IMG/VR virus record: IMGVR_UViG_2690316278_000015 | Direction: 5' to 3' (one strand) | Length of the DNA stretch: 21,808 nucleotides | DNA from: a virus | Lineage: Duplodnaviria; Heunggongvirae; Uroviricota; Caudoviricetes | Part shown: positions 1-21,808 of the stretch, piece by piece | Layout of the letters: each line of letters opens with the position of its first letter | Position numbering within the stretch: the stretch's first letter is position 1 | Notes under the pieces: model-generated | Seen by the model: the letters and a program-made list of their open reading frames with translations, nothing else | What the model was told of the DNA's origin: nothing | The model's database searches: none | Made by a program: the position numbers and the translations under genes

Positions 1-5303
<5,303 letters not shown>

Positions 5304-5316
5304 TAAGGATTAGATA

Positions 5317-5640
5317 ATGAGAGTATTTAAAGATACGCAGTGTGATGCGTTTCTAAATGCTTTCGGTCAGTCTATCCAAACTTGTACGGGAAGTACTTTT
5401 ACAGGAATAGTAGAAGTACTTCCCGTTTCTATTGAGGCGGCAGGTGGATTTATCGAAAGCGTGGAAACATACCTAACAATCAGAAAGGACGATCTAATAA
5501 CCGCAAACGTGGCAATTGGTACAGTACTAATCATTGATGGTGTAAACCAGACAATCTATAACATTGAAGATGATCTATCAGGTATGGTTAATTGCTATTT
5601 CCGTACTTCTGCTGGTGCTTCATTTGCAGAGGACTACTAA
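5317..5640 (+). CDS. Putative head-tail joining / head completion protein
   Basis: 107-aa ORF directly after the capsid gene with AAGGA SD; position matches HK97 gp6-like connector genes. Assignment is positional. Confidence 0.45.
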   Translation: MRVFKDTQCDAFLNAFGQSIQTCTGSTFTGIVEVLPVSIEAAGGFIESVETYLTIRKDDLITANVAIGTVLIIDGVNQTIYNIEDDLSGMVNCYFRTSAGASFAEDY

Positions 5641-5641
5641 T

Positions 5642-5798
5642 ATGATGTTAGTACAAAAAGTACGGAATACGATGAAGCAGCTTATCAATGCTACTAAGAA
5701 TCTGACAGTATCACGTGATGTTGATGTATTTGAACAAATTGCTTTTGATTACTCATTAACGAGTTTAAGTTTCAGCAATGAACGCCGGGCAGGTAACT
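5642..5798 (+). CDS. Hypothetical protein, 3' end lost in N run (likely head-tail connector module)
   Basis: ATG at 5642 one base after the upstream stop (TAAtATG); open frame MMLVQKVRNTMKQ... runs into the N run at 5799. The ORF-track start at 5564 would overlap the upstream gene and is less likely. Confidence 0.4.
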
Positions 5799-6271
5799 NN
5801 NNNNNNNNNNNNNNNNNNNNNNNNNNNNNNNNNNNNNNNNNNNNNNNNNNNNNNNNNNNNNNNNNNNNNNNNNNNNNNNNNNNNNNNNNNNNNNNNNNNN
5901 NNNNNNNNNNNNNNNNNNNNNNNNNNNNNNNNNNNNNNNNNNNNNNNNNNNNNNNNNNNNNNNNNNNNNNNNNNNNNNNNNNNNNNNNNNNNNNNNNNNN
6001 NNNNNNNNNNNNNNNNNNNNNNNNNNNNNNNNNNNNNNNNNNNNNNNNNNNNNNNNNNNNNNNNNNNNNNNNNNNNNNNNNNNNNNNNNNNNNNNNNNNN
6101 NNNNNNNNNNNNNNNNNNNNNNNNNNNNNNNNNNNNNNNNNNNNNNNNNNNNNNNNNNNNNNNNNNNNNNNNNNNNNNNNNNNNNNNNNNNNNNNNNNNN
6201 NNNNNNNNNNNNNNNNNNNNNNNNNNNNNNNNNNNNNNNNNNNNNNNNNNNNNNNNNNNNNNNNNNNNNNN
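5799..6271. other. Masked/unknown sequence (N run, 473 nt)
   Basis: Continuous n characters; content cannot be assessed. Confidence 0.99.
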
Positions 6272-6329
6272 TTCAGAAGCAAATAATTTTGAAACGTATG
6301 ATAGTGATTACAGGACAGTACTACTATCT

Positions 6330-6849
6330 NNNNNNNNNNNNNNNNNNNNNNNNNNNNNNNNNNNNNNNNNNNNNNNNNNNNNNNNNNNNNNNNNNNNNNN
6401 NNNNNNNNNNNNNNNNNNNNNNNNNNNNNNNNNNNNNNNNNNNNNNNNNNNNNNNNNNNNNNNNNNNNNNNNNNNNNNNNNNNNNNNNNNNNNNNNNNNN
6501 NNNNNNNNNNNNNNNNNNNNNNNNNNNNNNNNNNNNNNNNNNNNNNNNNNNNNNNNNNNNNNNNNNNNNNNNNNNNNNNNNNNNNNNNNNNNNNNNNNNN
6601 NNNTCNNNNNNNNNNNNNNNNNNNNNNNNNNNNNNNNNNNNNNNNNNNNNNNNNNNNNNNNNNNNNNNNNNNNNNNNNNNNNNNNNNNNNNNNNNNNNNN
6701 NNNNNNNNNNNNNNNNNNNNNNNNNNNNNNNNNNNNNNNNNNNNNNNNNNNNNNNNNNNNNNNNNNNNNNNNNNNNNNNNNNNNNNNNNNNNNNNNNNNN
6801 NNNNNNNNNNNNNNNNNNNNNNNNNNNNNNNNNNNNNNNNNNNNNNNNN
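6330..6849. other. Masked/unknown sequence (N run, 520 nt, with two called bases 'tc' at 6604-6605)
   Basis: Continuous n characters. The 58-nt unmasked island 6272-6329 is open in one + frame (SEANNFETYDSDYRTVLLS), so coding likely continues across it. Confidence 0.99.
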
Positions 6850-8859
6850 ATGACAAAGACGGGTACTCTAAGTATCTATGCAAAGAACGCTACAACCGCC
6901 TGGACACGCATATATACCGCTACACAGATGGACGGGCGATACGTACCCCTTACACGTACCATCAACGGCCATGCACTCACGGCCAATTTAGTACTGAACA
7001 GTGAAGATACAGGTTCAGTACCTGATACACGTACTGTGAATGGTAAGCCTCTAAGTGAGGATGTAGTACTTACCAGTACTGATACCGGCTCTGTACCAGA
7101 TACACGGACAGTTAATGGTCATGTACTCAGTGAAGATATAGTACTGAGTAGTGAAGATACAGGTTCAGTACCTGACACGCGTACAGTGAACGGTCATGTA
7201 CTTAGTGAAAATGTAGTACTGAGTAGTGAAGATACAGGTTCAGTACCTGATACACGTATGGTCAACGGTCATGTACTCAGTGAGGATGTAGTACTTACCA
7301 GTACTGATGTTGGCTTAGGGAAGGTTACAGATGATGCCCAGCTTACGATAGCAGGTAATCTAAGTGATCTGGGGGACGTGGAAGAAGCACGTATTAACCT
7401 TGCTGTTTACTCAATGGATGAAGTAGATGCAGAGGTAACGGCTTTAGCTGACAGTATTACTTCCCTTGATTCCGCTTCCATGAAGAAAGCGAGTAACCTT
7501 TCTGATCTATCCAGTCTCTCTACAGCACGTACTAACCTACAGGTGAACCGTTTGACTCAGGGTGCTACGTACACCGATCTGATGAGTAATGACCTGACTA
7601 ACCGTATCCGAATTCAGGATAACGGGGCATGGGGTGCAAGTACTGGTACTGGATGGATTGCTTTAGGTATAGGTCAGGGGGGGACAGGGGCTACAGATGC
7701 TTTGAGTGCTCGCCTAAACTTTCAGGTGGATCGCTTTAATCAAGGTAGTAATTTAACAACTATTAAATCCGCTGATTCTTCCGCTGCATTAGTGGTTTAT
7801 GATGGAGGGCAATGGGGTTCAGCTACATATATTGCGGGTGCTTTCACTGGCTGGAAAGCATTAGCAATTCCGCAGGGCGGTACTGGTGTTAAGACTCAGG
7901 CTGAGTTATGGCCTGCGATTCGTCCTACGGGTGCAACTTCTTTAGCAGGAGATCCTGTCTCTGATTCTGACGCGACTACCAAACGCTGGGTTGAAAACTT
8001 GCTGAGTAGTCGTACTTCAGTTAGTCCTCAATGGGATGTTATTGCTTCTTCCCCTTCCTCTACGGCAATTGGTAGTTATGTAACTGGAGGGCGTATTCGT
8101 TCGATATGCAACATTGGTACATCAACTGAAATATCTGGTGGTTTTCGGGTTGGTAAAACGATGGGACAGACTGGACAGGCTGATCTCACCCTTTTTATTT
8201 CTGAAAATGGTGCAGAGGATAAACTATGGGGGCTAAAAGGGCCGACTGGAACGATCCTAACTGATGTTCAATCAGGATGGATGACTAATACCGCTGTTTC
8301 GGGACCGACAGATGCCAATACCATCACCTTTAACGGTATGTATGCAGGGCCAGGTGACTCAGGTATTAACTATAGTGAAAAATATTCCCCTTTATTGCAC
8401 ATGCAAAGATACCCAGGGGCAAATCGCTCTCAGCTTCAGATAGACGGTGGTGGTACTTTAAGAGTACGAGGCGGGAACGGTACAACATGGTTTGGATGGT
8501 TAGTAATGCAAGCTCAAGGTACATCAGGTCGTGAGTTTAAAAGAGACATAACTCCAGCAAATCCAGTTGAAGCATTAGATCGGATAATGTCACAAGATTT
8601 AGTAACGTTTATCTACAAGGATGATGAACAAGAAAGGGTTAGGTTTGGTGTTATCGCCGAAGATGCTGAGTTGACTGCTCCGCAGTACATTAAGCATGAT
8701 GAAGAAACAGTTGAAATAGAAGGGGAGATTGTCACTCGTGATCATCCACGTGTTGATTTAAATCCAATAGTGATGGACTTGATGGGAGCTATTCAAGCCC
8801 AACAAGAAGAAATTAATCAGCTAAAAGATTTAGTACAACAGCTATTAAATAATAAATAA
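6850..8859 (+). CDS. Tail-fibre-like protein with Stf-type repeats and C-terminal intramolecular chaperone (peptidase S74-like); candidate neck/collar whisker
   Basis: First ATG after the N run is 6850, but the frame is open back into the gap, so the true start may be upstream. Five tandem 25-aa repeats (TRTVNGHVLSEDVVLSSEDTGSVPD). C-terminal ~110 aa matches the endosialidase/T5-pb1 chaperone pattern (S-G-R-E-F-K-R-D-I...ALDRI...RFGVIAED) with terminal coiled coil. Confidence 0.8.
   Translation: MTKTGTLSIYAKNATTAWTRIYTATQMDGRYVPLTRTINGHALTANLVLNSEDTGSVPDTRTVNGKPLSEDVVLTSTDTGSVPDTRTVNGHVLSEDIVLSSEDTGSVPDTRTVNGHVLSENVVLSSEDTGSVPDTRMVNGHVLSEDVVLTSTDVGLGKVTDDAQLTIAGNLSDLGDVEEARINLAVYSMDEVDAEVTALADSITSLDSASMKKASNLSDLSSLSTARTNLQVNRLTQGATYTDLMSNDLTNRIRIQDNGAWGASTGTGWIALGIGQGGTGATDALSARLNFQVDRFNQGSNLTTIKSADSSAALVVYDGGQWGSATYIAGAFTGWKALAIPQGGTGVKTQAELWPAIRPTGATSLAGDPVSDSDATTKRWVENLLSSRTSVSPQWDVIASSPSSTAIGSYVTGGRIRSICNIGTSTEISGGFRVGKTMGQTGQADLTLFISENGAEDKLWGLKGPTGTILTDVQSGWMTNTAVSGPTDANTITFNGMYAGPGDSGINYSEKYSPLLHMQRYPGANRSQLQIDGGGTLRVRGGNGTTWFGWLVMQAQGTSGREFKRDITPANPVEALDRIMSQDLVTFIYKDDEQERVRFGVIAEDAELTAPQYIKHDEETVEIEGEIVTRDHPRVDLNPIVMDLMGAIQAQQEEINQLKDLVQQLLNNK
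6952..7326 (+). repeat. Five tandem in-frame 75-nt coding repeats (phage tail fibre repeat)
   Basis: Units at 6952, 7027, 7102, 7177, 7252; near-identical at nucleotide level, each encoding TRT[VI]NG[HK]xLS[EA][DN]xVL[TS]S[TE]DTGSVPD. Confidence 0.9.
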
Positions 8860-8917
8860 ATATAAACGGGGTGAACGGATTCACTCCAATAAAATTTTCT
8901 TATAAGGATATAAAACT

Positions 8918-9391
8918 ATGGCTATGGATATTTTTTCCGGTGCTAACCTTACTGTAGAAGTAGGTTCAAGTGCTGGTAAAACAGTTGCTACTGACTTTGT
9001 AGAAGTACCAGAGGTAAACACCTTCAGTACTTCAGGCTTTGAAAGTACTGTAATTAGCGTAAAAACATTCAATAATGCTTATGATCGTAAGCTATTGGGT
9101 ACTAAGTCAATCCCGGACATTTCTCTTGCAGTTAACTACTTACCAGATAATGCAGTACATCAGAATTTAGAACAACTTGCAGACGATCAGAAACGTTGTC
9201 AGGTAAAACTAAGCTATTTTACCGATGCAACTAAAAAAGAAGGTTTCTTTGTAATTTATACCTGCTTTGTTTCAAGTACCACTATCGGTGGTGATAAAGA
9301 TGAAGTAGTAACTAAGACTTTCACCCTTGCAGTTGATGGTGAAGCAATTGATTCAGGTCTGATTACTCCAAAACCAGAATCGGGCGAATAA
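8918..9391 (+). CDS. Major tail (tube) protein
   Basis: 157-aa ORF with AAGGA SD; lies immediately upstream of the chaperone pair and tape measure gene, the canonical position; followed by three tandem stop codons and a strong hairpin. Size similar to small siphovirus tube proteins. Positional assignment. Confidence 0.6.
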   Translation: MAMDIFSGANLTVEVGSSAGKTVATDFVEVPEVNTFSTSGFESTVISVKTFNNAYDRKLLGTKSIPDISLAVNYLPDNAVHQNLEQLADDQKRCQVKLSYFTDATKKEGFFVIYTCFVSSTTIGGDKDEVVTKTFTLAVDGEAIDSGLITPKPESGE

Positions 9392-9399
9392 TAATAAAT

Positions 9400-9429
9400 A
9401 AAGGGAAGGTGCTCAACTTTCCCTTTTTT
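9400..9429 (+). terminator. Rho-independent terminator-like hairpin (probable partial terminator/attenuator after the tail tube gene)
   Basis: AAAGGGAAGGT (9400-9410) pairs with ACTTTCCCTTT (9416-9426) around loop GCTCA, followed by TTTATT. Seen directly. Confidence 0.6.
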
Positions 9430-9430
9430 A

Positions 9431-9742
9431 TTGGAGATGAAAATGAATTTAAACGAATTGAAGAAAAAACTACAACCAGAATTAAAACCACATGAAGTAA
9501 TGGGTGAAATCATCTTTATTCATCGTCCAAATGGTCAGGATTTCCAGAAATGCACTGATGTGGCTAAAACTCTAATCCTATGTGTAAAAGATGAAAATGG
9601 TGATCCTATCTTCGCAGAAGAAGATATTGATGGACGAATTAATGTTAACTCTATTGATTTTGTAATCCAGAATGAAATTTACTCAGCAATTATTGCTTTA
9701 ATCAATACTGCGAAACCTGTAGATGAAGTAGAAAAAAAGTAA
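9431..9742 (+). CDS. Tail assembly chaperone (lambda gpG analogue)
   Basis: 103-aa ORF between tail tube gene and tape measure gene; ends ...GAA AAA AAG TAA with a canonical slippery heptamer just before the stop. Confidence 0.65.
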   Translation: MEMKMNLNELKKKLQPELKPHEVMGEIIFIHRPNGQDFQKCTDVAKTLILCVKDENGDPIFAEEDIDGRINVNSIDFVIQNEIYSAIIALINTAKPVDEVEKK

Positions 9743-10137
9743 GAGGTGATATCGAATTAAAGTACTTTTGTAAGATGGTTAACAAAAGAGGCTTATCACC
9801 TGAAGAATACTTTAGTTTAGATCCTGATGTACTCAATATGCTTATGATCTACGATACTTTTATAGAACCATCCGGTACGCAGATTGAAATGATGAAACAT
9901 GCGTACCAGTGTTACTACACCACTATCAGTAATGGCAACCTAACACCAGAAGCAAGGAAAAGTATCAAGGTACAGGATTTTGATTTTCTTGATGTGCTTA
10001 GTGATAGTACTAAGAGTACTTCAGAGAAAGCTGAAGAAAGAAAATTAAAAACTAAAGAGGCTCAATCCAATGATATTAAATCTATAGGGGAGTTAATTAA
10101 ATCTCAGGTATTAGGAAAGAAAAAGAATGGCAAATAA
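9431..10137 (+). CDS. Tail assembly chaperone frameshift product (gpGT analogue), via -1 shift at 9733-9739
   Basis: -1 frame ORF (9727-10137; ORF track shows it from ATG 9775) overlaps the 3' end of the G-like ORF and ends 11 nt into the tape measure gene, matching the conserved G/GT arrangement of long-tailed phages. Confidence 0.55.
9733..9739 (+). promoter_or_regulatory. Programmed -1 ribosomal frameshift slippery site A_AAA_AAG (G to GT-like fusion)
   Basis: Heptamer A AAA AAG in the zero frame of ORF 9431-9742, 1 nt before its stop. The -1 frame is open from 9727 to 10137, so slippage would yield ...EVEKK-VRGDIELKYFCKMVNKRG... Same heptamer as the E. coli dnaX site. Confidence 0.65.
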
Positions 10138-12478
10138 TAATAGAATACGTGTAGATATTACGGGTGATTCTTCCGGTTTACAGCGTGCTTTAAGGTCTGG
10201 TACTGAATCATTAGAGGAATTTGGTAGTACTGCTGGTGGCATTGTTGAAGAGTTCACAGGCCGANNNNNNNNNNNNNNNNNNNNNNNNNNNNNNNNNNNN
10301 NNNNNNNNNNNNNNNNNNNNNNNNNNNNNNNNNNNNNNNNNNNAATCATTAGAGGAATTTGGTAGTACTGCTGGTGGCATTGTTGAAGAGTTCACAGGCC
10401 GAATAACTGGTATGGCTGGCGGGTTCGGTACTGCTATGACCGGGATCGCGGGTGCTGCGGCTATTGGTATTGGTGGCCTGGCAGCATTAGTAGAATCATC
10501 ACGTGAATATGTGCGTGAAATGAACCAGATCAGTAAGAGTACCGGATTGTCCGTGGTTCAGTTACAACAGCTATCAGCGGCGTTTAGTGGCCTCGGTCTT
10601 GAGATTGATAAGTTTGGTGATTTCAACAAGGATACCTTGGATAAGCTCGGTGATGCTTTTCGTGCTGGCGGTGGTGTATCCGATGATCTTAAAGAATATG
10701 GACTCAACCTACAGGACTATAACAAGTACTTAAAACAGGCTGATGGTGGTATGCAGGCTGTGATCCACACCTTTTACGCCATGCGTGATGCAGGTAAATC
10801 ACAGAGTGAAATAGTTAACGTAATGGAAACGTTAGCCAGTGACTCAAGCCACATGATTAGTACTCTTCAGCAGTTCAATAATGAGGCTCAAGCTACAGCC
10901 TATATCCAGTCACAAAATGCTGAAGTAACTAATGATGCTGCTGAAAAATATGCTGAATTCGATAAAAACCTTGGGAAACTTACTACCAGCATTAAAGGTA
11001 CTATTGCTGATGGCCTATCACCTTTAGTTAATGCCATGAACAGTGTCTATGATGCTGCAAATCAAAAACCTCACGAGGCAGGTTTGTTTGAAGATCTGAA
11101 TGAACGTATTAAAACTTCCAAGGGTTCTCTACAGGATATGTTGGATATCTGGGAAAAATTACGTACAGCAGGGGCATTAAACTACCAGGGTGCAGCACTC
11201 AATACTGGCATCATGGATGATAAGGGCAACAAGGGTAATGAGTTCGCTCAGGCTAAGGCACGTTTAGAAGAACTGGCAAACAACCTAAAGTCCGATGTTG
11301 CGGTTGCTACCGCTCCTACTGGCGGATGGGTTGATCAGGCAAAAGAAGCTGAAGATGCAGCGAAGAAGTTAGAACAACAACGTAAACAGGCAGAAGCGGC
11401 ACAAAAGGCGGCAGATGCAAAACGCCTACAGGCTCAACGTAATCTGGAAGCTGCTCTTGCTCAAGTTGGGGAAGATGGTTTTCAGGTACGTCTACAGCAG
11501 TTCGACAGACAACAAAAGGCACTTCTTAAAACCATCACCGATAGTGCTCAAGTACTCGGTATCAATCCTGATGAAATGCTAAAGAACGCTACTGCATATG
11601 GTGCTAAACAACGTACTGATTTACTGAATTCAATGGTTGGTTATCAAGATCCTAATCAGGGTCTGAAAGATACCAATGCTCTTATTGGTTCCGGTCTACT
11701 CAATGACAATCAGAAGGGGTATCTGGCACAGCAACAGAATCAGCGTATCAATGGTGGTAATCCATTAGCCTATAACGATACCGATCAGAAGTTGAAAGAT
11801 AACGCTGATGCTATGAATGCTGAACTTCAGCAGAATGAGTTGTTGCTGAAAGGCCATGAGGACTATGAGAAACGTAAAGCTGAGATCACGGCAAAGTACA
11901 ATGCACAGGCCATCCAAATCAGTAACCAGAATGCACAGGATCAGTTAAGTATCTTCTCAAGTACTGCACAGTCACTATCACAGGGCATGGTTGATGCGTT
12001 TGGGGAAAGTAGTGGGGCTGCACAAGCTGCATTTACCCTAAGTAAGAGCATAAGCATTGCACAGACAGTACTTTCAATTCAGTCAGCATTGGCCCAAGCA
12101 CTCGCTACCCCTTGGCCAGCTTCATTGGCAAACTATGCACAAGTACTTTCACTTGGTATGTCGATTATTAGTACTGCAAAGGGTGCTGCTGCTGGTCAGT
12201 TCCATGGCGGGGTAGATGAACTACCAGCAAGTTATGACAACAAATCATTTGTACTTAAGCAGGGCGAGAGAGTGGTGCAGCCTGAAGCGAATAAGAAATT
12301 AACAGCATTCTTGGATAAACAAGAAGGTGGAAGTACTTCAGGTGATATTACCGTTAACGCACCATTGATCATCCAGGGTGATGTAGCTGATGATGACAAG
12401 AAATTTAATGAGATGCTTAAGAAACACGCCAATAGTGTTTCTCAAGCTGTGAGAAGTAGTCAAAAACGTAATACATAA
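10127..12478 (+). CDS. Tail tape measure protein
   Basis: 783-aa ORF (as assembled) following the chaperone pair; Gly/Ala-rich hydrophobic segment (ITGMAGGFGTAMTGIAGAAAIGIGGLAAL), extended Gln/Ala/Lys-rich helical regions, hydrophobic C-terminal segment. Contains N run 10265-10343 flanked by identical 59-nt copies, so true length may be about 46 aa shorter. Confidence 0.9.
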   Translation: MANNNRIRVDITGDSSGLQRALRSGTESLEEFGSTAGGIVEEFTGRXXXXXXXXXXXXXXXXXXXXXXXXXXXSLEEFGSTAGGIVEEFTGRITGMAGGFGTAMTGIAGAAAIGIGGLAALVESSREYVREMNQISKSTGLSVVQLQQLSAAFSGLGLEIDKFGDFNKDTLDKLGDAFRAGGGVSDDLKEYGLNLQDYNKYLKQADGGMQAVIHTFYAMRDAGKSQSEIVNVMETLASDSSHMISTLQQFNNEAQATAYIQSQNAEVTNDAAEKYAEFDKNLGKLTTSIKGTIADGLSPLVNAMNSVYDAANQKPHEAGLFEDLNERIKTSKGSLQDMLDIWEKLRTAGALNYQGAALNTGIMDDKGNKGNEFAQAKARLEELANNLKSDVAVATAPTGGWVDQAKEAEDAAKKLEQQRKQAEAAQKAADAKRLQAQRNLEAALAQVGEDGFQVRLQQFDRQQKALLKTITDSAQVLGINPDEMLKNATAYGAKQRTDLLNSMVGYQDPNQGLKDTNALIGSGLLNDNQKGYLAQQQNQRINGGNPLAYNDTDQKLKDNADAMNAELQQNELLLKGHEDYEKRKAEITAKYNAQAIQISNQNAQDQLSIFSSTAQSLSQGMVDAFGESSGAAQAAFTLSKSISIAQTVLSIQSALAQALATPWPASLANYAQVLSLGMSIISTAKGAAAGQFHGGVDELPASYDNKSFVLKQGERVVQPEANKKLTAFLDKQEGGSTSGDITVNAPLIIQGDVADDDKKFNEMLKKHANSVSQAVRSSQKRNT
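10265..10343. other. N run (79 nt) inside the tape measure gene, flanked by identical 59-nt direct copies (10206-10264 and 10344-10402)
   Basis: Sequence AATCATTAGAGGAATTTGGTAGTACTGCTGGTGGCATTGTTGAAGAGTTCACAGGCCGA occurs on both sides; copy spacing 138 nt (in frame). Confidence 0.95.
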
Positions 12479-12488
12479 GAAAGCCCAG

Positions 12489-13061
12489 TTAGGGATTTTC
12501 CGTGTGATAAGACAAATATTGTGAAAGAGAAGATGAAAGGGTATAGAGATTGTAATACTCTTCCCGCAATAATTTAACTTTAGGTGGTGAGTATTTAATA
12601 TTGTATGCAAGCTGTGTTGAAAGAGTACGTAATCTCGATAATGAATAATAACTCTTTACGATGGCATCTACTTCTTTTTTTGGGAGTGATGCTAATTTTT
12701 CTAATTGGGAATAATATACATCATCATGCAAATAAGAAACGGCAGTTGCTACTCTTTTAATAGCTTCTGTATCTTCAGTTGGAAGAGGAATACATATTTC
12801 ATATGTGCCTAACACCTGAGACTCATCGCCACCAGTAGCAAGAGCTAAAAGGTTATTGTTGATTTCGCTCAATAAGATTACACGCATCTTAAAAACATCA
12901 TCTGAACTTTCTTTCCATTTATCATATGCGTTATAGCCTATTTGGCCTGCAAATAACAACATAGCAACGATGACGGATGCAGCCTGCCAATCAAGCCTGT
13001 TAAAAAAAATACGAATCGAGGTTTTTAAATAAATAAAGAAAGAAGATATTCGAGGTAACAA
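12489..13061 (-). CDS. Opposite-strand moron: membrane-anchored protein of unknown function (candidate superinfection-exclusion / injection-blocking protein)
   Basis: 190-aa minus-strand ORF filling the whole 584-nt space between the tape measure stop (12478) and the gpM-like start (13063). Start is TTG at 13059-13061 with AAGGA 7 nt upstream; alternative ATG starts would truncate the predicted N-terminal TM helix (WQAASVIVAMLLFAGQIGY). About 33% GC in two 100-nt samples, lower than flanking tail genes. No plus-strand ORF covers the interval. Confidence 0.55.
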   Translation of the reverse strand: MLPRISSFFIYLKTSIRIFFNRLDWQAASVIVAMLLFAGQIGYNAYDKWKESSDDVFKMRVILLSEINNNLLALATGGDESQVLGTYEICIPLPTEDTEAIKRVATAVSYLHDDVYYSQLEKLASLPKKEVDAIVKSYYSLSRLRTLSTQLAYNIKYSPPKVKLLREEYYNLYTLSSSLSQYLSYHTENP

Positions 13062-13062
13062 A

Positions 13063-13620
13063 ATGGCATCCTTTTCAAATCAAATAAAAGTAACGAACTT
13101 TCAAATTAAAAGTACTGAACCGATCTATTCTAATCAAACATGGACAGGTCAACGTATCATGAGAAGTACTGGAATTCAATACTATCAAATTCAGTTCACC
13201 CTTAATTTTAATCCTGCATCACTAAATGAAGTGAATAGCTTTTTAGCTCAATATGCACAGGGCAAACCTTTCACTATGTCATTGGGGCTTGCAGGTACAT
13301 ATTACGGTAAACAGACTGGTGCAGTAACCGCTACTGCTCTCACTAAACCGGGTAATATGGTTGTACCTATCAGTACTAACACATTAGCTGTGGGTGAGTG
13401 GGTACAGTTTTCCAATCACAATAAGCTATATCGAATCGTAGAACGTACCAGTACTTCAATTACTATTTTCCCTGCTCTACAAAATACAGTACAGGCAAGT
13501 GAAGCACTCAAATATAACAATCTCATGATCGAGGCTGTATTAGATCCAGACAATGATTATTCATTGCCTATTGGGAACATCATGAATATTACATTGAAAG
13601 CAACGGAGAATATCATCTAA
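13063..13620 (+). CDS. Minor tail protein, lambda gpM-like (distal tail)
   Basis: 185-aa ORF first after the tape measure gene on +. Segment YQIQFTLNFNPASLNEVNSFLAQYAQGKPFTMSL resembles the gpM core (Y.V.L.....E.....FL.....G...F.W). Stop overlaps next start (TAATG at 13618-13622). Confidence 0.5.
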   Translation: MASFSNQIKVTNFQIKSTEPIYSNQTWTGQRIMRSTGIQYYQIQFTLNFNPASLNEVNSFLAQYAQGKPFTMSLGLAGTYYGKQTGAVTATALTKPGNMVVPISTNTLAVGEWVQFSNHNKLYRIVERTSTSITIFPALQNTVQASEALKYNNLMIEAVLDPDNDYSLPIGNIMNITLKATENII

Positions 13621-14243
13621 TGGACTCAGGTATATATACTAATGCTAATCTTCTTAAGTACTGGAAGTTAGTCAGAGGTACAACCAAGACAAGATTAACA
13701 CTAATGGAAATTATGAGCTTAGGCGTTAATGTTACTTGTTTTGATGTACTACCAAAAGGTACTAATGGTTTTCACTGGACGGATTCACTAATTGATATAG
13801 ATCTGGATGGTTATAAGTACATAAGTTTCCCCGACATTATCAGTGGTTCATTACCTTCATATTCTGAACAAAAGGGCATGTCTAATGATGCTATCAATTT
13901 TAAAATTAGCAATGTAAACGCCTCGGTTCGTGCTCTTGCCCTTGGTGGTTTCTTGAAAGATGCACAGATGAATATCAAGTTAGTAATTCTCAATCCATAT
14001 GATAGTACTGTAATTGATTCAATGCTCATGTTTACGGGGTTTATTGACTATGTACAGGCAGTAACTGATCCAAATCAGAAGCAAAACGAAATGACTATAT
14101 ATGTGAATTCTGTCTATAAGAAATTAGACAGACAACCTGCATTAATTGCCGCCAACTCAGTATATCAATCTTACTATAGAAATGATGAGTACTTTAGTCT
14201 GTTAGGTCAAGTTAATCAAAATCAGAACTGGAAATACAAGTAA
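13620..14243 (+). CDS. Minor tail protein (gpL-position; no Cys cluster seen)
   Basis: 207-aa ORF, translationally coupled on both sides (ATG overlaps upstream stop; its stop overlaps next ATG at 14243). Assignment by gene order only. Confidence 0.4.
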   Translation: MDSGIYTNANLLKYWKLVRGTTKTRLTLMEIMSLGVNVTCFDVLPKGTNGFHWTDSLIDIDLDGYKYISFPDIISGSLPSYSEQKGMSNDAINFKISNVNASVRALALGGFLKDAQMNIKLVILNPYDSTVIDSMLMFTGFIDYVQAVTDPNQKQNEMTIYVNSVYKKLDRQPALIAANSVYQSYYRNDEYFSLLGQVNQNQNWKYK

Positions 14244-14676
14244 TGAAAAATCTACATAATGAAGTAATGAGTATTATTCAGTACTCAATTGATAACCCAT
14301 ATAAGTATGGTGATAACGATTGCAACATTATAGTACTACGCCTTATTGATTTAATTAATGGTACTACACAGTTAACTAATCGCCAGTATTCGAGCATTAA
14401 AGAAGGTATAGCAGGTTTAAACAAGGAAGGATGGAACCATACAGGGGAAATTGTTGAAGCGTACTGTAAGCCAGTACAAGCCACTATAGACGGTGATATC
14501 TGGTTAGATCCTGACAACCCATTAATTATGGCAGTAGTGGCATCTGGTCGGGTACTTGGAGTAAATGCTGNNNNNNNNNNNNNNNNNNNNNNNNNNNNNN
14601 NNNNNNNNNNATGATGGTTTCGAACTTCAACCAAAACCAACAGAGGGAACATATTACAGAGTAAGGAAACAGAGAG

Positions 14677-14684
<8 letters not shown>
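14243..14684 (+). CDS. Tail assembly protein with NlpC/P60-like motif (lambda gpK C-terminal-domain analogue), interrupted by N run
   Basis: N-terminal GDNDCNIIVLRL resembles the NlpC/P60 catalytic-Cys motif of gpK (G.TDC..LFRDA). ORF runs into N run 14571-14610; an open frame resumes (DGFELQPKPTEGTYYRVRKQRDG*) ending at 14684 and overlapping the J-like ATG. No JAB/MPN (H-x-H) motif seen. Frame continuity across the gap cannot be checked. Confidence 0.45.
14571..14610. other. N run (40 nt)
   Basis: Continuous n characters. Confidence 0.99.
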
Positions 14685-18142
<3,458 letters not shown>

Positions 18143-18299
18143 TAAATAATTCAGGGATTATTAACTGTAACCTCATTTCAAAAGGATACATAAATGAAAT
18201 CTAATGAACGTACTTTCAATAGTACCAGTACTAACCCATTCAGTATTAGCGGAAAAGAAACAATTGGAATGAAGAAAAGGATTTACAGGAGTAAGAGCT

Positions 18300-18596
18300 A
18301 TGGCACAGGGATTACAATGTTGGAATGCAGCGGGTGTATTAGTAGTAGATCTGACTGATTATAACATACGTTTTATGGGTACTTATACTGTCAAGGCTAC
18401 TTCTGCACAGACCTATACTGTATCAGTACCAAATATGAAAACTACAGGCTGGTTTGTACACTATGCCCCCGCCAGTGATACCTTTAATGAGTGGTCAGCC
18501 TTTTGTAATAATGGGTCATTTACTGCGGTTTATTTGCCAACATATGCACCGTTAGCTGGTAACTACACTTTTAACGTATATAAGTGGACGGCGTAA
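18300..18596 (+). CDS. Hypothetical protein, paralogue 1 (single copy of a ~100-aa domain shared with the next gene)
   Basis: 98-aa ORF with AGGAG SD. N-terminus MAQGLQCWNAAGVLVVDLTDYN matches the N-termini of both halves of the downstream protein. Aromatic/Cys-rich. Confidence 0.6.
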   Translation: MAQGLQCWNAAGVLVVDLTDYNIRFMGTYTVKATSAQTYTVSVPNMKTTGWFVHYAPASDTFNEWSAFCNNGSFTAVYLPTYAPLAGNYTFNVYKWTA

Positions 18597-18597
18597 G

Positions 18598-19254
18598 ATG
18601 GCAGGTTTCGAGGTATATAATTCAGCGGGTGCACTGACTATAGATAGTACTAACAAGTCGATAATGACGGGTGCAGTAAAGGCCATGGGAAATCTAACTG
18701 ATACGGGATACTACACAGGCTTTACCTGTGCCTTCGGTAATGGTGGATCGCTCGGTTTCGTTATGCCATCAGTAGTAGCTAACAGGAACACAACACAGTA
18801 CTGGTTCCAGATACAGAAAGACGGGGCATGGTGTTTCCCTGGTGCCTATATGTTCCAGCCTGGCATGGGCAGGTTCATGACAAGTAGTCACACGGCTACC
18901 CCCACATCTGGTTTTCTTGATGTGTTCAGTGAAGAAGGTACTTTAATCTGGTCTGCTGCATCAGCGGCAACAATGCCACGTATCAGGGGATTTTTGACAG
19001 CACCTGCGGCTACCGATCTCAGTACTGCCATTACGGTAACGTCTCCAGTAGCTGATCCCTGGTTCTGCTGGTCACAATGTCCGGGGAACATATCAGATGA
19101 TGGTACAGTAATTGGGTACTCTGGTCTGGTTATCAGGCGTAATTCCAGTACTTCATTCAGTCTACAGTACGTTTCAAAGAACCAGAAAACCTACCGCCAG
19201 GCAATGGGGAATAATGGTATCCAGATAGCATTGGCGACATTTACAGGGTATTAA
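18598..19254 (+). CDS. Hypothetical protein, paralogue 2 (internal tandem duplication of the same domain)
   Basis: 218-aa ORF starting 2 nt after the upstream stop. Residues 1-20 (MAGFEVYNSAGALTIDSTNK) and about 106-125 (SGFLDVFSEEGTLIWSAASA) both match G[FL]xV[YFW]xxxGxLxxDxT. Confidence 0.6.
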   Translation: MAGFEVYNSAGALTIDSTNKSIMTGAVKAMGNLTDTGYYTGFTCAFGNGGSLGFVMPSVVANRNTTQYWFQIQKDGAWCFPGAYMFQPGMGRFMTSSHTATPTSGFLDVFSEEGTLIWSAASAATMPRIRGFLTAPAATDLSTAITVTSPVADPWFCWSQCPGNISDDGTVIGYSGLVIRRNSSTSFSLQYVSKNQKTYRQAMGNNGIQIALATFTGY

Positions 19255-19255
19255 T

Positions 19256-19297
19256 ACAATAACAATAACAATAACAATAACAATAACAATAACAACA
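19256..19297 (+). repeat. Hexanucleotide microsatellite (ACAATA)x6 plus one degenerate unit (ACAACA)
   Basis: Six perfect ACAATA units at 19256-19291, then ACAACA, then AAGGGA SD and ATG 19311. Intergenic. Confidence 0.95.
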
Positions 19298-19310
19298 AAG
19301 GGATTTCAGT

Positions 19311-19583
19311 ATGGATATCGGTGCTATTTTAGCTCTTGTTATTTCTGGATGCGTATTCCTTTATACTATCTTTAGAGATAATACAAAGGATACGAATGAT
19401 CTATTAACTCGCGTTGCTACTCTTGAAACTACCATTGCTGTACTGGAAAGTAGTATTTCCCGTATTGAGGATGATCAGGATAAGATGAGAGATACACTAA
19501 GTAAACTGGAAACACAAATCCATGAACTTGATGTTAAGATTGAAAGGATTATTGCAATTCTTCAGCAGAAACAACGACCATAA
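19311..19583 (+). CDS. Small membrane protein with one N-terminal TM helix and a C-terminal coiled coil (holin-like or i-spanin-like; function uncertain)
   Basis: 90-aa ORF; hydrophobic residues 3-20 (IGAILALVISGCVFLYTIF), then charged heptad-like region. Good SD. Convergent with the endolysin gene. Confidence 0.5.
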   Translation: MDIGAILALVISGCVFLYTIFRDNTKDTNDLLTRVATLETTIAVLESSISRIEDDQDKMRDTLSKLETQIHELDVKIERIIAILQQKQRP

Positions 19584-19633
19584 AAAAAGGCATAGTATGT
19601 CATTCGTACTATGCCTTTTCTTTATTTGTTTTT
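19582..19633. terminator. Bidirectional rho-independent terminator between convergent genes
   Basis: A7 tract (19582-19588), stem GGCATAGTA (19589-19597) / TACTATGCC (19607-19615) with 9-nt loop, then T-rich tract TTTTCTTTATTTGTTTTT. Reads as hairpin plus U-tract on either strand. Confidence 0.7.
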
Positions 19634-20071
19634 AAGTACTGCAATCATGGAATTCACACGGTTTGGTGTCTGCCTGTACCATAGAGAACACTTAGCCTGT
19701 TTAATTGCTTCAAGGTAATCATGTGCTTTCAGGGCTGCTAACATCTTACGGAATTTCTTCACCCCGCCAATACCTAACTGGAAGGTCATGATAATAATAA
19801 AATCATTCCAGTCATCGGGAAGATTTAACCCTAATGTCTGTACCTGCATAATTGTTTTGGCTAAATCGCGAGATAGTAACTTGTCTGCTTCGCTTTCAGT
19901 AATGCCAGTACTAAAATCTTCTCCCGCCTGAATTAAGTGACCATATCCAATAGTACTACATCCTAAACTATCAGCATATGGATAGAATTTCCCATTTCTG
20001 AAGTACTTCAAATTTGCCTGATACTCTTTAGTACCTTCATATTCTTTTAATCGTGTTTTTAAATCGCTCAT
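19622..20071 (-). CDS. Endolysin, T4-lysozyme-like (glycoside hydrolase family 24), no signal/SAR segment
   Basis: 149-aa minus-strand ORF. Motifs align with T4 lysozyme: catalytic Glu in LKEYEG, Asp in YADSLG, STIGYGH (T4: YTIGIGH), C-terminal SLWYRQTPNRV (T4: SRWYNQTPNRA). N-terminus is hydrophilic. Confidence 0.9.
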   Translation of the reverse strand: MSDLKTRLKEYEGTKEYQANLKYFRNGKFYPYADSLGCSTIGYGHLIQAGEDFSTGITESEADKLLSRDLAKTIMQVQTLGLNLPDDWNDFIIIMTFQLGIGGVKKFRKMLAALKAHDYLEAIKQAKCSLWYRQTPNRVNSMIAVLKNK

Positions 20072-20081
20072 TTACTAAATA

Positions 20082-20100
20082 CCTATAATGAATTTATAGG
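20082..20100. promoter_or_regulatory. Perfect 7-bp inverted repeat CCTATAA-N5-TTATAGG in the divergent region between endolysin and downstream + operon (candidate operator or mRNA hairpin); contains a TATAAT hexamer
   Basis: Arms 20082-20088 and 20094-20100 are exact reverse complements. TATAAT at 20084-20089. Right arm overlaps the AGGA SD of the gene starting at 20108. Confidence 0.5.
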
Positions 20101-20107
20101 AATATTT

Positions 20108-20542
20108 ATGATGAGTGAATGGAAATACTCGGATGATTGGAGCGAGGAGGAAATGTTATCCGGTGAATATGCTGGTTTCGTTTATATCTTTCAGTTTGAG
20201 GATGGTTCTAATTATGTCGGTGCTAAGCAAATCTATCAGCGGGTTAAGGATGCGAGAAAGCTAAAGCCCACTTCAAAGGAAAATGGCTGGCGTGAGTACC
20301 TCAGTAGTTCCAATGTCGTTAAAAACAAAATTGAAAATGGTGAACAGTACTCAAAAACGATTCTATGGTGCTTCGCAACTATGCGAGAGGTAATGATTGT
20401 AGAGGCAATACTGATCCTTCATCAGATGCTTAAACCGGAATGTTTGAATCTGGCAATGATGAGTAAGATTAGATCACCAAATGCAAAGGATAAAAAAAGA
20501 CTACTCGGAATAGTACAGGAACTATTGGAGTACTTGAATTGA
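20108..20542 (+). CDS. Small GIY-YIG-like nuclease domain protein (putative; possible homing-endonuclease relative lacking a DNA-binding extension)
   Basis: 144-aa ORF. GFVYIFQFEDGSNYVGAK fits G-I-Y-x(9-11)-Y-I-G spacing (cf. I-TevI GIYQIKNTLNNKVYVGSAK); Arg 7 residues after YVG; later Glu (MREVMIVEAIL) and Asn (ECLNLA) in positions expected for the catalytic Glu/Asn. The usual His after the Arg is not evident. Confidence 0.45.
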   Translation: MMSEWKYSDDWSEEEMLSGEYAGFVYIFQFEDGSNYVGAKQIYQRVKDARKLKPTSKENGWREYLSSSNVVKNKIENGEQYSKTILWCFATMREVMIVEAILILHQMLKPECLNLAMMSKIRSPNAKDKKRLLGIVQELLEYLN

Positions 20543-20551
20543 GGTAAATAT

Positions 20552-21210
20552 ATGGCAAGTGGAATAAATGGNNNNNNNNNNNNNNNNNNNNNNNNNNNNN
20601 NNNNNNNNNNNNNNNNNNNNNNATACAAACGCAGGGAGTTAGATTAAATAATCAATTCCAGAATGAAATAATTAAACGTTCCAAGCTACTATCCCAAAGA
20701 ATGCAGGGTGATTTGAATAATAGCGTTGACCGTGGGGCNNNNNNNNNNNNNNNNNNNNNNNNNNNNNNNNNNNNNNNNNNNNNNNNNNNNNNNNNNNNNN
20801 NNNNNNNNNNNNNNNNNNNNNNNNNNNNNNNNNNNNNNNNNNNNNNNNNNNNNNNNNNNNNNNNNNNNNNNNNNNNNNNNNNNNNNNNNNNNNNNNNNNN
20901 NNNNNNNNNNNNNNNNNNNNNNNNNNNNNNNNNNNNNNNNNNNNNNNNNNNNNNNNNNNNNNNNNNNNNNNNNNNNNNNNNNNNNNNNNNNNNNNNNNNN
21001 NNNNNNNNNNNNNNNNNNNNNNNNNNNNNNNNNNNNNNNNNNNNNNNNNNNNNNNNNNNNNNNNNNNNNNNNNNNNNNNNNNNNNNNNNNNNNNNNNNNN
21101 NNNNNNNNNNNNNNNNNNNNNNNNNNNNNNNNNNNNNNNNNNNNNNNNATGATGGTGTAAGGGTAATTATGAGCGGTATTCAGGGAACATTCAGGATAAG
21201 TAGACAATGA
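20552..21210 (+). CDS. Hypothetical protein, interrupted by two N runs (extent and frame continuity unverifiable)
   Basis: ATG 20552 with GAGGT SD (MASGING...) runs into N run 20572-20622; open frame resumes (IQTQGVRLNNQFQNEIIKRSKLLSQRMQGDLNNSVDRG) into N run 20739-21148; an open frame exits that gap and stops at 21210, overlapping the next ATG (ATGA). Could be more than one gene. Confidence 0.3.
20572..20622. other. N run (51 nt)
   Basis: Continuous n characters. Confidence 0.99.
20739..21148. other. Masked/unknown sequence (N run, 410 nt)
   Basis: Continuous n characters. Confidence 0.99.
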
Positions 21211-21518
21211 ATTTTGAGCAACATTATGGTGATTTAATAAGCAAGATTAAGCTAAATGGCATGACACCAGATGGTAATAGTATGCCAATTAACAAATGTT
21301 TTCTTGATAAGAAATTTCAAAAGGTCGTTAAGAAAAGTAATTATCAGATTGATAGCTATATGAACGTTATTTATGAGAAGAAGAAAGATTTCAAAGTTGG
21401 TGAAGTACTTGAATGGGAATTACAGGGTGAAAAGATGCCTGTATTTCTAATTGAGAGTAAAAAGCTCTTTGTGAAGGGTAAACATTTTTGGGTATATGCC
21501 GTGGGGATTATTGAATGA
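21207..21518 (+). CDS. Hypothetical protein (Lys-rich, 103 aa)
   Basis: ORF translationally coupled on both sides (ATGA overlaps at 21207 and 21515). A+T-rich. No motif recognised. Confidence 0.5.
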   Translation: MNFEQHYGDLISKIKLNGMTPDGNSMPINKCFLDKKFQKVVKKSNYQIDSYMNVIYEKKKDFKVGEVLEWELQGEKMPVFLIESKKLFVKGKHFWVYAVGIIE

Positions 21519-21808
21519 TTAGTATATTGATTGAGTTTCTGAAGTCAGGATTGGATTTTTTCATTAAGAAGAAAACTATTGAACAGGAAGTAAAGAAAAC
21601 GAATGTAGAAGGGCAGATTGAAACGAATAAAGAAGAGATTGAAAAGGTAACATTCCACTGGCGTAATGCCCTCGGTTTTGTACTAACCCTTATCATTCTC
21701 TATAACTGGATCATAGTACCAGTACTTGATGCTTTTGGAATTATTGTGATCCAAGTTCCATTAGGACAACTTTTGCAAGTGCTATTGATTATGGTTGGTG
21801 GAAGCTGA
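21515..21808 (+). CDS. Putative holin-like membrane protein, 3'-partial (runs off the window end)
   Basis: Open frame of 97+ aa: charged, coiled-coil-prone N-terminal 40 aa, then at least two hydrophobic segments (ALGFVLTLIILYNWIIVPVL; GIIVIQVPLGQLLQVLLIMVGG). No stop before window end. Confidence 0.5.
   Translation: MISILIEFLKSGLDFFIKKKTIEQEVKKTNVEGQIETNKEEIEKVTFHWRNALGFVLTLIILYNWIIVPVLDAFGIIVIQVPLGQLLQVLLIMVGGS

Follow-up and report, generated by a model that had tools for sequence, protein, structure and literature searches.

A tail fibre with an N-terminal tail-tube-like domain encoded by a siphovirus-type prophage of Shigella sonnei

Known anchors of siphovirus fibres

The attachment of side fibres has reportedly been solved for few siphoviruses, the cases being the T5/DT57C collar, the Ur-lambda Stf collar and the baseplates of phages of Gram-positive bacteria. 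To our knowledge, the domain that holds the fibre in all solved cases is a separate collar or adaptor located outside the tube. The protein described here combines a tube-protein domain, a fibre and a Peptidase_S74 chaperone in one chain, and this architecture is conserved while the fibre ends are variable. It is reasonably likely that the receptor-binding fibre is covalently anchored by the tube-protein domain, which would form its own ring or rings in the tail tube.

In T5 and DT57C, the anchor is composed of separate proteins: a ring of the tube paralogue p140, the p132/LtfC collar, and the pb1 or LtfA-LtfB fibres. p140 is not extended. It is a distal tube-like ring of T5, and its genomic position, according to its authors, marks it as a baseplate component. 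In the prophage protein, the ring domain and the fibre are instead parts of one chain, no collar gene is evident, and the gene lies between the terminator and tube genes.

In the 936-group lactococcal phages, the tube gene mtp is directly preceded by nps, whose product was found at the neck by immunogold electron microscopy (PMC4759559). The neck passage structure (NPS) of the 936 group and TP901-1 resembles our case in this gene position and in the combination of a ring with trimeric fibres and variable binding ends (PMC4759559, PMC6669499). The anchors differ. The NPS has a BppU-like beta-sandwich collar, for which an 18-mer encircling the connector has been modelled, and has no S74 domain, whereas the anchor here has the tube-protein fold. 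A BppU-like collar domain, by which an NPS is recognized, was sought at the N-terminus of the fusion and was not found.

A tube domain with a projecting C-terminal host-binding extension is likewise observed in SPP1 gp17.1*, 936 TpeX and, as an Ig-like domain, lambda gpV (PMC8718954, PMC6669499). These extensions are small Ig/FN3 or carbohydrate-binding modules on the tube protein itself, often made via translational frameshift. Here, by contrast, a separate paralogue of ~30% identity would carry a trimeric fibre of >700 residues with its own S74 chaperone.

The Stf of Ur-lambda is a trimeric side fibre of a lambda-like siphovirus. It speeds adsorption, and it presents the same mismatch between a three-fold fibre and a six-fold tube (PMC12617516). 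The Stf collar is a 12-mer of N-terminal domains and lies outside the gpV/gpM junction. The Stf gene follows J, and a separate Tfa chaperone is needed. The fusion does not belong with lambda Stf/Tfa, as its gene is upstream of the tube gene, its N-terminus is a tube domain and its chaperone is intramolecular. It also has no Phage_fiber_2 match, and its anchor would lie inside the tube wall. No description of a tube-domain::fibre fusion was found in the literature of the searchable library, and surveys of fibres and receptor-binding proteins do not mention a tube anchor.

Locus and full-length gene

The window, that is, the whole stretch of 21,808 nt that was analysed, corresponds to NCBI CXCB01000019.1 (assembly GCA_001255415.1) from position 73 of that record. 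Database proteins identical to those of the window are assigned to Shigella sonnei. The window contains the late region of a siphovirus-type prophage. Its genes are, in order, those for the large terminase (1-1461), a head-tail joining protein (1473-2003), the portal (2003-3511), a protease-capsid fusion (3459-5303), a stopper-like 107-aa protein, FII/Hc1-like by weak matches (5317-5640), the tail terminator (130 aa), the tube::fibre fusion, the tube protein, two tail assembly chaperones (9431-10137), the tape measure protein (10127-12478), the distal tail protein (13063-13620) and a J-like tail tip protein (14723-18142). Of the terminator gene, the 5' part of 53 codons is present (5642-5798, plus strand), and the remainder is lost in an assembly gap. 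An ORF on the minus strand (19622-20071) was judged by eye alone to encode a lysozyme-type endolysin. PADLOC, applied to neighbouring small ORFs, yielded nothing beyond a weak homing-endonuclease match at 20108-20542. Cultured phages are distant from this element, with a capsid identity of 30% at best, and megablast with 6850-9400 returned zero matches against phages and against complete Escherichia coli genomes.

Three N runs are present in the window (5799-6271, 6330-6603 and 6606-6849). They are also found in the public record CXCB01000019.1, and the IMG/VR contig L012, which has no gaps, is 100% identical to the window across all sequenced segments. On this basis, the N runs are assembly gaps. 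The region 5799-6849 occupies 1051 nt in the window and 895 nt in L012, so the true distance is overstated by 156 nt. In the terminator gene the gaps conceal the 3' part, and in the fusion gene they conceal codons 1-43 and 63-214. An island within them (6272-6329, plus strand) encodes fusion residues 44-62 (SEANNFETYDSDYRTVLLS) of the tube-protein domain, matching the same residues of the S. sonnei protein P0001, and its DNA is 100% identical to L002, L004 and L012. The island and the ORF that starts at 6850 are in different frames only because the lengths of the N runs are inexact. Counted in the register of the island, the true start codon of the fusion gene is at ~6144. Another N run, at 10265-10343, lies between contig ends that are duplicated in comparison with L012, and it is a scaffolding artefact.

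The ORF at 6850-8859 on the plus strand represents fusion residues 215-883 and the stop codon, as determined with P0001, L012 and L013. P0001, a partial protein of 872 aa obtained by database search, is 100% identical to the ORF and has 214 additional residues upstream, and both L012 and L013 carry an intact ORF of 883 aa. With its 669 residues, the ORF makes up the C-terminal part of a tail protein of 883 residues in the S. sonnei siphovirus-type prophage. It covers the end of a linker domain, the repeats, a shaft with NLSDL...AR.NL motifs, the distal binding domain and the S74 chaperone, and it matches PHROG tail fibre families (E 1e-37).

A sequence-only reading of the window had placed the gene at 6850-8859 and had regarded its product as a neck-attached whisker. 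The ATG at 6850 is residue 215 of the 883-aa protein, and the gene start at 6850 is an artefact of the assembly gaps. With the upstream sequence resolved, the ORF becomes the C-terminal part of a larger structural protein, of which the N-terminal 150 aa are a paralogue of the tail tube protein; the reading itself had named such an outcome as one that would overturn it. An internal start at Met215, which would give tube-less fibre chains, was considered and rejected: no Shine-Dalgarno sequence precedes it, and relatives have Leu or Val at this position.

The gene position given by the same reading is correct. The fibre gene lies 3' of the connector/terminator genes and 5' of the tube gene, and not 3' of the tail-tip gene. 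The fusion gene stops at 8859. [quoted passage not shown] Its product matches Pfam Phage_tail_3 (34 bits) and PHROG 158 "major tail protein" (E 5.8e-19). Immediately 3' of the tube gene there is a strong terminator-like hairpin with a T run (9400-9426, plus strand; 11 pairs, then TTTTATT). The hairpin scan of the region detected 2 sites versus 0.5 expected. The fusion and tube genes are both upstream of this hairpin. Their ribosome-binding sites are near-identical, and no low-copy control of the fusion is obvious, which counts against the anchor by a dedicated ring.

Domains of the fusion and its relatives

The N-terminus of the fusion is MSDIFSGRELSV...VNYLPDDPTHQFLD...GDKGSVVTKAYSF. In BLASTP, it is 31% identical to the tube protein of the same locus over 137 aa (E 7e-21), and residues 2-152 match PHROG 158 "major tail protein" (E 4.5e-10). 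The tube protein can be aligned with the fusion from end to end and almost without gaps; the fusion continues where the tube protein stops. The AlphaFold2 (AF2) model for residues 10-150 has block-mean pLDDT values of mostly 70-94, and the beta-sandwich, flanking helix and long hairpin of the tube fold are all found in the domain. Judged from these alignments, the product of the gene immediately downstream, the tube protein, has a diverged paralogue in residues 1-150 of the fusion. These residues are followed by a conserved linker domain (residues 150-245).

Two observations count against the anchoring function. The AF2 monomer model of the linker domain is poor, with low confidence, and the Pfam tube models (PF08813) give no match to the fusion at E <= 0.1.

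Mean pairwise distances within the family are 0.47 for the fusion tube domain, 0.32 for the linker domain and 0.28 for the tube protein. As the fusion tube domain is ~30% identical to the tube protein and evolves faster, a dedicated ring or rings would be expected rather than free mixing. The comparison points to low-copy, dedicated homo-hexameric ring(s) in preference to free mixing into every tube ring.

The fibre shaft includes five tandem repeats of 25 aa (75 nt) at 6952-7326 on the plus strand. Their number, already proposed from the sequence, agrees with the translation, in which the unit TRT(V/I)NGxxLxxxxVLxSxDxGxxxx extends over ORF residues 35-159, and with Tandem Repeats Finder, which reported a period of 75 nt, 4.2 copies and 79% matches at 6989-7303 (score 371). 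Their designation as Stf-type was not retained. The Pfam search for Phage_fiber_2 (PF03406) gave no match to the ORF at E <= 1, and none to the full-length relatives at E <= 0.1. In PHROG, the repeats match families annotated as tail fibre, tail protein and head fibre. A Pfam match to GldM_2nd over repeats 1 and 2 (25.5 bits; cut-off 24.4) was rejected as repeat-driven, since it is missing from the scan of the full-length protein and falls to 14 bits, far under the cut-off, in P0004.

The distal fibre part, which is probably receptor-binding, was delimited by tblastn at 7900-8523 on the plus strand, the start being approximate. ORF residues 362-669 are 47% identical to a sequence of Escherichia phage SDYTW1-F1-2-2_3, and tblastn also matches the distal domain with LtfB of DT57C and with lateral tail fibres from the phages GeorgBuechner and bob. 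These matches relate the distal domain to coliphage lateral tail fibres.

The Peptidase_S74 intramolecular chaperone domain, from the putative cleavage Ser to the C-terminal helix, is located at 8524-8856 on the plus strand, as defined by Pfam and alignments. The S74 module recognized in the sequence-only reading was recovered by the HMM search: PF13884 matches ORF residues 560-608 with 34.4 bits (cut-off 22). Matches to Peptidase_S74 are also found in P0001, P0004 and P0011. The codon at 8524-8526, which had been singled out as that of the cleavage Ser, encodes Ser559 of the ORF (Ser773 of the full protein), and Lys564 (8539-8541; Lys778 of the full protein) follows five residues on. Both are in register with SSDRRIKKDI of phage S16 gp37 (6f45) and TSGIEYKKDV of DT57C LtfB (8hqz), aligning with the Ser and the Lys of these two structures. 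The domain is 60-70% identical to that of LtfB (8hqz; E 5.9e-34), and the protein ends with the helical tail QAQQEEINQLKDLVQQLLNNK. The likeness to the chaperones of the K1F endosialidase and T5 pb1 type consists of the Pfam match, the Ser-x4-Lys in register, the C-terminal position and the terminal helix. The motif differs, being SGREFK instead of the usual SDxRxK, and this variant is shared with DT57C LtfB. From the alignments, the Ser-Lys pair is in place in a C-terminal S74 chaperone, and the cleavage is putative.

The family recurs in Enterobacterales prophages. Pattern searches with the N-terminal module detected 5 loci in species-representative genomes (Scandinavium, Buttiauxella, two in Phytobacter, and Enterobacter) and 41 in IMG/VR. 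In ~45 related loci, the order is capsid, stopper-like gene, tail terminator, tube::fibre, tube protein, chaperones and tape measure, and the fusion gene with the tube gene next to it was counted in ~40. Nearly all complete loci have an ORF of 740-1240 aa with the tube domain first, and the short tube gene follows 40-430 nt on. The S74 end is found in 29 loci. The remaining loci have a different end followed by a gap big enough for a small gene, which possibly encodes a separate chaperone. Receptor-binding proteins typically swap their C-terminal ends in this way.

When 1.84 billion representatives were searched exhaustively with a profile, 183 clusters were obtained at E <= 1e-3. About 100 of these clusters, made at 50% identity, are long proteins with the full 1-253 module and varied fibre ends. 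PGAP, on an annotated E. coli chromosome with the same order, uses the names "tail fiber domain-containing protein" for the fusion and "phage tail tube protein" for the product of the adjacent gene. Intact relatives are, for example, the prophage of E. coli 02B21CPO003B (NZ_CM151386, 1.82-1.84 Mb) and those of Scandinavium lactucae V105_6 and Phytobacter diazotrophicus DSM 17806. Of 50,697 phage records, a single one, that of Escherichia phage DCP80, contains a relative (25% identity). Its genes are in the same order; the fibre end differs, and an additional fibre-like gene is present. Protein P0031, with a fibre and DUF8377, was considered as a second architecture and was rejected as a deletion chimera.

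Many S. sonnei strains have the gene in two pieces of 622 and 286 aa, owing to a tandem duplication of 165 nt and an indel, and the S. sonnei prophage is interrupted by IS elements. The element is decaying in S. sonnei although the copy in the window appears intact. With the gene split and the IS elements in many strains, the fusion protein may no longer be used there. The fusion could, on this ground, be a non-working part, either a decaying remnant or a chimera of assembly or deletion, in which the tube-like N-terminus has no structural role. The artefactual gaps of the window assembly and the chimeric P0031 are in line with such an origin. Against this, intact long ORFs with the same N-terminal module are present in ~40 independent loci of several genera, and the linker domain is well conserved (the mean pairwise distance of 0.32 given above), so this explanation is very improbable.

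Proposed assembly and possible positions of a fibre ring

The oligomeric state, the cleavage, the tube incorporation and the virion position that we infer for the fusion would be as follows. The chaperone would drive three chains into a single trimeric fibre and then cleave itself at Ser773. The three tethered tube domains would enter the growing tail as half of a hexameric ring, so that each ring would bear two fibres. The fibre would then be held covalently in the tube wall, with no clamping by a separate collar or adaptor. Its tip would bind a host surface glycan or protein and would set or widen the host range. A six-fold ring bearing two three-fold fibres is an unusual geometry, and this counts against such an assembly.

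One conceivable arrangement is that the fusion co-polymerises with the tube protein over the whole tail, giving a fibre-studded tube comparable to SPP1 gp17.1* and lactococcal TpeX. The near-identical ribosome-binding sites and the co-transcription of both genes upstream of one hairpin agree with this, and extended tube proteins at a sub-stoichiometric ratio are known. Column conservation in both paralogues shows that the N-terminal arm, the long hairpin, VNYLPD and GDKDxVVTK are shared; the arm and the hairpin make inter-ring contacts. The known cases, however, use the same tube domain, extended by a frameshift, while the paralogues here are ~30% identical and the fusion tube domain evolves much faster than the tube protein. 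Such fast evolution is unexpected for a subunit that has to fit the tube protein on all sides. A dispersed distribution is thus unlikely.

For the dedicated ring, two positions are rated about equally likely. The ring could be placed at the neck, since the fusion gene is directly 3' of the tail terminator gene. The fusion would then be the last tube ring directly beneath the terminator, and the fibres would be collar whiskers for early, reversible binding, functioning like the lactococcal neck passage structure or the T4 whiskers. The identity of the upstream 130-aa gene as a tail terminator is in favour of this, as the order of the stopper-like, terminator, fusion and tube genes is the head-to-tip order of the virion parts. 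The reasoning from gene position used in the sequence-only reading has a real precedent in the 936 phages, where nps is directly upstream of mtp and the NPS is at the neck (PMC4759559). The distal ring p140 of T5 is encoded at a position that marks the baseplate, so co-linearity would place the fusion proximally. A tandem duplication, on the other hand, would also leave the gene next to the tube gene, irrespective of where the protein sits in the virion. The anchor differs from the BppU-like collar domain of the NPS, and the distal domain is related to fibres that act at the tail tip. From general dimensions of fibres and tape measures, the fibre (~560 aa) is estimated to be shorter than the tail (tape measure of ~740 aa), so fibres at the neck and the tip would be unable to contact the surface at the same time. 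At loci where the terminator allele was swapped, no special co-divergence with the terminator is seen. A neck position is possible, at a low level of confidence.

The other position is at the tip, where the fusion would be the first ring of the tube, set on the distal tail protein, and would bear the side tail fibres of the phage. One chain would replace T5 p140, the p132 collar and pb1, or the collar of lambda Stf. This is the sole long fibre gene: a search 3' of the J-like tip gene in the window revealed no other long fibre gene and no stf-like gene. The distal domain and the chaperone closely resemble those of lateral tail fibres in coliphages, T5-like ones included, and the C-terminal modules are swapped as in primary receptor-binding proteins. 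T5 provides an example of a tube-paralogue ring at the junction of tube and tip that anchors side fibres. It can also be reasoned that the three tube domains of a trimer should bind the initiator complex with high avidity. The gene, however, is located outside the baseplate genes. The mirror-tree correlation of the fusion tube domain with the distal tail protein (Spearman 0.75; partial 0.55) is not clearly higher than that with the terminator (0.67; partial 0.44). Recombinants that separate the neck from the tail modules were looked for, and no clean breakpoints were found. The tip position is possible, at the same low level of confidence as the neck.

The neck whisker proposed from the sequence alone is consequently retained in part. 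The fibre with its S74 chaperone and the location of the gene are as described, and the exclusion of a distal tail fibre is withdrawn, as a ring at the tip, or several rings along the tube, would fit equally.

The anchor by a tube-protein domain would need no separate collar or adaptor, and we see the case for and against such an anchor as evenly balanced. If the ring lies under the terminator, this would be the first Gram-negative siphovirus whose neck whiskers have their anchor inside the tube wall. If true, a fibre in the tube wall would resolve the mismatch between six-fold and three-fold symmetry in a way distinct from the anchors solved so far. It would also provide a simple annotation rule for ~100 protein clusters of Enterobacterales prophages that are now only named "tail fiber domain-containing protein". 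A tube-domain anchor with freely swapped fibre ends would be a natural scaffold for retargeting phages or tailocin-like particles.

Assembly artefacts at N runs

Within the tape measure gene (10127-12478), a sequence of ~59 nt occurs twice, once on each side of the Ns at 10265-10343. SLEEFGSTAGGIVEEFTGR is present twice in the tape measure protein, around this N run. Only one copy of the ~59-nt sequence is found in L012, an IMG/VR contig without gaps that is identical to the window over the sequenced segments. Because of this single copy, the N run represents overlapping contig ends that were joined with Ns. At the N run 17832-17916, a 15-residue segment of the J-like tail tip protein is repeated on either side. 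The comparison with L012 reaches 10265-10343, and L012 ends before 17832-17916; the second N run is probably the same artefact. The lengths of ORFs spanning such N runs are inflated.

Gene organization of the late region

A single ORF (3459-5303) encodes a 614-aa fusion of the prohead protease (Peptidase_S78) with the HK97-type major capsid protein; the closest phage match of this fusion is just 30% identical. A strong terminator-like hairpin (9400-9426), with 11 pairs followed by a T run, lies directly 3' of the tube gene (8918-9391). A weaker hairpin of 8 bp (8868-8887; -10.5 kcal/mol, z -2.6) is located between the fibre gene and the tube gene. The two hairpins may determine how strongly the tube genes are transcribed in comparison with the downstream tail genes.

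Between the genes for the tape measure and the distal tail protein (13063-13620), a 190-aa ORF is encoded on the opposite, minus strand (12489-13061). Its N-terminus is apparently hydrophobic. Its sole match was PHROG 3829, a family of unknown function, and PADLOC returned no match for it. The related locus L005 has a reverse gene of 157 aa at the same spot. This position looks like a variable moron slot within the tail module.

Two conserved genes (18300-19254) come after the J-like tip gene (14723-18142). They encode ORFs of 98 aa (PHROG 7961) and 218 aa (DUF8377, PHROG 4524), and occupy the position where lambda-like phages have side-fibre genes. A 144-aa ORF (20108-20542), which adjoins the putative lysis region, shows a weak homing-endonuclease match (PADLOC PDLC03702, E 4.4e-5).

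Related module in DCP80 and decay in S. sonnei

The 141-kb record of Escherichia phage DCP80 (PQ671644.1) is classified as Straboviridae, yet its first 25 kb (positions 1-25000) contain a siphovirus-type module related to the window prophage; the record may be chimeric or misclassified. In this module, the tube gene is preceded by a further fibre-like gene in addition to a tube::fibre gene. Almost all CDS in these 25 kb are annotated as hypothetical.

In other S. sonnei genomes (L002, L003 and L004), an in-frame tandem duplication of 165 nt together with an indel breaks the fibre gene into parts of 622 and 286 aa. IS elements are present in these sister strains after the 107-aa gene (5317-5640) and within the tape measure gene. 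The sister-strain differences correspond to window positions 5611 and 7480-7644. The prophage is decaying in S. sonnei.

What the first reader, a model, noticed from the sequence alone, without database searches (positions are those of the whole stretch)
12489..13061. Opposite-strand, A+T-rich membrane-protein gene inserted exactly between the tape measure gene and the distal tail genes: candidate superinfection-exclusion moron
Seen in sequence: the only substantial minus-strand gene inside the + strand tail operon. It fills the TMP-to-gpM-like interval to the nucleotide (stop 10 nt after the TMP stop; TTG start 2 nt from the neighbour's ATG, with its SD overlapping that start). It has about 33% GC in two 100-nt samples versus roughly 40-50% in flanking tail genes, and fewer GTAC sites. 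Predicted product has one N-terminal TM helix and a ~145-aa Tyr/Leu-rich domain with no motif I recognise. Established knowledge: morons in tail operons often encode prophage-expressed host-protection functions (HK97 gp15, T5 Llp, Cor of phi80/N15). Inference: this is an independently transcribed exclusion or defence gene, possibly acting on the cognate TMP/J-mediated entry step. The family appears undescribed to me.
Basis: partly seen in the sequence, partly recalled or inferred. Interest (0 to 1): 0.78.

Follow-up and report, generated by a model that had tools for sequence, protein, structure and literature searches.

The report
Swappable prophage membrane gene in tail operon
A real, strongly conserved 190-residue membrane-protein gene sits backwards in a variable cargo slot between two tail genes of an enterobacterial prophage, and its evolution looks like that of a phage-exclusion or defence gene, though its function is untested.

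Summary
The ORF at 12489-13061 (-) is a genuine gene: pairwise dN/dS is about 0.1-0.3, and the start position is conserved (TTG here, ATG in other alleles).

It occupies a true moron slot. I sampled 20 related IMG/VR prophages through a neighbouring tail gene, independently of this ORF. The tape-measure/distal-tail junction was:
- empty in 6;
- occupied by this family in 8;
- occupied by a DUF6216 membrane protein in 3;
- occupied by a DUF726 hydrolase in 3.

The cassette swaps independently of its flanks. Flanks are 91-99% identical where the gene is only 60-65% identical, with sharp edges at the ORF ends.

Two decayed prophage remnants (Citrobacter, Enterobacter) keep the gene intact, while the adjacent tail genes are truncated and frameshifted.

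The protein has a basic N-terminus, one unusually conserved TM helix and a helical bundle that is probably periplasmic. It has no Pfam, PADLOC or PDB relatives.

Its only named relative is phrog_3829 (function unknown). That is the gene filling the Z/fun lysogenic-conversion slot of P2-like prophages, found in 203 of 5426 complete E. coli genomes. Other distant relatives lie in defence islands.

Best reading: a prophage-expressed inner-membrane superinfection-exclusion or defence protein.

Not shown: any promoter, expression or phenotype. The A+T-richness claim holds only against the tape measure gene.

The parts
12489..13061 (-). Cargo gene (here called X190): 190-aa protein, TTG start, TAA stop
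   Evidence: ORF list and translation. dN/dS 0.09-0.31 across eight alleles. Homologues of 84-100% identity in Shigella, Citrobacter, Enterobacter and Buttiauxella.
13059..13061 (-). Start codon TTG. The same position carries ATG in alleles L010, L011 and L012.
   Evidence: Comparison of 5' ends.
13069..13073 (-). Shine-Dalgarno AAGGA, 7 nt upstream of the TTG, antisense to codons 3-4 of the distal tail protein gene
   Evidence: Sequence. The AAAGGA(T/A)GCCAT block is near-invariant in eight loci (one A for T substitution in L011).
12993..13058 (-). Residues 2-23: basic, amphipathic N-terminal segment (net charge +3 to +4), predicted cytoplasmic. Its first ~12 codons are antisense to the ribosome-binding site (GAGG 13052-13055) and the ATAAATA motif (13029-13035) of the distal tail protein gene.
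   Evidence: Charge count. AF2 helix 5-21. Sequence.
12930..12992 (-). Residues 24-44: single transmembrane helix (WQAASVIVAMLLFAGQIGY), the most conserved part of the protein
   Evidence: Hydropathy. Regional identity is 80% among tail-slot alleles and 44% family-wide, against 39-59% and 17-32% elsewhere.
12492..12929 (-). Residues 45-190: helical-bundle domain, predicted periplasmic. This is the rapidly diverging, exchanged part. It holds the invariant E65, N69, L125 and Y137 and the CIPLP loop.
   Evidence: AF2 model, pLDDT 85. Alignments. Only generic helix-bundle fold matches. L006/L010 recombination breakpoint about 100 nt into the gene.
12479..12498 (.). 10-nt spacer between the convergent stop codons, plus a weak hairpin (AAAGCCC-AGTTA-GGGATTT) whose right arm encodes the last codons of X190. 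It is a degenerate version of the perfect bidirectional-terminator-like hairpin seen in other alleles.
   Evidence: Sequence. Comparison with L036 and L039. Folding energy -10.4 and -13.3 kcal/mol, z -1.1 and -1.6, so not significant here.
10127..12478 (+). Left border of the slot: tape measure protein gene
   Evidence: phrog_13674, E 5.5e-83.
13063..13620 (+). Right border of the slot: distal tail protein gene (pb9-like). Any promoter of X190 would have to lie antisense within its 5' part.
   Evidence: phrog_1302, E 7.9e-17; weak Pfam DTP-pb9_B-dom match (E 0.0025, 18.3 bits, below its 27-bit curated cut-off). Conserved upstream block. No consensus promoter found.

Best explanation
X190 is the cargo of a moron slot in the tail module of a temperate siphovirus-type prophage lineage of Enterobacteriaceae.

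Proposed mechanism:
- The lysogen makes a small type-II inner-membrane protein.
- The basic N-terminus is in the cytoplasm. One conserved TM helix packs against itself or a conserved membrane partner. A variable four-to-five-helix bundle faces the periplasm.
- This protein protects the cell against other phages.
- Most likely it interferes with the step in which an incoming tail (tape measure and tip complex) opens a DNA channel through the inner membrane. This is superinfection exclusion in the manner of HK97 gp15 or P22 SieA.

Shown here:
- It is a real gene under purifying selection.
- The slot is variable.
- The gene is exchanged as a cassette.
- It is kept intact in decayed prophages.
- Relatives sit in known lysogenic-conversion and defence hotspots.

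Inferred, not shown:
- Expression from the prophage.
- Membrane topology.
- An anti-phage role.
- The entry-block mechanism.
For: 1. Real gene: dN/dS 0.09-0.31. The start position is conserved and the Shine-Dalgarno block is near-invariant.

2. Accessory slot. Twenty IMG/VR relatives were sampled through the neighbouring tail gene, independently of X190.
- The TMP/DTP gap is 62-132 nt with no ORF in 6.
- It holds this family in 8.
- It holds a DUF6216 three-TM protein in 3.
- It holds a DUF726 hydrolase in 3.
- All cargo is on the minus strand.

3. Cassette exchange.
- Window vs L012: flanks 91-99% nt identity, gene 60-65%, with edges at the ORF ends.
- L006 vs L010: flanks 92-100%, gene 47-55% beyond its first 100 nt.
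- Window vs L008: the reverse pattern, flanks 57-84% apart from the 100 nt adjoining each end of the gene (91% and 83%), gene 75-91%.

4. Foreign signature: every cargo allele has 1.5-6.7 GTAC per kb, against 10-13.6 per kb in the rest of the same loci.

5. Retention in remnants.
- Remnants of 1.8 kb (Citrobacter cronae) and 1.2 kb (Enterobacter) lie at different chromosomal sites with different deletion endpoints.
- Both keep a full 190-codon ORF with no indels.
- The flanks carry 4 indel events each and about twice the mismatch density.
- The tape measure gene is reduced to its last 76-120 codons.
- A third defective prophage (L011, IS-disrupted tape measure gene, split tip gene) also keeps its allele.

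6. Family context.
- phrog_3829 matches X190 at E 1e-5, and matches the gene in the Z/fun slot of P2-like prophages at 9e-134.
- That P2-like gene matches the X190 family profile at E 2e-30 and hhalign probability 98.5%.
- In P2 itself the slot holds fun(Z), which 'blocks growth of T5; lysogenic conversion' (record note). PMC13586616 names Z/fun as a defence locus.
- Other relatives sit beside a TIR protein (PADLOC PDC-S66, E 2e-112), or beside DUF4238-Pers and methyl-directed restriction enzymes, in integrase islands.

7. Architecture.
- The N-terminus has net charge +2 to +7 in the full-length members.
- There is a single TM helix, and no enzymatic domain was found.
- The AF2 model has pLDDT 85 and is all-helical.
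- Known inner-membrane exclusion proteins are likewise small and non-enzymatic (PMC3594210, PMC10883804).
Against: - No sigma-70 consensus promoter on the minus strand upstream, and no intrinsic terminator. The best candidate is a weak TTGATT-17-TACTTT, read by eye.
- There are no expression data.
- No homology to any characterised exclusion protein: SieA and SieB hhalign probability 0.3%; no Pfam hit, including YebO/gp15, SieB and Imm models.
- Alleles do not co-vary with the phage's own tape measure or tip genes, so self-exclusion through the cognate tape measure is not indicated.
- Topology is only moderately supported for X190 itself: K+R count is 3-4 on each side of the helix, and the call rests on net charge and on distant homologues.
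- Neighbourhood in defence islands is guilt by association, and was examined in only five contexts.
- GC content is not distinctive.
Confidence: 0.45

Rival explanations
1. Single-gene abortive-infection or defence effector. The variable periplasmic or juxtamembrane bundle senses a phage component. The conserved TM helix then oligomerises and depolarises or permeabilises the inner membrane, killing or arresting the infected cell instead of blocking entry.
For: - The TM helix is the most conserved region and carries a small-xxx-small (S29...A33) packing motif.
- Distant relatives lie next to a TIR protein and in restriction/DUF4238 islands.
- TM proteins in known defence systems are usually thought to be suicide effectors (PMC9122126).
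Against: - The TIR neighbour is absent from the otherwise same element in L019-L021, so there is no obligate partner.
- The gene stands alone in the tail slot.
- A single TM helix with no recognisable sensor or enzymatic module; no PADLOC model matches X190, and among eight other members tested only P0008 gave weak matches (E about 0.005).
- A constitutively expressed pore-former would need tight control, and no regulator is seen.
Confidence: 0.25
2. Lysogenic-conversion gene unrelated to phage. It would be an envelope protein that improves host fitness, for example through stress tolerance, colicin or toxin resistance, or host interaction. That would explain retention in decayed prophages without any anti-phage role.
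For: - Retention in remnants shows only benefit to the host (or neutrality), not the kind of benefit.
- Morons have diverse roles (PMC3594210).
- The only name given by a source is the generic 'lysogenic conversion protein'.
Against: - Rapid allele replacement with divergence concentrated in the exposed domain is typical of arms-race genes.
- Family members recur in slots and islands known for anti-phage cargo.
Confidence: 0.17
3. Phage-cycle function. The protein would serve the phage itself during lytic growth, for example in the timing of lysis, tail assembly at the membrane, or helping its own DNA entry.
For: - Its position inside the tail module.
- Its membrane location.
- The first codons overlap the translation-initiation region of the distal tail protein gene.
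Against: - It is antisense to late transcription.
- The slot is empty in 6 of 20 close relatives and holds unrelated genes in 6 more, so it is dispensable for the virion and the cycle.
- It is kept in remnants that have lost all lytic functions.
Confidence: 0.08
4. Chance ORF or decaying pseudogene in an A+T-rich spacer.
For: TTG start; no database annotation beyond 'hypothetical protein'.
Against: - dN/dS about 0.1-0.3.
- No indels in any of more than 10 alleles.
- A confident AF2 fold once 18 homologues were supplied.
Confidence: 0.01

Closest known systems
phrog_3829: the gene in the Z/fun slot of P2-like prophages (e.g. Escherichia phage P2_AC1 gp21; RefSeq WP_264115996, labelled 'lysogenic conversion protein' or 'hypothetical protein')
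   Same: - Homologous. X190 matches phrog_3829 at E 1e-5, and allele P0016 at 4e-10.
- P2_AC1 gp21 matches the X190-family profile at E 2e-30, hhalign 98.5%.
- Same plan: basic N-terminus, conserved W-x-A-x-S-V-I-x-A-M-x-L-F helix, helical domain.
- Also a stand-alone cargo gene inside a tail-gene region of a temperate phage.
   Different: - Only about 20-25% identical.
- It lives in a myovirus (P2-like), between the tail fibre assembly and sheath genes, and is co-oriented with them.
- Its function is equally untested. In the P2_AC1 study the lysogen's protection was reproduced by the unrelated TIR+TM locus near cos (PMC9122126).
HK97 gp15 (YebO-like moron-encoded superinfection exclusion protein)
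   Same: - A small inner-membrane protein encoded by a moron inside a siphovirus tail operon, next to the tape measure gene.
- Expressed from the prophage.
- Blocks genome entry in a way that depends on the incoming phage's tail region (PMC3594210).
- This is the working model for X190.
   Different: - No sequence relationship: no Pfam YebO hit.
- gp15 lies between the chaperone and tape measure genes, whereas X190 lies after the tape measure gene and on the opposite strand.
- X190 has a structured domain of about 145 residues.
P22 SieA
   Same: - Opposite-strand gene abutting the end of the virion/ejection-protein operon, with its own promoter (P22 record).
[quoted passage not shown]
- Exists as several sequence types less than 30% identical at the same locus (PMC10883804). 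This parallels the X190 allele series.
   Different: - Not homologous: hhalign probability 0.3%.
- SieA is predicted to have three TM helices, X190 one.
- SieA targets podovirus ejection proteins.
P2 Fun(Z), Old and Tin, and the P2/P4 defence hotspots
   Same: - Nonessential lysogenic-conversion cargo at fixed hotspots.
- Rapidly swapped between near-identical elements.
- Kept intact in defective elements (PMC13586616; P2 record).
- X190 shows all three behaviours.
   Different: - A different phage lineage and a different slot.
- The P2 record's note says only that cloned fun(Z) blocks growth of T5. X190 has no tested phenotype.
Cor (phi80/N15/T1) and Llp (T5) exclusion lipoproteins
   Same: Prophage or phage-encoded envelope proteins encoded near tail genes that protect against superinfection.
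   Different: - Those are outer-membrane lipoproteins that inactivate FhuA. That description is from my own knowledge and PMC3594210.
- X190 has no lipobox: its only Cys is residue 89, and no L-x-x-C follows the hydrophobic segment. It is predicted to be a signal-anchored inner-membrane protein.

Membership tests
Moron (Juhala/Hendrix sense) | Extra DNA present in some genomes and absent at the same position in close relatives | tested here: met
   6 of 20 relatives have a 62-132-nt junction with no ORF, 8 carry this family, and 6 carry other cargo.
Moron (Juhala/Hendrix sense) | [quoted passage not shown] | tested here: inconclusive
   GC is not distinctive: 34.4% against 34.6-36.9% downstream. 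The GTAC signature is distinctive: 1.75 per kb against about 11 per kb, and the same holds for all cargo alleles. Cassette exchange is shown directly.
Moron (Juhala/Hendrix sense) | Own promoter and terminator | tested here: inconclusive
   The consensus scans found none on the minus strand. The hairpin after the stop codon is weak here. A perfect bidirectional-terminator-like hairpin is present in other alleles.
Moron (Juhala/Hendrix sense) | Expressed from the repressed prophage | not testable with these tools
   Needs lysogen RNA-seq or 5'-RACE. Retention in decayed prophages is indirect support only.
Inner-membrane superinfection-exclusion proteins (functional class: gp15, SieA, Sie2009) | Integral membrane protein | tested here: met
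   By prediction only. One hydrophobic helix at residues 24-44, conserved family-wide.
Inner-membrane superinfection-exclusion proteins (functional class: gp15, SieA, Sie2009) | Blocks DNA entry after normal adsorption, and is sufficient on its own | not testable with these tools
   Needs plating, adsorption, K+ efflux and DNA-entry assays.
HK97 gp15 / YebO family | Sequence match to the family model | tested here: not met
   No Pfam family at E <= 0.1 for X190. Among 17 family members scanned at E <= 1 there were only scattered weak hits to 12 unrelated families (best E 0.0024) and none to an exclusion-protein model.
P22 SieA and SieB | Sequence or profile similarity | tested here: not met
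   hhalign probability 0.3% for each. No Pfam SieB hit.
phrog_3829 | Significant match to the family profile | tested here: met
   X190 E 1e-5 over residues 21-143. P0016 allele 3.9e-10, P0012 2.8e-23, P2-like slot protein 9e-134. Reciprocal profile hit E 2e-30. X190 is therefore a distant member.
Known anti-phage defence systems (PADLOC v2) | Match to any component model | tested here: not met
   No hit for X190 at E <= 1. Of eight other family members tested, seven had none; P0008 gave two weak matches (PDLC00806 E 0.0044, PDLC00323 E 0.0056).
Thoeris-like TIR + membrane-effector pair | Obligate neighbouring TIR (ThsB-like) gene | tested here: not met
   TIR/PDC-S66 is adjacent only in L014-L016. 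It is absent from the same element type in L019-L021 and from the window.
Cor/Llp-type exclusion lipoproteins | Lipobox with an invariant Cys after the signal peptide | tested here: not met
   There is no Cys before residue 89.

The most novel reading that the evidence does not exclude
The X190/phrog_3829 family would be a widespread, uncharacterised class of modular entry-gate immunity proteins.
- A conserved TM helix would dock on a conserved inner-membrane partner or self-assemble.
- An exchangeable periplasmic helical bundle would set which incoming phage tail proteins are recognised.
- Alleles would be shuffled between unrelated mobile elements: siphovirus tail slot, P2 Z/fun slot and ICE cargo sites.
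- The TMP|DTP junction of this prophage lineage would then be a new defence hotspot. Its two other cargo families (DUF6216 membrane protein, DUF726 hydrolase) would also be anti-phage genes.
Probability: 0.3. Interest if true: 0.72.

Novelty: new member of a known kind. Interest (0 to 1): 0.55.

Why it matters
If the prediction holds, it adds a new sequence family to the few known inner-membrane exclusion or defence proteins. A family member is carried by about 4% of complete E. coli genomes, in P2-like prophages.

It also defines a new variable cargo slot in a poorly sampled prophage lineage, with two further untested cargo families.

The natural allele series has identical flanks and 45-60% identical ectodomains. 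That is a ready-made experiment for mapping what determines specificity at the phage DNA-entry step.

If the prediction fails, the gene remains a clean example of a domesticated prophage gene of unknown benefit.

Tried and rejected
1. DNA and protein searches of X190 against 50,697 GenBank phages, and a DNA search against complete E. coli genomes, found nothing. The phage lineage has almost no isolated relatives: one 25% hit for the neighbouring tail protein.

2. The first AF2 run with 5 close homologues gave pLDDT 50 and was unusable. With 18 diverse homologues it gave pLDDT 85.

4. A PDB sequence search with the profile found nothing significant.

5. I considered that the family is the membrane effector of a TIR system, because P0012 lies 39 nt downstream of a PDC-S66 TIR gene.
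- I rejected this as obligate, because the same element type lacks the TIR gene in L019-L021.
- The TIR+TM system of phage P2_AC1 reported in PMC9122126 consists of unrelated proteins at another locus.

6. I looked for a promoter by scan and by eye in the conserved block upstream. Only weak candidates were found. Conservation there is confounded by the distal tail protein coding sequence.

7. A downstream ATG start (Met33, as annotated for the Dryocola homologue P0005) was rejected. It lies inside the TM helix, and the upstream codons and start position are conserved in all alleles.

8. The ATAAATA motif is not enriched in the window overall: 9 matches against 8.3 expected. I treated it only as a local feature of the junction.

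9. Papers on DUF6216 and PDC-S66 gave no functional information.
Full report
**The observation**

The window is the structural half of a tailed phage genome. All large genes are on the + strand. The tail genes identified are:
- tail tube, 8918-9391;
- two chaperone ORFs, 9431-10137;
- tape measure (TMP), 10127-12478, phrog_13674 E 5.5e-83;
- a pb9-like distal tail protein (DTP), 13063-13620, phrog_1302;
- further distal tail genes and a 1139-aa tip protein.

Between TMP and DTP, on the minus strand, lies a 190-codon ORF at 12489-13061.
- Ten nucleotides separate its stop codon from the TMP stop codon.
- One nucleotide separates its TTG from the DTP ATG.
- An AAGGA Shine-Dalgarno lies 7 nt upstream, antisense to DTP codons 3-4.

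The A+T-richness claim is only partly right. The gene is 34.4% GC. TMP is 43.9%, but DTP and the next gene are 36.9% and 34.6%.

The GTAC remark is right and turned out to be informative (see "A real moron slot").

**A real gene**

Eight alleles give pairwise dN/dS of 0.09-0.31. None of the more than 10 alleles examined has an indel or internal stop.

The start position is conserved. It is TTG in the window, L001, L005, L008 and L006. It is ATG at the equivalent place in L010, L011 and L012. The AAAGGA(T/A)GCCAT block precedes it in every case, with one A for T substitution in L011.

The start annotated for the Dryocola homologue (Met33) lies inside the hydrophobic helix and is not credible.

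**A real moron slot**

Homologues found through the protein occupy the same TMP|DTP junction, in the same reverse orientation. They come from prophages of Dryocola, Klebsiella, a Buttiauxella MAG and others, and from seven IMG/VR contigs.

That sampling is biased by the query, so I re-sampled the lineage through the neighbouring tail gene (13620-14243). This gave 20 IMG/VR loci. The TMP-to-DTP interval in those loci:

| Interval | Content | Loci |
|---|---|---|
| 62-132 nt | no ORF | 6 |
| about 587-590 nt | this family | 8 |
| about 670 nt | minus-strand DUF6216 three-TM protein | 3 |
| about 890 nt | minus-strand DUF726 (GHSLG) hydrolase | 3 |

The empty junction consists of three elements:
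- a strong GC hairpin (-24.8 kcal/mol, z -5.25);
- a conserved TATAAATAC;
- the DTP ribosome-binding site.

Cargo is therefore inserted at what looks like a boundary between transcription units.

**The cassette moves independently of the phage**

| Comparison | Flank identity (nt) | Gene identity (nt) | Notes |
|---|---|---|---|
| Window vs L012 | 91-99% | 60-65% | drop falls exactly at the ORF ends |
| L006 vs L010 | 92-100% | 47-55% | first 100 nt, up to the TM helix, are 79% |
| Window vs L008 | 57-84% | 75-91% | 100 nt adjoining the gene ends are 91% and 83% |

These figures are, with protein-level values.

At least four sequence types (44-61% identical) share the slot.

The whole window is 3.2-fold enriched in GTAC: 237 sites against 74.5 +/- 8.5 in shuffles. 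Every cargo gene in this slot, of all three families, has only 1.5-6.7 GTAC per kb, against 10-13.6 per kb in the rest of its locus. So the cargo has a different history from the backbone.

**Retention in dead prophages**

The two closest full-length homologues are from Citrobacter cronae (87%) and Enterobacter sp. (84%). Neither is in a tail operon. They sit in remnants of 1.8 kb and 1.2 kb.
- TMP is reduced to its last 76-120 codons.
- DTP is broken into two or three reading frames.
- The next tail gene is truncated or absent.

The two remnants lie at different chromosomal sites and have different deletion endpoints. The Enterobacter remnant lies beside prkA, next to recombinase fragments. 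That is the same site where an allele-carrying prophage with a serine recombinase sits in L011.

Mismatch and indel counts:

| Comparison | Inside the gene | In the flanks |
|---|---|---|
| L008 vs L005 | 23 mismatches in 573 nt, 0 indels | 58 in 664 nt, 4 indel events |
| Window vs L001 | 87 in 573 nt, 0 indels | 285 in 1195 nt, 4 indel events |

A third defective prophage (L011) has an IS-disrupted TMP gene and a split tip gene, and also keeps its allele.

This pattern has been described for defence cargo of defective P2 and P4 elements (PMC13586616). It argues for a function that benefits the host rather than the virion.

**The protein**

No Pfam, NCBIfam, PADLOC or PDB-sequence match was found.

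With 18 homologues AlphaFold2 gives pLDDT 85. The model has these elements:
- an amphipathic helix, residues 5-21;
- a long helix, 24-74, that begins as the single hydrophobic segment (24-44);
- a loop with the conserved CIPLP;
- four more helices packing into a bundle.

Fold searches return only generic helical bundles, including periplasmic chemoreceptor sensor domains, and none is significant by Foldseek.

Evidence on topology:
- The segment before the helix has net charge +2 to +7 in the full-length members.
- The 15 residues after it have net charge -3 to +2.
- Several distant members carry Cys pairs in the C-terminal part.

I therefore predict N-in/C-out, with moderate confidence for X190 itself.

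The TM helix is the best conserved region: 80% among slot alleles and 44% family-wide. That is unusual for a mere anchor. It suggests a specific helix-helix contact.

**The wider family**

An exhaustive profile search of 1.8 billion representatives found only 11 proteins, so the family is small. The contexts of the distant members:
- P0012 (E. coli) lies in an integrase-bearing element, 39 nt downstream of a TIR protein. That protein matches PADLOC PDC-S66 (E 2e-112) and ThsB.
- P0018 occupies the same place in the same kind of element, without the TIR gene. The pairing is therefore not obligate.
- P0020 (C. freundii) follows a DUF4238-Pers gene, in an island with two methyl-directed restriction enzymes.
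- P0013 (Kluyvera) is a stand-alone islet.

One member is in an isolated phage. It is gp21 of Escherichia phage P2_AC1, between the tail fibre assembly gene and the sheath gene.
- It matches the family profile at E 2e-30, with hhalign probability 98.5%.
- It is the archetype of phrog_3829 (E 9e-134). That is the one library family X190 had hit (E 1e-5).
- This position is the Z/fun locus of P2. The P2 record annotates fun(Z) there as 'blocks growth of T5; nonessential; lysogenic conversion'. PMC13586616 lists it among P2 defence loci.
- The P2-type gene is present in 203 of 5426 complete E. coli genomes.
- NCBI labels it 'lysogenic conversion protein' or 'hypothetical protein'. I take that as an annotation, not a result.

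**Mechanism**

The most economical reading is as follows. X190 is a prophage-expressed inner-membrane protein that protects the lysogen from other phages. With no enzymatic domain, no partner gene and an exposed variable domain, it most likely does so by obstructing genome entry at the inner membrane. HK97 gp15 and P22 SieA act in this way (PMC3594210, PMC10883804).

It is not homologous to either. The resemblance is of kind, not of family.

P22 SieA offers two further parallels. It is an opposite-strand gene abutting the virion operon. It also exists as several deeply divergent types at one locus.

Alleles change while TMP stays 93% identical.

The main rival is a single-gene abortive-infection effector that uses the conserved helix to damage the membrane. 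A non-phage lysogenic-conversion role cannot be excluded.

**What is missing**

Everything functional is missing.
- No consensus promoter or terminator was found.
- The hairpin after the stop codon is weak in this allele.
- There are no expression or phenotype data.

**Verdict**

The exclusion or defence function is plausible but unproven.

This is a new, uncharacterised member of a known kind of element. It comes with a natural allele series and a newly defined three-cargo slot, which make it directly testable.

Noticed in passing
whole window (1-21808): Extreme tetranucleotide biases. GTAC occurs 237 times against 74.5 +/- 8.5 in dinucleotide-preserving shuffles, mostly as Ser-Thr, Gly-Thr and Val-Leu codon pairs. 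CTAG and GCGC are completely absent, against Markov expectations of about 47 and about 20. This suggests strong selection on palindromic sites, from restriction avoidance or a modification system.
   Followed up: partly
L036, L041, L045 (about 670-nt insert) and L042, L046, L052 (about 890-nt insert) at the TMP|DTP junction: The same slot carries two other minus-strand cargo genes in related prophages. One is a DUF6216 protein of about 205 aa with three TM segments. The other is a DUF726 alpha/beta-hydrolase of about 260 aa with a GHSLG motif (phrog_35015, function unknown). Neither matches PADLOC.
   Followed up: partly
L037, L038, L043, L044, L050, L051, TMP-DTP intergenic region; window 13029-13035: Empty slots contain a strong GC hairpin (L038: -24.8 kcal/mol, z -5.25) followed by a conserved TATAAATAC about 30 nt before the DTP start. 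In the window, ATAAATA also sits at several gene boundaries (8852/8856, 9394, 13029, 18142, and 20103 on the minus strand before the lysozyme gene). The overall count (9) equals chance. It may be a phage-specific promoter or processing signal.
   Followed up: partly
window 13050-13061 vs 13052-13055: The first codons of X190 are antisense to the ribosome-binding site of the distal tail protein gene. Each allele therefore brings its own translation-initiation region for the neighbouring essential gene (GAGG here, GGAG in L012).
   Followed up: no
window ~6930-7310 (inside ORF 6289-8859): The fibre-like protein contains tandem repeats of about 75 nt (25 aa...TGSVPDTRTVNGHVLSEDVVL...). They are visible in the translation and as GTAC sites spaced 75 nt apart. 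Its C-terminus resembles gp37_trimer/Peptidase_S74 fibres in relatives.
   Followed up: no
window 6289-8859, 10127-12478, 14243-14846, 14723-18142: There are 1738 masked bases (runs of N) inside the fibre, tape measure, DUF6950 and tip genes. In the tape measure and tip genes, the same peptide is repeated on both sides of the masked run (SLEEFGSTAGGIVEEFTGR; [15 protein letters not shown]).
   Followed up: no
window 19622-20071 (-) and 20108-20542 (+): A phage lysozyme gene on the minus strand lies next to a 144-aa gene that is 97% identical to a SegE-type GIY-YIG protein in L011. That looks like a homing-endonuclease-like gene in the lysis region.
   Followed up: no
L014:7090-7962: An E. coli integrative element carries a 290-aa TIR protein (PADLOC candidate PDC-S66, E 2e-112; ThsB-like) immediately upstream of the distant family member P0012. 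The sister element L019 lacks it.
   Followed up: partly
L006:868-1665: The related Dryocola prophage carries an AbiGi-family gene and a further unknown gene near its end. This is another likely defence cargo site in the lineage.
   Followed up: no

Follow-up and report, generated by a model that had tools for sequence, protein, structure and literature searches.

We propose that two adjacent small genes in the late tail operon of a prophage, ORF-A and ORF-B, encode a heterodimeric receptor-binding module that docks on the tip of the J-like central fibre of the tail and whose receptor is possibly YncD/PqqU, a reading to which we assign a probability of about 70%. The pair is a diverged allele of a family recognised in the literature since 2021 as the YncD-type receptor-binding protein (RBP) locus; the RBP assignment stems from papers of 2021-2026, and their functional claims rest on receptor genetics and structure prediction. 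The initial annotation of this DNA had guessed at receptor-binding accessories or tail-tip subunits, and that guess is now backed by homology to RBP-2 and RBP-1 of phage IsaakIselin, by synteny and by fold.

The window, by which we mean the whole stretch of 21,808 nucleotides that was analysed, is a siphovirus late structural module on the + strand, in which a large terminase, a portal, a fused protease/major head protein, a major tail protein, a tape measure and a distal tail protein precede the J-like gene. Two adjacent ORFs of 98 and 218 aa had been annotated directly after the latter, and their coordinates and shared strand are exact. The locus reads as follows:

14723-18142, + strand: gene for a J-like central fibre or tail tip (Pfam Phage_Tail_Tip 2e-20, with fn3 and Phage-tail_3; PHROG 31 'central tail fiber J' 1e-58).
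18287-18291, + strand: Shine-Dalgarno AGGAG of ORF-A, 8 nt 5' of the ATG, as read from the sequence.
18300-18596, + strand: ORF-A, 98 aa, small subunit, homologue of IsaakIselin RBP-2 (QXV80561); an N-terminal hairpin followed by a six-strand β-sandwich.
18598-19254, + strand: ORF-B, the large subunit at 218 aa and a homologue of IsaakIselin RBP-1 (QXV80560), in Pfam DUF8377 (PF28254).
19256-19295, no strand: (ACAATA)6.7 hexanucleotide repeat (TRF score 80), between ORF-B and the next gene.
19311-19583, + strand: 90-aa ORF with an N-terminal TM helix and a coiled coil, the last gene 5' of the terminator (PHROG 739, Rz-like spanin, 3e-5; weak DUF2730).
19585-19619, + strand: terminator-like stem-loop of 15 pairs with a T run, facing a convergent lysozyme gene.

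The start of the J gene is uncertain because of masked runs of N, and its unmasked S. sonnei homologue is 1100 aa long. A spacer of 157 bp separates the J stop from ORF-A, and a single base lies between the ORF-A stop and the ORF-B start (TAAGATG); within the late tail operon, the two genes are conserved together and coupled in translation. From the gene order and the terminator-like hairpin, J, ORF-A, ORF-B and the 90-aa ORF look like a single transcription unit, the last of them being probably lysis-related. The hexanucleotide repeat, whose spacer differs in length by multiples of 6 between S. sonnei contigs, is part of the locus but probably not of its function. A 54-aa ORF at 18194-18358 is also called in some assemblies, with four nucleotide differences to judge it by.

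Compared with loci that are 96-98% identical, ORF-A carries 6-7 synonymous and 0 non-synonymous codon differences, and ORF-B 18-19 synonymous and 6 non-synonymous ones; as the differences are mostly synonymous, both are real genes under purifying selection. Homologues number in the dozens for ORF-B and well over 100 for ORF-A. Exact protein matches place the element as a prophage adjoining mipA/gapA, in loci that include HE616528.1, other chromosomes and draft contigs. The NCBI label on the protein identical to ORF-A is Shigella sonnei, and 768 indexed blocks of an assembly collection contain the exact ORF-B sequence, the contigs examined being Shigella sonnei chromosomes or draft contigs. Searches at the DNA level, with the locus and with the head genes, came back empty from both the phage collection and complete E. 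coli genomes. IS elements interrupt the J gene in many S. sonnei genomes, so the receptor module may be non-functional in its present host.

Within the BASEL collection, allelic variants at a 'bona fide RBP locus' match the terminal receptor, and IsaakIselin and IME347 use YncD (PMC8594841); a recent preprint ties four locus-encoded families to FhuA, BtuB, LptD and YncD at >30% identity and >99% coverage (bioRxiv 10.64898/2026.04.02.716166). The cryo-EM paper on PqqU, which is YncD, names the IsaakIselin proteins QXV80560 'RBP-1' and QXV80561 'RBP-2', presents an AlphaFold-Multimer prediction of an RBP-1/RBP-2 dimer on the extracellular face of open PqqU, and gives a third gene, SIP-1, the role of an exclusion factor in the periplasm (PMC12124388). 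ORF-B aligns with RBP-1 at 36% identity over 218/217 aa (E 8e-45), which passes the preprint's threshold for the YncD type, and ORF-A with RBP-2 at 32% identity (E 2e-12). Most of the enterobacterial phage homologues listed are 33-44% identical to ORF-B at 100% coverage (59-93% for the most distant), and identity to the phages with published YncD dependence is 32-37%. ORF-B belongs to PHROG 4524 (1.6e-54) and ORF-A to PHROG 7961 (9e-16), both without assigned function, and PF28254 is annotated on the ORF-B gene and on all of its matches. The initial annotation did not recognise the family; this is true to the PHROG and Pfam libraries searched, which attach neither a family name nor a function to it (DUF8377 included), but not to the papers that have assigned it as an RBP.

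Among annotated phages, tblastn finds the pair always adjacent and always beside a J-like gene. Its carriers include HK639 and relatives together with Drexlerviridae such as IsaakIselin, IME347, Henu7, PHB17, NBD2, Skenny and KMI8; it adjoins gpJ in HK639, IsaakIselin, IME347, KMI8, KLB16, SG01 and ENT39118, and the two subunit genes are neighbours in each of the eight related phage loci that were inspected. Further afield, the ORF-A profile, run against 1.84 billion representatives, returned 198 relatives, including P0277, a 313-aa single chain of three hairpin-led units, two of which match the profile. Multi-stretch matches in P0282 (a helical repeat protein) and P0304 (an FN3 array) were dismissed, and P0235, a gene call that spans the end of J and runs into an ORF-A homologue, was uninformative. 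In the N4-like Acinetobacter podovirus XC38, a 2479-aa tail protein with a J-type ending is followed by genes that resemble ORF-A (PHROG 7961, 1e-11) and ORF-B (PHROG 4524, 1.5e-32). A 134-aa XC38 protein was considered as a bridge between ORF-A, through fold, and the N-terminal half of ORF-B, through sequence, and rejected, since two different adjacent genes had been matched, which is synteny and not a bridge. Our literature search found no papers on HK639-like phages (Eeyore, Flotzy and others) and no virion proteomics of homologues.

What is repeated across the pair is demonstrably a β-hairpin of ~15 residues, which opens each of three units, and which has a counterpart at the end of J:

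18089-18139, + strand: C-terminal hairpin of J, an in-register relative of the ORF-A hairpin and its proposed docking partner.
18309-18356, + strand: hairpin copy 1, ORF-A residues 4-19, GLQCWNAAGVLVVDLT, the most conserved segment of ORF-A, with model strands at 5-8 and 14-18.
18604-18651, + strand: hairpin copy 2, ORF-B residues 3-18, GFEVYNSAGALTIDST, aligned by hhalign with the ORF-A hairpin and of low column entropy.
18910-18957, + strand: hairpin copy 3, ORF-B residues 105-120, GFLDVFSEEGTLIWSA, which opens the second half of ORF-B, has the lowest entropy of the protein and beats all shuffles.

A conserved AASAxTMPR comes directly after the third copy. Pairwise BLASTP of the three units gave weak N-terminal matches alone, so profiles were needed: hhalign profile-profile scores from alignments of the two families (113 relatives of ORF-A, 73 of ORF-B) were judged against 30 column shuffles. 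ORF-A and ORF-B matched with a probability of 86-89% and E of 2-5e-6, over 16-20 columns only. By unit, ORF-A scored 35.2 against the N-terminal half of ORF-B (shuffles 11.9 ± 2.1; E 5e-6, 16 columns) and 19.6 against the C-terminal half (shuffles 12.5 ± 2.1), and the two halves scored 21.3 against each other (shuffles 12.3 ± 2.1). This above-shuffle similarity spans just 11-20 residues, and with the hairpin columns removed all three unit pairs fell to shuffle level in hhalign.

The initial annotation had described a ~100-aa domain in triplicate; the hairpin rises above shuffles in every pair of units, and nothing beyond it does. Likewise, the N-terminal signature on which that description drew is present three times, but in its literal form it fits only ORF-B 3-18, as ORF-A has C in place of V and the third copy carries one extra residue and lacks the D/T. 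A relaxed signature, [FLYMIV]x[VCAI][WYF][NDSR]xxGx[LIV][VIT], has 3 matches in the six-frame translation of the window, all at the known sites, although a pattern derived from those same three sites makes its specificity weak evidence. The order of strands in AlphaFold2 (AF2) secondary-structure strings reaches further for one pair: ORF-A resembles ORF-B(1-103) with a z of 3.7, and 0/300 block shuffles were as good, whereas the C-terminal half of ORF-B gave z of 0.5 and 1.1 against the other two units. An ungapped strand-pattern correlation was dropped as non-specific (best offset 42). That whole units descend from one ancestor is plausible where ORF-A and the first half of ORF-B are concerned, and unproven for the second half; to speak of a paralogous pair that carries a ~100-aa domain in triplicate was to overstate the case.

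In 9/9 pair-carrying phages, the window included, J ends ...LRV(R)(M/F/L)GL(W/F), the longer pattern being about xIxxYDxNNxLRVRMGL(W/F), whereas LptD-type and FhuA-type J proteins have different endings; a single type of J C-terminus thus accompanies the pair wherever it occurs. The end of J and the start of ORF-A align in hhalign with a score of 23.5 against 10.2 ± 1.9 for shuffles (E 5e-4). The conserved hairpin of each subunit co-varies with the last ~20 residues of J, and the bodies are variable. In the T1 virion, for which a cryo-EM structure exists, the C-terminal region of J is unresolved (PMC11945409).

In both proteins, conservation peaks in the hairpins. Across the 113 ORF-A sequences, G4, Q6, W8 and D17 are invariant and G12, D20 and R24 nearly so, and outside the first 24 positions only G45 and Y94 are comparably conserved. 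In ORF-B, column entropy is lowest at residues 1-20 and 104-128; around the third hairpin, S104, G105, W118 and A120 are invariant, and Y106, L107, D108, V109, G114 and L116 nearly so. The domain had been described as Cys-rich, which does not hold for the family: C161 of ORF-B is the only nearly invariant cysteine, and many relatives of ORF-A have Ala in place of its C7. AF2 models both proteins as all-β with good scores (pLDDT 88.5 and pTM 0.82 for ORF-B, pLDDT 90 for ORF-A), each unit being a two-strand hairpin followed by six to seven strands, and ORF-B packing its two hairpin-led halves into one body. The hairpins are the lowest-pLDDT parts of the monomer models. At the level of fold only, the ORF-B model appears to resemble a solved phage RBP that binds an outer-membrane protein. 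Neither family profile drew a meaningful match from PDB sequences, and marginal matches of the ORF-A profile to antibody VH domains (E ~0.01) were taken as generic β-sandwich noise.

Does each subunit then touch the receptor? It could be argued that ORF-B alone is the receptor-binding protein and that ORF-A is an adaptor to the J tip which makes no receptor contact. [quoted passage not shown] However, in the published AlphaFold model RBP-2 sits alongside RBP-1 on PqqU's extracellular face, the ORF-A body (residues 25-90) is as variable as that of ORF-B, and lectin-like receptor-binding knobs are among the fold neighbours of ORF-A. We consider a pure adaptor unlikely, and favour a receptor-binding module to which both subunits contribute.

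Small genes 3' of fibre genes are often chaperones, and the pair could in principle be Tfa-like assembly factors that serve J or a side fibre and are missing from the mature virion; in favour of this, the literature search brought up no virion proteomics of any member. Against this, Pfam, PHROGs and NCBIfam give no Tfa, gp38 or gp57-type similarity, the fold neighbours of the pair are structural fibre, spike and RBP domains with no chaperones among them, and receptor specificity goes with the allele present at the locus in one phage family after another, all of which makes a chaperone role improbable.

Still less credence can be given to a superinfection-exclusion or receptor-masking system expressed from the prophage; the initial annotation had entertained a receptor-masking or exclusion factor alongside proteins of the stf/tfa/lom/cor type. 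The idea draws on the neighbourhood, since cor, llp, SIP-1 and Rtp45 occupy it in related phages, and on the element being a prophage. Yet the cor-like lipoprotein of LeonhardEuler (bas13_25), SIP-1 and the lipoprotein Rtp45 all have an export signal, and ORF-A and ORF-B, with the N-termini MAQGLQCW and MAGFEVYN, have no signal peptide, lipobox or TM segment; nor is there a match to a masking or exclusion family, to stf/tfa/lom/cor-type proteins in Pfam, PHROG or NCBIfam, or to anything in PADLOC. Furthermore, the genes sit inside the late tail operon, where no promoter-like site of their own rises above background. Neither suggestion finds support.

How might a receptor-binding module of this kind work? 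ORF-A and ORF-B would pair as a heterodimer, in keeping with the AlphaFold-Multimer prediction for their IsaakIselin counterparts, with the conserved hairpins making invariant contacts with the C-terminal hairpins of J, between the subunits, or both. The variable β-sandwich bodies would then touch the extracellular face of an outer-membrane β-barrel, and this contact would commit the phage to DNA ejection. That the barrel is the TonB-dependent PQQ transporter YncD/PqqU is, for the prophage allele, a moderate bet made from sequence: YncD/PqqU dependence and blocking by PQQ are known only for IsaakIselin, IME347 and a few relatives (PMC8594841; PMC12124388; bioRxiv 10.64898/2026.04.02.716166), and at 32-44% identity to the nearest phage homologues found, or 32-37% to the two with published YncD dependence, with the variable regions being the presumed receptor contacts, the receptor here may differ.

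A more speculative arrangement, which we hold only tentatively and think doubtful as it stands, is that the three hairpin-led units of ORF-A and ORF-B form a pseudo-threefold cap, in which each hairpin pairs with one terminal hairpin of a trimeric J. Such a cap would convert the threefold J fibre into a single asymmetric receptor-binding head, and equivalent three-unit forms could be recognised in the 313-aa P0277, in the 101 + 229-aa FhuA-type pair and possibly in the 321-aa RBP of phage Oekolampad. If this were true, the hairpin would be a docking code common to YncD-type, FhuA-type and perhaps LptD-type RBPs, as well as to the tail protein of N4-like podoviruses, and a shared code would explain why these cassettes pass so readily from one phage family to another in company with the last residues of J.

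Regardless of the geometry, the gpJ-adjacent locus is currently the best genome-only predictor of the outer-membrane receptor of small siphoviruses, and the diverged, prophage-borne allele described here extends the YncD/PqqU-type family from lytic T1-like phages to temperate phages of Enterobacteriaceae; the XC38 locus extends it to N4-like Acinetobacter podoviruses. If the hairpins are indeed docking elements, receptor modules would be swappable as a cassette of J end, ORF-A and ORF-B. The part that a specialist might find new is the hairpin architecture common to RBP types, together with its match to the J terminus.

Several known systems can be set beside this one. One is T5 pb5, a single large chain encoded elsewhere in the genome, for which no sequence or fold match was found, but the principle is shared: an outer-membrane transporter is bound by a separate RBP that sits at the end of the pb4 central fibre and is no part of the fibre chain (PMC10038345).

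The closest is the pair of IsaakIselin (Bas10) and vB_EcoS_IME347, which has the same sizes (~100 + 217 aa), the same adjacency to J, a J that ends ...LRVRMGLW/F and three hairpins. The setting differs, as may the receptor at such low identity. Here and in HK639 the pair is oriented with J, whereas in Drexlerviridae it is convergent to it, and the host element here is a temperate, IS-riddled S. sonnei prophage. The Drexlerviridae cassette carries SIP-1, a TonB-C-terminal-like protein with a signal peptide, after the pair, whilst the prophage locus has no SIP-1: tblastn of the window detected no homologue (best E 0.4), and no exclusion-type PHROG matched the downstream ORFs, including the genes beyond the window in the identical S. 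sonnei locus L003, whose downstream translations, read by eye, have no obvious signal peptide or lipobox. Without SIP-1 or an exclusion-type gene, the locus is not a complete copy of the Drexlerviridae cassette. HK639 and KLB16 also carry other genes at the SIP-1 position, SIP-1 being an accessory of the cassette and not a trait of the RBP family. The 90-aa ORF of the prophage was considered as a SIP-1 or Cor homologue and rejected, the tblastn search of the window with SIP-1 being empty.

For the LptD type, the Oekolampad RBP (Bas18, bas18_0025, 321 aa) has been solved bound to LptDE (PDB 9RPT), with residues 1-25 modelled from AF3, since they belong to a stretch for which the isolated RBP gave no cryo-EM density (PMC12685063). 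Its length is close to that of ORF-A plus ORF-B (98 + 218 = 316 aa), and the two-gene module could be a split equivalent of this single-chain type. Detectable homology is another matter: both families and both ORF-B halves gave E of 0.04-0.17 and probabilities <1.5% in hhalign against 59 LptD-type RBPs, and PHROG 1265, which holds the Oekolampad RBP and Rtp44, did not match ORF-A or ORF-B.

The FhuA-type locus of T1-like phages, here that of LeonhardEuler, differs in its receptor, FhuA, and in a J that ends ...SVRDASGRLRVQIGRLTGSW*, but shares the two-gene layout, with bas13_0023 (101 aa, PHROG 557) and bas13_0024 (229 aa, PHROG 425) accompanied by the cor-like lipoprotein. Hairpins lie at equivalent positions: MAYGISTWDTNGV; MSYGAFIDVNGNPF; and WGMAIWDASGKLVLT, at about residue 112. 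The large subunit has nothing in common with ORF-B beyond these hairpins (best E 0.0017), whereas its small partner and ORF-A are remotely homologous (hhalign probability 94.8%, E 5.5e-8, 43 columns). This comparison suggests a common architecture for RBP families that have been called 'unrelated' and, in the case of the small subunit, a detectable ancestry.

The prophage is undergoing decay in its S. sonnei host. The J-like gene, which encodes the central tail fibre, is interrupted by IS elements in several S. sonnei genomes (L004, L005, L007 and L008; equivalent to window 10127-18142), in one the tape measure gene is split by an IS, and the elements responsible carry HTH_Tnp_1 or rve transposases. 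In these genomes the two small downstream genes, ORF-A (98 aa) and ORF-B (218 aa), are unbroken and identical. The window copy of J is itself partly masked, with a run of N at 17832-17916 that has an identical 15-residue peptide on either side, and it reads as 1139 aa as against 1100 aa in unmasked contigs; this flanking peptide points to a short tandem duplication within the distal part of the fibre. Eight further N runs are present in the window.

The window has several other features of note:

6289-8859: 856-aa ORF that separates the head genes from the major tail gene and carries a Peptidase_S74 domain (intramolecular chaperone)
12489-13061, minus strand: 190-aa ORF separating the tape measure gene from the distal tail protein gene
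18194-18358: putative 54-aa ORF in the spacer between J and ORF-A, overlapping the start of ORF-A in a different frame
19256-19295: perfect hexanucleotide repeat, (ACAATA)6.7, between ORF-B and the next gene
19311-20542: lysis region, with a 90-aa transmembrane and coiled-coil ORF, then a convergent phage lysozyme gene, then a SegE-like homing endonuclease gene

The repeat looks like a polymorphic VNTR. Among S. sonnei contigs that are identical elsewhere, the spacer between ORF-B and the next gene measures 45, 51, 63 or 87 bp, changing in 6-bp steps; the window holds six full ACAATA units and a further S. sonnei copy of the locus (L003) one more, and at non-sonnei loci of 96% identity the array is not expanded. 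Beyond it lies a scattered lysis region carrying an inserted homing endonuclease, a GIY-YIG protein of 144 aa. The lysozyme of this region is 149 aa long and lacks a signal sequence, and the 90-aa ORF that converges with it matches DUF2730 and an Rz-like spanin, both weakly.

Peptidase_S74 domains are typical of tail fibres and spikes, and so the placement of such an ORF (883 aa in unmasked contigs, the window copy being partly masked) between head and major tail genes is unusual for a fibre-like gene. The 190-aa minus-strand ORF, possibly a moron within the tail operon, has no PHROG match; gene calls in those contigs read across this position include it, at 190 aa but at 157 aa in two.

The 54-aa ORF is likewise called in some assemblies. 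The spacer that holds it is lineage-specific, since in phages HK639, SG01 and ENT39118 the ORF-A homologue begins at, or overlaps, the J stop. Relatives of the module lie at these loci:

L014 4001-4290 and L015 4001-4290: ORF-A homologue (MSGLQCWDASGKL...) of Cronobacter phages SG01 and ENT39118
L021 4593-5657: same three-part cassette as in the window, carried by VB_ApiP_XC38, an N4-like Acinetobacter podovirus of the Schitoviridae
L156 5120-6061: P0277, a 313-aa single-chain relative with three hairpin-led units, on a metagenomic contig

In SG01 and ENT39118 the homologue, which neither GenBank record annotates, starts slightly upstream of the J-like gene stop. The XC38 cassette joins the J-type ending of a 2479-aa tail protein to an ORF-A-like gene of 134 aa and an ORF-B-like gene of 218 aa, the former with an additional hydrophobic N-terminal stretch that may reflect a miscalled start. 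The contig bearing P0277 is phage-like, its called genes almost devoid of recorded Pfam matches and with no J-type families recorded among them; P0277 itself may be a fused form of the two-gene ORF-A/ORF-B module.

Follow-up and report, generated by a model that had tools for sequence, protein, structure and literature searches.

A probable native lysis layout with endolysin and holin genes on opposite strands in serine-recombinase prophages of Enterobacteriaceae

In the lambda-type lysis cassette, the S holin, the R endolysin and the Rz/Rz1 spanins are encoded co-directionally and expressed from one late transcript. In phage T4, by comparison, the endolysin gene e and the holin gene t are located far apart and are transcribed separately. 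As the independent expression of e and t shows, lysis does not require the genes to be clustered co-directionally. The lysis region of phage Mu encodes the endolysin gp22 and the DUF2730 'releasin' gp25, and DUF2730 proteins are found within a few genes of endolysins, soluble ones included (PMC9239132). Among the members of Pfam family PF11351, ICP1 TeaA has holin activity when expressed alone (PMC7182436).

The window analysed here (the whole stretch of DNA, 21,808 nt) is an IS-damaged prophage of Shigella sonnei. An IS lies within the terminase gene of the S. sonnei copy, which is probably inactive. The intact element comprises ∼33 kb and encodes a lambda-type terminase and portal as well as a serine recombinase; a transposase was not found. 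In the complete element L051 (33 kb) the prophage is inserted in a split yegD gene. An intact 33-kb relative is found in yegD of E. coli 02B21CPO003B (NZ_CM151386.1, 1811455-1844594). The protein functions given below for this uncultured family are predicted from homology.

Like the lambda cassette, the locus combines a predicted small membrane holin with a muramidase that is soluble in the cytoplasm and would need the holin to reach the cell wall; in each case the late region of a temperate siphovirus-like element carries both genes. Unlike in lambda, the endolysin gene forms a unit by itself on the opposite strand and has its own predicted terminator; it is separated from the holin gene by three unrelated genes, which encode a nuclease, a predicted neck protein and a 103-aa protein; the holin is of the PF11351 type; and spanin genes were found neither in the window nor in L051. 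With T4 the locus shares a GH24 T4-type lysozyme that is likely expressed independently of the holin gene. In contrast to T4, a distance of only 1.4 kb lies between the two genes, which may be served by one divergent control region, and the PF11351 holin is unrelated to T4 T. The differences to Mu are that the element, with its lambda-type terminase/portal and serine recombinase, is not Mu-like and transposable, that the endolysin lacks a SAR domain, and that a holin is present.

Gene order and gene products of the lysis region

The region contains, in this order, a gene for a 90-aa protein (p90), a terminator, the lysozyme gene in inverted orientation, a short gap, and genes for a GIY-YIG nuclease, a 192-aa protein, a protein of ∼103-115 aa and a 97-aa membrane protein. 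This order was present in all related IMG/VR loci (30/30), across which lysozyme identity falls to 56% and p90 identity to 37%, and also in annotated E. coli copies. Endolysin (minus strand) and holin (plus strand) are 1.4 kb apart in each of the 30 loci, with three genes between them. The earlier note on this DNA had described the lysis genes as split, with the endolysin opposite in strand to the holin, and exactly this was seen throughout the family. Its description of the layout as 'inverted', in the sense of a derived rearrangement, does not hold for an arrangement that is fixed over the whole family. As the layout is the same in 30/30 contigs and in the E. coli copies despite lysozyme identities down to 56%, it is ancestral to the family and not the product of a recent inversion or homing-endonuclease insertion. 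Megablast searches with the region and the rest of the window gave zero matches against 50,697 phage records and, likewise, zero against complete E. coli genomes. The E. coli relatives were detected only in a sensitive search mode, at 65-70% identity.

The endolysin gene (19622..20071, minus strand) encodes 149 aa and forms a single-gene minus-strand unit. Its product matches PF00959 Phage_lysozyme with 45.7 bits (E 1e-11, cut-off 22.3), and the best PDB matches are structures of T4 lysozyme and of the gp5 lysozyme domain. In the BLASTP alignment, D34 and T40 correspond to D20 and T26 of T4 lysozyme. E12, within a YEG motif (KEYEG), was placed by inspection only, and the alignment begins past this residue. 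The catalytic triad of T4 lysozyme (E11, D20, T26) is thereby represented, and the KEYEG motif is kept in 27/27 relatives. The profile match and the T4 lysozyme alignment both agree with the GH24 endolysin that had been claimed for this strand. A hydrophobic segment is absent: the highest Kyte-Doolittle mean over 17 residues is 1.36 at residue 91, below the threshold of 1.6 for such a segment. The protein is thus predicted to be a soluble, holin-dependent endolysin with neither signal nor SAR segment. Its gene had also been called the only minus-strand gene 'here', which does not hold for the window as a whole, as this also contains a 190-aa ORF (12489..13061, minus strand) that is called as a gene in every assembly.

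On the plus strand, the divergent operon starts with the gene of the 144-aa GIY-YIG nuclease (20108..20542), which carries a SegE-type domain (PF19835, 60.7 bits, cut-off 25); a sequence search of the PDB gave no match. The second gene (20552..21210) is interrupted by two N-runs, which represent assembly gaps of arbitrary length, and measures 659 nt in the window vs 579 nt in complete copies. It encodes p192, a very basic protein of 192 aa lacking transmembrane segments. The predicted fold is that of the HK97 gp10 family and is similar to that of a solved member, and p192 is therefore a predicted neck (head-tail connector) protein. The gene hidden by the assembly gaps is hence that of the predicted neck protein and not a holin gene. 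Because it carries a virion neck protein, the divergent operon is taken to be a late operon. For the 103-aa protein encoded by the third gene (21207..21518), profile searches assigned no function, with zero Pfam, PHROG or NCBIfam matches, and a single-sequence structure model (pLDDT 56) was unusable. The protein is present in 18 loci and replaced elsewhere, in some clades by an unrelated protein of ∼115 aa.

The last conserved gene of the operon (21515..21808) encodes the 97-aa membrane protein. The earlier note had considered this ORF to be 3'-truncated; it is in fact complete, and its TGA ends the window. The protein matches PF11351 (GTA_holin_3TM), the family named after the gene-transfer-agent holin and including TeaA, marginally above the cut-off (25.0 vs 24.8 bits). 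Further support is provided by a match to phrog_3427 'holin' (E 1.9e-4) and by its relatives: nine of the 12 scanned family members, i.e. the window protein and eight relatives, match PF11351 and no other family (E up to 0.01). The score lies at the cut-off, and two clear hydrophobic segments are seen vs the three of the family name. Behind an amphipathic N-terminus, residues ∼51-97 form a stretch of high hydropathy that probably corresponds to two transmembrane segments next to each other. In L051 this gene is the last before the split yegD, i.e. before the attachment junction. These homologies identify the 97-aa protein as the predicted holin of the element. Of the two holin candidates named previously, the protein at 21515 is hence retained and p90 is not holin-like (see below). 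Furthermore, the absence of a holin gene next to the endolysin gene on its own strand was confirmed when the gaps were filled from complete copies, which show no co-directional holin. By eye, holin and endolysin alleles are shuffled relative to each other, giving no evidence of specific pairing.

A check for spanins, suggested in the earlier note, was carried out with lipobox patterns, which may miss atypical lipoboxes, and yielded none at positions 18000-21808 of the window, beyond the holin gene or in complete L051. The one conserved lipoprotein (L051, 16540-16920) was rejected as a spanin; it is encoded far away and lacks a C-terminal transmembrane segment. The lysis system as described is thus incomplete, since neither the window nor the complete element yielded a spanin gene or another gene for disrupting the outer membrane.

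Terminator and palindrome flanking the endolysin gene

The stop codons of p90 and the lysozyme gene are 38 nt apart, and a 15-bp hairpin (19585..19619) is located between them. It is preceded by an A-tract and followed by a T-tract, resulting in T-tracts on both strands. The two strands fold with -23.7 kcal/mol (z -6.4) and -19.1 kcal/mol (z -4.8), respectively. Hairpin and U-tracts on both strands are kept in 22/22 distinct versions of the convergent junction, which comprise at least four unrelated stem sequences with compensatory changes; one clade has a stem overlapping the stop codon of p90. A hairpin with a U-tract on each strand at a conserved position is predicted to be a bidirectional rho-independent terminator, serving the plus-strand p90 gene and the minus-strand lysozyme gene alike. 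The folding of both strands agrees with the two-way terminator named earlier between these convergent genes.

At its other end, the lysozyme gene diverges from the plus-strand operon, as had been noted: only 36 nt (20072-20107) separate its start from the gene at 20108, and both Shine-Dalgarno sequences sit inside these 36 nt. Together with the first codons of both flanking genes, the gap forms an inverted repeat of ∼50 nt, a palindromic divergent control region (20064..20118). The palindrome pairs both Shine-Dalgarno sequences and both start codons and leaves an AT-rich loop, which contains the hexamer TATAAT (20085-20090). The plus strand folds with -19.6 kcal/mol (z -7.1) and the minus strand with -14.0 kcal/mol (z -4.8). 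An equivalent divergent hairpin is found in every clade, with both arms changing in concert, and is retained where the GIY-YIG gene is internally deleted. As a control, 240 chimeric regions were assembled as artificial back-to-back pairs of other translation-start regions from the same window; one of them (1/240) folds as well as the palindrome.

The earlier note had placed a promoter of the endolysin gene in 20072-20107. An own promoter is indeed nearly unavoidable, because the gene lies on the minus strand between a plus-strand terminator and a divergent operon. A complete promoter does not fit into the 36-nt gap, since the -35 element of either gene would fall in the coding sequence of the other. 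Scanning for the sigma-70 consensus revealed no sigma-70-like site in the gap, and overall no more sites than in shuffled sequence. A weak site on the minus strand (20239-20211) was discarded; it lies inside the GIY-YIG gene and by inspection is not conserved in other clades. Also, a candidate regulon motif, AGGTATTTA, was not enriched in the window (10 matches vs 9 expected). A looser palindrome pattern yielded a few extra sites in relatives, at least one of them inside a small ORF and probably due to chance, and a search of Rfam gave no match at the gathering score. The positions of the promoters and the co-regulation of endolysin and holin are what we infer from this arrangement.

It is conceivable, if unlikely, that the palindrome holds no dedicated lysozyme promoter and is only a hairpin or processing site of the RNA, or has arisen because the two ribosome-binding sites resemble each other, with the downstream operon fed by read-through or antitermination. 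Such an explanation fits the outcome of the sigma-70 scan and the fact that the two Shine-Dalgarno regions make up the arms of the palindrome. Starts similar to AAGG(A/T)AT...ATG are also seen in further genes of the element, and other divergently oriented genes in the family likewise have start regions of this kind placed back-to-back. It would nevertheless still require a minus-strand promoter, for which the gap is the only conserved non-coding DNA upstream of the lysozyme gene, the minus-strand genes farther downstream being variable cargo. Moreover, the hairpin is far more stable than the chimeric start pairs, and read-through would have to pass a strong and conserved plus-strand terminator.

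An extended and equally doubtful interpretation regards the palindrome as a single symmetric switch that couples endolysin and holin, with p90 as a releasin-like factor outside Mu-like phages. As DNA, the palindrome could be the operator for a dimeric late regulator, while in a transcript that reads through into either gene the RNA hairpin would mask that gene's start codon and ribosome-binding site. p90 would then be a DUF2730-like lysis factor paired with a soluble endolysin.

The p90 protein and alternative roles of the lysozyme

The gene of p90 (90 aa, 19311..19583, plus strand) ends the tail-side operon and converges on the lysozyme gene. Hydropathy of the protein indicates a single N-terminal hydrophobic segment (residues ∼4-21) followed by an acidic helical coiled-coil domain of ∼69 aa (14 D+E vs 11 K+R). 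Its Pfam matches are exclusively of the coiled-coil type and all under the curated cut-offs. PF10805 (DUF2730) is not among the best 25 families listed for the window protein and did not reach its cut-off. Seven of 13 p90 relatives match DUF2730 (best E 3.9e-4), with generic coiled-coil families in the same range, and the precomputed DUF2730 matches carry the mark 'weak'. In an hhalign comparison, 13 p90 relatives aligned with 15 gp25 relatives at a probability of 25% (P 7.5e-4); the 37 aligned columns run from the end of the transmembrane segment into the start of the helix. Against gp25 alone the probability was 2.7%. The sequence resemblance to Mu gp25 is thus weak and does not amount to Pfam membership. 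The architecture agrees with DUF2730, with a short N-terminus, a transmembrane segment, basic residues thereafter and an acidic helical C-terminus. Like gp25, p90 falls in the range of ∼90-100 aa, carries a transmembrane segment near the N-terminus as well as an acidic helical domain with a predicted cytoplasmic location, and is encoded near an endolysin; indeed, it adjoins the endolysin gene in 30/30 loci. Within the p90 family R22 and D23 are invariant. A tblastn search against sequenced phages gave no match at E up to 0.01.

The basic residues following the transmembrane segment indicate, by the positive-inside rule only, an N-out/C-in topology, which would place the coiled coil in the cytoplasm, unlike in an i-spanin. 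A possible ISGC lipobox was rejected, as relatives have L, G, V or A in place of Cys14 and the hydrophobic residues run on past this position. By analogy to DUF2730 proteins, p90 is most likely a membrane-tethered lysis accessory with a cytoplasmic coiled coil, and most likely neither a holin nor a spanin; a role in lysis is what we infer from this likeness. The single transmembrane segment, the ∼69-aa acidic coiled coil and the generic coiled-coil matches with a weak DUF2730 resemblance also speak against its previous listing as a holin candidate.

We consider it quite improbable that p90 itself lets the endolysin out, be it as an i-spanin or as a holin or pinholin with one transmembrane segment, and that the convergent pair is the real lysis unit. 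A membrane protein adjoining the endolysin in every locus would suit this role, and p90 matches phrog_739 'Rz-like spanin' (E 2.7e-5) and, weakly, XhlA, while one relative bears the UniRef name 'Holin'. These hits are set against family matches of the coiled-coil type below the curated cut-offs, the predicted cytoplasmic position of the coiled coil, the lack of an embedded or adjacent ORF for a lipoprotein partner, and a bona fide holin-family protein encoded close by.

That the lysozyme is not a lysis enzyme at all, being a virion-associated or tail lysozyme used for entry, or a moron, is very unlikely. The best PHROG is phrog_13211 'baseplate hub subunit and tail lysozyme' (lysozyme domain, E 2.3e-39), and T4 gp5 is among the PDB matches; yet T4 gp5 and the T4 endolysin share this fold, so that the match does not discriminate between the two roles. 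The protein is a stand-alone catalytic domain of 149 aa that lacks a virion-attachment domain, and it is the sole glycoside hydrolase annotated in the complete 33-kb element L051. In addition, it shares a short block with the holin in all loci.

The neighboring GIY-YIG gene is syntenic in 28/30 loci at 40-97% identity, and the other two loci carry internal deletions and not clean absences. The GIY and YIG tyrosines, the Glu and the Asn are kept in 23 relatives, and the gene diverges in step with its neighbors and does not show a sporadic, mobile distribution. It is therefore a syntenic core gene and not a fresh mobile insertion. The idea that lysozyme and GIY-YIG genes are a recently acquired mobile cassette, in which a homing endonuclease carried or inverted the endolysin gene so that its orientation is accidental, could draw on the SegE-type homing-endonuclease domain and on the closest lysozymes in sequenced phages, which are found in unrelated jumbo phages (∼47% identity), but it is extremely improbable and largely refuted by synteny. 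Both genes keep place and orientation in all 30 loci, including those of distant clades, in which the proteins are 40-60% identical. Purifying selection acts on the nuclease motifs, the flanking terminator and palindrome vary in step with the clades, and lysozyme gene and palindrome remain where the GIY-YIG gene is deleted.

Proposed working and meaning of the layout

Given the observed gene identities, conserved order, terminator and palindrome, we regard it as fairly probable that the locus represents the native lysis layout of uncultured ∼33-kb serine-recombinase prophages of Enterobacteriaceae, with a unit for a soluble GH24 endolysin and a separate PF11351 holin joined by a shared palindromic region. 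The endolysin gene would be a self-contained transcription unit of one gene, with its 3' end at the terminator common to the convergent tail-side operon. Its 5' end would lie at the palindrome, shared back-to-back with the late operon of GIY-YIG nuclease, neck protein, 103-aa protein and holin, so that the 97-aa PF11351 holin would be encoded four genes downstream on the other strand. With both units starting in or next to the palindrome, endolysin and holin could be switched on from one control region without being co-directional. According to established holin-endolysin biology, the endolysin would then build up in the cytoplasm without harm to the cell, and triggering of the holin alone would determine when lysis occurs.

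The gene order is unusual, but the holin and lysozyme system is otherwise ordinary and does not constitute a new lysis mechanism. The layout shows that an endolysin unit of one gene, fixed in inverted orientation, can serve as the stable design of a whole prophage lineage, here spanning Enterobacter, Escherichia, Shigella, Klebsiella, Cronobacter and related genera. The annotation of these prophages, in which holin, neck protein and p90 are labelled 'hypothetical', can be corrected accordingly, and palindrome and bidirectional terminator constitute a compact, testable regulatory element. Furthermore, the family offers a second, non-Mu setting for the role of DUF2730-like membrane-tethered coiled coils beside endolysins, a question that the Mu study explicitly left open (PMC9239132). 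If the releasin-like reading of p90 is true, it would be a DUF2730-like factor outside Mu-like phages, the sole setting of that family so far.

Gene order around the lysozyme gene

Between 18.3 and 21.8 kb, ORF calling places a 98-aa ORF, a 218-aa ORF (DUF8377) and the 90-aa ORF p90 (19311-19583) on the plus strand, followed by the minus-strand lysozyme gene (149 aa, 19622-20071; PF00959 Phage_lysozyme, 45.7 bits). The plus strand resumes with a GIY-YIG gene (144 aa, 20108-20542; SegE-type domain), the p192 ORF with two N-runs inside (20552-21210), a 103-aa ORF (21207-21518) and a 97-aa ORF (21515-21808) matching PF11351 GTA_holin_3TM. The N-runs mark assembly gaps whose length is arbitrary: complete copies of the p192 gene (192 aa) take up 579 nt, against 659 nt for the gapped gene here. 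The ORFs, the PF00959 match and folding confirmed the earlier note's description of an inverted endolysin gene converging on the 90-aa gene across a two-way hairpin. The absence of a co-directional holin, also claimed there, survived gap closure from complete copies, since the N-runs cover a predicted neck protein. Contrary to the earlier note, the endolysin is not the only minus-strand gene: a 190-aa ORF (12489-13061, minus strand), with the tape-measure gene on one side and the distal tail genes on the other, was called as a gene in all assemblies examined. It forms a second single inverted gene within the plus-strand late region.

The lysozyme aligns with T4 lysozyme, D34/T40 falling on D20/T26, and is of the soluble, holin-dependent muramidase type because it has no hydrophobic segment. 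The closest lysozymes of sequenced phages were 47% identical. Hundreds of assemblies carry the identical protein, among them that of Shigella sonnei 53G (HE616528.1).

Searches of IMG/VR with the lysozyme and p90 as queries yielded 30 related loci. Order and orientation were identical in 30/30: tail-tip gene, variable small genes, p90 (+), lysozyme (-) and, all on the plus strand, the GIY-YIG, 192-aa, ~103-115-aa and 97-aa genes. Annotated E. coli copies have the same layout. The lowest protein identities across the loci are 56% (lysozyme), 37% (p90) and about 32% (p192), and the hosts include Enterobacter, Escherichia, Klebsiella, Raoultella, Cronobacter, Citrobacter, Kosakonia, Pantoea and others. 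As the layout is fixed across these genera, the inversion is ancestral to the lineage. A recent rearrangement driven by a homing endonuclease is largely excluded: the GIY-YIG gene is syntenic, has diverged at the pace of the genes around it and keeps catalytic-type residues, and thus behaves as a core gene despite its SegE-type domain. Moreover, in two loci (L020 2095-2330; L021) an in-frame-looking internal deletion fuses its first ~16 codons to its last ~25, and both loci retain the lysozyme gene, the intergenic region and the upstream palindrome. The nuclease seems dispensable, yet its translation start region is retained. An accidental arrangement is ruled out by the constant order in all 30 loci.

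In the complete member L051 (8456-41595; E. coli NZ_CM151386.1 1811455-1844594), a 33-kb element splits yegD. A large serine recombinase lies at one end and the holin gene, the last before the junction, at the other, with nearly all genes on one strand. Over the ~10 kb that separate the recombinase from the small terminase gene, no replication, repressor or antirepressor genes are recognisable; this stretch contains only an HNH endonuclease, a split methyltransferase, genes for secreted proteins or lipoproteins, and unknowns. No cultured phage related to this family was found in searches of sequenced phages: the DNA-level search gave no match to the window, the capsid protein shared no more than 31% identity with any protein from phages, and the 90-aa protein had no match in phages at all.

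The S. sonnei 53G element (HE616528.1) adjoins mipA-yeaE-yeaD-gapA. In S. sonnei genomes an IS splits the large terminase gene (related locus L013, 6884-9989), the window beginning right after it (1-1461), and the tail-tip gene (14723-18142) is also IS-interrupted in several strains. The window is therefore a decaying, defective prophage; the lysozyme protein is nevertheless unchanged across hundreds of assemblies. Just past the 3' end, between the holin gene and host mipA, S. sonnei carries variable cargo (related locus L003, 6248-8283): a gene for a 264-aa protein whose N-terminus is weakly HNH-like, a minus-strand gene for a multi-pass membrane protein of 151 aa and one for a DNA methyltransferase (phrog_3820, E 3e-103). 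Other family members hold different genes at this spot, which looks like a cargo or defence hotspot beside the attachment site.

Hairpins on both sides of the lysozyme gene

The p90 and lysozyme stop codons are separated by 38 nt containing a 15-bp hairpin with an A-tract and a T-tract at its sides, which folds strongly on each strand. All 22 distinct versions of this junction have a hairpin and, on both strands, U-tracts. Stem sequences vary from clade to clade (GGCATAGTA..., GGGATAGTA..., GGCAAGC..., AAGGGGC...GCCCCTT), the GGGATAGTA stem showing a compensatory C-G to G-C exchange relative to GGCATAGTA; in one clade the stem covers the stop codon and last codons of the 90-aa gene. Because structure is kept and sequence is not, these comparisons are good evidence for a working bidirectional terminator. 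In the closely related loci L039 and L040 the hairpins are exact reverse complements, GGGATAGTATCAATTACGGTACTATCCC versus GGGATAGTACCGTAATTGATACTATCCC, flipped in place.

The gap between the lysozyme and GIY-YIG genes is 33-57 nt over all clades. A ~50-nt inverted repeat (about 20064-20118) pairs both ribosome-binding sites and both start codons; its AT-rich loop contains a TATAAT hexamer, and it folds at -19.6 kcal/mol (z -7.1). An equivalent hairpin is present in every clade; in some, the two arms have changed in concert (CCTCA/TGAGG, ATATTCC/GGAATAT), and one clade has a different 20-bp stem. Similar AAGG(A/T)AT...ATG start regions occur at other genes of the element, and the palindrome could be merely two typical start regions back to back. 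Against this, when start regions of 16 other window genes were combined into 240 chimeric pairs, only one pair folded as stably (mean -8.5, sd 3.5 kcal/mol), so the symmetry is under selection. The earlier note had placed the endolysin promoter in 20072-20107. A complete promoter cannot fit there, since the Shine-Dalgarno sequences of both genes occupy the gap; a consensus scan of the gap found no sigma-70-like site. The palindrome may be an operator, a core where two divergent promoters overlap, or an RNA hairpin masking translation starts on read-through transcripts.

The same start idiom was seen elsewhere in the family (L003 6974-7007; locus L050, about 23823-23869; L051 18143-18169). Two divergent pairs (methyltransferase with membrane protein; methyltransferase with 69-aa gene) have back-to-back ATACC...GGTAT start regions, and an unannotated ORF following a terminator has an anti-Shine-Dalgarno arm upstream (AAATACTCCTAT, 7 nt, ATAGGAGTAT).

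Candidate holin and the 90-aa protein

The earlier note had proposed the 90-aa protein and a 3'-truncated ORF at 21515 as holin candidates. The latter is complete, because its TGA closes the window, and it stands as the holin candidate: the 97-aa protein reaches PF11351 just at the cut-off (25.0 bits versus 24.8), and this is the sole family matched by 9 of 12 relatives. When expressed alone, TeaA of ICP1, a PF11351 member, collapsed the proton motive force and was triggered by dinitrophenol (PMC7182436).

The candidacy of p90 was not upheld. Its single transmembrane segment lies at the N-terminus, the rest being an acidic coiled coil of ~69 aa, and its database matches are generic coiled-coil families. 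Basic residues right after the segment, among which R22 is invariant, predict an N-out/C-in topology and hence a cytoplasmic coiled coil, unlike in an i-spanin. A lipoprotein was rejected, as the Cys of the ISGC motif is not conserved. DUF2730 was matched by 7/13 relatives (best E 3.9e-4) and by weak precomputed matches. This is the family of the Mu gp25 'releasin'. That protein of 99 aa is N-out/C-in, its cytoplasmic domain is anionic, and its relatives sit at most five genes from endolysins, some of them soluble with an unexplained need for releasin (PMC9239132). Profile-profile comparison of the two families gave a probability of only 25%; p90 thus resembles gp25 in architecture and position and is a possible member of DUF2730.

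Between the 218-aa gene and the p90 ribosome-binding site lies a perfect hexanucleotide tandem repeat, (ACAATA) x 6.7 (19256-19295). The spacer varies among S. sonnei assemblies from 30 to 72 nt in steps of 6, so the repeat is a VNTR. In triplet reading the repeat becomes an (AAN)n tract, and most clades have AAN-rich tracts before the p90 gene. Rfam gave a weak CrcZ-like match here (25 bits versus a gathering score of 95). (AAN)n tracts bind the distal face of Hfq, so p90 translation might perhaps be Hfq-sensitive.

A proposed lysis arrangement

The lysozyme gene would form a one-gene unit starting at or next to the palindrome and ending at the shared hairpin, and the nuclease/neck/holin operon would start back-to-back with it, so that one control region could switch on both. 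That this operon also encodes a virion-assembly gene argues for a late operon. The predicted HK97 gp10-family neck gene, p192 (20552-21210; complete copy L003:8942-9520, minus strand), lies beside the holin gene, ~14 kb from the head-to-tail joining genes behind the capsid gene, an unusual site for a connector gene. In the cytoplasm a soluble endolysin does no harm, and the holin sets lysis time, so the two genes need no co-transcription; likewise, T4 e and t lie far apart.

The wider spanin search suggested by the earlier note, whose interpretation is partly supported, found no lipoprotein partner ORF near p90 and no means of breaching the outer membrane; the lysis system as described is either incomplete or uses an unrecognised protein. 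Overall, holin and T4-type lysozyme make up an ordinary system whose gene order is unusual and lineage-wide; only the conserved palindrome and the gp25-like neighbour deserve experiments.

Follow-up and report, generated by a model that had tools for sequence, protein, structure and literature searches.

The window (the whole stretch of DNA that was analysed, 21,808 nucleotides) corresponds to the late half of a siphovirus prophage. It encodes a 144-residue protein that, to judge from its sequence, is probably a stand-alone, active nuclease of the GIY-YIG type (SegE subfamily). GIY-YIG enzymes of the Seg type are a textbook case of selfish genes. What is new here is evidence that a bare Seg-type catalytic domain has been kept as a fixed, selected core gene, which alternates in situ with a Holliday-junction resolvase. 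As to its role, we tentatively favour that of a domesticated, late-acting nuclease that would process DNA branches or structures and would have displaced endonuclease VII (Endo VII) in situ.

Assignment to the SegE subfamily

The open reading frame at 20108-20542 was as given in a preliminary description of this DNA, with an ATG start on the plus strand and 144 codons. When compared with Pfam, it matched PF19835 (SegE_GIY-YIG) with an E-value of 2.1e-16 and 60.7 bits (cutoff 25), residues 5-104 being aligned with positions 1-102 of the 123-position profile. The generic GIY-YIG model PF01541, against which the preliminary description had proposed to check the protein, gave no match even at E<=10. 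This was the single Pfam match, and the scan returned no NUMOD, HTH or zinc-finger domain. PF02945, the His-Me finger core (HLDHDH ... N ... E), did not match the protein either. Two earlier remarks, that the N-terminus is acidic and that a DNA-binding extension is lacking, were borne out: there is no second Pfam domain, and the approximately 30 residues that follow N114 are modelled as a low-confidence loop and one helix.

Two PHROGs families matched with about equal strength, phrog_447 (148 positions, E=2.5e-14) and phrog_7363, labelled 'homing endonuclease' (356 positions, E=9e-14). The former is a family of short proteins and bears the PHROGs label 'NAD synthetase'. With PADLOC, a homing-endonuclease model was the sole match of the GIY-YIG protein, and no defence system was assigned to it or to the 192-aa, 103-aa or 97-aa proteins encoded downstream.

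The equivalent of the GIY motif is F24-V25-Y26, followed by a nine-residue spacer (IFQFEDGSN) and by Y36-V37-G38 as the equivalent of YIG. R45 lies 9 residues past Y36, and 15 residues separate E99 from N114, a spacing equal to that of E75-N90 in I-TevI. With the motif set and the profile match combined, the resemblance to GIY-YIG domains is far above chance, and the protein is clearly assigned to the SegE subfamily of this domain. The domain call is in itself ordinary and is already found in automated annotation, since RefSeq names an E. coli orthologue 'GIY-YIG nuclease family protein'.

Residue conservation and predicted structure

Among 64 distinct orthologues, Y26, Y36, G38, K40, W61, Y64, S68, E99 and N114 were invariant. 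Across 94 short relatives with 22-69% identity, the invariant residues were Y26, Y36, G38, Y64, S67, E99 and N114. The 30 long relatives that were compared, including NUMOD-bearing ones, keep the GIY tyrosine and other key positions, with E99 invariant wherever it is aligned. A family signature, GFVY-x9-YIGxK ... W(R/K)xYxSS ... E ... N, is common to the 144-aa protein and its SegE relatives.

The canonical central arginine of GIY-YIG enzymes is R27 in I-TevI. At the position of R45, 8 of the 64 orthologues have another residue (G in 6, K in 1, H in 1), and the wider family has K, R or G. Position 47 is always basic (K or R; K47 here) and, like the invariant K40, this residue may stand in for the canonical Arg. 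Of the GIY-YIG motif with Arg, Glu and Asn at I-TevI-like spacings that the preliminary description had listed, the two motif tyrosines, G38, the Glu and the Asn are invariant, and the Arg is variable. The superfamily is defined by GIY, YIG, a central Arg and a C-terminal Glu, to which the homing endonuclease/UvrC lineage adds a C-terminal Asn (PMC1564403). All elements of the superfamily definition except for the Arg are found in the 144-aa protein.

In a confident AlphaFold2 model of the protein (pLDDT 84, pTM 0.80), the expected two paired strands (23-30, 35-41) are accompanied by a third (81-89) and by a Glu-bearing helix (92-105); an additional N-terminal strand and a C-terminal amphipathic helix (126-143) complete it. 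Residues ~41-68, which correspond to the Arg-helix region of I-TevI, are mostly non-helical. A Foldseek comparison of the model with the PDB gave no match at E<=0.001, and phmmer and profile searches of PDB sequences with the GIY-YIG family returned nothing meaningful. When the family profile was aligned with the I-TevI catalytic domain by hhalign, the match was weak (E=0.01, probability 4%), with the GIY/YIG and 'SS' motifs aligned. As an argument for likely activity, conservation is stronger than the model.

Genomic context of the gene

The window begins with genes for a lambda gpA-type large terminase, a portal, a protease/major-capsid fusion, a tail tube and a tape measure. These are followed by a distal tail protein, a DUF6950 protein, a J-type tail tip, a 98-aa protein and a DUF8377 protein, then by the 90-aa transmembrane/coiled-coil protein, the minus-strand T4-type lysozyme and the GIY-YIG gene. 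Features of the end of the window are collected in Table 1.

Table 1. Features surrounding the GIY-YIG gene at the end of the window
Feature	Position	Strand	Remarks
90-aa protein, N-terminal TM segment and coiled coil (DUF2730-like, XhlA-like)	19311..19583	+	starts the conserved end-of-prophage block
Terminator-like hairpin, 15-bp stem, A-run and T-run flanks (bidirectional)	19585..19619		pattern match only
T4-type lysozyme, PF00959, 149 aa	19622..20071	-	divergent, 36 nt upstream of the GIY-YIG gene
Palindromic divergent intergenic region, AAATACCTATA ... TATAGGAATATTT	20072..20107		between both start codons
Stand-alone SegE-type GIY-YIG nuclease domain protein, 144 aa	20108..20542	+	ATG start; PF19835 match
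192-aa family gene, partly N-masked here	20552..21210	+	length in the window not true
103-aa protein, conserved block	21207..21518	+	start overlaps the 192-aa stop
97-aa membrane protein, holin-like	21515..21808	+	PF11351 GTA_holin_3TM, 25.0 bits (cutoff 24.8); ends the conserved block

In almost every locus, the lysozyme gene has the conserved 90-aa gene upstream. The hairpin sits between the 90-aa gene and the 3' end of the lysozyme gene; to judge from this, the GIY-YIG operon may be transcribed as a unit of its own. The neighbouring lysozyme gene confirms the position beside a lysis gene noted in the preliminary description; in five lineages it lies on the plus strand, 0-4 nt upstream of the GIY-YIG gene. 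The palindrome holds the mirrored ribosome-binding sites of both genes, and its arms (AAATACCTATA and TATAGGAATATTT) co-vary in more than 15 lineages.

GIY-YIG heads a four-gene unit with the 192-aa, 103-aa and holin-like 97-aa genes. Two runs of N, at 20573-20622 and 20740-21148, hide the downstream gene in the window; their lengths are not true, nor are those of several other window stretches likewise replaced by N. Unmasked copies show that the 192-aa gene begins 10 nt past the GIY-YIG stop. Across loci, the distance from this stop to the 192-aa start ranges from -13 to +15 nt, with the 192-aa gene always next. Either the two are separated by 3-15 nt with a conserved TGAGGTAAATATATG, or they overlap as ATGA; a shared stop/SD or such an overlap is frequent. 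This arrangement suggests translational coupling of the two genes.

For the 192-aa protein, the AlphaFold2 model is similar to a neck protein of the HK97 gp10 family. Neither this protein nor the 103-aa protein had a convincing match in Pfam or PHROGs, and a profile of the 192-aa family had no match in the PDB. That GIY-YIG might be one half of a split gene, with the DNA-binding half downstream, was considered and rejected, the 192-aa protein being neck-like in its model and free of NUMOD or HTH matches. In the excised circle, the GIY-YIG gene would adjoin the recombinase, with TerS ~10 kb further; for this reason an HNH-like packaging accessory beside the terminase was rejected as well.

Fixed position, selection and co-divergence

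The comparison took in four distinct places where the protein is identical and orthologues as distant as 41% identity, as well as five loci from genome collections and 57 viral contigs. The host prophages are of a small enterobacterial siphovirus type that integrates by a serine recombinase (~33 kb in one complete example). The gene had the same position in each of the approximately 75 prophage loci, which lie at different integration sites and represent more than 10 genera of enterobacteria. The genera include Shigella/E. coli, Enterobacter, Rahnella, Scandinavium, Pluralibacter, Buttiauxella, Pseudescherichia, Phytobacter and Klebsiella. All loci share one block (TM/coiled-coil protein, lysozyme, GIY-YIG, 192 aa, 103 aa, 97 aa), to the right of which stands variable cargo or the host junction. 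No empty slot was found among the ~75 loci that reach it. Inactivated copies with intact neighbours were seen in 2 of ~65 viral-contig loci, one with an internal deletion of residues ~17-111 (contig L087) and one with a nonsense codon (L080), which indicates that the gene is dispensable at least for prophage maintenance.

In the sole pair of sequences with unsaturated synonymous sites, dN/dS was ~0.06 (17 synonymous versus 5 non-synonymous changes); all other pairs were at or near synonymous saturation, with dN of 0.2-0.7. The mean pairwise identity of the GIY-YIG protein (0.60) equals that of the endolysin. Pairwise distances of the GIY-YIG protein correlated with those of its neighbours with r=0.63-0.68, as compared to 0.68 for the neighbours with each other. 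The sequences thus point to strong purifying selection on the gene, and neither its distribution nor its co-divergence is what a homing gene of sporadic occurrence or in decay would show. The preliminary description had suggested a degenerate homing endonuclease. This does not agree with catalytic-type residues invariant in 64 orthologues and the low dN/dS, nor with a length held at 141-149 aa in a gene present in every related prophage examined.

Distribution of the short form and its relatives

Sequences identical to the 144-aa protein are found in 686 indexed blocks of a public collection, including Shigella sonnei 53G, where the prophage end adjoins mipA; the same protein occurs in hundreds of Shigella sonnei assemblies. 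A word-indexed search retrieved 24 clusters of 142-148 aa, all with PF19835 and all from Enterobacteriaceae. An exhaustive profile search gave 403 clusters at 50% identity. Among the best 150 of these, 88 representatives measured 120-160 aa and 31 measured 220 aa or longer. As judged from these clusters, the short stand-alone form is common, contrary to the earlier view that such forms are unusual. We know of no characterised short stand-alone PF19835 protein.

By tblastn, the sole relatives in cultured phages were 358-359-aa proteins of T4-like phages, annotated as homing endonucleases; that of RB16 sits between nrdC and nrdD. Long family members carry NUMOD1/NUMOD3 and I-TevI DNA-binding domains. 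Two close relatives of 300-305 aa, P0028 and P0030, have the same domain fused to an N-terminal Cys-rich region, which in P0030 weakly matches DUF723. An unrelated phage has a short PF19835 gene between the gene of a YqaJ recombination exonuclease, which it directly follows, and replication genes. Megablast of the region gave no match, either among 50,697 phage records or among 5,426 complete genomes of E. coli; only with locus L020 as query was a copy recovered from E. coli, a more distant one. A scan for related loci with P0036 as query gave no match.

Endonuclease VII occupies the same slot in sister clades

The 192-aa family extends beyond the clade that has the GIY-YIG gene. In clades where the 192-aa homologue shows 28-35% identity, endonuclease VII fills the slot upstream of it. 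These clades comprise Klebsiella, E. coli and Kluyvera prophages as well as a 'DCP80'-type phage. Their gene order is J-type tail tip, small protein, nuclease, small ORF (in most loci) and the homologues of the 192-aa and 103-aa genes. The small protein stands in the position of the TM/coiled-coil gene and was itself TM/coiled-coil where examined. 'Phage DCP80' was considered as a T4-like context and discarded: its region is again the siphovirus-type module, with a J-like tail-tip gene ahead of it.

The Endo VII of the slot has a PF02945 domain, joined in one clade by PF09124, the dimerisation domain of the T4 enzyme. Full-length alignments gave 41% identity with a protein annotated as 'recombination endonuclease VII' and 44% with T4 gp49. 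The prophage copies that were compared have for the most part lost the zinc-binding cysteines. Among the annotated or Pfam-scanned genes of the ~33-kb E. coli copy, there was no junction-resolving enzyme. In T4, gp49 is a resolvase bound to the portal, and it releases packaging that has stalled on branched DNA (PMC9958956).

Possible role of the protein and alternatives

A fixed, conserved gene in the Endo VII slot makes a working DNA-processing nuclease probable, as opposed to a decaying selfish homing gene. The comparisons establish the family of the protein, its conserved residues, the purifying selection, the constant gene order and the alternation with Endo VII; from these we infer cleavage activity, selectivity for DNA structure, late action and a partner. 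In the role that we tentatively favour, a bare SegE-type catalytic domain, to which the NUMOD/HTH domain that reads the sequence in Seg-type homing endonucleases either never belonged or no longer belongs, would fill the late 'small nuclease' slot by in-situ non-orthologous displacement of Endo VII. Cleavage would be directed by DNA structure and not by sequence, as suggested by the presence of Endo VII in the same slot of sister phages; the absence of a DNA-binding domain fits this as well. Late in infection, the enzyme would trim or resolve branched replication or recombination intermediates ahead of genome packaging. It might oligomerise via the C-terminal helix 126-143 and be recruited by the neck-like 192-aa protein, both of which are guesses. 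Gene linkage makes it plausible that the nuclease would act with a partner, as the preliminary description had put forward, the 192-aa product being the candidate. A more elaborate version appears doubtful to us: here a domesticated homing domain would replace Endo VII as a late junction-resolving or debranching enzyme and work with the downstream neck-type protein by the logic of SLX1 plus partner.

Several points count against the favoured role. To our knowledge, the characterised members of the SegE subfamily are site-specific homing enzymes and not junction resolvases. Canonical resolvases are dimers, and dimerisation is guessed here from the amphipathic helix alone. The canonical catalytic Arg is not conserved, G replacing R45 in 6 of 64 orthologues. 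The gene lies within a lysis-type module and not a DNA-metabolism module, and is dispensable for prophage maintenance at least. Finally, two nuclease families that share one intergenic slot also fit a hot spot for homing endonucleases.

This last point leads to the main rival, according to which the gene encodes a free-standing Seg-like homing endonuclease that swept to fixation in the phage lineage. We consider this unlikely. Such an enzyme would cut in or near the lysozyme or 192-aa gene of phages without the gene, which would then be copied in by repair; it would act by intronless homing or marker exclusion and contact DNA through its catalytic domain and a basic C-terminal tail. Family relationships argue for it: PF19835 is the SegE family, the nearest cultured-phage relatives are annotated as homing endonucleases, with nrdC-nrdD of RB16 being a classic homing slot, and long members bear the NUMOD1/NUMOD3 and I-TevI DNA-binding domains. 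The fusions in P0028 and P0030 and the PADLOC match point in the same direction, the other nuclease family in the slot of sister clades recalls homing hot spots, and two decayed copies are what the homing cycle predicts. An Endo VII-motif homing enzyme also exists, F-CphI (PMC6083498). A homing enzyme is however difficult to reconcile with a 144-aa protein devoid of a DNA-binding domain, with the lack of empty sites over ~75 loci and more than 10 genera, and with a gene that co-diverges with its neighbours just as they do together. Strong purifying selection, with the gene intact down to 41% identity, argues against it too, and so does the alternate occupant, a full-length gp49-type resolvase instead of an HNH homing enzyme with a DNA-binding domain.

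Quite improbable, in our estimate, is a non-specific degradative or exclusion nuclease on the model of T4 endonuclease II or the defence enzyme PD-T4-3, which would attack host or competing-phage DNA to the benefit of phage or lysogen. In its size and in having a single domain, the protein matches T4 endonuclease II, and the gene adjoins variable cargo with defence-like genes (an HNH effector-like protein, a KAP NTPase, a dynamin-like GTPase). It belongs however to the conserved core block and not to that cargo, PADLOC gives no defence match besides the homing-endonuclease model, and no self-protection or modification gene is consistently linked. The replacement in sister clades is moreover a junction resolvase, not a defence gene. 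That the protein is an inactive relic, or has a structural or regulatory function that uses the fold without DNA cutting, would agree with the variable canonical Arg, the lack of a PF01541 match and the mostly non-helical Arg-helix region of the model. Both tyrosines, the Gly, the Glu, the Asn and K40 are nevertheless invariant over hundreds of relatives, long homing-type members included, and a basic residue is always found at position 47, which makes this idea highly improbable.

If the protein is structure-selective, it would show the recruitment of a homing nuclease to a housekeeping role. A GIY-YIG enzyme would join the phage junction-resolving enzymes, which as far as we know are Endo VII, T7 endo I, RusA, RuvC-like enzymes and Rap. 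For the large uncharacterised group of short PF19835 proteins, which make up ~60% of the nearest 150 sequence clusters, there would moreover be a first clue to function.

Comparison with known systems

PD-T4-3, an E. coli GIY-YIG restriction enzyme specific for 5hmC (PDB 9U75), has 248 aa and extra domains, and PADLOC gave no match to it here. The I-TevI catalytic domain (PDB 1LN0) is 16% identical to the 144-aa protein, which has in addition an insert of ~20 residues with the W61/Y64/S67 motif, does not reproduce the Arg-bearing helix in its model, and is devoid of the linker, zinc finger and HTH of I-TevI. T4 endonuclease II (DenA), of 136 aa, is also a short single-domain phage GIY-YIG nuclease without a separate DNA-binding domain. 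Its role is cited in PMC1564403.

In SLX1-SLX4, a structure-selective nuclease of eukaryotes, a minimal GIY-YIG domain has an obligatory non-catalytic partner; the candidate here would be the product of the always adjacent 192-aa gene. Junction and flap cleavage by the GIY-YIG subunit depends on the partner protein (PMC9071465). The two cases differ in that there is no RING/PHD domain here and that it is gene linkage that suggests the partnership. The lineages also differ, SLX1 belonging to Slx1/URI as opposed to the homing endonuclease/UvrC-like lineage with its C-terminal Asn, as here (PMC1564403).

T4 endonuclease VII (gp49) occupies the same slot of the same module in sister phages, and both proteins are small (~150 aa). 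Fold and active site are unrelated, GIY-YIG here versus a His-Me finger; for a possible likeness in their working, the argument is positional. The T4 SegE/Seg-type homing endonucleases (PF19835; phrog_7363) have the same catalytic-domain family and signature. At ~200-360 aa they include a C-terminal NUMOD/HTH/zinc half that the 144-aa protein does not have, and in contrast to their sporadic occurrence the gene described here is fixed and co-diverges with its neighbours.

Intergenic elements around the lysozyme gene

A hairpin with a 15-bp stem, bordered by an A-run and a T-run, occupies the gap that separates the 90-aa gene, which encodes a TM/coiled-coil protein, from the lysozyme 3′ end. Judged from its sequence, this hairpin looks like a bidirectional terminator. 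Such a terminator would set the GIY-YIG gene and the three downstream genes (192, 103 and 97 aa) apart as their own transcription unit, in which case the promoter of this unit would have to lie within the lysozyme gene. A second element, a palindrome, separates the divergent start codons of the lysozyme and GIY-YIG genes. Its arms co-vary across more than 15 lineages, and the palindrome is missing in loci whose lysozyme gene is on the plus strand. A dimeric regulator could use it as its operator, or it could form a hairpin sequestering the SD sequence.

Coordinates of features in the window and in the compared loci
Feature	Location	Coordinates	Description
Hairpin	window, between the 90-aa gene and the lysozyme 3′ end	19585-19619	15-bp stem, A-run and T-run on the flanks; putative bidirectional terminator
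Palindrome	window, between the lysozyme and GIY-YIG start codons	20072-20107	36 nt; AAATACCTATA ... TATAGGAATATTT
Variable cargo	L001, Shigella sonnei, just past the window's right end	7682-9717	three genes after the 97-aa gene
GIY-YIG knock-out	L087	5960-6115	internal deletion, codon ~16 fused to codon ~112
GIY-YIG knock-out	L080	5998-6429	nonsense codon at position 66
Siphovirus-type module	L014, GenBank PQ671644.1, 'Escherichia phage DCP80'	20126-27503	
Whole element	L029/L030, E. coli NZ_CM151386.1	1811416-1844641	only about 33 kb

Integrity of the GIY-YIG gene and of its downstream region

The GIY-YIG gene is naturally knocked out in two loci, once by an internal deletion and once by a nonsense codon. 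The neighbouring genes are intact in both. The window itself contains runs of N whose lengths are not true, at roughly 5600-7000 and, 3′ to the GIY-YIG gene, at 20573-20622 and 20740-21148. The two runs downstream of the gene stand for 22 and about 358 real bases, respectively, within the 192-aa gene. Because real bases of this gene are masked, window ORFs in the stretch, such as 20552-20647 and 20701-21210, are artefacts.

Variable cargo and related elements

In S. sonnei, the 97-aa gene, encoding a holin-like protein, is followed by a three-gene cargo. One gene encodes a 264-aa HNH protein with an N-terminal match to CBASS-type HNH effectors and PDC-M68A (E=4e-23 to 2e-21); the others encode an N6-adenine-type DNA methyltransferase (phrog_3820, E=3e-103) and, on the opposite strand, a 151-aa membrane protein. 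In other lineages a gene for a KAP NTPase or for a dynamin-like GTPase takes the same position, which suggests a hot spot for defence genes or morons.

In two sister prophages carrying Endo VII (L024, L026), the catalytic motif HLDH(D/N)H, N, E is retained, and three of the four zinc-binding cysteines of T4 gp49 are gone. Endo VII is also encoded in the PQ671644.1 module, together with a J-like 1252-aa protein, a TM/coiled-coil protein, a 183-aa protein, a 99-aa protein and lysozyme, in the gene order of 30-kb metagenomic contigs (L096). The 141-kb record is classed as Straboviridae (T4-like); it may be chimeric or represent a phage that acquired a siphovirus-type module.

The E. coli element splits yegD and carries a serine recombinase at one end. 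Within its early genes (~10 kb), no replication, repressor or recombination function was recognisable by Pfam. Its tail module shows RcGTA-like hallmarks (DUF6950, Phage_Tail_Tip, GTA_holin_3TM). The element may be a complete temperate phage, or else a defective or GTA-like element.

Family label and domain order

Short SegE-type GIY-YIG proteins are grouped in phrog_447 under the name 'NAD synthetase'. The label is apparently a misannotation that was propagated to the family name. Close relatives of the 144-aa protein include two metagenomic proteins of 300-305 aa, P0028 and P0030 (E 1e-46 to 1e-49 versus the family profile). In both, the GIY-YIG domain is C-terminal and preceded by a Cys-rich N-terminal region of ~160 aa, which in P0030 weakly matches DUF723. 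This domain order is opposite to that of the Seg and I-TevI enzymes.
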